Assembly: GCA_951804945.1 (NCBI GenBank) | Contig: OX638152.1 | Span: forward strand, 43,276,001 to 43,340,000 | Reading direction: 5' to 3' | DNA from: Podarcis cretensis | Taxonomy: Eukaryota | Length of the DNA stretch: 64,000 nt | Program-made: the position numbers and the translations under genes | The notes under the pieces: generated by a model | The model's input: the letters and a program-made list of their open reading frames with translations, nothing else | Told to the model about the DNA's origin: nothing | The model's database searches: none | Shown: positions 1 through 64,000 of the stretch, in pieces | Numbering within the stretch: position 1 is the first letter of the stretch | How the letters are laid out: the number at the start of each line of letters is the position of its first letter

Positions 1-2018
1 ACATTAATTTGCATAACCATAAATTATTATTTTTCAAATGGCATTGTCAAGGGTACACGCTGCTTTAAAAAGAATAAACACTGATAAATTAATGGGACAG
101 AGTTACAGGAAATGAAATAAAATTTACTGATATCTGTCAGACGCATCAACTCTGTATGGAACCTGATTGACTGCCAAACTAATCAAATGATCCTAATGGC
201 CTCACAGTTAGGAGATGTTTATCTCAATATGATTTGCCATCATTTGGATAAATTAATACTATATTTCTTCCTTCCCAGCTGGAGTCACATGTTAGCAGAG
301 AATATAGGCAATGAAATTCTAATAAAGTGGCCCACAGTTTCAACAGATGTTGACAAAGAGAACAAATGCAACCTAACAAGGTTATGCTATAATGAGTTGT
401 GCAAAATTAGGCGTCGCCTTTATATCTATTTGGAGGTGAAAAAGTGACCCTCCTTGATAACATTACAAAACTTAACTGCAGCCCCAACAAAGTTACAGAA
501 ACTGTTCCAGTATTGAAGTAATCTGTAAATTATATATTTAGTAGAGCTTCTTTTTTGGACAGATATGTTGCCTTAGTGACATTCCACTCACCCCTTCATA
601 TTACCAATGACAGTCCACACCTTCAGTTTCTGTTATATGGCTCGACATGAACACAGCTTTCAACTGAGTGGCTTTAGCTTTGACAGCTTTCTGGTTTTGA
701 TCCCTTTTTATCGCATCCTGTCTGTTTGACACTAATGAGCACTAAGATGAAAGTGAAATTCAGATTACACTACAAATAAACAATGCATTAAAAGGATGTG
801 AGTGCTGCAGATTCATAGTGCTGCTACCCATGTATCTATTTTCACCCCTCGCTTGCCAGCAACGGGCTCACTCTTGCTGTCAAGTGCCTTAAGTTCATGT
901 AAAGGTGATCAATGATAAGCACAAGTGGGTGTATTATTATTATTCCCAAGTTGATCCAGATGAGAAGTGGATTTATGAAACCTTTTAATGTGCGTGCATT
1001 CAGGTTCCAAGATAATTGGGACGCTGTTCAATGGTACACCTCCATTAACAGCATGGAATGCTTAAGCAAGAGGCTGCTTTTAAGATGATTGCTTTTGAGA
1101 AGGGAATGAATAACTACTTTTAGCACTATGGCCATTTGTTGTGGTACAAATTACAGGCCAAGCACAACTTCACACAAACACAAGATCACAAAATAATCCA
1201 TGTTCCCTGTGAAATGAGGAGGGGATTGAAGGCAGCCACAGCGGCAAGGGGTCTGGCAAATGGGACTGGCTTACAAATCAAGTTAGAGGTAATTTGGTCT
1301 TGTAAAGGCTTTATTTGCTTTAACAATTAGATGTCAAAATAAAATTAACCTTGACTTTTAATGGCAAATGAGATTACTTCAGAGCTCCAAAGACTCCATC
1401 AACATCCTGGAGAAGCCATATGGCAAGTATGTTAGACTATAAAGGACACTTTTTTTGGAAGTGCAAGTACAAAGGCGACACTTCGTGCTGGCCTTAGCCT
1501 CTGTAACTCTCTGCTTGGCGTCATGCCATTATTCACTCTAATGAGATAGTGTAATAACACCCATTACTGGATATGTATGCAATATAGAGATTGCAGAACA
1601 TGGAGGATGCACTGCTTCTGTAAGAAACTGTGCTGCTACAGTGATGCAAACAAGGAAAAGGAAGGAGGTGAATGGTTCTATATTGATTTTGTTGGGACTG
1701 TAACATTGCCTGGCATGCTGCAAGAAGCTCTTGGCAATGGTTTCTCAATACGATGTTTAAGAAAGCCCTTTCTAATTAATATGTAATCAGCCACCTCACC
1801 TTTATATATAGTGTTGTACATACCCCAATCTTCAAGAAGTGGGAGACCCCAGGGGTGTCTGTGCTTACACAGAGTTGGATTTCCTTGAAACAAAGATCAA
1901 CAGACACTGTGGTGCCTTTAGGATATATAGTGTTATATACAACCTGGAAGAGCTCAAAGAATTAACACCCCAACAGAACTTGCTTCCTTATTAGGTTTCC
2001 AGGGAAGATCCCCTAAGA

Positions 2019-2235
2019 TGTCGGTGACATCAGGGGTGAGCCTATAGTTGGATCAGCATCAACAGGTGATGAACCCCTGGTGAATAAACCCACTTGTTTC
2101 GCGATCCAATGCCTAAGCCAATACCTTTTCATTGCTGTAATCAATAAAGTTGTGGCCTTTTCTAGCCCATTAACCTTATATCACGTGTCCCTGTGTCTTC
2201 ATTTTACTCCGCGGGGGTCGGGTCCTCGAACCACA
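2019..2235 (+). mobile_element. Short LTR-like fragment (TG...CA) flanked by a long direct repeat
   Basis: Starts TG and ends CA. Contains AATAAAGTTGTGGCC, a motif also present in the LTRs at 16834-17655 (minus) and, with one mismatch, near 35771. Flanked by identical 96-bp copies at 1925-2020 and 2236-2331. Confidence 0.55.
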
Positions 2236-2331
2236 ATATAGTGTTATATACAACCTGGAAGAGCTCAAAGAATTAACACCCCAACAGAACTTGCTTCCTT
2301 ATTAGGTTTCCAGGGAAGATCCCCTAAGATG

Positions 2332-2650
2332 GAAAGATGATAAAGTCCCTACCAGAGAAGAATGGCAGATCAAGTTGATGGATTGTGCTGAAATGGCTAA
2401 AATGACTGGAAGAATCAGAAATCAGGAAGACCAAAATTTTAATATGGAATTGGGAAAATTTATAACTTATCTTAAAAACCATTGTAAACAGTTAAAATTG
2501 TTAGTAGGATTGGAATAACACTTGTAGTTTAATGTTGAATTTTGGATACAATGGAGAGGTAAAAGATTTGGATTATTATAAAAGATGCAGGAGGAAATGA
2601 TCAACAATAGGACCCACAAAGAGGAGGAGGAATATATATATTCCAGGGAA
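2332..2650 (+). mobile_element. L1 LINE 3' fragment (ORF2 C-terminus and 3'UTR)
   Basis: Translates KDDKVPTREEWQIKLMDCAEMAKMTGRIRNQ, homologous to QDLPTLEEWQMKVMDYMELVEMTGRIRD of the L1 at 30918-31133. Confidence 0.8.
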
Positions 2651-2961
2651 GTTCGCCACCCCACCCCAAAGCTATAGTTTTGGTTAGCCCACATAGAAAA
2701 ATCAAGCTTCTCTGCCCAACTTCCAACCCAACTAAATCTCACACATTCTTTCTCATACAAACAGTTTATTTTTATTTTTCTCCTTCCGAGGAGGATTTGG
2801 CATCCAGCCAAGTGAGATAGGGAGAGACCCACCCTCTCTTCATTGGGAAGATTAGAACTGGAAATAAACAAGGATTTTACTGTGATGCTATGGAAAGAAT
2901 TATAGTAGAATACCTCCCATTCCAGTCAAATATATATATTTACCCTATTCTATACTATCTA

Positions 2962-3219
2962 CAGTGGTACCTCGGGTTAAGTACTTAATTCATTCCGGAC
3001 GTCCATTCTTAACCTGAAACTGTTCTTAACCTGAAGCACCACTTTAGCTAATGGGGCCTTCTGCTGCTGCCGCGCCGCCGGACCACGATTTCTGTTCTCA
3101 TCCTGAAGCAAAGTTCTGAACCCGAGGTACTATTTCTGGGTTAGTGGAGTCTGTAACCTGAAGCATATGTAACCTGAAGCGTATGTAACCTGAAGCATAT
3201 GTAACCCGAGGTACCACTG
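2962..3219 (+). mobile_element. Tc1/mariner (Tigger-like) MITE
   Basis: TIRs CAGTGGTACCTCGGGTTA / TAACCCGAGGTACCACTG, TA target duplication on both sides, three internal 17-bp TGTAACCTGAAGCRTA repeats. Confidence 0.9.
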
Positions 3220-3884
3220 TATACCCTTTCCTTCTCATGGGTATCTTATCATGAACCACTTGAAACTGGACACGTCCCCTCAATATCCCATGTTCCAATT
3301 GTAGTGAGATTTTTAAAAAGAAGATACACATCCGATTGTCAGATCTGAAGTGCTTCCAGAAGGAAATAAATGGATCAGGGAGAAGCCTTCTTTAAAATTA
3401 CTCTCTATATCCTTTTGTAAACTCCATTTTAAAGGGGTTTTCTGGCTTGCCTACACCAGGGCTCAAACTATATTAGAGTTATATTAGTTTTGACCTAAAA
3501 TAAGCCTTCTATGGGAGCAGAATAACTTGCTGAAGATTTGGCTGGAAAGTGGATGCCAGAGATACAATCAAATCTATCACACTTGTGGGTAAGCAGGCAC
3601 AACAAATAGTTTTAAGAATCTCGCACTAGTTGTGCAGAGCACAGAAGTGCTGGCTAGCATTTCACACAGCACATAAATGATGGGATTCACTACTACAAGA
3701 CGTAGTAACAGCCAGCAACTTGGTTGGCTTTAGAAAGGTGTTAATGGAGGACAATGGCTTTCAATGGCTGCAGTATTGGAGACAGTATGACTCTGAGCAC
3801 CAGAGGCTGGGTGTCACGAGCGGGAAGAACACTGTTGTGCTCATGTCCTGCTTGTGGGCCTCCCATAAGCATCAAGTTGACCAA

Positions 3885-4066
3885 CAAAACATTGGGAAGA
3901 ACTTTCTGGCATTAGCTGCTGTTCAACTGTGGAACAGACTCCCTCAGAAGGTGGTGGAATCTCCTTCATTGGTGGTTTTTAAGCAGAGGTTGGATGACCA
4001 TCTTCAGGTATGCTTTAGTTGAGATTCCTGCATTGGATTACCCTTGGGTGTCCCTTCCAATTTACA
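3885..4066 (+). mobile_element. CR1 LINE 3' fragment
   Basis: Encodes NIGKNFL...QLWNRLPQKVVESPSLVVFKQRLDDHL, a typical CR1 ORF2 C-terminus, followed by a CR1 3'UTR (gtcccttccaa). Confidence 0.8.
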
Positions 4067-6367
4067 TAAGCCTAGGACTAGATGTGCCTTTGGACTAATC
4101 TAGTAATGCTAAATTTTTTAATAGTTCACACTAAAAAAGCACCATACAAAAGCCTCCTTAACAATAAAGTAAATAGAGCTTCTCCACAAGAATATCAAGG
4201 GGTTTTGTCAAAAGCTTTACCAAAATCAAGATATATTACATCCACACTATACCCCTAATCCACCAAACTTGAAACTCTATCAAAAAAAGAAATGATATTC
4301 ATTTGGCACTACTTGTTTTTGAGAAACCCATGCTGCATCTTCGTATACACAGTATCCTTTTCTAAATGCTCACAGTCTGATTATTCAGTTATCTGTTCTA
4401 GGACCTCTCCTGGTATCAACGTCAAGCTGACCACTTGGTTACCTGAGTAGTTTTCTCCCTTTTTGAAGATGGTGAAGACAACATCTGCCTGTCTCTAATC
4501 TGCTTCTAAGTCACCTCCCATTGGAATCTGCAATGAGCTGATAGCTCAATTGGCTATAATGCCTAAAAGAGTGGGTTGTGAACATAATAAAATGCAACAG
4601 CCAAAAGTTATTTCCCTTTCATTTTCAGTCATTCTGTATTACCACCACTCAGCCTTGAGGAGTGCCAGGTTCATAATTACATTTCTCTGAAAACCACCAG
4701 CAACACTGGCATGTATCTCTGGTGCCTATGAAAAGGAAGGTGCAGTAAGTAGAGAAGTTTAGAGAAAATTAAGAGCTTGGGCCAAACTGTCTTCTGGCTC
4801 AGATGCAATCCAAATAGCTTCTCTTTGCTTGCACCACTTCTTAGCTTGGGCCATTTTGCCTGCAATTTGATTTATGAAAAGGCAGCCTGAGAGCACAACT
4901 TATTTGAAATTCAAATTTCATCAATTCATTCTTGCTTGATTTGAATGGGCAACATGGTAAGAAGCCTGTTCTGCCCACACAACTCCGTGCACTGCAGGAT
5001 AATCCTTTTCAGTGGCTGCCTTTCCCCACTCAGATGTCTATTTAGGATGTGATTGGTTTCAATTTCTGTGGGGGCCAATTTTTTCATAGGTTCAGTCACA
5101 CACAAGCACATGCTAACAAGCACAAGCTAACATCAATTTCCAGTATCTGTGGCAAGACTAAGATGCGGTTCTGCCCAACATCTTGAAGAAAGATGAACGG
5201 GGCGGGGGAAGTTCCCAGGAATAATTCTCTTAGGAATTACAGGATCAGTGATCTTGTTGTCCTCTTGTACATCCCATTATCTTGAGTGTTTCCTTGGATG
5301 AGTGGTCCTGTTCCCTCAAGAGTCCCCCTTCAAGGGTTTTCCCCATACCCTTATCAGCAGGAGTTCTGTCTCCATCCAAGGCTTCCCAAGGCTGAACCCA
5401 GGAAACTTGGCAACTTGGACCTGTTTGGAAATAGCTTAAGATGTTTCCCTGTTCTGGGGGAGATAGTCAGACTTACTTTAGGATGCCACATTGATGTCTT
5501 CTTTAAAGTCCTCATCCTTCCTGAGGCCAGCCTGCTTATGTTGGCAATCTACCCAGAAGCTATCTTAGAAAAGTGACATTGGAGGTTTCCTGTCCTCCCT
5601 AACTTTCCCAGCTTCAGCCTTCCATGGTATCAGCTCCACTGCTGCTTCAGACACTTCTCTACCTGAACTGCACACGCCAGCCACAAAGACCTTCTGACTG
5701 AAGACAACACTGTGACTGCCCTCTTACATAATTTCAGCTGGGACCCTCTGACCAATAGTTTTTGGTTACTGCAGTATCTGCCATCCCATTGGCCAATAAC
5801 TAGGAGCCAATGAGATACAACAGAATGCTCATTACCTGGGTCTCTCAAACCATGACCTTTTGAATCTTTCTGTCTAAAATAAAAGCTGATAGGAGACGTA
5901 TAGCAGCTTCTTTGTAACTGGCAACTGACAGTTAACAGGCTGCAACCAAAGTCATATGCTTAGTTACTTTTTTTTCACCTCTTTTCCACTTATAAAGGAC
6001 ACAGCATTAATAACCATTCTTAATTCTAATACACACACACATATTTTTACCTCAGGCTTCTAGATTCTCCACAGCCACTGAGGAATGATGCTATTGAATA
6101 GCTTCGTATAAATATATAGTACATAAATAAAGAAATAATAAAATACCAAGAGCTAGAGATAGGTAGAATCCCCTGAAAATTCTTTGGTGGTCTTCTCAAA
6201 TAAAATGTTTGCTGCTTTTGAAATTCCCAGTATGCTTTTCCTGAGCAGAAACTTTGCAAGCCGTCTTGAAGAGTCACTTAAGCTAAAAATTGGTGCCAGG
6301 TCTATGGCCTGCTGGGTGGTGAATTTCTACAGCAGCTCTTCACATCTACTGCTGGTAAGAGGATAAA

Positions 6368-6733
6368 GGTAAAAGGTAAAGGTACCCCTGCCCGTACGGG
6401 CCAGTCTTGACAGACTCTGGGGTTGGTGCGCCCATCTCACTCAAGAGGCCGGGGGCCAGCGCTGTCCGGAGACACTTCCGGGTCACGTGGCCAGCGTGAC
6501 AAAGCTGCATCTGGCGAGCCAGCGCAGCACACGGAAACGCCGTTTACCTTCCCGCCAGTAAGCGGTCCCTATTTATCTACTTGCACCCGGGGGTGCTTTC
6601 GAACTGCTAGGTTGGCAGGTGCTGGGACCGAGCAGCGGGAGCGCACCCCGCCGCGGGGATTCGAACCGCCGACCTTCCGATCGGCAAGCCCTAGGCGCTG
6701 AGGCTTTTACCCACAGCGCCACCCGCGTCCCTG
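6368..6733 (-). mobile_element. Sauria SINE, full length and young
   Basis: tRNA-derived head on the minus strand (GGGACGCGGGTGGCGCTGTGG, B-box GGTTCGAATCC), (ACCTTT)n tail, 15-bp TSD TGGTAAGAGGATAAA at 6353-6367 and 6734-6748. CpGs intact. Confidence 0.92.
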
Positions 6734-6920
6734 TGGTAAGAGGATAAATGGACATAAATCTGACATCAGGAACTACAAGACAGAGAAACCAGTAGGAGAA
6801 CACTTCTATCTCCCAGGACATTCGATACAAGATCTCAAAGTAGCCGTCTTATTACAAAAGAATTTCAGAAATAGACTGGAAAGAGAAGTTGCTGAATTGT
6901 AACTTATTACCAAACATAAA

Positions 6921-7278
6921 CAAGATGTGGGTGGCGCTGTGGGTTAAACCACAGAGCCTAGGGCTTGGCGATCAGAAGGTTGGCGGTTCAAATCCCCATG
7001 ACAGGGTGAGCTCCTGTTGCTCGGTCCCTGCTCCTGCCAACCTAGCAGTTCGGGAGCACATCAAAGTGCAAGTAGATAAATAGGTACTGCTCCGGCAGGA
7101 AGGTAAACACCGTTTCCGTGCACTGCTCTGGTTTGCCAGAAGTGGCTTAGTCATGCTGGCCACATGACCCGGAAGCTGTACGCCGGTTCTCTCGGCTAGT
7201 AAAATGAGATGAGCACCGCAACATCAGAGTCATCCACGACTGGACCTAAAGGTCAGGGGTTCCTTTAGCTTTAGCTTT
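6921..7278 (+). mobile_element. Sauria SINE (second subfamily)
   Basis: A-box GGTGGCGCTGTGG, B-box-like GGTTCAAATCC, (CTTTAG)n tail, ~14-bp TSD TTACCAAACWTAAA at 6907-6920 and 7277-7290. Confidence 0.9.
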
Positions 7279-7527
7279 ACCAAACTTAAAACCATGGAGA
7301 GACCTGGTCTGAACAGAGACATTGGATTCTTATCTCATTATACATGATAAAGCTATTTTTAGCCATCTCACCCCTTGCTTTTTCCTGTAAGACCAATTGC
7401 AATCGTTAACAGTCATCAACAGGTTTACCACACCTATCAGCCAATCACCCATTCCCACTACCTTTCTGAGTAATACCCCTCCCCACCCTCTCACTATATA
7501 TAAGGGTCTGGTGACTTCTGTTTCAGT

Positions 7528-7565
7528 GTATCTGAAGAAGTGTGCATGCACATGAAAGCTCAAAG
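7528..7565 (+). ncRNA. Minimal type I hammerhead ribozyme motif of the Penelope element (partly degenerate)
   Basis: CTGAAGA (7532-7538), stem II GTGTGC-AT-GCACAT, GAAA (7554-7557), palindromic AGCT helix III, then UC. The 3' arm of stem I (expected ATAC to pair with GTAT) reads AAAG. Confidence 0.65.
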
Positions 7566-7937
7566 CAATAACAAACTTAGTTGGTCTCTAAGGTGCTACT
7601 GGAAGGATTTTAAATTTTTTTTTGCTGGTAAGAGGGTTAGATTAATTCCTCCACCTGGGGCTCAGATAAAGAACTGCAGATGCTCCTGAGAAATTATGCT
7701 AGTCTTACTGATAGTCTCTCTTTTGCTCACCTTGAAATCTTTCAGGTATAATAAGCAGGAAGGGGCAATAAATGTTGATTTAAGAGAAATTCAGTAAGAA
7801 GAATTAATTAAGCTGCTTTGCAAGTGCATAAAGAGCTACAAAACAATAAAGCAGGGAATGCCTCTAAATTTTGGCTTTAGAAATAGTCCTTAGAGAAGAA
7901 TGATATTCACACCATGAGTCATAATCAATAGCTGTAT

Positions 7938-8404
7938 TGTTGTGAGTCTGGAAGGGGTGGGGGTTAAGATGTATGCCTGCGTCTCTTTTAATTCCTAAAT
8001 CTAGCAAAGATTCAGTTGTTGGAATAGTCAGCTGCTTGGTAATGGCTGTCTAAACATGGGTTGTTAAGGTAACAAAGGAAGTGGCTCTGTGCCAGAAATC
8101 AAATAGATGTCTCTCCCCCCCCCCTCAATTAGTGGTTAGTTAGAAGTACAAAATCCAGAGTTGAGGTGTGCATGTGAACTAGAGGCTAGAAGCAGGTTGG
8201 GCAGCTGAGAGACAGGGCCATGCCCAATTTATGCTGTGAATCCCTTCATTGTAGGCTCAGGTTGTATATATGTGTAAATAGACCATATATCATAAAAACA
8301 CCACAGTCTCTCCTATCCCTCATTCCAAGGAAACTGAACCCTGGGTAAGTGCCTTGGAACCACTGGAATCTTGCACCACTCAGAGACTGAGGGGTTAAAT
8401 AACA
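7938..8404 (+). mobile_element. Old LTR-like element
   Basis: TGTTG...AACA termini. The 3' part (8283-8404) resembles the reverse complement of 1812-1930, so it is a dispersed family. No clean TSD. Confidence 0.45.
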
Positions 8405-9532
8405 TAATCATAATTTTCTTTCCCTCTGACCTTACCCCAGCTATGTATACATACCTGTAACATTTCACAAATCTGATGAAGCGGGCTGTAATCCATGAAT
8501 GTTTGTGTTAGAATTTTGTTAGCAAAGTCACTTAAATTATACAGAGTTTAGAGAGAAAGGAAATCCTGATGGTATTTTCCTGAGCCAAACAGAACAAAAA
8601 ACAGTGAGGTCTTGTTTTTCTGACTTCAGGCCCTGTACATACCAGGAAGACATTCAACTGAACATAGAGAGGAAAGCTCCCTACAAACTACACAGCCAAT
8701 CAGGACTCAACCAACATCATACCACTCTGCTTGCTTGGTAAGCAGAATATTCCTCTTGGATAGTTGATTTTAACACGGAAATGTTACTTGTACACAGAAT
8801 GATCTCTGCTTTTACACTTCCAGCATCTTTAAAGGTGCCACAAGAGTCTTTGTAGCTTTTGCTGCAACAGATTGGCATGACTACCTTTCTTAAAGTTCGT
8901 GCACAATGCTTTTTGATAAAAAAGTAGATAAATTGCTATGCTTGCCAAGATGTATTAAGGATGAAATAATACAGGGCTTTCTTGGGAAGCGTGTGTGTCT
9001 TCTTGGGGGGAGGGCTGTTACAATTTAACCCATAGCCAATGTGGTGCCCTCCAGATATAGTTGGACTACAACTCCCAGTAGCCTTAGTCAATATGGCCAG
9101 TGGTCAGGGATAATGAGAGGCACTGGCTACTGTGGCTAAACCAGTTTCATAGGGTAAAGGGGTAAAGTAGGAAGAAAGTGAAGTGTTATCAGTGCCTTTG
9201 CCAAGAGCTGTTTTGTTATGGAACGTTGAAAGACGGAACACTGTGTGTGTGACTGCATGCTAGCATAATGTTAGCACTTACAAAGCACTGTGAACTTTTT
9301 CACGTTACCCAGTAAAACACCGTGCTCACAATGCTAAATTGGTAATTTCTGGTTGGTTGACTTTATAGCAAACCACTCTAAACTCATGAAAAAAGGCAGA
9401 GTTTATGGGCAAGGTATTTCTGCTCTAAATATTTGCTGGAATAGAGCCTGTTACAAAGGGCAGTAAAAAGGAAATTGGTTGGAATAAAACACTGGATCGG
9501 CCATAGTGTAAACTGTAAACCGGGGGGGGGGG

Positions 9533-9573
<41 letters not shown>

Positions 9574-9806
9574 TTCATCTAGCTTTGTACTGAAAATGCT
9601 AAAGTCTGTGGAATATCATGAATAGCAAATGCTGCCATCTCGTGTTCGCTGATGGCAGCAAAAGTCAAGAGTTAACCTTTGTTTTGATAACCGAGTACAT
9701 ACTGCAGTTCCTCTCACCAATGCAAGATTGTCTATGAAATGTAATAACTACCAAGCACACAGGTGCAAATATTTGAAAGAAAGTGCACCTCACCATCTGC
9801 AAGTTA

Positions 9807-10040
9807 CAGTGATACCTCAGGTTACAGACGCTTCAGGTTACAGACGTTTCAGGTTACAGACTCCGCTAACCCCGAAATAGTACCTCGGGTTAAGAACTTT
9901 GCTTCAGGATGAGAACAGAAAACGTGCGGCAGCAGCAGTGGGAGGCCCCATAAGCTAAAGTGGTACCTCAGGTTAAGAACAGTTTCAGGTTAAGAACGAA
10001 CCTCCAGAATGAATTAAGTTCTTAACCCGAGGTTCCACTG
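9807..10040 (-). mobile_element. Tc1/mariner MITE, same family as 2962-3219
   Basis: TA-CAGTGATACCTC...GAGGTTCCACTG-TA; reverse complement of the 2962 element. Confidence 0.9.
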
Positions 10041-10095
10041 TAATTGCTTTGGATTCAGGGAATGTTTCAAATGATGAACCAATGCTGGACTAGAT

Positions 10096-10230
10096 TAAGG
10101 TTACCAGACGTCCCCGTTTCCTGGGGACAGTCCCCAGATTTACAAATCAGTCCTCTGACAAAATCCTATCATTCTGACTCATTTCAATGAAGTATTCCCG
10201 GATTCATTGAAAAAAAAGCTGGTAACTTTA
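10096..10230. mobile_element. hAT (Blackjack-like) non-autonomous element
   Basis: TIR TAAGGTTACCAG / CTGGTAACTTTA (11 of 12 match), 8-bp TSD GACTAGAT at 10088-10095 and 10231-10238. Confidence 0.85.
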
Positions 10231-13200
10231 GACTAGATGGGCCAGTGGCCTGACGCAATAGCCTCTTCTGAAGTTTTTATTCTTATCTGCATTTAAGTCC
10301 AGAAACTCTAAAATTCAGAATGCAGGCAGAATGGAATTCCCCTCTATCCCTAGCTGCTTGCATCACAATCCTAGGCATTTTTACTCAGAAGTCAATCCCA
10401 CTGAGCTCCATGGCACCCTACTCCCAAGTAAGTATTTATGAGATTACAACTTTAGTAGACAAGGAGAGCGAGAGAGTTCTCTTTTCCATGTTATAGAATT
10501 TGGATGTGAAACTATCTTCAAGTGAGAACAGTTAATGGAGGAGCAATTTTGTAATCCTGTGTTAACTCTTGTCTATTGGCACTGATTGATCACATGCAAC
10601 AAAATATGAATAATGAATAGGAAGTAGTCTATGAGCAGTACATGAACTGCCTTCACACTGAAAAATGTCCATACCTCCTATCTTGCAATGAGCGACTAGA
10701 GAGACAATCTCTGTGATTGGCCAGCAGAATGATTCATGACAGCAAAAGGAGAATTTGTTTGCCCAGAGTATTCCGAATGAATAATTCATCTAGCTTGACA
10801 TTTCTCAATCCCTCCCCTTTTGTGTTTTTATTGCACCTAGATAAAAGTCTCACTTTGGTTTAAAAAAAGGTAAAAGATATTAAGTTTTGTATTTTTCTCT
10901 ATAAACCTTAATAAAATGTATTATTAAAAATACATTGCTATATAGGTATTCTCTGACTTGTCTTCATCACTAGTCCAATTTCAGTTGCTTCTGCTCCTGT
11001 GACAGAAAAGCTCTAAGTTTAAAAACTTTGGTGGAAAAGTTACATACTGGAATGAGCTTCCTTATAACAAGATNNNNNNNNNNNNNNNNNNNNNNNNNNN
11101 NNNNNNNNNNNNNNNNNNNNNNNNNNNNNNNNNNNNNNNNNNNNNNNNNNNNNNNNNNNNNNNNNNNNNNNNNNNNNNNNNNNNNNNNNNNNNNNNNNNN
11201 NNNNNNNNNNNNNNNNNNNNNNNNNNNNNNNNNNNNNNNNNNNNNNNNNNNNNNNNNNNNNNNNNNNNNNCACCACTGGCTTAGGCAGCTTGTGGCCCAT
11301 GAGATGAGGGAACACAGCCCTCAACAAATAAAAGATTTAGACAACAGCAATCTCCCTTCTTGTAGCAAAACAAAAGAATGTTTCCTACTTTCAAAAAGCC
11401 ACAATCCCAGTACCATTTCCATGCTTGCTTCCACTGGTCCTTCATCCAAATATTATGATTTCCTTAATCATATATCATTTTTCATCAATACTTAGCTCCA
11501 TTTTCTATGATCCATGGGATTTACGTCTAAGGAACTTAATGGTACAATTGTAGAAATGGATTTGCTGCTTTTAGTTTACTGAATATGTAATCTTTTGTAT
11601 TTAGCAAGGCTGGGAAGCTACAAGTGCAGGCGCTGCAGCAGGAGCCCATCTGCTGCCCAACTCTCAAAGCCAGGAAGGTAATGATGGTGTCTTTGTGCTA
11701 AACCTGCACCATTCTACAGGCAGCAAATTGGTGTGGGTAAAAGAGAAAAGGAGATATGTGATTTTGAACACCAGGGATTCTAGAGAATAAGCACAGAGAT
11801 TTACCTTTCTGCCTCATTCTCTCAAGCATACTGCTTATCGTGCTGTTGATTTTTCAATGATTCCTTTGATACAGAGGCTGGGCACCTTTCCCTTGGGCCA
11901 CCGACAATGTCTGAATATCATGATGAAGAAGGGACCATCCTGTGCTACTCCATCACTGGGAGATGCGATAGTCTGCATCAGCACAACAATGATATCATGT
12001 TGTGGTACAGGGTAGGGGATTGGAGCCCGCGCTGCCAATTGACAATATTACAGAAAGAGGGGATGGGGAGAGTAAGGAGGAGAGGTGGAAGAGAGAGAAG
12101 ACTTGGGCTCTCATGGCTTTCCTTTCTCCAGGGATTTTGGGGGTCCACCTCCTGGAATCTCTTCTTGGACCACATTAAAGCTGTCCTCTCAGCATCTTTT
12201 GAAGAATATTATGTAGACCAGGCAGGAGCAAACACTTTCCAAAAAAGTAGAACTTTAACAATTAGAAAAGCTGTCCCCATCAGCAGCAAGGATATCAAAC
12301 CATCTCATTAATATTCAGAACAACCTTGTAAGGTCGGCTAGTTTTATCATCCTCATATTGTAGGTGGAAGGCCAGTAGGGGCTTGCTGAAGACAAGCTGG
12401 TGTCTTTGAGGTAGACCTGAACCAGAGACATATCTGAGAATCATTTATAGGCTGCTCTTGCACATCAGATGAGTTGACACATTATACCTGGGAGTGGAAG
12501 ATATGAACTTTACCACACTGAAAAAAGTATGGCATCCGAGTTAGGGCATTTTGTGATATAAGCAAACGTTTGTGATAATAGATTGCAGCTGACTCTTTCA
12601 CACATGCCAGTCATCACTTGATGTTGCAGTCATAATGGGATGAGCTTGCATGTTGAACCAGACCTTAGGCTGAGAGGGTTGCTCAGTTAACAGAAATTTT
12701 TTCTGGAGGTTCAGCTGTGTATATGCCCCTCTGCATCCACAGCTGAGAGTGGAAGGGAGCTGAGTCATGTGCAAATCCCAAAAATAAGCATATATTTCAG
12801 CAGAAACTGAATCATCCATAAGGCCCACTGCATCCCCATACATAGGAAGCTACATTCTGTCAAGTCAGACCAGCTGTTAACCAGATGTTTGATGGTTTGT
12901 GGGACAGCTGTGGGCAGGAGTCCTGCAATGGACTAGATGACCCATGGGATCCCTCCCAACTCTACAATTCTGTGATCTTATTTTATTGTGCAACGCTGTA
13001 GTGAAGCAGCAAATAAATAAATACCTAGTACCAGTTCAAACCACTGGACCTTCTGCTGTAGAATTGCCTACAACACTGATTGGCAATGGCTCTCCATCCT
13101 TCACTTGGAGCTGTGAAGGATTGAACCTGGTACCTTTTGCATGCAAAGCAGATGCTCTGCCATGGAGAAATGATACTTTCGCTATGTTTTATGAACTTGG

Positions 13201-13246
13201 GTAGCAAAGAATCCCCACCTGAACCATCCACATTACATCACCAAGC

Positions 13247-13263
13247 AGAAGAAGAAGAAGAAG

Positions 13264-13293
<30 letters not shown>
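13247..13293. repeat. (GAA)n microsatellite
   Basis: Pure GAA run; it produces the poly-Glu and poly-Leu stretches in the ORF track. Confidence 0.95.
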
Positions 13294-13294
<1 letters not shown>

Positions 13295-14387
13295 GCCACT
13301 TTCATTTCAACATTCCACCAGGACCATTTGTAAGGGTCACACCCTCCAGGAGCTCTTGCCAGATGTTGCTTCCTGTTGAGGAACAGATGACTGGCATGGA
13401 GAGCCTGTAGAGAGGCTGGTGGGAGTCTAACAGCATCTAGGCGGCCACAGATTCCCCACCAATAATCTAGTCGGATGAAGAGCTGTGGAGAATTGACATA
13501 CACACACACACACACTTTTTGTGACATTTTGGTATTGCCCTACTATGGATTTTGGATTTTTTTCCCTTACAGGCCAGCATGGCTGCCTCAACTTGATGTG
13601 TTACTTAAATGGGTTTCATATGGATGGGTAATTCACACAACCACCAAAACCATTAGACATTGCTTTGGTAAGTTCCTAAGGAAAACTATCCTTACATCCT
13701 GGCAAATGGGTATTCAATGCTGTAAAAAGTGGTCCCGTAGGGCCCTGAAGGATATTCTTCTAGTGAAAATCTCCACTTTGCTGGCCAGTGCCGTTTGCAC
13801 TTCCAGCATGTATATGAAGAGCTAAGACATTACAACATGGATTCTTGGAAATGCTTGAAATTACACAATGGCTCTTTGCCAATGACAATGAATAAGGAAG
13901 TTATGGTGCTCTCTTTAACATGAAGTACCTGTGATGCTATTAATATCCTTAAGTACTTGTCAGTAAAATCATAGTGATGAAAATTGTACTTTCTTTCTTA
14001 TTAAGAGTTTCTATTTTCTTTCCTGGCAGGACTGTTAAATATGATAGGAAAGCTTCATCGGTTGAATTTCTTCCTATCATCGCATCTCCATGTTGGGGAA
14101 AATTGAGCCTGTAGTGCAGCTGCTGAAGATTGAAGCACCCTGCTAGAATAAAGGTGGCAAAGCTGGTAAGAAAATACGCAAATAAAATTGATGTACAATG
14201 TGTAGTTTATAGACCTGATTTTTTTCAAATTCAAAAAATCAGCAATTTTGTCATCAGCAATACAGTACCTACAGCAAACTATGTATTTGTCTGAAGTATT
14301 ATGGGAATTAAGGCTGAAATACTATACCTCCTTGTTTGTGAGTGATATCCATTGAACTCAATGGGACTTACTTCTGAGCATTAGGTT

Positions 14388-14388
<1 letters not shown>

Positions 14389-14438
<50 letters not shown>

Positions 14439-14479
14439 GGGTGTGGGTGGGTGGGTATGTATGTATGTATGTATGTATG
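14389..14479. repeat. Compound (CT)n / (GGGT)n / (ATGT)n microsatellite
   Basis: Seen directly. Confidence 0.9.
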
Positions 14480-16833
14480 AACCACTAGAACTTGGAATAT
14501 TTTTCTGAGCTGGCAGCATCCTACTAGGCAACATCCTACTAGTTGTGTGCATTTCAGTGAGACTGGGGCAAAGTAACTTACTGGTAGATTGTATCTTCCA
14601 GCTCTGGTCATGTGAAGAAGAGTCCATTCTTGGCTAAGACCCACTTACATGGAAGAATGTTGTATGGGACATAAGATCCCACATCCATCTAGAGGGTTGT
14701 GCTTGGATTCTTTTTTCCTTTGACCTTACTAGTAATTTGTCTTCAGGAGTATACAAATTCTCAAGCCCTGTAGCTTGCCTGGTGCTACTTTTGCCCCTGT
14801 ATATGAAAATATTTGCACAAAGGCCAAAAAGTATCAAGATGAATTTTATAGTTGCTGACCCAGTGCTAAATACTGATTATTACATTAACCAAAACACACA
14901 CACACACACACAGTTTGTTTGGAATTCTGTCTGGCATTTGCTGTCCTGGGCATAATTTGAATTCCAGAGCTCCTTGACTTTCAATTTTTGGTATAATTGG
15001 TTTTCTAAAACTTTGAAGTGCAGATGAGAGTTGATAGTCCATGTTATTAGCTTTACATGCCATCTGTCACATGGCACTGCCATTTTGCTTGGGGTAGGCA
15101 AATATTAAACAATACCCTAAGAGAAATTATGATGTGGGAGAATGCATTAACATTAATGTAAAGAAGGGGGGGGGGGGGAGAAGTGTTTGACTGCAGTAAG
15201 GCAATAATAGGACAATTCATAATTCATAACCCACTGGCAGTATTTTATAATGAATGTCAATATCCATAGGGTTATCTGGATCTGCCCGAGTGCTTTCATT
15301 AAAAGATGTGGTATGATAGACAGAAGTGTTTTTTATGTGTAAGGTCAGTCTATGCTACTGTTATCCATTTATTGTAGCTGCTTATTGTAGCTGTGATCTG
15401 CAAGCCAACTGAATGGATGTACATACTGTAGCCTAGACTGTTGCTTGAAAAAAACATTTCATTTTGAGAACCTGGTTATCTGGATTGTGTCAAACACATA
15501 TACCCATACCTTCAAATGGAAATGAGCATCGGTTTACATCTTCCACTGACATCCAAGAGTTGTAAGTGTGTTTCCTTTTGACTGGATCATGTCCCTCATT
15601 GTTAATTCTATGTTGGCAATCCCTTTCTGGATTTTGAATACTATAATTTTATGATCAGCAGGCATTTACATTCAGGAGCAGAACTTGAAATGCTGGGAGA
15701 CTATTTCTCTCCAATTGCATTCTTACAACAAACAGTATTTGGAATAGCTCTACAGTCCAAGAAGAGGAGATTATCTCCAAAAGCAAAAGCAACTGTAATT
15801 AATTGATAGGAAGAAACTCAAAATGGAGTTAGAGCTAAAGGCTGATGCATGTAAATGGATTAGCTTTTAAACCTCAGATCCATAATAGCAAAGGAGAGAG
15901 AAGCACACCAACTAATATTTGTGTGATGTTGAGCCATGTGCATTTTTTTAAAAAAAGCACAAGTGTGACTTATGCATCATTTATACACATGATGCCAACT
16001 TGCCTACTCCTCGGCATAATTCCACTCCTGTTGTTTTTTGCAAATCTTTTCAGAGAGGGCCAATTTAAACACAATGCCTTTTATGCGTGGCCCTGCCAAA
16101 AAGCTCTCCCTGATTGTGGCATTGCAGCCTGCCAGCATGGCAAAAGAATCAGTTCATATGCAGCACTGGCACCAGTAGGGTATGTCCAAAACATTGACCA
16201 TGTTGGTAGCTAGGCAATGCTAGCTGGTAATAATGGGATGGCTGTCTACAGTAGAAAGTTCAAAGAAAGCTGTGCAAGATGCTTCACATAGGCATGAGCA
16301 TCTGACAGTAGCTTCTTCATGGTTTTTCACTTTCATTGCCAATTAATTTTACAGCTATTTCCAGGCAAGGAGGGCACACCAGGCAGCCTTTAAAACTTTA
16401 AAACCTTATCTTTTGACAGCGCCTTCTGTTCTTCGTCTGTCTTTCTCCTTGCTTTTGTACTGTTTTTATTATATTTCTATGCCACATTCTATTCAAATGA
16501 ATCAGAAATGCAGCACTATATATATATAACAATTAACAAATTGTCATTAGAATAATTACAATCCATAAAACACCAGTCACTGGCCAGCACAAAGTCTTTC
16601 TCCCCCCTTAGCCTTTCCTTATGTTTCCTTTCTGGGCATCTTTGAATTTCTAGTTTTGTGGCAAGACCTCAGAGATTCTGGAAGGCAAACTTCTAAATCC
16701 AAGAGAAATAACTGCAGCTCTTAGGATATAACAACATGCGGGGGTCCAACATATTCACAAGAAACTTCACTTCTTCTAAGTCATCCTGGAGTTGAAGAGT
16801 TTGAAGGAACTCAAGACACAGAGGCATAATGAC

Positions 16834-17655
16834 TGTGGCAGGTGATGAGAGGCCACCAGAATGAAACAGGAGACTGGTATTGGGTTCAATTAGGCCACAA
16901 CTTTATTGACTACAGGAAAGTGTAGGTTTGGCTAAGGTATTGAGCATGTATCCTGCATCAGGCAGCCCACCTGCTACCTGATAGGAACCTGGTTGGGTTG
17001 AACTTGTGCTGGGGAGTTGCCCCCATCATAGACTGGGTGACACGACCCCGCACAGGTCACGACTGGGAGAGGTATATTGGCCCATCTGTCCCCCAGTGGA
17101 CTCCCAGAGAGAGTTACCGCTCCTGGACTCCTCTAATAGGGTACCCCAGTGACTAAGAATCCATCCAATGCTTTATCTGCCAAAGCTGTGACGGTTGCTA
17201 TGAGGTAGGCGAAAACCTGCAGGCTGGCCAATTTGCTTGCAGGAGAAAATGCCTCCCTAGCCCCAAATATGGTGACTAAATAAATCATAGCAAGGTCCAT
17301 AGGCTCCACACACTTCATGTCCACTCCACACACACCCCAGACAGCCCCTAAAGACTGGGTGGGTGGGTGGAAAATCTCACAACCATCAGCCAAGAGGGCG
17401 GCCTGCTCCTGGCCACCCCCTTAATAGGCTAGGGGCAGGTTGGTTGCAGCCCCCAAGCCCCTGCCTCTGATTGGGTAGGCGGGCACTGCCCGCCCATACC
17501 TGAGAGCATGACGTGACTGGAGGTGGGCAGCAACAGGTGACCATCGCCTCATCCAGCCACGCTGAAAGATGGCGGCCACCCTGGACCCATCATGGCCATG
17601 TCATGCGGCAACAGCCCCCCACCCAGTCCCAACTGAGCGGATATTCTGCAGGACA
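16834..17655 (-). mobile_element. Solo LTR
   Basis: TG...CA termini, 4-bp TSD TGAC (16830-16833, 17656-17659), minus-strand AATAAA at 16902-16907 within AATAAAGTTGTGGCC, TATTAA box near 17421-17426. Confidence 0.75.
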
Positions 17656-17921
17656 TGACCCCACACCCAGCAGTACATACAAGTATTTATAAGTAGTGAA
17701 CATGGAAAGGAGACTAGCAGAAAGTGACACGTGATCCACACACCCCTAAACACCCAAACAATTTGTCTATGACTCCAAGTAGAGCAGTTTGGAGCCTGAC
17801 TCTGCTGTCCCAACTTATTGGATTAGCCCCTAATTGGGTCAGCCTGAATTTACCGTTGAGATTGGTGTTGTTTGAAGGTGTCACGTGGACTATGCAAATT
17901 ACAAGGGACTGCAAACACACA

Positions 17922-17922
<1 letters not shown>

Positions 17923-17959
<37 letters not shown>

Positions 17960-18670
17960 TTATTTATTTATACCCCGCCCATCTGGCTGGGTTTCCCCAG
18001 CCACTCAGGGCGGCATCCAACAGAACACTAAAATACAATAACCTATTAAACATTAAAAGCTTCCCTAAACAGGGCTGCCTTCAGATGTCTTTTAAAAGTC
18101 TGGTAGTTGTTTTTCTCTTTGACATCTGGTGGGAGGGTGTTCCACAGGGTAGGTGCCACTACCGAGAAGGCCCTCTGCCTGGTTCCCTGTAACTTGGCTT
18201 CTTGTAGTGAGGGAACCTCCAGAAGGCCCTTGGCACTGGACCTCAGTGTCCGGGCAGAACGATGGAGGTGGAGACGCTTCTTCAGGTATACTGGACCGAG
18301 GTCATTTAGGGCTTTAAAGGTCAGCACCAATACTTTGAATTGTGCTCAGAAACGTACTGGGAGCCAATGTAGGTCTTTCAAGACTGGTGTTATATGGTCT
18401 TGGCGGCCACTCCCAGTCACCAGTCTAGCTGCCGCATTCTGGATTAGTTGTAATTTCCGGGTCACCTTCAAAGGTAGCCCCACATAGAGCGCATTGCAGT
18501 AGTCCAAGCAAGAGATAACTAGAGCATGCACCACTCTGATGAGACAGTCTGTGGGCAGGTAGGGTCTCAGCCTGCGTACCAGATGAAGCTGGTAAACAGC
18601 TGCCCTGGACACAGAATTGACCTGTGCCTCCATGGACAGCTGTGAGTCCAGACCAGGCTGCGCACCTGGT
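17923..18670 (-). mobile_element. L2-clade LINE 3' fragment
   Basis: Encodes LDYCNALYVGLPLKVTRKLQLIQNAAARLVTG...LHWLPVRF...AFSVVAPTLWNTLP, with a (TTA)n tail. Near-identical to 22790-24190. Confidence 0.93.
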
Positions 18671-19552
18671 CTCTGATGTGGACAAGCCTTAAGTAACAGC
18701 CTTGTGAAGTAAATTTGGTAAAGTCTCTTCAAAGGAAGAAAGAGGTGATTGCATTTAGAATTAGACAACCACCTCTACCCAGTCAATACAAGCGACATTT
18801 TCTTACTGCTCTAATGCAGTCAATGTATTACTTTAGCAGTATGAAGATTTTTTAGCTCTGCTGGTTCCATATTTCTTTTTGTGCGTTCATGGCCCAGTCT
18901 AGCCCTTATTTATAACAGTACTGCTCACAGTTCTATTAAAAACTCCAGGATTTTCAATCTGTCTTATACTACCCCATCATTATCTCCCAGAATTAGCAGC
19001 ATTCTGGTAACTGGGTTAAATTGGACCATTACCCGTTACTATAGCAGCCAGAATTTCTTCTCTGGGTTGGTTAAGGCTATCGTCACAGGTAGAAGAGATA
19101 ACCTTGGCATGTCATATTTTGTGCTGTAATTAGTAAATAATAAAATATCCCTTGTTGCACAGGGTTTGGTTGTTTAAGAAAGGGCCAGGAGTTATCACTA
19201 GGCAGAACTATCTATAGAGATGAACACTTATTTTGATTTATCAAATATCTCCATAGATAACTTTATTGCTCTCATTCCTGCATTCAAAGGGAGTTATTTT
19301 CCTAATTTACTTGATGAAATTGTGCACAGAAGGTAATTTGGATGTGTGTTTCTTCTCAAACTAATAATTTGCTTTCGAATGGAAATAATTTCCTTCACAG
19401 CTTTGTTCTGAGGAAGGTCAGGTGATTTACCTGCTTCCCAAATAAAGATCATCAACTGAGATGAAATACAAGTCCTGCGTAGGTATCAGGTTAGAGAGCA
19501 AGGATATGAATGATAGTTATTGGCTAGTAGCAAAAATGTCGCTGCTATTTTT

Positions 19553-20043
19553 TTAAAAAAGCAGAGACATCACCTTTCCAACAAAGGTCCGTATAGTTAA
19601 AGCCATGGTTTTCCCAGTAGTGATGTATGGAAGTGAGAGCTGGACCATAAAGAAGGCTGATCGCCAAAGAATTGATGCTTTTAATTATGGTGCTGGAGGA
19701 GACTCTTGAGTCCCATGGACTGCAAGAAGATCAAACCTCTCCATTCTGAAGGAAATCAGCCCTGAGTGCTCACTGGAAGGACAGATCCTGAAGCTGAGGC
19801 TCCAATACTTTGGCCACCTCATGAGCAGAGAAGACTCCCTGGAAAAGACCCTGATGTTGGGAAAGATGGAGGGCACAAGGAGAAGGGGACGACAGAGGAC
19901 GAGATGGTTGGACAGTGTTCTCGAAGCTACCAGCATGAGTTTGACCAAACTGCGGGAAGCAGTGGAAGACAGAAGTGCCTGGTGTGCTCGAGTCCATGGG
20001 GTCACGAAGAGTCGGACACGACTAAACGACAAAACAACAACAA
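19553..20043 (+). mobile_element. BovB/RTE LINE 3' fragment
   Basis: Encodes LKLRLQYFGHLMSREDSLEKTLMLGKMEGTRRRGRQRTRWLDSV, the BovB ORF C-terminus; 3' end GGGGTCACGAAGAGTCGGACACGACT followed by a (CAA)n tail. Confidence 0.93.
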
Positions 20044-22251
20044 TATTTACTTGCTATATTTCAGTGGTACTTACTCCAAAGTAAGTGTGCACAGGACTGT
20101 AGAATCTGGTGATTTCAATCATAACTGTTAAAATAAAATCATAATGTTAAGGTAACCTGGTTGTGGATTTTTTCATATGCCATTATTGCCTCTCTAATTT
20201 ACTCCAGAGCTTATGGAGCAGATTTTGGCTAGACCATGTGGAAGTCGGTTTCTGTAAACTCTTCAACTTGGCTTAGTTTACATAGCTACTCCCCTCTTTT
20301 TTATAACCAGAGGAAGCCACTTACGACTTCCTTAAACATACAGTGTTCAGTAGTAGTAATAATAGCTTGTCGGCATGGAGACATCTCAAATGGAGGGGGA
20401 AATGCCGCTTCTCTAATTCAAGAAGTTAAATCCATCCTTATTTGAATTGCCAGAAATATAGGGAGCCTTGTTTGCTAACTGTTTAGCAAGTAAGCCCTGA
20501 TTTAGATGTCTTTATTATTGGAATGTTCTTCAGATGCTAGCAACAAGTAATCATCATCTGTCATTAAATCAGGGCTTATTTTCAGCTGGAACGCAGTTCT
20601 GTCTCCTCTCAGGTTGGCGCTGTTGCCATTATAAGAGAAAAAGGGAAGCGTTTATGGTGAGTTCCGCCACCTCCTCTGTTATTTTAGCACTGTATAAAAT
20701 AACAGGTTTACAATATATACAACATGCCTCTGTTAATTGTAAGAACAAGTTGGGAAGTTGCTGGAGGCTTCAGTTTGCTTAGCATTTCTTCCATGCAAGT
20801 TTCACTGGAATTGATAAGGGGAAGCAGAAGATGAGGGGAAGCAGAGAAAAAGAAATGGTTGAGTTATTGCCTCCATGTTTTAGAGATCGCTTGCATTCCT
20901 TTGGTAGCCTACAAAGCCAGCGATTACACTGGCAGAAAGTTTGAAGCTTAACTAAATGCTAATTTGTGTTCATTTCTTGTGATATTTTAGGAAAGATATT
21001 TCCTTGGACTTAACTACTTATAGGAAGGGGCTCCCCACCACAGGCAAAATAATCTCTGTTTCCCTTGAAGGCACACAAGCATTCACTGCCAGAATTTTAG
21101 AGTCATCCACAGTCTGTTGTCATACTGAAATAATCCATGGATGAAATGTTGAAGCAGACTCATTTAAGGGCATGACTGTCCAGCGGTAATTTCATACTAG
21201 GGATGGAGAAATTTACTTCTAGTGATGTCCCAGTGTCACCCTGAAGTGGACTCATCCTTATCATTTAATTCGCATGCCGCCTTTCCAGAGTTGCAAGCTC
21301 AAGGTGTCTTACAACATGAAAGGATTTACATAATTATAAACATAACAAAAGTAGCAGTAAACAATAAATAAAACACATCAAAAAGTATATAATTGAACAA
21401 TTTTAACAAGAATTGTAAGATCTAAAAATACAAATACAAAAAATAATATAAATAACAGCAGCAAAAACAATACCCTACCTTAACCCAATTGTTCCCCTCC
21501 TCTGTATGGCCCCAGGAAGGAAGAAAGGCCTCATTGTCAGAGCAGCAGACTAAAACATTTCCATGTACTCACGGTAGGTCAATATTATTGTCCTTGCAGG
21601 GTTAGCTTGCCTAGGAGCGTTAGAAAAGTCAACTTGACTCCTCTCTTTCAAGTTCCAGACCTTGGACCAGGGATAGGAGATGCTTCAACCATGCAAGAGG
21701 GTTGCATCCATAAACCTCTGGATAGAGGAAGCTTGCTTGCTCCTGTTTTTGGCATCTTAACATCGGTCTGTTCAGAGACTTATAAAAATACTTCCAGGAT
21801 CAGACAAATATCCCCCCCTTTTTTTCAGTACCATGGGCCAAGTCAGCATTTTATACTGCACTAACCCTGGCCTTGCATGTGAGCCAGAGTGAAGAGACAG
21901 ATCCTTCATAAATATGCATAGCCTTCTTCTCTAAGCCAGTGGCCCTCGCAGTCTCCAGTAATGAATTCCATAAGTGTGTTTTGCCTGATGGAATATTTCC
22001 TTTTGTTTACCTTGTCAGTCTTTTGAACACCCCCAAGCTTTAGTGATCTTGGAAGGGACAATTTCTGTCTCTTCCAACAATCTGTACCATTCGTAATTTA
22101 TTAATCTTCTAACATGTCTCCTATCTCTTTAAGGCAGACTGAAAATCCACCACTGCACTTGAAGTTAGAACAGTTTTTCCTTAACTTATTTTCTGTGAAC
22201 CACCCTGAGATCTCTGAGTGTATTGCAGTATTCAATAAATTTAATTATTCA

Positions 22252-22288
<37 letters not shown>

Positions 22289-22371
22289 GATTCAGTTGCC
22301 TTCCTGCAAGGAGCCAGGGGCTATTTTAATTGTTCTCTGGATTCCCTAAAAAGAGACCATTTATTATTAAG

Positions 22372-22707
22372 TGTTATGGGTCAGGAGTCAGCTTCACCAG
22401 CTGAACAGCAGCCTGAAGGGGGAGAAGGGGGAGTGACCCCCCCCCTGCAGCTGATCAGCCTTCAAGGAGACAGAGGAGAAGGCACTGATGAGAACCAGCT
22501 GGCTTCAGCCTTCGTAGGCAGAGCTTCCAGCAGCAGTCAGATACTGGTAACAACACTTGTATTTCCTGACCCTTCCTTGCTGCTTCCTGCTTGTCTTGAC
22601 CCTTGACCCCATGATATTAGGATTCCCAGATCCCTTGACCGTCCGACAACATGGATTGCTGTTCGCCTCACCCTAGGACTTGGCCTGACTTCGGATGCTG
22701 ACTCTGC

Positions 22708-22710
<3 letters not shown>
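22372..22710 (+). mobile_element. Truncated LTR-like element with an acidic ORF opening at its TG edge
   Basis: Starts TGTTATGGG; the frame from position 2 gives VMGQESASPAEQQPEGGEGGVTPP...; pyrimidine-rich 3' part. The 3' end and TSD are not found (runs into a (CAT)n repeat and the L2). Confidence 0.5.
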
Positions 22711-22711
<1 letters not shown>

Positions 22712-22755
<44 letters not shown>

Positions 22756-22762
22756 TATCATC
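22712..22762. repeat. (CAT)n microsatellite
   Basis: Seen directly. Confidence 0.95.
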
Positions 22763-22789
22763 AACCTCATCATTTTATTTGCATGATGG

Positions 22790-24190
22790 AGTCTCAAATC
22801 TTCCATTCTTGGGCAAGGTGATTGAGCGCGTGGTTGCTGAACAACTCCAGGCACGCCTGGAGGATGCGGACCATTTGGATCCCTTCCAATCGGGATTCAG
22901 GCCTCATCATGGGACTGAAACTGCCTTGGTCGCGCTGGTTGATGATCTCTGGTGAGCTAGGGACAAAGGTGAGAGTTGTTTCCTAGTTCTGCTGGATCTC
23001 TCAGCGGCCTTTGATACAATCGACCATAACATCCTTCTGGACTGTCTAGAGGGGCTGGGAGCTGGGGGCACTGTTATACAGTGGTTTCGCTCCTTCCTCC
23101 TGGGCCGTGTTCAGAAAGTGGTGGTGGGGGATGAGTGTTCAGACCCCTGGGCCCTCACTTGTGGGGTGCCTCAGGGTTCCGTCCTCTCCCCCATGCTTTT
23201 TAACATCTATATGAAGCTGCTGGGAGAGATCATCAGGGGGTTTGGACTGGGTGTCCATCAATATGCAGATGATACCCAGTTCTACCTCTCTTTCAAATCA
23301 GAACCAGTGAAGGCGGTGAAGGTCCTGTGTGAGTGCCTGGAGGCGGTTGGAGGATGGATGGTGGCTAATGGATTGAGGTTGAATCCTGACAAGACAGAAG
23401 TACTGTTTTTGGGGGACAGGGGGCGGGCTGGTGTGGAGGACTCCCTGGTCCTGAATAGGGTAACTGTGCCCCTGAAGGACCAGGTGCGCAGCCTGGGAGT
23501 CATTTTGGACTCACAGCTGTCCATGGAGGCGCAGGTCAATTCTGTATCCAGGGCAGCTGTCTACCAACTCCACCTGGTATGCAGGCTGATACCCTACCTG
23601 CCCGCGGACTGTCTCGTCAGAGTGGTGCATGCTCTAGTTATCTCCCGCTTGGACTACTGCAATGCGCTCTACGTGGGGCTACCTTTGAAGGTGACTCGGA
23701 AACTACAACTAATCCAGAATGCGGCAGCTAGACTGGTGACTGGGGGCGGCCGCCGAGACCACATAACACCGGTCTTGAAAGACCTACATTGGCTCCCAGT
23801 ACGTTTCCGAGCACAATTCAAAGTGCTGGTGTTGACCTTTAAAGCCCTAAACGGCCTCGGCCAAGTATCGTTCTGCCCGGACGCTGAGGTCCAGCGCCGA
23901 GGGCCTTCTGGCGGTTCCCTCATTACGAGAAGCAAAGCTACAGGGAACCAGGCAGAGGGCCTTCTCGGTAGTGGCACCCACCCTGTGGAACGCCCTCCCA
24001 TCAGATGTCAGAGCGATAAATAACTACCTGACATTCAGAAGACATCTTAAGGCAGCCCTGTTCAGGGAAGTTTTTAATCTGTGATATTTTAGTGTATTTC
24101 TGGTTTTTATGGAAGCCGCCCAGAGTGGCTGGGGAAACCCAGCCAGATGGGCGGGGTACAAATAATAAATTATTATTATTATTATTATTA
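22790..24190 (+). mobile_element. L2-clade LINE, 5'-truncated, with a nearly intact reverse transcriptase domain
   Basis: RT motifs VSNLPFLGKVIERVV, QSGFRPHHGTETAL, LLDLSAAFDTIDH, GVPQGSVLSPMLFNIYM and YADD. One in-frame TGA (22953-22955) and a frameshifting deletion near 23865. (TTA)n tail. Confidence 0.95.
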
Positions 24191-25404
24191 TGTTGCCTTT
24201 CCATAGTTGAAACTATGCTCAAGGGGGCTTACAACATGACACGATTTACATAATTACAAACATAACAGAAGTAAAAAACAATAAATAAAACACATCAAAA
24301 AGTACACAACTTAACGGCAACAATTTCCACATAAATCATAAGATCTAAAACTAAAGATACAACAATAATATCAATAACAGCAACAGCTCTCTCAATACTC
24401 CAGCCCAAGAATCTGTTCAACAGCCTCAGCTTTTGTAGCTGGAGTCAGTCAGCCCTCCACTCTCCCAGGCCAGATGGGAAAAGGCCAGTAAGGCAGGGTG
24501 CAGGTCTTCCAAGGCTCACAGCCAAGTTGGTCTCATTTAAAACAACACAGATAAAAATTAAAAACAATTTAAAAGAGGAGCCCTCAGTGTTAAGCAGCAG
24601 TCATAGTCCTTGTGAAGCCTGTCAAACCCCACTCCAAGCCAGGTGGAAAGAGGCAAGGGGGGGCCCTTCAGGGCCTCAGCAGGCAGTCCTCCTCCAGGCA
24701 AGTACACCTCAGATTCTTCTAGTTGGCTGGTCTCCCACTCCACTGAGCTTTGAGCGTTGTTGCTTGGCAACGAGACTATGGTATTAAGCACAGCTAAGGC
24801 ATGGATGAATTTGTCTACAGTACTTATAAGACCATAAAACTGCTGGATCAGGACAACGGCTCGCCTATGAGTAACCGACAAGCAGGACTCAAGGGCAAGC
24901 GCGCTCTTGCCTCCTGCAGTTTCCTGTATCCAACCATGGAGGTAGAGCATAGCCATCATCACTGGTAGCCATTGATAGCCTCACCCTCAATGAAAATCCC
25001 AGTAAAACCAGAGTGGTCTACTGGGAAACCGTAATTGTCATGTGGAGAGATGAATCTGGACTTCCTGCTTTCTTAGAGCTGAGCCAAAAATTCTCAGGAA
25101 AGACTATTCTGATAAACACTCGGAGAATTATTGGAATGGCCATCCACAATTTACACACACAAGTAAATGGCTAAGCCCTACACTTGGTGGAATGATTCTT
25201 CCAGGCCCTCCACCATTGAGTGAAATTGTAGATCCAACCCAATGTACTTTAATATTGTTGAGTGAAGTAACTGGCTTGGTCCCCACTACTACCAACCCTC
25301 CTTTCCTAGCCGTGTCCCTCCTTCACCACCAAAGATGAATGGACAAGAAAGTTTCATTTGACGCTAAGTGAGCCAACATTTCTCAGAAAGGAGTTTTCTG
25401 ATAA

Positions 25405-27053
25405 TTTTTTTTTTTTAATAATATTTATTAAAGATTTTCAAATACAACAGAAAAAGAAAAACATCCAAATTTAAAACCTTATTTTCATTAGCATCTTTCC
25501 AGGACTTCCCCTCCCCTCCCCCTCTTGTATTCCAATTCTTTCAAATAGATTCAGCAAATTCTTACCCCAAGTTTTAAAATTATTATCATTAACCCAATTT
25601 TTTTTTTAAAAAAAATATTTTCCCATCCCCTAAAATCGACTTGTTCCCTTCCACGAGTTCCCCTCTTTAGTATGCAATACAGATTAACATAAAAAAATAG
25701 AAAAAAGAATAAAATGTAATTTAACACCCTTTGGATTCCAAATTTCCCTCCCCCCTTTCCCGGTTGTGTTCCCAATGTCCGTCAATGTCTACTGCCATCC
25801 TGGAGCTCCCACATCTAAGCCATAGTCCTTCACCAGTCCGCTTTGCCGTCTTTTTAATAGTCTTTGCTAAGTCTATGGCTTAGATGTGGGAGCTCCAGGA
25901 TGCCATCTTTTGATCATCTTTGGTTTCGAATGTCCAATCTTGGAAGGAGTCTATCTTCCAACTTTGTCCAGTTCTTGTTATTCTTGTTGTTCTTGTTGTT
26001 CTCTCTTCTCCTCTTTTTTTTTTTCCCCTGCTCTCCTGCACAAATGTTCTAATTCCAAAAGCTTCTAATTCCTCTGCAGAGGCTTTGTTATTCAGGAACA
26101 AAACATTACGTCAAGTCCCTTTCATTCTTCAATAGATAAATCTATTGTCTCCTTTAGTGTATAAACCTCTGTAGACAAAATAGTGTTCCATTTCTGCAGT
26201 TTCCCAGGAGATAAAAAAATCCTATTCAAATTCCATGCCAGCAGTACTTATAATGTCCCACAGCTCCTCTAGAGGGATTTATAGTAACACAGTTTCCTTC
26301 CCGATCGCACCCAACAGACAAAGTAACTTATTATTCCTTGTTTTAAACAGTTTATATCCAATTTATAACAAATGTAACCAGCAAAGTCCTCGTAACAAAG
26401 TTCTCTTTTTGTTCTTCCGCTTTGACAGCTCCTTTCTCCTCTCCTGGCGCTCTCACGGATCGCTCCCGGGGTTTCCGGGGGGGGGGGGTTGCATTTTAAT
26501 TCACATTCCACTTTTCTCCTCCAGCCCAGCTTATAATTTTCCATCGCGAAATTAATAACTTTATCAAAAAAAAAAAAGGTTGCATTTGATCTTAGTTGTC
26601 AAATCCTTTGCTTTAGCTCCTCTACAACAGGGGGGAGGCTGACTTCCTTTTTGCACCTCCCCCGCTCACTCCGAATTTAAAAAAAATAAAAATCCCCTTT
26701 TTAATCCAAGTTCCAATTACTCACGGGTTATTCTTTTAAGTCCAAATTTTCAATGGAAGAAGTCAGTGCTCTCCGCCAAATGGCATGCAGCTTCGCTCGG
26801 CAGGGGAAGCGGAGGACTCACAGCACCAACCCCCCCTGTCACCCGCTCCGTAGCCTTTAAAAAGGCTCCTTTGCGTGGTCGGGGGGGCGCAAACGGTGCC
26901 CGCTGAGTCACCCTGCCCATGGGTTTCAGCGCCCATGGTTTTTGAGGGTCCCTGCGTCGCCGGCGCGGTAGAACCCAGCCCCTGCCGAGCAGGCTCCCTC
27001 CGGAGCTCGGAGGGAGTCCGCCATTCGGCGATGGCGCCAACCCGGAAGTCCCC
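25405..27053 (-). mobile_element. Full-length non-autonomous L1-like retroposon (1.65 kb)
   Basis: On the minus strand: 5' GGGGACTTCCGGG start, CpG-rich 5'UTR (26770-27050), AATAAA plus poly(A) at the 3' end, 8-bp TSD TCTGATAA (25397-25404, 27054-27061). No RT or endonuclease motifs. Confidence 0.75.
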
Positions 27054-27348
27054 TCTGATAAATTTTCTTTCCCACCATCACTCAAACTGTTAGATAATTT
27101 GACCACCCCACCCTACCCCACCCCCAGTCCTTGAGAATATTCAGCAAAATTCTTATCAGCCCCATTTTGCCACCCTCAAACAGCATGGAGATGTACTGCT
27201 AATTGCACTGTAAATGACTTCATTAAATTAAAAAAAATGCCATCAGTTTATTAAACATGACCACAAAGCCCCCCGTGTGTTAAGATGATTTCCATATAAA
27301 TGAGGAAATGCAAGGAATGCAGGGTGGATGAAATCAAATGCTCCCAAG

Positions 27349-27349
<1 letters not shown>

Positions 27350-27402
<53 letters not shown>

Positions 27403-27432
27403 TTATACCCCGTCCATCTGGCTGGGTTTCCC
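27350..27432 (-). mobile_element. Extremely truncated L2 3' tail with expanded (AAT)n
   Basis: TTTATACCCCGTCCATCTGGCTGGGTTTCCC matches the L2 3' end at 17967-17998. Confidence 0.75.
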
Positions 27433-27553
27433 ATTCCATAAAGGTTAAACCCACTGGGCCAAAAAGGAAACCATGTGAAAATTCAATATCAATTGCACCT
27501 ATGAGGTTAAACATGCATTATTCAAATCAAAGACTTTTTATTTGCAGTTTCTC

Positions 27554-29421
27554 TCTTTTTTTTTAATAAAGTTTTTTATTTATACAACAAGAAAACACAC
27601 ACACACACAAATACCAAATTACACACAAATTACAAAAATAACCATAGACACATAATTTTCTTAGCAAACAATAAAACATCTATTGGTCTTAACACTAAAG
27701 ACCCAACCTCCCGTCTATTACATATTTCAAATTCATATTACTTATTGCCAATACACACTTTTATCATAATTAAACTTATTCTCAATAAATCTAATTTCTT
27801 ATATCTACCTTGCAACTATTACTGAAGTTCCTCGAATGCTGCAACAGAATTTAAACTACTATATTTATTTTTCAGCTATTCTTTGAAAACCTCCCTTTTG
27901 GAACAAATTCCTGTTTTGATTTATTCTTTATTTTTTCTGATAAACCATCTAATTCAGCATATTCTGTCAGCTTTTGGATCCAATCTTGTATAGAGGGGAT
28001 TTCATTACTCTTCCATTTTGCTGCGATCAAAACTCTTGCTGCCGTCGTCGCATATAAAAAGATACCCTTCCTCTTTTGTGGAATATCCAAATCTGTTATT
28101 CCCAGGAGGTAGGCCTCTGTTTTTTTATTGAAAGAGATCTTTAGCATTTTTTTTGCAGTTCTGCATGTATACTCTCCAAGAATACCTGTATTTTCCTACA
28201 TATCCACCACATATGGTAGAATGTTCCTGAGTCTCCGCATCTCCAACAATTACTTGACACATTTTTATACATTTTTGAAAGCTTCCATGGTGTTAGATAC
28301 CATCGATGTTGCATTTTTTGAAAGTTCTCTCTAATCGTGTAACAATTTGTGAATTTCCAATTGATCTTCCATAAATTTTCCCATTGGGCCATGGTTATTG
28401 AATGGCCAAAATCCTAGGACCACCTCACCATTGCCACTGTTACCTCCGCCTCCTTGACTGTCCAGTCAAGGAGGAGTCGGTAAGTTTTGGAAAGAGTTTT
28501 TCTTTTAGAATTTACAAGATCAGATTCGAATCGGGAAATTTCTGTTGAGAACCCCTTTTGTTTGTCAGATTTTTCAAATAACTGATGGTATTGGAACCAG
28601 TCTGAAATGTGTTCTCTTATTTCCTCAAAGTTTTTAAATTTTATTTGGTTATCTTCATTTTTTAGAAGTATTTTATATGTTGGCCAGCTTTCCTGAGTAT
28701 TTTTCCGTTTTACTGCTATGGCTTCTATTGGAGAAGTCCACCACGGGACTTTAGGCTCCATCAGGTCTTTATATTTTTCCCATACAGCAAAGAGTGACTT
28801 TCTTATTATATGGTTAGTAATTTTTTTATGAATTTTCGCTTTTCCATATATCAGGTAGGTGTGCCATCCCCAATGGTTGTCAAAGCCTTCCAGGTCCAGG
28901 AGGTCCGGATCCTGCAACATGCACCAATCTTTTAGCCAGGTGAAACAGGCTGCCTCGTAGTAAAGTTTTAGGTCGGGTAGGGAAAAGCCTCATCTCTCTT
29001 TTATGTCTATTAAGATCAGGTGTTTAATCCTAGGTTTCTTCCCTTCCCACAGGAATTTGGAAATTTCTCTTTGCCATATCTTGAGACAACCTGCTTCGCC
29101 CAGTATTGGAATCATTTGAAATAAAAAGATTAATTTTGGAAGCACATTGATCTTTATAATGGAAATCCTACCCAGAAATGTTAATTTTAGTTTACTCCAG
29201 GCTACAAAGTTTTTTCTAATCTCTAACCAAGTTTTGGTGTAATTATCCTGAAATAAGTTTATGTTCTTGGGGGTGATCCAAATACCCAAGTATTTCGCTT
29301 TTGAGGAGATTTTCAGGCCCAATATTTTTTCTAAGTCGTCCTTTTCTTCTGTGGTTACATTTTTAACAAGCATTTTTGTTTTTGTTGTATTCAGCTTAAA
29401 GCCTACCACTTCTCCAAATTC
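27554..29421 (-). mobile_element. L1 LINE, 5'-truncated ORF2 (pseudogenised)
   Basis: Encodes GFKLNTTKTK...KYLGI...GRISIIKINVLPKLIFLFQ, the zinc knuckle CWRCGDSGTFYHMWWIC, and AYLLG. 17-bp TSD TTTATTTGCAGTTTCTC (27537-27553, 29422-29438). Several frameshifts. Confidence 0.93.
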
Positions 29422-29644
29422 TTTATTTGCAGTTTCTCACTGTTCCTTACTGCTTTAATAATTATGAACTTATCTGTCAGTCAGTCATCAGCTTACTACA
29501 AATTTTAAAACATGCAAAAGAAATGTATTCCCCCCAAAAAATGGAAGATAGAAATAAGCATAACAAAAACCAAACAAAACCAACCTCTAAAAGGAACAGT
29601 AAATTACAATAACTGAGAAAGCAACCTCAGCATATAAGTTATAG

Positions 29645-29930
29645 AACCTGTTTTTATCAGCCAGGATGAGCAAGGATCCCACACACAGGTTGTTGCACAA
29701 ATCTGGCCAGGAACCTTGTCTACATCCTCAGGCTGCATCAGTTGAAATTCATCCAACACTGGGCAAGACTGTGCAATAGACACCACAGTGGAGTCAACTC
29801 CTGTAATAGTGAAGGCCAAGTCCTGGTGGATGCAAGCAATTTTATCCTCAAAATGCCAAAGGAAGTGTTGGTGGGGAAATGGTATTGCTGGCAAGTGTTC
29901 TTGGTAAACCATGATAAAGTTAAGCTGCAA
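29645..29930 (-). mobile_element. Old L2 ORF2 fragment (region upstream of RT)
   Basis: Encodes HFEDKIACIHQDL...FQLMQPEDVDKV...ATTCVWDPCSSWLIK, a characteristic L2 motif. Confidence 0.7.
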
Positions 29931-29983
29931 CTCATTTCATTTTAAAAACAAGCAACGAACCAAATTCATAATTGGAAAGAAAT

Positions 29984-31496
29984 TTGCCCTGCCAGACCTC
30001 AAACTTTATTATGAATCAGCAGCGTTCTGCTGGTTGAAAGACTGGCTGCTTCTTGAGAACACAGACATTTTGGACTTAGAAGGTTTCAATAATGCTTTTG
30101 GGTGGCATGCATATTTGTGGTACGACAAGGTTAAAGTTCATAAAGCATTTAAAAACCATATTGTCAGGAAAACATTGTTTAATGTCTGGATAAGATATAA
30201 AGACTTGTTGGAAAATAAAACCTCTAGGTGGTTGTCACCAATGGAAGCAAAAGCTCTTAAAAGACTCAATATGGAGGCCAAATGGCCGAAGTATTGGGAA
30301 ATATTGGAACAACAAGGAGATAAACTGAAATTGCAGAGTTTTGAGAAATTAAAAGATAAAGTGCGAGATTGGCTTCATTATTTTCAAATAAGAGAGGCAT
30401 ATAATTCGGACAAAAAAATTGGCTTCCAGGTGGAAAAATCAAAATTGGAAACAGAATTATTAGAACCCAAAACTAAGACACTATCAAGAATGTATAACTT
30501 GCTGTTAAAATAGAATACACAGGATGAAACGGTTAAATCAGCTATGATTAAATGGGCACAAGATATTGGTCATAATATTATGTTTGCTGACTGGGAACAG
30601 TTGTGGACCACCGGTATGAAATTTACGGCATGTAATGCCCTAAGAGAGAATATTATGAAAATGATGTATAGGTGGTACATGACCCCAGTCAAGCTTGCAA
30701 AAATCTATCATTTGCCCGATAATAAATGCTGGAAATGTAAAGAGACTGAAGGTACATTCTTTCACCTTTGGTGGACGTGCCCAAAGATTAAGGCTTTCTG
30801 GGAAATGATCTATAATGAAATGAAAAAGGTGTTTAAGTACACCTTCCTGAAGAAACCAGAGGCCTTTCTCCTGGGCATGGTTGGCCATTTGGTGTTAAAG
30901 AAGGATAGAACTTTTTTATGTATGCAACAACAGCAGCAAGAATACTTATCGCAAAGTATTGGAAGACACAAGACCTACCCACCCTGGAAGAGTGGCAGAT
31001 GAAGGTGATGGACTATATGGAATTAGTGGAAATGACTGGCAGAATCCGAGACCTGGGAGAAGAGTTGGTGGAAGAAGATTGGAAGAAATTTAAAGACTAC
31101 CTGCAGAAACATTACAAAATTAATGAATGTTAAAATGATGTTGGATTGAAAATAAGTGGTATTAGCAACAAAGTTAAAAAGAGTATGCAATAAGAGAATT
31201 GATAATGGGTGAAAACATAGAATTTTGACACGTTAAGATACAGAGTTAAGATAAACAAAAGAGGGTAAGGATTTGCTGATCTGATTATGTAAATGGGAAT
31301 ACAAAAAGGGAAGGTGCGAGGAGGTCAGGAAAATAAGGATATGAGTTATAAAGTTAGCAAAAGAATAATCTTTTTTTCTTTTTTCTTTTTGTTATTTTTA
31401 TTCTTAATTTTTTTGTATTATGTGTATTTTCCTGTTTTGTGCCTTTTCTTTCTTGTTGAATTTTGCTAAAACTTCAATAAATATTTATATGAAAAA
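29984..31496 (+). mobile_element. L1 LINE, 5'-truncated ORF2 C-terminus and 3'UTR
   Basis: Encodes FALPDLKLYYESA..., the zinc knuckle CWKCKETEGTFFHLWWTC and KPEAFLLG. AATAAA plus A tail; probable TSD AAAGAAAT (29976-29983, 31497-31504). Confidence 0.93.
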
Positions 31497-34400
31497 AAAG
31501 AAATAATTTGACAACTGTAGTTGTCCAAAGATCTCTCTCTCTCTCTCTCTTTTTTTTTTTGAAGTACACTTTCCAATTGTGCATCAGGATTGTATACAGA
31601 TGTCTCAGACAAGGACAAAAGAATAATAGTCAGCCTTGGTATAAAAGCATGTTCTACAGAATGAAGGAGAGGGGAGCACAATTGGGTGACTATGGAAGCA
31701 TTTATTTTAAAGCACAGCTTTGAAAAGAAATGCATTTAGCTCTTAGAATCTGAAGGCATGGCCATAGCAAGGTAGCTGGAGAAAAGCACTGCCCATTTAC
31801 AGTGCATCTAACATATTGCCTGCATCACAACCAAAATGGATTTTTTAAATAATAATAAGTCTAATAATAGACCTTCTGTGCATGTATAAAATCTACATCA
31901 GGAATGGGAAACCTGTGGACCTCCAGACATTGCTGGGTTCAAAATCCCACCACTCATGACCTTAAGGCATGCTGGGTGGGGCAGATGAGAGCTGGAGCCC
32001 AACGTCAGGAGAATTTCTAGTCCATATACTATGGTTTGAAACAAATAATTACTTGATAAAGTACAGCTGAATCATGCAGAAAACTGTAAGTCCTCTTCCA
32101 TTAACAGGCCATCCATTATTCACAAGCAAGCCATACCACATTCAACAGGCTTATTTCTCAAAAGGCATGTATAAGATCAGACTTGCATGTCTTCCTTTAA
32201 TTTTCACTGAAACCTTGAAAGCACTGGCTTCAGACCAACACAACTAGATTGTGGTCATATAATCACATCACAACCCCCTCCCCCTACCCACACATAAAGT
32301 CCACTAATAAGCAGAATCAGAAGTCTTAAAGAGTTTGTGGTTGACAGCTCGTCATCTTCTTAAAATACTATGCTCCTGGTTCCCCCATGTGATGCCCTCC
32401 AAAATACATTGCAGTTGGTGTGCTCCGTGGGAGGCAAAAGAGCTTTTGTGACGCTTATCATGTCATTAAATCATACTTAAAGGCAAGTAGCTTTTAAGTG
32501 CAGCTTACACTGTATATAGAATTTGAATGCAGTGTTTCCCACATTCTAGACACCTCGGTTAATATTTTGAAACCCTGCAGGCAGTGAGCATTTTCCCATC
32601 CATTTGACATTGCAGCAGCTTACACATGTTCCCAGGGCATCACCTGACAAGGCAGTGGCAACATGTGGAGACAACGGGTAGCACCCTCGAGACCTTCACG
32701 GTCTGCCCCTGTTGTCATGAGTTGGTGGGGGTGGGTTCCCCTTCTCTTTCTCTATTCTTTCTTAAAATAGAGAATCTCAGGCTTGAAAATATATGCAGGT
32801 GAGAAGGCACAGCTGGAGGGAGGCAACTAAGCCATTTCTCCCATGACTAGGAGGTACAGATTCAGAATTAGAGTCTTCCAGTGTACACCAGTACGATATA
32901 TGCAACACAGGAACCAGAAGAGAAGGGGGGAAATGGATTTCTGAAGCATAGACAACAGTGCTAATGAGGGTTATGCAGCTGCAAAGTAAGGGGTGCATTT
33001 CAGCAGTGTGGATGCTAAGTAACCAGCATGAACTCCATTGAGGCTTGATTAGCTCACCTCAATTTACCATTACCACATGACAGGAATGGTGAACTGGGAA
33101 TCCAGGTGTTGTTGGATTCCAACTCCCATCTACCCCTGCCAGCATGGAGGGCTACAGGTTCCTTATCAGAGTTGGCCTTTAGTAACTGGGGATTCCATAT
33201 CCCATATGCATAAATGTGGCTGGCTGCTTAACTGTACCATTCTATCATATGACGCTTCAAGGTGGACTTGTTGCCAGTTAGTCCTGCTTGCTCCAGGAAG
33301 GCTGGTGTTGTTGCACCACTTGTGATAAAAGGTAAAGTTAAAAATAGGTGGGGATTGCTTGGCCAGGGATGAGATGCTGCTTGAACTGTGGTGGCTCAGG
33401 CTACAATTTTTTAGCCCCCCCCCCAAGGAAAGGAGTGATTATCTATATTCAACCTCCAAAGTGGTCTAACTTCCATAAAAGCCTGCCAACATCTCCCAGG
33501 CAGCATGAAATGATCCGACTATTCTACTTGCAGCAGAGGTAATTAAAGAAACAATTCTTTGCGGTGGGGAACCACCTACTATTACAAATACCGTTCTAAT
33601 GAAAAGGCGGATCTATAAAAAAATGCCGCCAACCCAGCTGGAAACCTAAACGCTTTTTCTAAAGGCACAGGATAGAGCAATCTCTCCCTTTCTTAAAAAT
33701 GAGATTCTGCATTTGATTTTTCTACTAGGCAAAGGAAGTATACAAAGGCACCTGCTTCCTTTTTTCATTCTTGTACAGAGAAAATTGAACATGTGTGTGG
33801 CAGTATATATGATAAAAGCAAGTAACTAGTCTCTGTTTCTGGTTTGAGCAAAAGGTTTTTTGCAGCGTGATGCAAAGCTGCAATCGAGCAAAGAGGTGGC
33901 TGTGCCATTAAGGAAACAGCTGCTGCCTCCAGGTGGTGCAGTGGGTAGGTGCATTCAGCTGTTAACCAGAAGGTTGATGGTTTGAACCATTGCAGAGGGT
34001 TGGACTAGATGACCCTCAGGGTCCCTTCCAACTCTACAGTGTTATGATTCTTTGCTAAACAAGCAACAACCCAAGTTCCATTTTTAAAAAACACAAACCC
34101 AACTTTGCTGCTTCTAGTGCTAAGCAGGATTCTCTTTATGGCCTTTGAGGTCATACTTCAATCTTTTGTGTATGCATTTCTAAATGTTATATGCTGTACC
34201 TTTGGTGACAATTTTAACGTAAAAAACCAATAGAGCCCACCATATCATATAACAGTAAAAGGCAACTGCCTGTGTCGTGTGCCCCTTAGCCAGCCTGCTC
34301 CACCCCCTGCACCAAAGCTCAGCCTACCCTGAAGCACTGCGATTGCCACCCCCCAACCCAGTGCTGTCCCCAGCTCCTCTCCGCTCAAACACATCTCCCT

Positions 34401-34997
34401 TCCCTCAATAAAATTATGACGACAACAAAACCCACACAAACTAAAAAGAGTTAAGCACCTAAACAACACTACAGCCCAGCTGTCTGTTCAGCTTTTGTAG
34501 CTGGAGTCAGTCAGGGCCCTGCCCTACCAGGCCAGGTGGAGAAAGGCCTGCAAGGCAGGGGGCAGGTCTTCTAGGATTCACAGCCAAGATGGCCTCTGGC
34601 CTCTTCAGCAGCCTTAACCTTCATAGCTGGACTCAGTCAGGGTTAGTCATGTTCATTAACATTGAAGAGGAGTAGCATTTGACACAGCCCATGGAGTCCA
34701 GTCCCCACCCAAGAAAGTGCTGAACATGCTAAAAGAAGCAAGAAAAGGTTATGTGCACTTTGCTGTCGTTCCTCCTAATATTAATAATAATGTCCCATTG
34801 ATTTCAGTGGTCCTCACTTCAAAGCAAACTCACAGCTACATGATCTATGCATTCCTCAGTCCAAAAGGTTAGGCAGCAAATGTAGCATTTATAACACATG
34901 GCTGTTCCTGCTTACAGTCAGTGTCAGAGTATGTTCATGTTGATGAGTAATGCAACCCTTGCACCTAGTAGCAAATGCTGAGATGGGATAAAATACC

Positions 34998-35809
34998 TGT
35001 AACGGTGCCTTAGTGTGCAACTGGATGAATGGGAAGCAATACCAGTTTGGACAATGAGCACTCACACTTTGTGGGTGCCCTTTGTGGGATCACGTGGTGC
35101 TACAGTTCCCAAGGAATTTACTGGCAAACAGAGACTGGCCTGCCTCTCAGTGTTAATTTTTGGAGGTTCACGCCCAGCCTCAGTTTCGTTGCTGGGAGGT
35201 GGGCCAGCCCCATATATATATATAAGGGGGTGGAGCCGACAGCATCCAGGCAGTCAGCATAGGAGATTCACCCACCCTCCCCTCCCTTAGTTTTATGTTT
35301 TCTTGTTTGCAGGTTAACTTTTTTCTTTCTGTTTAGCAGGCGCTGCTATGGTCTATGATTGGTTGCTGTTGAAGAACTGGGAAGAAATTTTCCTGCATTG
35401 GCAGGCTTTGACTTCCCCATAGCAATACCTCACAACTTTGACGGTTATGGCCTTGGGTGGAATCCTTTAGTCTTTTCTTCCCTTTATGGGGAGGGGGGCG
35501 TGAAGTAGTGACTCACCCCCCTGTGGTGGTAATTCCAGGGTCCCCTCTTAAAGGGGTTATATATATGGGTGTCACTGGCCATACACTGAAAGGTTGTCAG
35601 TGAACTACCCTGAGTGTGGGAATATGGGCTGGGCTGCCTGCTACACTTACGTCTTGCAGACCAACCCCATATCCCGTTTACCCTGATGAGCCCCAGTCCC
35701 CCCCAGCTGGGGGGCTGGGAGGGATACACGCCCAAGGCCTAAGCCAAGGTCTAACTACATTTGGAAGTTTAATAAGGTTGTGGCCTAATTTTAATTCCAT
35801 AGGTGTACA
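34998..35809 (+). mobile_element. Solo LTR related to 16834-17655
   Basis: TGTAAC start, TATA box TATATAAGGGGGTGG near 35219, AATAAGGTTGTGGCCTAATT near 35771. Boundaries approximate; no TSD confirmed. Confidence 0.55.
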
Positions 35810-36380
35810 GCCATTTTAAAAAAATTAGAACCTATTTTTTTCATCATGCGATATGAATTATTAGGTATACTTACTAATAAGAATGTCTTCTTGAGTCTCA
35901 AAGCTTCCTTTTTAAAACACACAGAGTCTTCATTACTTAGACTCTCACCTTCCAGTTCTTGAATGTAGTGATCTACCCAAAGACACACAGATAAATCACC
36001 TGAATATTCAAAAATGCACTGTTAGCTTTCCTGCCCCGAGCTGATTGGCTGCAATGTCTCACTAATATTTTAATTCTTCCATGCCTCATCTCATGGAATT
36101 AAATGTGGCTGATTGTAATCTGGGTAGCTGCTTAATTCACCGCTGCCACCATTTCGTAGCTCTGAAACAATTATTGTTTTTGACAGCTTAATTGTCTGAT
36201 TATACATATGTTGTGGCATTTTAAGTAGCATTTGACTAAGTTAATTAAGATTTCTGGTAATTGTGTGGGTTTTGTTTAGGCCGTTTATGAGTGCAGAAAT
36301 GAAATATTACCATTCAGTTATTGATTAGATTTTCTGTTAGGACTGTATATACTAACATTGTCTCTGTAAGAATGGAGTTA

Positions 36381-36640
36381 CAGTGGTACCTCAGGTTAAG
36401 TAATTCGTTCAGGTTAAGTAACTTAATTCGTTCTGGAGGTCCGTACTTAACCTGAAACTGTTCTTAACCTGAAGCACCACTTTAGCTAATGGGGCCTCCT
36501 GCTGCCGCTGCGCCGCCGAGCACGATTTCTGTTCTTATCCTGAAGCAAAGTTCTGAACCTGAAGCACTATTTCTGGGTTAGCGGAGTCTGTAATCTGAAG
36601 CGTATGTAACCTGAAGCGTATGTAACCTGAGGTACCACTG
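36381..36640 (+). mobile_element. Tc1/mariner MITE, third copy
   Basis: TA-CAGTGGTACCTC...GAGGTACCACTG; matches 2962-3219. Confidence 0.9.
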
Positions 36641-38063
36641 CATAAGAATGTTTAGTTCCTGGGTATGTGGTCTTTCCTTCTGTAAGTTATTGAAGGAAAA
36701 AAATGAGAAACATGCAGGAAGCAATGCACTATAGAAACAGGAGAGAGGTTGTAGGGTGAGATTAAACAAATTCTGTTTTAGTTGCAGTGGTACCTTGGGT
36801 TAAGAACTTAAGGTACCACAGTCACCTTTGTTCTTCTGTTTGGTTTCACACCACATAATTCATTGTCATCCATTCCCACCTACCAAAATGAAGGAGATTT
36901 TTGGATGTTAGGTACATACCAGCTATTCATTTGAATTACTTGTGCTCTGCCCTTTAGTGTTGCCAGGCTGACTTCCATTAAAACAATAAAATCAAAAAAC
37001 ATTTTCAAAGTACATAATAGGACAATTTACAGTCATTAAAACAGTGAAAATCTTTTGAAATAATTTAAAGCGGGCTGAAATTTTTTTTAAAAGTATTTGC
37101 CAGCTGACATAAAGTCACCAGAGTAGGAGACAGGTGAAAGGTTTTTTCCTTCATGGGATGAGAACTCCATAGATGGGAATGCAGTTATGGAGGAGGCCCC
37201 CATCCATCTAACCTTCAGTTGCAGAATAGGGCTCTGCTAAGAGGAAAACTGGAAGACTGGCATGGTCAGCATTGGTGGCTTGGTCTGCTTGCACTGGCTG
37301 TGAGCTGTAGGGCCAGATGAACATTCCATTATCTCCAGCATCTAGCTTGGGAACTCCATTTATGGTACCAAAATGCCTCAATGAGTTCAGAATGCCATCC
37401 TGCAGCTTAGTCAACTGTTGTATCAGTTTATAACTTATCCTGCAGGATCTTCTTGGATCTCCTGCTGATATATGACTCTTCTTCCTCTCCTGCTACCTTT
37501 CCATCCTTCTCCTTTCTTCTTCTGCTCTTGAACTTTTCTGTGCACATATATTTCCCATTTGTGCTTGTGAATACTGCAGGATTTGACTGTGGGATAACCA
37601 AGGCAGTGCCCATGAGATCTGCTGCTACACTGCAGTGACAAGAGTCATGGGTTGATCTGACCACATGCATACAACCTTGCATTACTTTAGTTTATGTGCA
37701 ACATTAATGGTTCAGATAAAAGACTTCCATGCAAGGAAAGCTTTGATAATGGGCCAATACTCCTGAATGAAGGGACTCCTGAATGTTGATTACAGGCCAA
37801 TTAGTGTTCGTCTGTATTTTTTTTTTTTTAAATGGCATAGTAATTATGCATAGGTTCTGCATCACAAATTTCTCCTTAGCTGTAAAGTTGTCCTTGAAGG
37901 CCATGGAAATCTGCTACTATTTGGCATATTAACAGCAATATGGTAGAGACACACGTGTCAGAAATTAAATACCGGTTGCTTAGCAGTTTCATTCACCGTG
38001 TAGGAAACTTGTGTATTGAGGATATAGATCCCATTCAATTGTGGAAGTTTTCTTTATTGATAC

Positions 38064-38518
38064 TGTCAGGGAACTGCCATCGGCTCAGGAGCAAGAGGGG
38101 AGAGGCCGGATGGATTACAGAGAGCCCCCAAAGATCGTGGGAAGCAGCACCTCCTCAGCGGAAGAAGGAAGCCATGCCTCTAGTGGAGAGGAGCTTCAGG
38201 GCTCAGAAGGAGGCGAGGCGGTGCCAGGACACCTTGCCTGAGCAAAGCGGGGAGGAAGGAGGTCCTCCGTTACCCACGCCCTCCCTGCGCAGTAGGCTTC
38301 CGCGCCAAGAGGGGAGGCACAGATTGGGCGTCAAGAAACTTCTCTGCTGGGGAAGGTTTAAGCACCGCCCACTCACAGATTCTGCCAGTGAATGAGCAAG
38401 ACACGGAATAGTGGCGCTCTGCATGGTGAAGAGTTTTTGGCACCAAGAATGAGGCTTTACAGCTGACCAGGGAGGCATTTGCCTGATTGCTCTCGAGTAA
38501 CCCCCTGATATCCTTACA
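38064..38518 (+). mobile_element. Solo LTR (Gypsy- or ERV-like) with an internal frameshifted ORF
   Basis: TGTCAGG...CCTTACA termini, 5-bp TSD GATAC (38059-38063, 38519-38523). Confidence 0.85.
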
Positions 38519-39551
38519 GATACATTTCCAAATGTTTACAGATGCTAATAAGAAATTCATCAACTGCCTTCCCATATTTTCCATGTTGGATCAAGACACA
38601 AGTGTTTAGATACATGACAACAATATGGTGGGTGATTATAACTATTTCCCAATATTATCACAAATTAGACCATTTTTGCTAGTCAAGCGTGTTTCAGATC
38701 ATCAGAACCTTGACTGCAATTGGATTCACACTGCAAATAATAAAATGCAAACTGTTTCACAGTGTTCCTTGGGTTATCTCCAGCAGTTGTTTTAAGCATG
38801 CTGCCTGCATAAACAATGAAGGAATACATTTCTGAGAAAGTGAAATTTTTGAATGATGGTGACAGTGGCCTGGAGGAAGAAATTATGCTGTTATAGAATG
38901 TTAAATGTCAGGGGGAAGATGAATGTGCCTTAGTCTTTGAAGATTTAAATTGGGCCGATAGAAAGAAAGAAGTGATTAAATGCACTGTTAGTCAGCCACC
39001 CACTTTCGTTCCAATGAACATTTAAGTAGGAACTTCAAACAGACAGAGGAACAATGGATTTTCCTATGAGCAATTGTTTGTAAATCATGCATGTGAATTA
39101 TTTTTGTTGATACATTTGCGATAAGGCACCCTGAATATTCAGATTTGGACTGGCATTTTCTAAACTGGTGCCCTTCAGATGTTTTGAATTAGAACTTTAT
39201 TAGCCCCAGCTAGCATGGTACTTCTGTCAGTACCAGTACTATTTTAGCACCAAACATCTGGAGGGCATCAGCTAGAGTTGTAGAAAGTTGAGCTAGATCA
39301 TTGGTACATAAAAAACAAGGACAAAGTTATAATGGATGCTGGCATGGAGGAGTGAAGCAAATGTGGTTGAAAAAGATAAGTAATTGATCCTCTAACAAAA
39401 AAGTTTAATTTCTTAAATTGTTAAGACATTTATCTGCTTGTCATTATGACAAAAATAAAATAATGTAGTCCCAATAAGATATTTAGTGTCTGAAGCAGAC
39501 TGTCCAAATCACACAGTGCTGTTGGTAAAAAACATGGTAAAATTAGTAATG

Positions 39552-39725
39552 CCATGGTACACCTGCATCAGCACAATTGGATGCTGTCATCTGCCCCAGC
39601 TGCAATAAAACATGTTTCTCCTGTATTGGTCTCCACAACCACAGCAGGTACTGTAACTCTCCAATGGTTTGACTTTATCTCCAAAGGCTTACTCTTCCAT
39701 TATCTCCTAAGACAGATGGATGCCA
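39552..39725 (+). mobile_element. RTE-clade LINE 3' end
   Basis: Reverse-complement match to 53628-53800, which continues into RTE coding sequence. Confidence 0.7.
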
Positions 39726-39731
39726 ACCATT

Positions 39732-39888
39732 CAGTGCAGGGGTACAAATACCCCTAACCATTTTGTGAATCTTTGTACTTTTGTCCATTTACTGTATTTA
39801 TTTTTCCAGATTTGAACTATAAAATGGTGGTTTTCTTAAGTCAAAATGAGAGTACCCCTAAACATTTTTATTAGAAAAAAAAGCACTG
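39732..39888 (-). mobile_element. hAT non-autonomous element, same family as 41779-41953
   Basis: Reverse-complement similarity along its length, CAGTGC termini. Confidence 0.75.
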
Positions 39889-41713
39889 CTCCTTTCCCCT
39901 CCCCCCAAATCATCAACTTGAAAATATTGCTTAGGTAACTAACTGGCAGAGAGGAGACAGAAACCATGCTCACAAACCTTTTTTTTTTTGTAAGCATTCC
40001 TACTGGATTATTGGGTGGGGTGGGGACCCTTGCTGCTTTTCCACAGGAATGCTTGAAAACCCCAATGGAATTTCAGGGCAAGCTGGAGGAGTCTTTCACA
40101 TCACTAAGTGAAAAAATTGACAATTTGCTGTTCTTTAACACAAAAACCGCTTCCTGGAATGACTAGCCTCATGTTTCCTAATGGTAGAGGTGCTACTTGT
40201 TTGTTGGTTCCACCCAAGGAACACATAGACTACTCAATGGACGATACTCCTTGTCCATGTGGAGCTATGCAGAGAGAAAGCTGTGAAATTCCTGAACTGT
40301 GTGCACCAATTATCTTTATCATACATTGATTATGAATGGAAGTTAAACTATTGTATTTCATTATTTACCTCCATGTTTTCTAGCCACAGTGACACAGGAC
40401 TGTGAAACATTTGAATAAAGGCAAACAAACGTATTAATACTTCAGCAGAGGTAGTTGGGATTAATTACTTAATGTTGACCTCAAACAGGTTCAAAGAAAA
40501 GGCTTTGAATAAATTCCATGGTATGAATATATTGAAATTAATCTCTTCCTTGGGGAGTACTTTGCATTATGCCTCTAAGATAATCACCTTGTACACATGC
40601 AGCTCCCATAAACCCATATAAAATCTCCCTCTACTTAGTAAAATAACAGCTTCCAATTCTGTTGGTGTCAAAAGCAAAACTTTCGGTGGCTCTGTCTTGG
40701 ATTTTTATGAGCTTGCAAGAATACAGAATCTTTCTCAGGGGCTCCTATGGCTTTGTCCCCCAACAGTACCCAAGACATCTACAGATGTCATTAGCAACAC
40801 AAATTATGCTCCAGTGCACTTCTAAATAGGAAATAAACATTAGGAAGTAGACATCTCCATGTCTACACAGACACAGGTGTGCGTGCACAAACAGTTTTCA
40901 CGAATCATTTCCTCTTTAAAGAGTAACATTGGCAAATAAAAATCAGATAGGGATGACAGGAAGCTGAATTTACCCTTCCCCCCCCCCCCATTTTGCTGCT
41001 CTTATTGGCTGGGTGGGGGGAGACCTGCAGATCTCCCCCCCCCCCAGTGAAATCTGTGAACTCTGGAAGTTGTCAACTAAGTTCAGAATCCATAGAAAAA
41101 TATAACTAAAACCTGAAGGATAATCTACATGAAGGGCTTCCATAGAATCCTGTCCTTTTGCCTGCTGGATGCAATAGGATCCCAGCCAAATCTCCCTTGT
41201 ACACTAAGTTGCACATGCAAAGTGAATGTATGCATCATGATACTGTTGCACTTCTGGACCTCCCTCTCTCCATACTGAGCACCCTAGGGTGCATAGGCTC
41301 TGGCAGGGCTATGGCGAGTGTGTGATAGAGGCAGGGGAGATGGTAGTGGGCCTGGAGAGAGGGCCACCAATTTATGGGGTTTAGTGCCACCCGCGAGGGA
41401 GGAGTTGGGGGGGGGGAAGGTCTCAGCAGTGAAAGATGGAGGTGGGGGTGCAGGACAGGTCAGAAGTGGAGGAAGAGACTGTTCAGGCAAGGGCCAGGCT
41501 GGTCAAATCCCTACCATCACCTTACCTGCTGGTTCTTAGAACCAGGAGGGGCTTGAAGACGGAAGCACAATGTTAACTTCAGTGCAGGAGAAGTCTCAGG
41601 TTGCGTGCACACACTCCATCGGATGATGGTACGTAAGTCTGGTGGGCACAGTACAGCTTTTGCTACAACAGCTCTGCTGAGCACAAACCTGGAAATGTTT
41701 GTGCCAACTATGT

Positions 41714-41753
<40 letters not shown>

Positions 41754-41778
41754 ATGTGCACCTTAGGATAGGGTTGCC

Positions 41779-41953
41779 CAGTGCTTTTTTTCTTAAAAAA
41801 AATGTTTAGTGGTACTCTCATTTTGACTCAAGAAAATCACCATTTTATAGTTCAAATCAGGGAAAATAAATACAGTAAATGGACAAAGTACAAAGATTCA
41901 CAAAATGTTTAGGGGTATGTGTACTCCTGCGTACCCCCCTGAAGAAAGCACTG
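41779..41953 (+). mobile_element. hAT non-autonomous element
   Basis: TIR CAGTGCTTT / AAAGCACTG, 8-bp TSD GGGTTGCC (41771-41778, 41954-41961). Confidence 0.9.
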
Positions 41954-43833
41954 GGGTTGCCATATTTCAAATCCCAAAGTTCTTGAGCTTTTTTAAAATA
42001 AAACCCCCCAAAACCATGATTTTTTGATTGGCCTGCCTAAGATCCAGGACAAAGCCCTACCTTTCAGAAAGTAAAGGATTATCTACCTGCCATTTGCTTT
42101 CCTTGGCTGGGTATGCCCAGGACAATAGGCTACTCATGAAAACAGGGTTTCTTAGTCTTTCCTTGGCAGAGACAGTCTCCCAAGCTGAGCAAGTGATACC
42201 TCAATTCCTTTATCTCTGCATGACAATTCCCTGAACTGGGAGCTTTTATATATGTGTTTATCATAAGGGACGCAAGACAAGATGTGGCGGCAGCAACTTT
42301 TTGATTTTTTCCTTCTAATTATAAACTTCATTGTTCTGTCATGTCAAGCAGCAACAGAGCAATTAAATTTAAAAATGTAAGTGGAAGAGGAACTGCTGCT
42401 TTTCACTAGGTAAGTTCCTTGATTCCTGCAAATTTTATGAATTTCCCTCCCCACCCCAAAATGGCTTAAGATGCTTCTCTGCTTTTGCCACTTGTGAATG
42501 GAGCTGTGAGAGGAAGCATTTTCAGTTCAGTGATAGACCTTTTGCACTTCTGTTTTAGGAACTGTATCCTGGGGACCTGCATGGCTGAGAACTGCTTGGA
42601 AATGCTCCACTTCTATGATTTATGTTCTAAATGAACCTGCGTCTCTGATTGTCTTAGCCTCACTCTCCCCATCCTTTCTCTCTGAAGATTAAATTGTTTT
42701 ATGGTTCAAGAATTCTTCACTGTGGAAAATTAACTAAGCAGGTGTAAATTGAGCAAAAACTTTAAAAGACTGAAAGGTGTTCCCAGTAGCATCTGGCTTC
42801 TTGCTTGCTTCAGTCTGGCTATGAGCCAGCTGCGAAACTAAGACAGCTGTAGCCAACATTTTGGATGACTTCCTTGTGGCATTTGGCAGAGGTGAGACAA
42901 TATTTCTGAATTTATGTGACCTCCCCGTCAACTTTAATACTTGGCCATTTAGATATTCTAGTAGGAGCTGACAGGCAGATACCAGGCAGCCTCTTCTCTC
43001 TCACTGTCTATAGTCCCTTCTATCCCGGGAGCTGCTCTGTCTTCTTATTGCTTCTCTGTAGCCTCAGCCATAACCCCTTTCTTGCAGCATGTTTTACGTC
43101 ATTAAGAGATTTAATTATTTTCCACACTCAGCAAAACAACAAGAAAAAGACCCAGCAGTCACAGACCCTTTAAGTGTCCCTATTTTCCATCCCTGATTTA
43201 GAGAAGCTGTCCTGGTTTCTGATTTGATTGTGGAATGTCCCACTTTTCCTTAGGAGTTATCCAACCCCCGAGCTGTCTGAAGGCAATCCTGTATAGGGAA
43301 GTTTTTTTTAAAACAATGTTTAATGTTTTATTATGTTTTTATTTATGTTGGAAGCTGCCCAGAGTGGTTGGGGCAACGCAGTAAGATGTGTGGGGTATAA
43401 AGAGTAAAATTATCATGATGGAATGGGATGTCCCTATTTTCATTGGAGAAATGTTGGATGGTCAGCAGTCATCCTCGAAGAAGGCCACGCTCCAATAGGT
43501 CTTATTTAGAACAGCTGCAGGTGTTAACGATTTAAACTAGAGATGAAATACAGTAGCTCACAAATGGTCATTATGACAAATTTGTAGCAACAATTCAAAT
43601 GCGGGTGATTGGTTCTTTTTGATGGCAGATCAAATCAAATTTGGGGAGAATGCCAAGATGGAATTCCCTACCTGTAGGTTGAGGTGGTATAGTCTGTGGT
43701 AATATCTCAGGATTCTGCTACATAAGGAGACCAGGCCTAAGCCTAACATATCTAAAACCAATACAGTCTGCTATTTAAATTTGTATCCTGCTGTTCCTCC
43801 CAAAGTTTCCCAGGAAGGCAAACCACAAAGCTA

Positions 43834-43885
43834 ATATTATATTATATTATATTATATTATATTATATTATATTATATTATATTAA
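43834..43885. repeat. (ATATT)n pentanucleotide microsatellite
   Basis: Seen directly. Confidence 0.95.
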
Positions 43886-44867
43886 TCCCTTCCTGCACCA
43901 TAAAGTCCAAGAGTTGGTTACAGCAATTAAAACACAATATGAAAAACAAAACATCTTAAATAATAGAAATGGGGGGCAGTCCTAAAAATATACATCTCAA
44001 GCACCAAAAGCCGAGACAGAGATGTGTGTCTTCAGCATTGACTGAAAGTGGCATCATGAAGGTGTCAGGTGCACCTCTGTGGGGAGGAAAATCTACAGCC
44101 TAGGGGTTACCAGGGAGGATGTTGTCTAGGTCACCCCACTGAGCTTCTGAGGGTAGTGAAACAACCAAGAGGAAACATCTAAAAGCAGTCACATATCCTC
44201 ACAGCTAGTACCTTTCAGCTAGGAAGGTTTTAAATTCCACAGGCAGAATGAAGGATATAGACTCATTTCACCAGGGAGGGCATTCCACAAATGAGTAAGG
44301 ATCCATTCCACCAAGGAGGACCGACTTGACAGCACTGTGCCATGAAAAGGCATAAAATGCAAGAGTCACCTATCTTTCCTGGGGCATAACCAAAACAATG
44401 TTGACATTTCACATCTACAGATATGAAATGCTACTGTATTCAGGTGCTAAGGAGTTGAGGAACAGGGAGACCTCTGTCTTTTTCCTCACTTAATGGCTGC
44501 TTGCCAACACTAACTGTGCCAATGGGGACTTTCTCCTGGGGAAAGAATGCAAAGCAGGGGTAGCCGGATAGTGTTGTTCTCTAAGGATTGGAAAGAAATT
44601 ATAGTCAGTTTGCATTTAAAGGGGAAGCACCCTAATTCACACTTTTGAAAGCAATGCACAAATGAAAAACACATCTGTCTTTCAAAATTCGCACGTCTCT
44701 GAATTTTGAGGTACAGTTCACTAGCCAAGTAGTGTATACAAAAACGCAAATGCTAGGCTGAAGTGTGCACAATCATGCATATACTCATGGATGCAGCATG
44801 CAAAGATGTGTTATATTAGAAAGAGCTGCTTTGCAAAAAATGTGTATATTAAACAAACTTGCATACA

Positions 44868-45195
44868 AGTTAATAGAGTTTGTTGAGTTAGTGAGCCTGA
44901 CAGCCAAAATAAGAAATTATGATGAAAAGAAAACAAGAGGCGAGTGGGAGCATTTTGAAGAATGCTTTGAAAAGAGTGGTATTAAGGTTAACTGGCAAGT
45001 GGGATAAGCCTGTGAGCAGCAAAAGACAAGACAAAGGAATGGAAAAGGGAAATAATAAAGGGGTGGGGGAGGAAACATAAGGAGATGTAGCAAACTAAGA
45101 ATATGATGAAATGGATGACAATGGAAGATAAGCCAAGAAGTCTATATAAGACATGAATGGATGTAATATGTAAAACAGAAAATGGATAAATAAAT
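44868..45195 (+). mobile_element. Old L1 3' fragment nested in another repeat
   Basis: LIEFVELVSLTAKIRNYDEKKTRGEWEHFEECFEK aligns with the L1 C-terminus VMDYMELVEMTGRIRDLGEELVEEDWKKFKDYLQK. Confidence 0.6.
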
Positions 45196-47177
45196 ATTAG
45201 GAGAAATTCTTAAGAATTTCCATGAAGACATTTTTTTAAAAAAATAAATCCCCAAACTGATACCGAAATGTGGAGGACTGAATTTAAGATTGGAAAATGA
45301 AAAATGGAGAGAAACCAGAATTGACAGATTTTCCATCCCTATCCAGTTCCCATCAGCCTTGGTCAGCATAACCAATGGATAGAATGATGGAAGTCATTGC
45401 CTAGCAACAACTGGAGGTCACCAGGTGTGCTACCCCAGCCTTAAGCAGCTAGCAGCAGGTAGCTATGTCTAACCACAGAGCTGAATCAGCACTGACGGCA
45501 ATATGAGATACAAATTGCCAAAGATAATTCCAATTATATTTCAAAATTAAGAACACAAGAATTAAATAACTGAACTAGCATAGATCAACGGAAGGCACCA
45601 TTTAACAGGATTGTAGAACAAAGGGAATAATTACAAATGTGTTTTTTTAAAAAAAATCTCTCCATCCATTTCAAAGCATCATATACATCAATCTTAAAAA
45701 GAAAATATTGATGTTAGAATTAAAAGCTGCCAATTCATTCTTCCTGTGACTTGTCTGCTCTCACATACTGTCCTGTTTATAGGGTTTTTGCAAGAATTAG
45801 TAGTGGTTGGTTTTAAATGGCTAGCGGTACGTTAAAAGAAAATGATTTAAGATTATTTCATATAGATGTATGAGAGCTTCTTCTAAACAATTATGAAATG
45901 TTCCTGCTCCTGACAGGTGCTCATTTCTTTTCAGCTGCTGAAATTTTGAAATGCCGACATATTTTTTTTTAAGCTGTTTTCCTTTAGAAAGAGTGGAATG
46001 GAAATAGCAACCGCTATATCAGCAAAGCTCCATATTACAGCAGAGAAAATGCAGGATTTTAATAGAGCTTCTGTTCAGCGGTACATTTATAGCACAGAGC
46101 AATGAGATTTCCATACATGATTCCGCTTGTGGTCCTTGGAAGTGTGCAATTAAAGTGGCTTTGAAAACTTCCTATGTATTCTATCAGATCAGAAGCACAT
46201 CTGTTCGCACACATTTGGTTAGGAGCACCCACTTATCTTTTGAGTGGTCGCCAGGCAGATGCAGAGGCAATGTCTGTTTGACGTCGGAGTCTTTGCCACT
46301 GGCACTAAAACACAGGCTTCCTATTGCTTTTAATCCTACACAGGACTGATTATTGATCTTTGCCACCCTTCTGTTCCCAAGGGCTCCCAGGACAGATAAA
46401 GCATGACTTCTGATAGCGAAGATACGATTGATTCTGAAATTTATACATTTAATTATAGCGTTACCCAGGAATCTTGATAAGGAATCACCTTACATACAGT
46501 GAAGCTGGCATTCAGGGATGTGGGAGAAGCGGCAGAAATATATATTTCCCTGCTTATCGCTGAACTCAGATAAAAACCTGGAGTACTTCTCTGTCCTCCT
46601 GTCAAGAGATGGGGAAACTGAGGCAGTTAGCAAACTGAAAGCTTGAAATAGCAATTGATTCCGCACCCTATCTCATAATTTTTACACATTGATTTTGCAC
46701 TCCTGCAGGGGGCCCTGTAGCGCAGCCAAACTAAGCAGGAGGGTTTGGTAGCTCTCTGCTACACCCAAAACCAACTGTCTTGTTTCTCTCATCCCCATCA
46801 AGCATTGGGGAGAGGTGACACAAAGCTCCGTTTTGCAAGCGAAAGCAGCAGAGTGGAGGAACCCCCCTTGCTGCTCTCGCTTGCAAACTGCAGCCTTGCA
46901 TCTCCCATCTCCATCTAGGAGCATAGACTTCTAAAGAGCTTCATGATTTTCACATGGGTTGCCAACAAACCCATGGCCTTCTTTTCTGTCCTGGGACAAA
47001 AAAATTGGACAATTTGCAGGACAATTTGCATTTTCCTGCCCACGACATCACATCTGCTTCCTCTTCCAACCACACATTGCACATGGGTGATCTGTAAAGA
47101 AAATCCATGTGTCAGGGTGCCCGTATACCTCAGTTGCCCAGAGCCCCTACATGCAAGCAGGAGCTCATGTGATGGAG

Positions 47178-47417
47178 CAGGGGTCAGTAACCTAAGGCTC
47201 ATGGGCTGGAAGCAGCCCACGGAGGTCATTTGGCCAGCCCCCGAGCTGCCCCTGAACCAAGTTGCCCACTCGCGCACTGCGCTAAACCGGCGCAGCGTGG
47301 TGCAGGGACTCGCTTCCACAGCGCCGGAAATTGGGTCTGTGCATGTGCAATCTGGCCCACAGAGGGATCTCCATGGGACTGATCTGGCCCAGGCAAGATA
47401 AACCTTGCTGACCCCTG
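47178..47417. mobile_element. hAT (Charlie-like) MITE
   Basis: TIR CAGGGGTCAG / CTGACCCCTG, 8-bp TSD TGATGGAG (47170-47177, 47418-47425). Confidence 0.9.
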
Positions 47418-47563
47418 TGATGGAGTCCCCTTATAAAAAAGTATGGTTGAAAGAGGAAGCAAACAAGGTGTCAGGGATGGGGCGAAAAGAGTGGATATGC
47501 ATAGGGCTAAATGGTTTTTGAGGCTGAGGCAAAGAATCCCCTCTGAAGGTGTATTGGTGCTCA

Positions 47564-47605
<42 letters not shown>

Positions 47606-48725
47606 ACAATTGTGGTATTTTTTTTTGGGGGGGGGGGATACAGTTTTTTAAAATAAAATACAAATAGCATTTTTAAACTTTCCAGGATAACTCATGGTTT
47701 ATTCATGATTTTGCTGGTTTAAAATCTGTGTTCCTTGTTTATGATGCCATCTGCAGGTGAAAATATAGATTTCCACTACTTTTATTATAAAGTCAAACCT
47801 AATTGTGTGTTTGTATAGAGTCTATATGCATAAAGCATTAGGTTCCCCATTAGGATATGGCCTTAGATTTCCTACTTTTTGTACAAAACCATAAAGGGTT
47901 TGTTTGGACAAATACAAAATTGACCTAAAATTGAAAAAAAACTATTAATAACACTGTGATTCTAAAGTCTAAAGCTGTTTTTTTTTTTTAACTTGCATCC
48001 TCATAAGATGAAACAGAAAAAAAGTGTTAATTTAAACAAAGGTTCTCATGGGAGACCAGTTAACATAACCAAAGTGTCTATTGTAGTTTTTTAATGAGAT
48101 GCATTCCCTTTTTAATTGGCAATTACTTTATTTTTCTGGGTCATGGGGCAGGTTAGGGTGTGAGATTTTTAGTGATGGGCAACGTTCAGGGTCTGTTTTG
48201 TAGTAATGCATACATTTAAAAACATTTTGCATGGAAAAATAAGTATAAGATTTTCAAAGCTATGCAAGAAGATTAAGCTTCTGCTGATCATGCCGTCTTA
48301 TCTCCTCTTTGGCTTGGGAAATTTAAGCCCTCCAAGCGTCCATTAAAAAAGCAGCTAATGTAGAATTGATAACATAATTAGGGCATTGGTTGAGTAAAAT
48401 TCCAAGAAGTTTGGATTGGTTATTACTATTACCATTATTATTTATTAAATGCATATACCACTCTTGATCTGAAGACCGCCAGGCAGTTTACAACATAAAA
48501 ACACAAATTAAACCACAATATATATATATATATATATTTAAATTGCAAATTGCTACATTCNNNNNNNNNNNNNNNNNNNNNNNNNNNNNNNNNNNNNNNN
48601 NNNNNNNNNNNNNNNNNNNNNNNNNNNNNNNNNNNNNNNNNNNNNNNNNNNNNNNNNNNNNNNNNNNNNNNNNNNNNNNNNNNNNNNNNNNNNNNNNNNN
48701 NNNNNNNNNNNNNNNNNNNNNNNNN

Positions 48726-48862
48726 ACCGAAGCGGAATGGTACACTCTTTTTACCTGGGATAGTCGTTCTCTTCCACTGAGCTCGCAACTTCAGGAGGGA
48801 AGCACATGAAGCGGTGAGGGAGGAAGAGGACACCTGCCTATCCAGCCACATCAGCCAAATCA
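48726..48862 (-). pseudogene. RN7SK: 7SK snRNA-derived copy (visible internal part, flanked by N gaps)
   Basis: The reverse complement TGATTTGGCTGATGTGGCTGGATAGGCAGGTGTCCTCTTCCTCCCTCACCGCTTCATGTGCTTCCCTCCTGAAGTTGCGAGCTCAGTGGAAGAG... is colinear with vertebrate 7SK (about nt 55-185, recalled from memory). Many differences fall at CpG sites. Confidence 0.85.
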
Positions 48863-50079
48863 NNNNNNNNNNNNNNNNNNNNNNNNNNNNNNNNNNNNNN
48901 NNNNNNNNNNNNNNNNNNNNNNNNNNNNNNNNNNNNNNNNNNNNNNNNNNNNNNNNNNNNNNNNNNNNNNNNNNNNNNNNNNNNNNNNNNNNNNNNNNNN
49001 NNNNNNNAATGAGCCTGGTTGAAAGGCCTGGTGGGATTAAAAACACAATTCCTCATAATACTTCACAAAGAGCTTACTGTTTCAATTGATCCATGTTTTG
49101 AAACCTTTTAATTTCTTTTCCATATGATGTGTACAGGTAAGACACAGCTATCCAGTGCAGGCAAGTAATGCAATGGGTGTACAGAGCTAAATGATGCAAC
49201 AAGGTTAATCTAGCATCTATAAGAAGAAAATAACCATAGTAAGAAACATTTCCCCCTCCACTAGAATTTGCCTAGAGTCTTCCTGTATTCTTGGATTCTC
49301 CCAAATCTTTCCTCCCCTTGACTTTGTCCTTCGGCCTTCAGTAGATCTTTGGACCTGGCTTTCTTCTCAACCCTACCTTCTGGTTTGTCCTTTGTTGCAT
49401 ACTTACTAACATAAGAGACTGCCTTTCATTGATTCAGACCACTGGTTCATCTATCTTAGTGCTGCCTGTATTGGCTGGCACTGGATTCTCTGATTTTTCC
49501 CATCCCTATCTGGAGGTGTCAGAGATTGGACCTCGGAGATTCAGCAAGCAAAGCATGTTGCTCAGCCACCAAGACTTATTCTTGCTCCTGACTACTGGCT
49601 TATCTCCCAGCTTCTGGCTCACCTCACACAGCGGCCCTCGGCCCACTGGACAACCACACTCTGTGACAGCTTAGCTGAAAGTCAGTGTGGGCTAACAAAA
49701 TTCATGGTTTGCCTGGGTTGAGTGAGGCATGTAAATGGGCTCAGAAAAAGGATAGCAGCAATTTGTTTTTCTTTAGTGAGCTTCTTCTTTTTTGTATTCA
49801 TCTCTGGGTTCAATTTGCAAAAAGACTGATAGGGGGAAAAAGTAATTTCCAACTCTTTGAAGTGCAATAGTTTGTTGACACAGTTAATTTGCAGCTCAGT
49901 GAAGCTATATTGGCTTTGTCTAATAACTGCAAAGAGGATAGAGAAGTATCTCAAATTTCCATTGAGAAGAGTTCTTCTCCAAAGACTTTGCTTTGCTTTA
50001 GAAGACTTAGCTTGTTACAATTTAGCCCTCAATTTATTCCATATTTAAAGTTTATTTCTTAACTGAACTTCCTTTAAAA

Positions 50080-50118
<39 letters not shown>

Positions 50119-50327
50119 ACTGTGGGCAAAGGACATCAAAACTTCACATGACAAAAAAACCTATAGTGTAAGTAGGATGTGTTAATTTTATCTATATCAA
50201 TAGTGTGCTTTTCTGGTAGTCATCCAGAACACAAAGAATTGAATTACTGTGCATTTCAGCTCATTTCAGACCTAGAAAAACACATTTTTGATGTCCTTAC
50301 CCCACAATAAACACACACATACGCACA

Positions 50328-51153
50328 TGTCAGGGGTTCAGGAGCAGAGGCACAGGGAAGAGAGGAGATGGAGAGCGAAGGGGAAGAATCCGAGGGGAGC
50401 GTAGGAGAAGAGGACAGTGGACCGAGGGATTCCATGAGCCTCTCCAGCGAATTGGAAGATTCACAGAAGGGGGCGCCAGTGGCCAGGGGTAGGGGGTTCC
50501 CAAGGGGAACGCCCCAGGCGCAAGGGGGCAGCAGGGACTCCCAGAGCAGTAGTTGGAAATCAGGACCAGCTTCCCCACCAGAGCAGAGTGGGGGGGAAGA
50601 GTCCCAAGGATCGGGGGCAGTGCATTCCCCACCAGGGAGAGAAGATAAGGCAGGGCTGACCACACCTCCATCGGAGAGTCAGACAACGGAGGGGAGGTCA
50701 GATCCGGCCAGTATCCCGGAAGAGGGAAGCAGTGACAGAAGTAGTGTAACGGTCAGGAGGAAGGTCACTGGGTTGGCGCGAGAGGCAAGTTCAAATGTAC
50801 AGGAGAGCGGGACAGCAGAGAATGAGGATTGGGAACCGGGTCCTAAAGCCCGCCGGAGGGAGGGGGAGGAGCTAAGCGACTCAGCGTTGGAAGAGTCCAG
50901 AAAGGGCAATGCCCCAGCGGGCAGGAGGACCCAGAGGAGGAGAGAGCAGCGTAAAAGGTGGAGCAGGGCTAGGATCTTAAACTGGTGTCATAGGGGAGGA
51001 GACTCAGACGGTACTTCGCCGGTCTAGGGTTTAAGACGTAGAGCTGCGCGCTGCGGCTTTGAAATGGAAACTGAACCTCAATAAAGACTTTTGTACATAA
51101 CGACAGCCTAGCGTTGGTCCTCTGTGAGCTGGGACCTAGAGGCAGCTCTGACA
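50328..51153 (+). mobile_element. Young solo LTR (826 bp, Gypsy- or ERV-like)
   Basis: TGTCAG...CTGACA inverted termini, 5-bp TSD GCACA (50323-50327, 51154-51158), AATAAA at 51080-51085, CpGs retained. Confidence 0.92.
50368..51027 (+). CDS. LTR-encoded 219-aa acidic Ser/Glu/Gly-rich protein with an Arg-rich C-terminal motif (hypothetical)
   Basis: Uninterrupted ORF covering about 80% of the LTR, strong Kozak context (GAGATGG), frame open back to the LTR edge. C-terminal motif shared with the 38064 LTR. Confidence 0.5.
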   Translation: MESEGEESEGSVGEEDSGPRDSMSLSSELEDSQKGAPVARGRGFPRGTPQAQGGSRDSQSSSWKSGPASPPEQSGGEESQGSGAVHSPPGREDKAGLTTPPSESQTTEGRSDPASIPEEGSSDRSSVTVRRKVTGLAREASSNVQESGTAENEDWEPGPKARRREGEELSDSALEESRKGNAPAGRRTQRRREQRKRWSRARILNWCHRGGDSDGTSPV

Positions 51154-52269
51154 GCACACATCCATCAATACATGAAGTTGCATTGAAACACATAGAAAAC
51201 CTGTATTTGTGGATGTGTGGATTCTAATTAAACTTGGCACTGAGAAAAGAAAGAATTCGGGCTGACTATTCTGGCAGACATTTAAAAAAATTCTTATCAT
51301 AGAATTGTAAAGTTGGAAGGGACCCTAAGTATCATCTAGTCCAGCCCCCTATAATGTTGTCCTATATGGGGATTGAACCTGCAATCTTGGTTTTATCAGC
51401 AACTGAGCTTATCCTAATACATAACAAATATTCAATATTTTTAACTGTTTATACCTGAGGTCCCTTCCATGTGCACAAAACAAGCCTTAATTTGGGGGTG
51501 GGAGTGCATGCAGTTCTGTGCTGCCATGCAAGCCCTCTGGGCAGCATGCAGACTTTCCCAGTGGAAAGAGTTTGCTGGTATGGCCATTTGAAATTCTCAA
51601 GTCCCTCTGCACAGCAGGCTTTGCCTTGCAGTGGGCAGTGGTTTGGCACTTTAGCCATTAGGGACTGCTTTCCTGCGAGGAACTATGAACAGGCATACAG
51701 GCTTGAGATACCTTTGCATGCTGTGATGAAGTTCTACATACCTAGCAGTGCAAAGCCTTCCACTCCTAGTCTCTGTGTGTAACAGTTCACAGAACAGCAC
51801 GAAGGAGTGAACTTGTTCTGCTCATTCTTTCTTCAACCTGACCTAGCCTGTAAAGGAGATAAAGTCCTTTTTGCCTGACATCTGTTTCCAAAACAATGTT
51901 TCAAAGACCTGTCAAAAGCACATGCTGTGTCGTACTAATCTGAAAGATGCTGTGCTTGGTCAAGAAGTAGGGCAAGGATAAGTGACTCAAAATTTGTGCT
52001 GGTAGGTGGGGAGATACCCTATCACAATGACACAAGCTGGGGAAAGAATGACACAGCAGTGAATGACCAAATGTTGTGATGTTCTGCTTGCTTTCTCTTC
52101 ATTTTTCTTGCAAGACTAGGTCATCTGTTCCCCGCAATGGTCTCTGCACTTCAGGTGTTCATTCCTGAAGGCCTTTCGGGGTCAGTGGAATGAGGACAGT
52201 GGGCTTGTGGAGAGGGGCAAGTGGAAGTTCGTTTCTTTTGATGTAGAAATTCATATCCTGACTTTCAAA

Positions 52270-52620
52270 CACTATAACTTGTGGATATCTAGTGAAGCTG
52301 AATGTTGGAAGATACAGGACACATAGAAGGGGGGGCGGGGAGGAACTTATTCACACAGCTCATCTCAGCTCCCACAAAAGGCCGTGATAGCCACCAACTT
52401 TGATGACTTTCAAAGATATTAGACTAATTCACAGAGAAGGCTACTACTACTACTACTCTGCCTCCATGTAATGTTTTTGAATACCAGTTGCTGGAAACTA
52501 CATGTGAGGAGAGTGTTCTTGTGCTCAGATCCTGCAGGAATCTGGTTGGCCACTGAGAAAACAGGATACTGGACTAGATGAGCCATTGGCCTGATCCACC
52601 AGGCTCACCTTATGTTCTTA
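52270..52620 (+). mobile_element. Degraded CR1-like 3' fragment
   Basis: Decayed CR1 ORF2 end followed by the tail TACTGGACTAGATGAGCCATTGGCCTGATCCA...CTTATGTTCTTA. Confidence 0.55.
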
Positions 52621-53627
52621 AATCTGTTCTCAGGACAGAGGCAAATGTCAGGCAACCACTGAAGTATGAAGTGTAGTCTCAGGTGTGGTGACATATAGTA
52701 AACAGGTGCATTGATATTGATCGTCCAACCATTGGCTCTAGCTCTGGTGCTGGTCCACCCGTCCACAGCCCAAGTTGGGTGGGATACTTCAGTGACCAAA
52801 TATGGTACTGATCCCTAGCACAATAGGAGGAATAAATTCCCAGTGCACCACATCCCATAATTCGAAAAGCACTGCCATAGACCAAGCACTCTCCTCCTTC
52901 ATAACCGCCATGTCTTGCCTTGTGTTTAGAGACATGCCTGTCTTGTTAAACTTTTTTGTTTTTGATGAAAGCATCTTCAAATCTATCTGCAATGCAAAAT
53001 TTGAACTGAACTTGAAAGTCTAGTTTGATATGTCCTTCTGGATGGCCAGTAGGACTTGCAAAAAGAAATCACGTCTTTCTCTGTGGAGAGGAATCCAGAT
53101 CTTGAAAGTCAAAGGCAGCATAAATTGCTTGATGAAACAAAATTGTGGCTGTGAAACTGGCAGAAATGTTGTGCGCTCGCATATGTCTATCTATCCATAA
53201 TCTCACTTTGCTTATTTGGTTTCTTTCTGCAGTGTACAATTCATTTTTATGTCTATCTGTGAAGTGCAAAAGAACTCAAAATGTCATAAAATATATCAGG
53301 CTCACAAGGAATGCTGCCAACCACTTCTGTAAACCACAGGCAGATCTCATCAGAGCCATTTTTATTGCACTTTTATTGGTCAGCAACTGGAAGAAAAAAT
53401 AATTGAGAGATAAATTAGATTTCCTTTTGTCTTTTATCTTCTCATATCATGAAGGCTCATTATTCAAGATTCTCTACAGAGTGTGTGCAAGAGTGATATG
53501 TATATAATACATTTCATTATAGCTCAGAATAGTAACTCTCTGATTTACCTCTTAACACTTTTAAAATAAATTCCTTTTGTTTTGTTTTTCAGAATTTGAC
53601 TTTCTTGCCAAGCCATTCTTATTGAGG

Positions 53628-54365
53628 CTGGCATCAGTCTGTCTCAGAAGACAATGGAAGGGTGTGACATCAGCGGTGAAGGCAAACCATTTGAGAAATA
53701 CAGCGCCTGCTGTGGCTGTAGAAACCAATATGGCAGAGACATGTCTTGTTGCAGCTGTGGTAGATGACAGCATCTGATTGTACGGATGCAGGTGTACCAT
53801 AGCATTTCTTCTTTATGAGCTCCTTCCAGCAGTCATTCCTCCTCAATGCTATGGATACATGACCTGACGGCTTGTCTCCAGGCACTCTGGTCGTCTGTAA
53901 GGGATTCCCAAATGGCGGGGCTGATGTTGCCAACCTCCATGTCACATTTGAATACATCATTGTAACACAGAGCTCCCCATAGAGCATGTTTTGGACATCC
54001 TGTCATCTTCCATTTTGTGGACTTGGCCAAGCCTGCATAGACATCGCTGAGACAGGACAGTGAACATGCTGAGAACTTGAGTTTGGGAGAGCACATCTTT
54101 GTTTGAGGCTCTGTCCTGCCACATGATGCCCAAAATTGTCCTGATGCATTGCATGTGGAAGGCATTGAAGCATTGCTCATGGTGGCTGAAACTTGCCCGT
54201 GACTCATTTCCGTAAAGCAGCATGCTCAACACATAAGGCTGATAGACCTTCATCTTGGTATTGGTTGTTAGCATCACATTCTCCCATGTCCTGTTGGAGT
54301 CTTGAGCCATTGCCAACATACTTGACTAGCTCAGCGTCAATGGAGAGGTTGCCATTCAGCTACTT
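53628..54365 (-). mobile_element. RTE-clade LINE 3' fragment
   Basis: Encodes TKMKVYQPYVLSMLLYGNES...FHMQCIRTILGIMWQDRASNKDVL...GQVHKMEDDRMSK and LYGEL, the RTE ORF C-terminus. Confidence 0.85.
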
Positions 54366-56921
54366 GGAAATCTAGTGTACAACCTTTTAAATAATGAAAT
54401 TAAGATGTCCAAATTATTTTCCTGTAGGCTTCTGTGCCTTTAACAGGTGGGCAGAAATTCAACAGGTGTGACTTTACATGTCACTCTTTCCCCTGTCACT
54501 GCAGTTTGTTGTTAGAATTTTAGCTTGTTAGGCTGCTGATAAAGGTAGAGAACCAGTATAAGGGGGAAAATATTGGCAATTCAATTAAATTTTATTATCT
54601 GGGCTGGAGGGGAATATAATTTAATGTTTCTAAAACCAAAGGTTTGATATAAGGAGAGTGTTTGATGTTTATGTCAGCATATGCATCACTTAATGAAGAC
54701 AATAGGGATTAAAAGTGTTTGGCTAGACTGAGATTCTAAGAAACATGAAGAACATAAACCCTCCAGCAACATTATCTAACAAACCTTTTTTTTAAAGTTT
54801 TCCCACCCTCATAGTGAAAATAGGGGTGAACATGTCTCTTACAGTACCATTTTATGCATAGCTGCTTGGAAGTAAAACCTACTGCGTTCAATGAGATTTA
54901 CTCTGAAGTAAGTGTGTATAGGATTGCAGCCTTAAAGACAATCATTTGGGAATGATTATTTAAAGCTAAACAAATCTCTGACAGGTGGACACTCTACTAA
55001 GTAATATCAAACAGTTCTCCTTTCTAATATGAAATATTCATTTTATAAATTTATTTATTCTCTATATAAAGTTTGCTAACCACTCCAAAGACATGAAATG
55101 CATGGAGCTGTACACTTGGGACCAGAATGTGCAGTGCCAAGTGTACAAAGGGTGTGCTGTTGTCAGTCATTTTGGGAAGAAAGGGAAAATGGTGATGTTT
55201 AGTGGATATGAAAAGGAGACCGTTGATTGCCGGATTAAGAACCAGATTAAGGGCTGGCTTTGGAGATCTCTTCCATTCAGGTACTGTTTTTGTCATGGGT
55301 ATAAGGAGCATTACTGAAAACATACATTTCTTAGTAAGATATCTTCATGGTATTTCTAGCAAATGCAAAGCTCACTGGTCTTAAGTAACTTATAAAACAT
55401 TCACCAGTAATTTATTAGATTCACACAGCAGGGACTTAATCATGAAATAGAAGTGTTTTGCTTGATTGAATGGTCTGTCTGAGGGTTGTATAACACAACA
55501 AAAATAGCTTTTGATAACAACATGAAGCCGGTCATATTTTTTTTAAAAAAGATAGCAGTGTTCTTGGAAATCCACTTCATATCTAGTTTCTGGAGAACTG
55601 GTCATAATGCAAAGATGTATACATGGCATGTCTTGGCTTCTTCAGAGAGATGTAAGATTTTTTTAAAAGGCTTGGAATTGGGTGTGTGTGTGAAGGATGT
55701 ACTCCAATGCGAGGAGGGGATGTCAAATATTTTCCAGATTCATTATTCCCACTCCAAGTCATTTTAGACAAATCTGAAGGACCTTGCATCCATTTTTATT
55801 TTTATTTTAAGAATCCAATTCATTGTCACTGAACTCGGTTACTGCCAAATATGAAGTGTTGTGACTAATCCAACGAACAACAGCAATGTTTTGGAACTGG
55901 AACAGGAAGTTTTCAACTCCCAAAATCCTAGTGTTGTGGGTCTTTTCTGTTATTCTCTGTGGATGAATTATAAATGTTCATAGTTTTGTTCTTCCTTTCT
56001 TACATGCAGACAAAGGGATCCAGGGAGTCCTGTACGAATGCAGGTTACTTCTGTTTGCCCAAGACCCATTCTCCAAGTTCAACAAATTCTCTTCTGTTGC
56101 AGACTATCCCACACTGTTCTGGCAGCCGCCTGACACGCAGGAATGGCTTTCTTTGGGGACAGCACATAGGCAGCAAAATGGGAGAGGATGGAGGGAATTC
56201 GCATTTCAAAAACTGAGTTCTACTCAAGCTTCTTTAAATTTAGTTCAGTAAAAGTAGAATATCCACATATACCTGTGTAGATACATGCAGGCATCCTTAG
56301 CTTCATCAAAGTGCTGATAAATATGGAGTCTGACAAAACATTATAATTTTGAATTAGCAATTATGTGAGTGAATCTAATATCTGATTTCCAGGGGAGCTA
56401 TGAAAATGAATGATTTAATGCACTTTGTGATCGTTTGTTGAAAAACATGTTGAGAAGCATCACTTTTGTGAAAACTCTGTAGTAATTAGGATTATGTGAC
56501 ATTATGCAGTCGGTTTGCTTCTTTTCTGAAAGCAGGAATAGTCTTAAAGCTCATCGCGTCCAATAGCTTGCCACTTTTTACAACCGTGTCACAGCAGGGA
56601 GTTCTAGATCTTATTAGGAAGATAAATGGGAAGGTAATGTATCTCCCAGTTTGGTTTCCTGCTGAGAATAAACTTTATTCAGTAACCGCTACAGTGATAT
56701 ATTTTGAAGAATTATAACTGGAGATCTTGCAACAAGCTTGGTTTTCTTCCTTGTCAATTTGTGTTCCTTCCCTCTCACCTTCTCTATTTCTTGGTTTACT
56801 ACCTCATAACCTAACGAACTCAGAAAATCTATTTTATTATACAAATTGGTGGGAAGGTGCTCAAAATTCACCCAATTCCTGAAGATAGTGCATTTTTCAC
56901 TCTGCCTGTATTCTCTTTTCT

Positions 56922-57310
56922 AATAATAATTTTATTGAGTTTTACATTTTTATCATAGTAACAACATATCAAATAACAAAAAAAAAATAAAATAAATAAA
57001 ATTCCAAATTTCCCCCTCCCCCTCCCCTGACTTCCCTCAACTTCTTCTTCTGGTTTTTTACATACTAACTTTTCTTGCTTGCTTTATTGTATCTCAACCT
57101 TAGGTTCTTTATATTAAATATTGTTATAGTCCTATCATTTTAACATCATCTTTATGATTTCTGTATTTGTTTTGTTAATTGTAAGTGTTTACTCAAACCC
57201 TGCTAGTGAGTCCATTTCTTTACATTGTCTCTGTAGATACAACACAAATGGTTGCCAGTCTTTTTTTAAGTCTTTATTATCTTGTATTCTCAATTCTATC
57301 AATCCCACAA
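56922..57310 (-). mobile_element. L1 3' end fragment
   Basis: Minus strand encodes IELRIQDNKDLKKDWQPFVLYLQRQC, followed by an L1-type 3'UTR with a G-rich tract and AATAAA. Confidence 0.65.
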
Positions 57311-57377
57311 TGTGTGTGCATGTCTTTTAGATAAGGTTTTGTTTTAATAGATTTCTGTACAAATCCTAGCACAATGG

Positions 57378-57576
57378 ATTATTTATTTATTCATTTAATC
57401 CCAGCTGTCCTCTGAGGAGCTCAAGCTGACACACCTAACTCTTCTCTTTACAACCATCCTGTGAGGTAGGTTAGGCTAAGAAAGTGTGACTGGCCCAAGG
57501 TCACCCTGTGAGTTTCATGACTAAAGGCATTTGAACTCTGGTCCCACACGTCCTAGTCCAACACTACACCACACTA
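57378..57576 (-). mobile_element. tRNA-derived CORE/MIR-like SINE
   Basis: CORE-type sequence ACAACCATCCTGTGAGGTAGGTTAGGCT...GACTGGCCCAAGGTCACCC; B-box remnant; AT-rich tail. Confidence 0.7.
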
Positions 57577-59076
57577 GTGTATATGTTTAAAATATTTTAA
57601 GACTGGCTTCTAAGGCATAGCTCTCGCAAGTTGGCTTACAAGACAATCTTCAAAATACATTAAATCCAAAAGGCCAGACCAATTTTATAAACACGTTCAT
57701 AAAGCAATTTAAAACATCCCAAAGATCTCCGAAACTCAGCAGGATTAAGGTCATTCTTACACTCTCTTTTCAAAGTTAAAGGGAATCAAGAAAACATCTT
57801 CTAAATCTGATCCCGCAACACATTCAGCTGCATTTTCGGAATCCCTTAAAGGAACACATTTTAAGCATCACAGTGCAAATCTATTCTCTGTCAATCTGAA
57901 GCCATTGCTCTTCAACCTGTAGAATCACAGCAGAGATCACCTTTTTATTTTGTGTTAAAGCAAAAAGGTTCCAAATTTGTATGATGTGTTTCATGTGCAT
58001 GAGTACTTCTAGTCAACCAATGGCAGACTAGTCAACCAATTTCTAGTCAACCAATTTCTAGCCAACCAATGGCAGAATGGTAGGAGATGACTTCAACAGA
58101 TAGCCCCTGCATAGCAAGCAAAACATTTTTTTACAAACTTCCTTTGTTCCACAAAAGGTTTAACATTTAAGGAAACCTACTGTCTTTTGTTTCTGGTCAC
58201 ACTAGAGAGAATCACTTAAAGAAATACATTAAATAGGTCCTATGTGGCATGTAGCATAGATTGTTGGTCTTAGGTCTACTAAGATTGTCTTAGTCTTTGG
58301 CAGCTGTGAGGTGGGTGGCCAGGATAAGATGGCGTCCTTACACAGAGCACCAAAAGATCCAGGCCTCACTGAAATACTTTGTACTTGGAGCAGAATACGG
58401 CACAAAAATAATTCTAATTGAGATTTTTTTTTTAACAAAAAAAGAATGGCCTTCACTTGAAGAATTATTGATCATAAAGTTGCAGCTGTCTTCCTTTATT
58501 TTTATTTTTAGAAATGAATTGCATTACTCTTATAGAATTGTGGAGTGGGGAGCTGAAAACAGCTTCCATTGCTGGATCAAAAGCATAACTTTCTCTTTTT
58601 AAAAAAATGTTTGAATGACCTTCAGGAGAAGCTGGTTTGTGGCTTGAATATGCTGATGAAATCACTTTGCTTGCAAGTTGTTTTGCTTTGTAATGAAACT
58701 CTAAACGACTAGCCATGCTGAACAGATGATGTTTTCTCCCTTGTACCCTAATATTCATTATTACAATCTGGAACCAAAGTTCATGTATGAATATAGATGA
58801 AAAATAGGATTTAAATGATGCCCGTGTGATAATCTCCATTTGATTTTCTTTCCAAAGCCATCACGACCTTTTCTTTATACTGCTGTTGGAAAGAGAAAGC
58901 AGTATCTCACTATTCGCTGTTATACGTTTGTGTGCGTGCAAACACATCTGGAAGCACTTTGAACATTCACTCATTGTGGTCAATTTTCCTTTAAATAAAT
59001 AAATAAAAGATGGGCTCATTTTCCAAACTTTATTTAAACCTGATAATATTTCATGATTTTCTCCTGTTTGAGTTCC

Positions 59077-59410
59077 TAGAATCATAGAGATGGAAATGAC
59101 CTCAAAGGGCTTCTGGTCCAAACCTTGTCAGTGCAGGAAGCTGACTGCAGCATCCCTAATGCCCAGCCACTTTCTCACCTAACATCTTCTGAGGCAATCT
59201 CTTCCAGTCCATCAGACCACCTATATCATTAGGAAGTTCTTCCTCATTTTTAGTCTAAATCATTTTTCTTGTATTTTGGACATACTGGACCTACCCTCAG
59301 AATGACAGGATATAAATTTGATCCATAGTTTATGTGACAGCCCTTCAAATGTTTTAAAATGCCTTTCATGTTGCTTCTTACTCAACTTCTTCACCCTTTC
59401 CTCATAGGAA
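59077..59410 (-). mobile_element. Degraded CR1 3' fragment
   Basis: CR1 tail (TAGAATCATAGA...GACCTCAAAGGGC..CTGGTCCAA on the plus strand) and decayed ORF2 end. Confidence 0.6.
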
Positions 59411-60821
59411 ATTTTGAAAGAGTGCTGTGGATACCTCATCCAGTTTCTGTTGTTTGCTTTTCCATGTCTCTGGGTAAGAGCCAGATCCAACAGAATTAAA
59501 ATGGATCTGCTTTAGTTTTATGATTTTAGGTGGGGTCTCCTCCACCCCTCAAATCAAATGAAAGTTTACATTGGTAGACTGCACAGTAAATTTAATACAT
59601 GGATCTTCACAAATTTTCCATAGAATGACAACAAAATCATCAACAAATCAGAGAACATAACTGTGGGCCAAGAGATGACCTGTGATATGCTGGTGGTTTT
59701 CCCTCCTACCTTTTCAGTTCCCCTACTTTCTGTTCAGGTGCTGATCAGAGCTTTACAAGGAAATAGAATTGGAACAGGAAGTGCAAAAGAGCGTGGTTTT
59801 TCTAATTTCCTCTTTTGGCTTTATGTACCACCTTCACCCACCAGGGCACACTGAGAGTGAGGCAGTCAGGGTTTGTGGGTACCATGAGAAGTCAAACACT
59901 CCATGATAACCAAGGGCACCATGTTGGTGACCTCAGGTTTAAGACTGGTATCTTGACCTGTCAACAAGACAAAGCAAGCATTTATTAAACTTCCAACCAA
60001 TACCAGAGGTGTTTCATTTCAAGTGAACCAAAGCACCCACTTTTCATAATCAGCAACATTGCCACCAACCAATGTTATGGCAGATACTAGATCTAAGCAT
60101 GCTATTAGCATTCTAAGGAGTATGTAAGATCAAATTCAAATATGAAAAACACTGTTAGAGTCTTTTATATTTTACTGATTAAAAACATTTCGTGCTCAAA
60201 AACTTTGGGGTTTTTGGGTATGCACTGTGTCCAAACACACAGAATTTGGGGGAACTAATATTTTTCCCTTACGGACACACCCCTCATTTTAGCTGTGCAT
60301 TGAGAACCGTGGGAGCACCCTATACCAAATCACATAAGCAATCTGTGATACACAGGCAGAGGTTGTTTTTCAGCGATCTAGTGTGAGGACAGGTGCCCCA
60401 GGAAAACAAATTATCTTAATTTTTTATCCTTTATCAAGTAGGCCCATTTCCCCCATCGGTTGGGCTTTAAGACTATTGTCAGCCATAATGCAATTATGCC
60501 TGGTCTTAGTCCAAACCCAATGAACCAGAGCTTGGCAACAGGAGCTAATGCGCCTTCTATATATTTTAAAAAGTGATCAGTGCATGGGAAAGTGTCTTCC
60601 GCTGAAATCTCTTAATCCTTTCTCTTTATCAGGTGTTTTTGCTACACTGTATGTGTTCATCTATGATACAGATTGTCAAAGGAATCGTTCCATTTGTCCA
60701 GTCATGCAAACTGTTAATTATGGTTTTCTTAATAAGTATAACAAACTAGGGAGTCAACGCATGCTTTATATTTTGCAAGGTTTCAGGTGGTTCATTGTGA
60801 TAACTGATTTGCTATTGCTTT

Positions 60822-61724
60822 GCCCAGGACTGTATATTGTCTCCCTGCTTATTTAACTTATATGCAGAATTCATCATGCGAAAGGCTGGGCTGGATGAAT
60901 CCCAAGCCAGAATTAAGATTGCCGGAAGAAATATCAACAACCTCAGATATGCAGATGACACAACTTTTATGGCAGAAAGTGACGAGGAAATAAAGAACCT
61001 CTTAATGAGGGTGAAAGAAGAAAGCGCAAAATATTGTCTGAAGCTCAACATCAAAAAAACTAAGATCATGGCCACTGGGCCCATCACCTCCTGGCAAATA
61101 GAAGGGGGAAGAAATGGAGGCAGTGAGAGATTTTACTTTCTTGGGCTCCATGATCACTGCAGATGGTGACAGCAGTCAGGAAATTAAAAGACGCCTGCTT
61201 CTTGGGAGAAAAGCGATGAGAAACCTTGACAGTATCTTAAAAAGCAGAGACATCACTATGCCGACAAAGGTCCATATAGTTAAAGCTATGATTTTCCCAG
61301 TAGTGATGTATGTAAGTGAGAGCTGGACCATAAAGAAGGCTGAATTGATGCTTTTGGATTATGGTGCTGGAGGAGACTCTTGAGAGTCCCATGGACTGCA
61401 AGAAGATCAAACCTATCCATTCTGAAGGAAATCAGCCCTGCTCACTGGAAGGACAGTTCCTGAAGCTGAGGCTCCAATACTTTGGCCACCTCATGAGAAG
61501 AGAAGACTCCCTAGAAAAGACCCTGGTGCTGGGAAAGATGGAGGGCACAAAGAGAAGGAGACGACAGAGGACGAGATGGTTGGGCAGTGTTCTCAAAGCC
61601 ACCAACATGAGTTTGACCAAACTGTGGGAGGCAGTAGAAGACAAGAGTGCCTGGCATGCTCTGGTCCATGGGGTCACGAAGAGTTGGACATGACTAAATG
61701 ACTAAACAACAACAACAACAACCA
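60822..61724 (+). mobile_element. BovB/RTE LINE fragment with RT motifs
   Basis: Encodes SPCLFNLYAEFIMRKAGL...GRNINNLRYADDTT...LKLNIKKTKIM and EIKRRLLLGRKAM; (CAA)n tail; frameshifted. Confidence 0.95.
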
Positions 61725-62820
61725 ACAGAACCTTCTGGGCCCAGAACACTATTTGCATCCAATCTTCTCCTCAGTGGGGTGTGATCCTTGCCCAAATGAC
61801 AGCCACCTTGAGTTATCCCCTTTGGAGCTCTGGGCTCCCACAATAATAATAATCTCCCTCCCTTCCACTCATATGCCCCATTTGCAACCCTAGTTTTGTC
61901 CATATTCATATAACCAGACTAATGCAATTCTTTCATATTAACGTTGATTTTTATCCATGCAACATGCTAGGAAATGAATATTATGAGTAATTCCATTCAA
62001 CTTTACTGGGAATTTTTTTATACAGACCCCATAGGATTAAGTTCAAATAAATTTCAGTATGCTCTCAGTACTAACTCAGCTCATTAAATTCAATTGTGAC
62101 TGCCTTGCTCTAGATCAGAGAAGAGAAAACCTTCCCTGTGCAGAATGTCTGGTGCAATCCTACATTTGCAGCGTGACAGTAGTCATGCGGAATGCATATA
62201 ATTCTCTTGGAAAAAATTGGGAGGGACCTATCAAATGTGGAACCAGAACTGTATAGGTAATTGCAGTGACAATATCTGTGAGTTATCAGTCGATATGAAT
62301 GACACTTTTTAAGTGTTTGAATTCAATACAGGATGCAGCAGAAATGGTTAGCTCAAAAACTCAAGTAGCATGCGAGGTTTTCTGCTTGTGGAAAAGCCCT
62401 ATCTTCTCTCAAACAAAGCTCTTCCAATTGGTGGCAATGACTATTCTTGTGCCTTATGCTTCTACAGGTAGTATCATGTCTTCCAAAAGCCTGGACCCAC
62501 TAAGGGCTTACCGGTATATTGTAGATGGAAACTTATTCATGTTCGTCCTGCTACAATTAGTACTTTTGATCAACCGTGCATCTCAGAATCCGTTGCTGAT
62601 TGGTGGATACATAACACTGCTTTTTTAGGATGATACGTATGCCTGAAATGTATTAATGACTTCAAAGTAGGGTGAATGTTTATCTGATCTTATATCTTAT
62701 ATTTGGTTTTATCAGATGCTATGTTTATTACAATGCCTTTTCAATGTGAGTCTCTGAATTTTTTTTAAAACAGCAACATTTAAAAGCAAAAGGTTATAAA
62801 ATGCAACTTATTCCCATAGG

Positions 62821-62976
62821 CAGTGGCGTAGCGTGGGGTCGGCTGCACCGGGCGCAACATCTGGGGGTTAGGGTTAGGGGGCGCAAATCCACGGGTTAGG
62901 GGGCGCAAATCCATGGGTTAGGGGGCGCAAATTACTTGCCTTGCCCCGGGTGCTGACAGCCCACGCTACGCCACTA
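62821..62976. mobile_element. hAT MITE with internal TTAGGG-containing tandem repeat
   Basis: TIR CAGTGGCGTAGCGTGGG / CCCACGCTACGCCACTA, 8-bp TSD CCCATAGG (62813-62820, 62977-62984). Confidence 0.9.
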
Positions 62977-64000
62977 CCCATAGGACCTTAAAACAACACA
63001 TCTTTCATGTATTTTCCAAGTCTGACTAGTCTCAGTAAACACTCAGTACTTCCTATCATGCAGAGTAGTATGTTTGAAGCCTTGTTCATGAAATAACATC
63101 TGTTTACAGATTTCTTCATATAATCCAAAAATTAAGAACCAAATCTCATTTCTATAGTTTTTGATTTTAATTTACATATATAACTTTTGGATTTTTGGGG
63201 TGTTTTTTTGGTAATATTTTGCTTTTTCAACCTTTTGCTTTGTGCGGTGGGGATCTCTGTGTGATTTGAGTGTTTGTTTTTTGGCTTTTGGGGCAGGTGT
63301 TCATACGGTTGGATAGCACTGAGGAGGTTTCCGCAACTATCATATGAGCAGAAATTGGGGTAAAAAGACTCCCTCCTGCAGCCTTATCCAATATTGTTCC
63401 TTCACAAAAGCCTGCTTTAAAAGAACCTGGAAAAAAATTGGGTCTCTGGTTTCCCCTCATTAATTGGGTGTCTGTTGCATTTGGGTGGGGAGGAAGGAGG
63501 TTCCTAAGTGATCAGGCAACTTGGCCAGGCAAAGCACATTAAAATGGATAAAGGGATTTCCTGACAGTATAAATACCTGCACACGACTTCCCTGTGCACC
63601 ATAACCCATGTTATGTATATATGCAAGGGAAAGTGGTACAATCGAATCCGGACTGCTGGGAACTGCATAGGGTAGACTTGGGAGAAAAGCAAGGCAAGGC
63701 ATCTCTTCGTTCTTCCTTTTCTGTTTGCTTGTGGGAATGAGTTGTCAAGCCTTTCCTTCAGCTGACACCTTCATCCCTTTGAATTCAGACTCGTCACCCT
63801 CTCTGCCTCTGATAATGCATCACAGTGCTGCAGAGTGCTTACCCGTCTCCAATCATGCCACCAATGTGGTCTCAACAGGTACTTTTTTTATTCTATCAGT
63901 GTTGCTCTTCTCAATGTCCCATGCCTTGGCTTCTTTCATATGCTACGCAAGCCCTTGAAGGGAAAACTTTTTAAAGAGATTAGGTTCTCTGAGCAAATGA

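Follow-up and report, generated by a model that had tools for sequence, protein, structure and literature searches.

The open reading frames of two solo LTRs in the window (the whole 64,000-nucleotide stretch of Podarcis cretensis DNA analysed here) are almost certainly the final 109 and 232 codons of a chromovirus Pol, with a conserved motif in its last ~35 residues. This motif is very probably the conserved tip of the integrase and not a separate small protein, and it likely serves as a nuclear-import or chromatin handle. The two LTRs, which we call LTR A and LTR B, show the marks of solo LTRs: TG..CA ends, a target duplication, many dispersed copies and matching full elements (Table 1). LTR A belongs to an older insertion family, the other A1 copies in the same genome being 88-93% identical, and LTR B is young, with best other copies that are 99% identical. 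Searching the genome gave 1194 first-look candidates for LTR A and 2882 for LTR B, with 40 scored per LTR, and perfect 5-bp duplications are present at 15 of the 20 A loci and 16 of the 20 B loci examined. Neither frame matches a Pfam family. By tblastn, the frame of LTR A matches clade-A Pol residues 1246-1334 (E 3e-12), and that of LTR B has 96% identity with a full-length element, L058, over residues 1033-1264 of its pol frame.

Table 1. Positions of the two solo LTRs of the window and of the features within and around them.
Feature	Position	Strand	Remarks
Solo LTR A, family A1 of chromovirus clade A	38064..38518	+	TG..CA ends, target duplication
Target-site duplication GATAC, 5 bp, around LTR A	left 38059..38063, right 38519-38523		
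Pol relic, last 109 codons: acidic/serine linker, then basic helical end	38065..38395	+	stop 38393-38395; frameshift in LTR A copy
Conserved motif, basic stretch and short predicted helix ending L-x-W	38288..38350	+	
Counterpart, by homology, of the 11-nt self-priming site in sister families, putative R start	38371..38381	+	DS codons overlap
Solo LTR B, chromovirus clade B	50328..51153	+	TG..CA ends, target duplication
Target-site duplication GCACA, 5 bp, around LTR B	left 50323..50327, right 51154-51158		
Last 232 codons of Pol in LTR B	50329..51027	+	stop 51025-51027
Conserved motif, clade-B form	50923..50985	+	
Self-priming site, 11 nt, complement of the stretch that directly follows the 5' LTR in full elements, putative R start	51006..51016	+	
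AATAAA, likely polyadenylation signal	51080..51085	+	

Elsewhere in the window lie reverse-transcriptase fragments (Pfam RVT_1; 22956-24023 and 60804-61169) that are likely LINE remnants, an inverted pair (18031-18650 and 23506-24165) and three related copies of a short MITE-like element with inverted ends (2960-3223, 9805-10042 and 36379-36644).

The frame is open from LTR base 2 in both LTRs, as the original prediction had noted, and we therefore suspected that it is read through from upstream. A pattern combining a purine tract with the start of the B LTR gave 115 PPT-LTR junction matches, compared with none in the control. In the clade-B element L058, whose two LTRs are 99% alike, gag is accompanied by a pol frame of 1264 codons that encodes RT, RNase H and, for the integrase, zinc finger, core and SH3. 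This frame continues across the PPT and for 232 codons into the 3' LTR, where its stop is the one that LTR B of the window also has. The frame from chromodomain to motif is uninterrupted in two of ten clade-B stretches (L058 and L063), the others being broken or deleted. The clade of LTR A comprises at least 8 LTR families that have their first and last codons in common. Among its sister families, 16 of 30 chromodomain loci are free of stops down to the motif (one more, a 17th, is interrupted by a stop within the chromodomain), and a pol frame of 1333-1380 codons ends at the motif in six of seven stretches; the LTR pairs are 98.7-100% identical. For family A1 itself, one of two pattern matches, L188, carries a decayed A1-type LTR behind integrase, chromodomain and PPT, with stops and a frameshift interrupting the sequence ahead of the PPT; we infer that the A1 frame, too, is continuous with pol. 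Pattern searches for an A1 5' LTR with a primer-binding site and for a generic junction each gave no match, and L137 and L186 are without usable element flank. The domain order PR-RT-RH-IN, with SH3 and a chromodomain after the integrase core, is that of Ty3/Gypsy chromoviruses. Pfam Chromo is matched in clade A (E 1.4e-10); clade B has no Pfam Chromo match, yet aligns to the same domain.

Two observations concern the spread of these elements in the genome. One very young clade-A family has dozens of copies with pol frames of 1333-1334 codons, and its LTR pairs are 100% identical in three of the five checked and 99.8% identical in the others, indicating recent activity. In clade B, 40 of 96 PPT-LTR junctions (4 of the 100 listed were excluded as duplicates or non-PPT) are no more than 2 Mb away from a contig end, against 4.6% expected; the corresponding counts are 4 of 100 for young clade-A loci, 1 of 28 for clade C and 3 of 40 for the best B LTR matches. 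The excess of clade-B junctions may stem from subtelomeric duplication or from the retention of older copies, a reading that draws on the flanks common to L026 and L039 at two chromosome ends.

The tail behind the integrase of clades A and B has one design, made up of a degenerate chromodomain, FxGF motifs, an acidic linker and a basic helical end. Compared with the three-residue aromatic cage of HP1, the clade-A chromodomain keeps only the middle W and that of clade B none of the three residues; in a further clade, C, the cage is intact (Y-W-Y). Segments that consist of a helix, an acidic or Ser/Thr linker and FxGF lie between chromodomain and PPT, two in clade A and one in clade B (L132:5700-5970, L058, P0003, P0010, P0012-P0014 and P0136-P0140). 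Neither clade C nor 109 of the 118 related Pols have such segments, and the FxGF of P0135, a fused multi-Pol entry, was left out as a tail motif. The first segment is conserved like the chromodomain (pN 0.04 and pS 0.47 in one pair), its motif reading L/M-E-G-F in three P. muralis entries. Two LEDGF-family genes (LEDGF and HRP2) are present in the genome. A complex prediction of the second segment (35 residues) with a lizard LEDGF domain, made without alignments and without folded controls, scored 0.15 against a mark of 0.34 and speaks neither for nor against binding. For a clade-A sister family, AlphaFold2 predicts a folded chromodomain, a disordered linker and, in keeping with the helix suggested beforehand for the motif, a helix at L-L-C-W, all at low confidence (mean pLDDT 56, ~55-61 in the tail helix).

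Clade C Pol also enters the 3' LTR. It reaches the basic end at 14 of 28 loci, 13 of them with RRSAR, and the LTR-encoded end contains RRSARL. Clade C was found at L141-L168 and L175-L177, and in L176 gag and pol form a single frame of 1544 codons. Another record, P0141, has a clade-C-like read-through tail of 119 residues with a different basic end, which hints at further end motifs.

The motif came to notice as a peptide common to two LTRs of low DNA likeness, and the core of that observation holds. The two 21-mers share 7 of 21 residues, five of the identical residues use different codons, and only 27 of 63 nucleotides are identical over the motif. The frameshift in LTR A, first placed near 38225-38240, is in fact a break at ~38205-38212; it is private to the window copy, since the acidic and basic parts stand in one frame in 15 of 19 other A1 copies, and 8 of the 19 have no internal stop. 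Two further likenesses had been included. We reject PEQSG(G)EE as a shared motif because it is not collinear, lying ~35 codons before the W in one LTR and ~135 in the other, and is also variable among sister families. The DS before the stop is likewise rejected as a protein motif, being out of register (W+10 versus W+6) and, in clade A, within the priming site. Shuffling upheld the 21-mer in the register chosen (100000 shuffles; p = 0.0009 by score, 0.003 by a count of 7 or more identities), but not once the search over both frames was allowed for: 95 global and 89 block shuffles, out of 300 each, reached the best observed ungapped score. A profile-to-profile comparison with hhalign recovered the same register at P = 0.0025, with a probability of only 11.7%. 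Taken on its own, the likeness of the A and B peptides is weak.

From their sequences and setting, the clade-A and clade-B motifs are best read as homologous, on the strength of their Pol-terminal position, the identity of the Pols, the offset of FxGF, the spacing from W to priming site, and the hhalign register. Pol identity is 54-57% between A and B and 47% to clade C (a ranking by identity, not a tree), and the first FxGF has an identical offset from the chromodomain in both A and B. When 1.84 billion representatives were searched with a motif profile, nine matches were returned, six from the same elements and three (P0005, P0008 and P0011) that we dropped as repeat-driven artefacts; there was no cellular homologue among the nine. 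Within the best 120 of 216 longer Pol homologues, the chromodomain could be located in 118, the tail behind it has a median of 11 residues and exceeds 60 in 15 of the 118, and the motif profile matched four proteins, all from P. muralis. The named relatives of the elements come from Podarcis muralis and P. lilfordi. The A/B motif has no match to RRSARL or to any family in Pfam, PDB and ESM Atlas, and a PDB sequence search returned the chromodomain only. The motif and tail design thus appear only in lacertid-type records, in databases that hold few squamate retroelement proteins.

Purifying selection acted on the peptide between families. Over the last 44 codons, 8 natural single copies, one from each clade-A family, give a pooled pN of 0.23 and pS of 0.64 in 28 pairs, which share ancestry and hence are not independent; this bears out the proposal that selection acted on the peptide rather than on the DNA. 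Identity by codon position over these codons follows the order 2 > 1 > 3, and the other two reading frames contain 10 and 13 stops, compared with none in the motif frame. For six clade-B pairs, pN/pS is 0.35-0.50 along the linker and 0.07-0.32 across the final 40 codons. Private variants were also examined within families. Those of 19 old A1 copies give a pN/pS of 1.13 and include 5 stops, and these copies decay neutrally after insertion. Those of 20 young B copies give 0.48 on few changes, a low value that was probably inherited from the source lineages.

The same stretch of LTR holds a site that appears to prime reverse transcription. In nine of ten A/B elements, 11-12 nt behind the 5' LTR are complementary to the LTR site (one with 6 nt), as they are in L057 (11 nt) and in two of three clade-C elements (10 nt), and the site has three clade-A variants, each with a primer site changed to match. 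This complementarity points to self-priming in the lizard A, B and C elements as in Tf1/sushi chromoviruses. By analogy, the priming site would mark the transcript start and the frame would fill U3. Lying upstream of that putative start, the frame is not expected to be transcribed from a solo LTR. In both LTRs of the window, 21 nt separate the end of the W codon from the priming site, and the L-L/I-L codons lie at ~-35 to -26 from it, where a TATA box is expected, so that part of the conservation of the motif may be at the level of DNA.

Two alternative explanations of the frame can be weighed against these data. The original prediction took the LTR frames to define a family of LTR-encoded proteins; the motif does recur in many LTR families, but free-standing proteins find no support, the frame being the 3' end of pol. 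An independent small protein encoded by the LTRs, and made from solo copies as well, is highly improbable. A start could be supplied by an in-frame ATG in the clade-B PPT or by an ATG at codon 14 in some B copies, and among young B copies the frame is open in 17 of 20 and private variants show the low pN/pS given above. However, the clade-A frame has no start of its own and is continuous with pol, the early ATG is missing from other B copies, leaving no conserved start, and the frame would lie upstream of the transcription start; old A1 copies decay neutrally, and in young B copies, only ~1% diverged, open frames are expected anyway. It is also quite unlikely that the conserved letters are overlapping promoter or RNA signals and the open frame a by-product of a purine-rich, stop-poor U3. 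Three observations are consistent with such signals: the DS codons, GAT TCT, are invariant in all 8 clade-A families and lie inside the priming site, several families have TTTTAT or TTAAA across the L-L/I-L codons, at the distance of a TATA box, and the 21 nt between W and priming site are fixed in the A and B LTRs of the window. Yet the L-L codons vary synonymously, the TATA likeness being gone in A1 and A2 (CTA CTC), pN is well below pS in linker and motif alike, and the other two frames contain the 10 and 13 stops given above. Moreover, the clade-C frame stops before the TATA-like element and still ends in a basic motif.

As the tip of the integrase, the motif would be made only as part of Pol, since in the genomic RNA U3 would occur solely at the 3' end, and solo LTRs would carry the peptide as a silent relic. 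Its arginine-rich stretch could be an NLS, or a nucleosome or DNA anchor on a long flexible acidic linker, and the short helix could bind a protein surface; together with the FxGF motifs upstream of the PPT, the end motif might take over from the cage-less chromodomain. Whether the tip is a nuclear-import or chromatin-gripping (tethering) handle seems to us evenly balanced; this role is suggested by the targeting motif that CRM elements have in the same place, by the RRSAR end of clade C, and by the loss of the cage together with the gain of FxGF segments in A and B. Somewhat unlikely, in our view, is that the tail acts inside the particle, with its basic end binding element RNA or cDNA, or the acidic chromodomain, and aiding packaging, reverse transcription or intasome assembly. 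The A and B chromodomains are indeed acidic and the tail end basic, in most other chromovirus Pols the tail is short and often basic (its median length over 118 proteins is 11 residues), and the Tf1 chromodomain is reported to promote cDNA binding. This leaves unexplained, however, the host-like RRSARL end of the sister clade and the FxGF motifs in the same tail, and the model shows only an isolated helix in the tail, at low confidence. Taking the tethering handle further, we tentatively propose, as possible rather than probable, that lacertid chromoviruses rebuilt their integrase tail as a string of host-mimicking motifs, partly from their own U3. Clades A and B would have swapped the cage for LEDGF/HRP2-binding TIMs plus a basic helical anchor, directing them to H3K36-methylated gene bodies as HIV is directed but via a cellular-style motif, and clade C would combine the cage with an HMGN-like acidic-patch anchor.

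On the features tested, the lizard elements appear to belong to the Tf1/sushi chromoviruses, a group that self-primes via a 10-12-nt primer site complementary to its own LTR (PMC4600332, PMC6317226). Like members of that group (GyDB V-clade: Sushi-ichi, Amn-ichi/ni/san), they have gag followed by PR-RT-RH-IN, a chromodomain at the integrase end, TG..CA LTRs and self-priming. They differ from these relatives in post-chromodomain tails of ~130-390 residues, where the median of 118 related Pols is 11, in the partial (A) or complete (B) loss of the cage, in the FxGF motifs and in the LTR-encoded end motif.

Parts of the tail resemble known host-binding motifs. The TIM / IBM that binds LEDGF/p75 and HRP2 consists of a helix with Phe, an acidic or Ser/Thr linker of 8-16 residues, and FxGF (PMC9987994, PMC10854676). 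The A and B segments fit this layout within a disordered region, a likeness of pattern only that makes binding putative; they lie outside the solo LTRs of the window, upstream of the LTR in full elements. The users of the domain that a review names are lentiviral integrases, not retrotransposons. If the FxGF segments do bind LEDGF or HRP2, a retrotransposon would share the lentiviral host tether via a cellular-style motif, a case that we did not find in the literature. RRSAR(L) is the core of the HMGN acidic-patch motif (PMC12487698), and the clade-C end, with RRSARL, resembles this nucleosome acidic-patch motif of HMGN and Dsup; the A/B motif, in contrast, is arginine-rich without RRSAR and is alike by position only. 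Ty3 integrase has a cage-less chromodomain that is repurposed to tether to host TFIIIB in yeast (bioRxiv 2021.07.27.453949). The A and B chromodomains similarly have no complete aromatic cage, whereas the LTR-encoded tail of the lizard elements sets them apart from Ty3, for which that preprint describes none. We found nothing published on the lizard tails or on FxGF in retrotransposon integrases, and the families and their Pol-LTR overlap may be catalogued in Repbase or Dfam. With three recently active sister clades that carry different integrase ends, this one genome amounts to a natural experiment on insertion-site choice.

The closest arrangement is that of plant CRM elements, in which the CR motif, a targeting motif, is encoded in the 3' LTR (PMC3059260, PMC3605345); the original suggestion of an undescribed system is not supported. 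As in CRM group A (CR motif / CHDCR), the lizard Pol enters the 3' LTR and ends in a terminal motif. Unlike CRM elements, in which the chromodomain was lost and tRNA-Met serves as primer, the lizard elements retain the chromodomain fold, self-prime and have a lizard host; centromeric targeting is not indicated, the young clade-A loci being dispersed, and CRM is compared here by arrangement. The apparent LTR protein family resolves to Pol tails in this known arrangement, a caution that a conserved, codon-biased frame in the solo LTR of a vertebrate chromovirus may be no more than a Pol tail. The extension of Pol into the 3' LTR, with a motif at its end, is the part shared with known elements, and the A/B motif and tail are the variant part.

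Follow-up and report, generated by a model that had tools for sequence, protein, structure and literature searches.

The open frame of a solo LTR of Podarcis cretensis is very probably the tail of Pol, that is, the 232 codons with which the pol reading frame ends in a young Ty3/gypsy retrotransposon family. The LTR lies in the window, by which we mean the whole stretch of 64,000 nucleotides of contig OX638152.1 that was analysed. The original prediction had read the frame as a stand-alone accessory protein similar to Nef, Sag or Rev. As the frame was found to be in phase with pol and to end Pol, it does not appear to be a separate accessory gene.

The solo LTR and its open frame

The LTR is a clean solo copy with the target site duplication (TSD) GCACA on both sides, as was originally described, and the stop-free frame from the second base of the LTR through the TAG (51025-51027), the ATG, the 219-aa product, a TTTAAG at 51030, the AATAAA, the PKARRR patch and the Arg-rich stretch were all located as claimed (Table 1).

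Table 1. Features of the solo LTR; positions count from the first letter of the window
Feature	Position	Strand	Remarks
Left TSD GCACA	50323-50327	+	
Solo LTR, 826 bp, TGTCAG...CTGACA ends	50328-51153	+	Young high-copy Ty3/gypsy family, subfamily A
Open frame, 232 codons + TAG	50329-51027	+	Very probably U3-coded C-terminal tail of Pol (integrase); upstream part missing in solo copy
ATG, G at -3 and +4, product 219 aa	50368-50370	+	Characteristic of subfamily A; conservation absent among subfamilies and in Podarcis Pol tails
PKARRR basic patch	50842-50859	+	KARR in 9/9 aligned tails; putatively NLS-like
Arg-rich end motif G-RR...RW...(I/L)L.WC	50920-50988	+	Sole predicted helix (low confidence); resembles the Pol end of the second family
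CTTAAA TATA-like box	50976-50981	+	30 nt upstream of self-primer; overlaps L-N codons; putative promoter element
Self-primer, 11 nt	51006-51016	+	Complementary to primer-binding site of full elements; first base is the presumed start of R
AATAAA polyadenylation signal	51080-51085	+	
Right TSD GCACA	51154-51158	+	

The LTR family of the window is young and abundant: all 40 scored DNA matches, out of 2,882 candidates, were 99-100% identical. When LTR matches were fetched from the genome, an exact 5-bp TSD was present in 25 of 30 loci and the frame was retained in 24, and in none of the 30 did a polypurine tract (PPT) or primer site adjoin the matched LTR. The length of the frame by itself only modestly exceeds chance and, the LTR being poor in T, counts for little as evidence. 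In the shuffle check which had been proposed for it, few dinucleotide shuffles of the LTR (4/1000) contained an open stretch of 232 codons or longer in one of the six frames, but 35/1000 mononucleotide shuffles did.

Two details of the predicted protein hold for the window copy but not for the family. The ATG indeed stands in a strong context, but it was found in 73 of 74 subfamily-A copies against 16 of 41 copies of other subfamilies. Similarly, the SxPASxPE units are repeated in the window, but the second unit lies inside a 21-residue insert that is absent from subfamily C and from outside relatives.

Elsewhere in the window, frames resembling LINE reverse-transcriptase fragments were noticed at 22956-24020 (+), 28417-29436 (-), 29908-30999 (+) and 18349-18774 (-), and long frames alone revealed no host exon close to the LTR. 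Some LTRs on different chromosomes have identical flanks and the TSD CATAC (L006, L019, L029; also L038/L039/L082/L114/L149), which means either that one position of another repeat was hit repeatedly or that the LTR spread together with that repeat.

Parent elements and the end of pol

Full elements were located by a pattern search for an LTR preceded by a polypurine tract, with a G-run and then ATGGA. The parent elements are ~6.7 kb long and code for gag (Ty3 capsid, zinc knuckle), protease (PR), reverse transcriptase (RT), RNase H (RH), integrase (IN) and a Tf2-type SH3 region. With gag followed by PR-RT-RH-IN, two LTRs, a PPT and a TSD, and without env, they show the features of a Ty3/gypsy LTR retrotransposon, and their closest relative in the PDB was Ty3 Gag-Pol (E 1e-137). 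The recommended search for full-length elements replaced the complex-retrovirus setting of the original prediction by that of a Ty3/gypsy retrotransposon. In 3/3 elements pol is in the -1 frame relative to gag with GGGAAAC in phase, a sequence signal only.

The primer-binding site starts 2 bases after the 5' LTR and is complementary to a site ~148 nt before the LTR end, the match being 10-12 nt in 19 of 24 rows (one of the 24 is not a primer site) and in 21/21 of a second element set. Six variants of the primer site covary with their self-primer partner, and this points to a transcription start at ~51006 (LTR position ~679), near the 3' end of the frame. With a start 7 codons before the stop, nearly the whole frame would be U3. 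The pairing of primer and primer site forms in the predicted fold, yet the z-score of the fold was just -0.40.

In its order of gag, putative -1 frameshift and PR-RT-RH-IN, in the position of its chromo-like domain after the integrase SH3 region, and in self-priming with the primer site located 2 nt beyond the 5' LTR, the window family is like the Tf1/sushi chromoviruses (sushi-ichi, Tf1, Tj1), in which the 5' end of the RNA serves as primer, according to the available text of PMC4600332 and bioRxiv 10.1101/2022.12.06.519325. Its apparent membership of this group rests on domain order, priming and the frameshift signal. It differs from them in that its chromodomain appears to be degenerate, with Pfam Chromo giving E 0.087 and 13.2 bits, below the cut-off of 25.1, at the expected place, and in that Pol continues beyond this domain through ~125-140 linker codons and then 210-232 U3 codons (100 in a second family, described below). 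Some copies are internally deleted, a truncated 5' LTR being directly joined to pol or to the 3' linker (L062, L066, L078, L079, L064), and in L064 both LTRs are cut down to ~150 bp.

In L074, a copy of subfamily A, RT, integrase, the chromo-like domain, the acidic linker and the PPT are joined in a single natural frame of 1,264 codons that ends at the stop in U3. In 13 of 20 young elements of subfamilies C and D, protease and the stop in U3 are linked by one unbroken frame, 1,556 or 1,563 codons long, and 17 of the 20 had the PPT/LTR junction in phase; among the first 100 loci listed, from contig C1 only, the sample took every D-type locus (9) and 11 of the 16 of C type, and it was not selected by frame. 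The LTR measures 759 bp in subfamily C and 784 bp, ~63% identical, in subfamily D. Furthermore, integrase together with the whole tail was seen in 9 of the 18 Podarcis-named proteins viewed, which are automated gene models, and three Podarcis proteins from the tail search were 51-55% identical to the tail.

Among A/B-type copies the junction was in phase in 11/36, namely 9/14 of subfamily A against 2/22 of the older subfamilies (B, A2, A3). The out-of-phase junctions always came from loss of G, in differing runs. True slippage in older copies is a more likely cause of these shortened G-runs than assembly error, since the youngest subfamilies keep full G-runs in 17/20 copies. All 25 departures from L074 in the PPT region among the 36 copies were deletions, and this region (L074:8873-8917 and other junctions) holds four G-runs, is G-quadruplex-like and also codes for GEGGRGGFEGG.

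A second chromovirus family, reached through an SH3_Tf2-1 profile search of the genome, has a Pol 52% identical to that of subfamily D. It is young, with LTRs of 405-435 bp and many 1,351-codon pol frames (L180-L199; e.g. L180:1621-7167, G000:C5:71.11 Mb); its chromodomain scored 39.8 bits, above the Pfam cut-off, and a self-primer of 11-12 nt was found in 13 of 17 loci with the LTR end located. In 14 of 20 loci, picked from 150 matches mostly for long open frames, the pol frame runs to the same LTR-coded end, and in the 11 of those 14 with an LTR pair found the stop is reached 300-327 nt into the 3' LTR. The 100-109 Pol codons within the 3' LTR end in an Arg-rich motif, RR..(S/P)RRE.RRR..VK.LLCW, which aligned weakly to the end of the window family (hhalign probability 13.8%, E 0.002, 28 columns), and no DNA alignment was obtained between the LTRs of the two families. 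This tail, compared within this genome only, gave dN/dS of 0.17-0.43 in 10/10 pairs for its LTR-coded part.

Selection on the frame

In a comparison of 7 natural copies of different subfamilies, dN/dS of the frame was 0.24-0.49, and its bootstrap upper limit stayed below 1 in all 21 pairs, which are non-independent and exclude L065, L075 and L078 because of internal compensated shifts. Given the mutation spectrum observed, a value of 0.84 would be expected under neutrality, and the remaining two plus frames gave 0.75-4.98 in the same comparison. The value of about 1 between subfamilies, which had been named as evidence against a functional frame, was thus not observed. Along Pol, dN/dS was 0.03-0.17 in RT/RH/IN, where dS was estimable, 0.21-0.46 in the linker and 0.32-0.37 in the U3 tail; in the first part of U3, far from the promoter and primer elements, it was 0.24-0.35.

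We also examined the variants within 51 subfamily-A copies. Those common to at least two copies had a dN/dS of 0.26 and no stops, and 38 of 71 were synonymous, which is inconsistent with neutrality (p 9e-7). Singletons had a dN/dS of 0.69 and 5 stops, and 28 of 93 were synonymous, which is consistent with neutrality (p 0.22); 13 of 15 indels within the frame shift it. The low dN/dS between subfamilies, together with private changes that look neutral, therefore indicates that selection works on the replicating lineage and that inserted copies decay. Host selection on solo copies was accordingly rejected for the pooled set; among the 29 top DNA matches alone, 22/58 singletons were synonymous (p 0.03). 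As the presumed start lies near the 3' end of the frame, a solo LTR is likely unable to express it from its own promoter. Hence, of the original suggestion that solo LTRs would spread a protein across the genome, the scattering of the frame stands but expression of its product from the LTR's own promoter is unlikely.

Across 6 copies, 19 residues of the last 45 codons did not vary; the codons of 10 of these had changed synonymously, as in AGG/CGG/CGT for Arg, and 4 positions swapped only K and R. The predicted selected coding frame with a conserved basic motif is borne out by these data. Some of the conservation of the end motif is at the DNA level, because the TATA-like box and the self-primer share nucleotides with its codons TTA-AAC-TGG and TCA-GAC. 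Between subfamilies A and C (L074 vs L129), dS was 0.12-0.27 in RT/IN but 0.45-0.49 in the linker and U3, which suggests that 3' modules have been exchanged.

Possible roles of the tail and precedents

The tail was modelled as disordered (mean pLDDT 49), in line with the original prediction, except for a low-confidence helix at residues 199-215 over the Arg-rich stretch, and its charge shifts from acidic to basic along its length. No Pfam family was found in the 219-aa product and no usable match to the tail in the ESM Atlas. A tail profile matched none of 177,635 PDB sequences at E up to 10, and against 1.84 billion representatives it gave 4 matches, two named Podarcis lilfordi and two unnamed Logan proteins.

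We propose that the frame probably gives integrase a disordered tail, the basic tip of which would serve in nuclear import or in chromatin or nucleic-acid binding. This role of the tip is argued by analogy with Ty1 integrase, whose long, disordered C-terminal half carries an NLS and a targeting domain at its tip (available text of PMC8487063). Ty1 is a copia element, as is the element of PMC4657000, its tail lies between integrase and RT and not in the LTR, and no homology is claimed. In the proposed mechanism, genomic RNA would start at ~51006 in the 5' LTR and prime itself, and a -1 frameshift at GGGAAAC would yield Gag-Pol. The ribosome would read PR-RT-RH-IN-SH3 and the chromo-like domain, the acidic linker, the PPT and U3, and stop ~20 nt into R. 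The tail would remain on integrase, which would end in ~350-370 mostly disordered residues, 210-232 of them U3-coded. LTR-LTR recombination would leave solo LTRs, in which the frame, being upstream of its own start site, would decay.

The closest precedent for this layout is provided by plant CRM chromoviruses. In CRM group A (CR motif; Beetle) and in beet Bingo the polyprotein frame extends into the 3' LTR, as it does in both lizard families, and the LTR-coded part of CRM holds a conserved motif tied to integration targeting, as described in the accessible parts of PMC3059260 and PMC3605345. However, the CR motif, likened here by description only, replaces the chromodomain, whereas the window family keeps a chromo-like domain upstream of the PPT; CRM is primed by tRNA-Met and the window family by its self-primer; and the frame of the window family spans all of U3 and the start site.

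A more specific proposal, which we regard as doubtful, is that U3 has been turned into a second integrase targeting module, in which the Arg-rich helix common to families with 52% identical Pol would steer or tether integration, in one subfamily to telomeric repeat arrays. If true, the CR motif of plant centromeric elements would have a counterpart in a vertebrate, and thousands of solo LTRs would be ready-made coding cassettes. PPT-flanked copies do cluster near chromosome ends, 8/34 being within 1.5 Mb (2.6% expected; ends of C1-C7) and the first 250 kb of C1 holding 9 of the 33 loci listed there, and these copies are often nested. Of the 10 subfamily-D elements examined, 5 are embedded in (TTAGGG)n arrays close to the start of a contig, some in one orientation and some in the other (L127, L130, L135, L136, L137). 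On the other hand, none of the 24 top LTR matches on C1-C8, which are young subfamily-A copies, was within 1.5 Mb of an end. End-targeting by subfamily A is thus unsupported, and retention explains the clustering of PPT-flanked copies as well as targeting does. As a separate observation, the telomeric 5-mer fits the apparent S-N-W-N-S target pattern of the window family.

Alternatively, the tail might be made within Gag-Pol and cut off by the protease of the element as a separate small basic particle protein, acting in RNA packaging, strand transfer or nuclear import. The long acidic linker with a few hydrophobic patches between the chromo-like domain and the tail would suit such processing, as would the faster synonymous divergence of tail and linker than of the core between subfamilies A and C noted above, with the module exchange it suggests. 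We consider it unlikely, as no cleavage site was identified and the described analogues (the CRM CR motif and the Ty1 tail) are treated as parts of integrase.

It is quite unlikely that the U3 frame is also translated alone into an accessory protein of the retroviral kind, with the junction ATG as start codon and an RNA that is spliced or begins internally as template. HIV nef and MMTV sag are separate U3 genes on subgenomic RNAs of Retroviridae, and HIV Rev has an Arg-rich, probably helical stretch with a Trp. The window frame resembles these in coding within U3 and in having such a stretch, but it is fused to pol, the tail profile found no counterpart in the PDB, and a simple pattern scan for a nuclear export signal (NES) was negative in all 9 tails. 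An ATG in good context (ATG GAT GTC) does follow the PPT G-runs directly in subfamilies A-D, and also stands at the junction in Podarcis proteins, which would permit a separate start; the GTAAG right after the 5' LTR resembles a splice donor, and 20/22 older-subfamily copies are out of phase upstream of the junction ATG. But where the window family has ATG at the junction and GT after the 5' LTR, the second family shows GTG and GC (GC-AATC), respectively, which weakens both the separate-start and the splice ideas. Moreover, the AAG of GTAAG is accounted for by primer pairing, L074 has no pyrimidine tract upstream, and the phase losses strike different G-runs in different copies. None of the sequencing runs listed as containing the sequence was an RNA run. 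Contigs from sequencing runs (three guessed to be RNA and one other) aligned on L074 gave no evidence either way, being blind to starts and levels: the 15 joints examined, with 98 more in the set, contained no skip from the 5'-LTR end to the PPT region.

Finally, that the tail has no specific job, selection merely keeping a stop-free, soluble read-through for a clean Pol end and the end motif being promoter and primer sequence, is very unlikely despite a tail dN/dS 3-10 times that of the enzyme domains, a variable tail length (100, 210, 218, 232 codons) and the overlap of end-motif codons with the TATA-like box and primer, for an early stop would be simpler, Arg is retained upstream of the promoter elements although first codon positions change synonymously and K and R trade places, and the first part of U3, far from these elements, is constrained as well.

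An integrase tail coded by U3 therefore remains our preferred reading. The LTR-coded layout itself has precedent; what would be new here is a vertebrate self-priming Ty3/gypsy lineage whose U3 appears to code for a selected integrase tail. A vertebrate LTR-coded Pol tail was not found in the literature searched, which included the available text of PMC3601003 and PMC6317226; Butler et al. 2001 on vertebrate Tf1/sushi elements may describe the layout. The finding accounts for stray genes that are annotated as 'hypothetical protein' in lacertids (P0005, P0006, P0038, P0043), and cautions that LTR ORFs are not to be taken as accessory genes before the full element is inspected. In this family the U3 of a vertebrate LTR would have to combine the tasks of a promoter region, a source of the primer and a sequence that codes for protein; its end motif offers a small, testable candidate for the nuclear entry or site choice of such elements.
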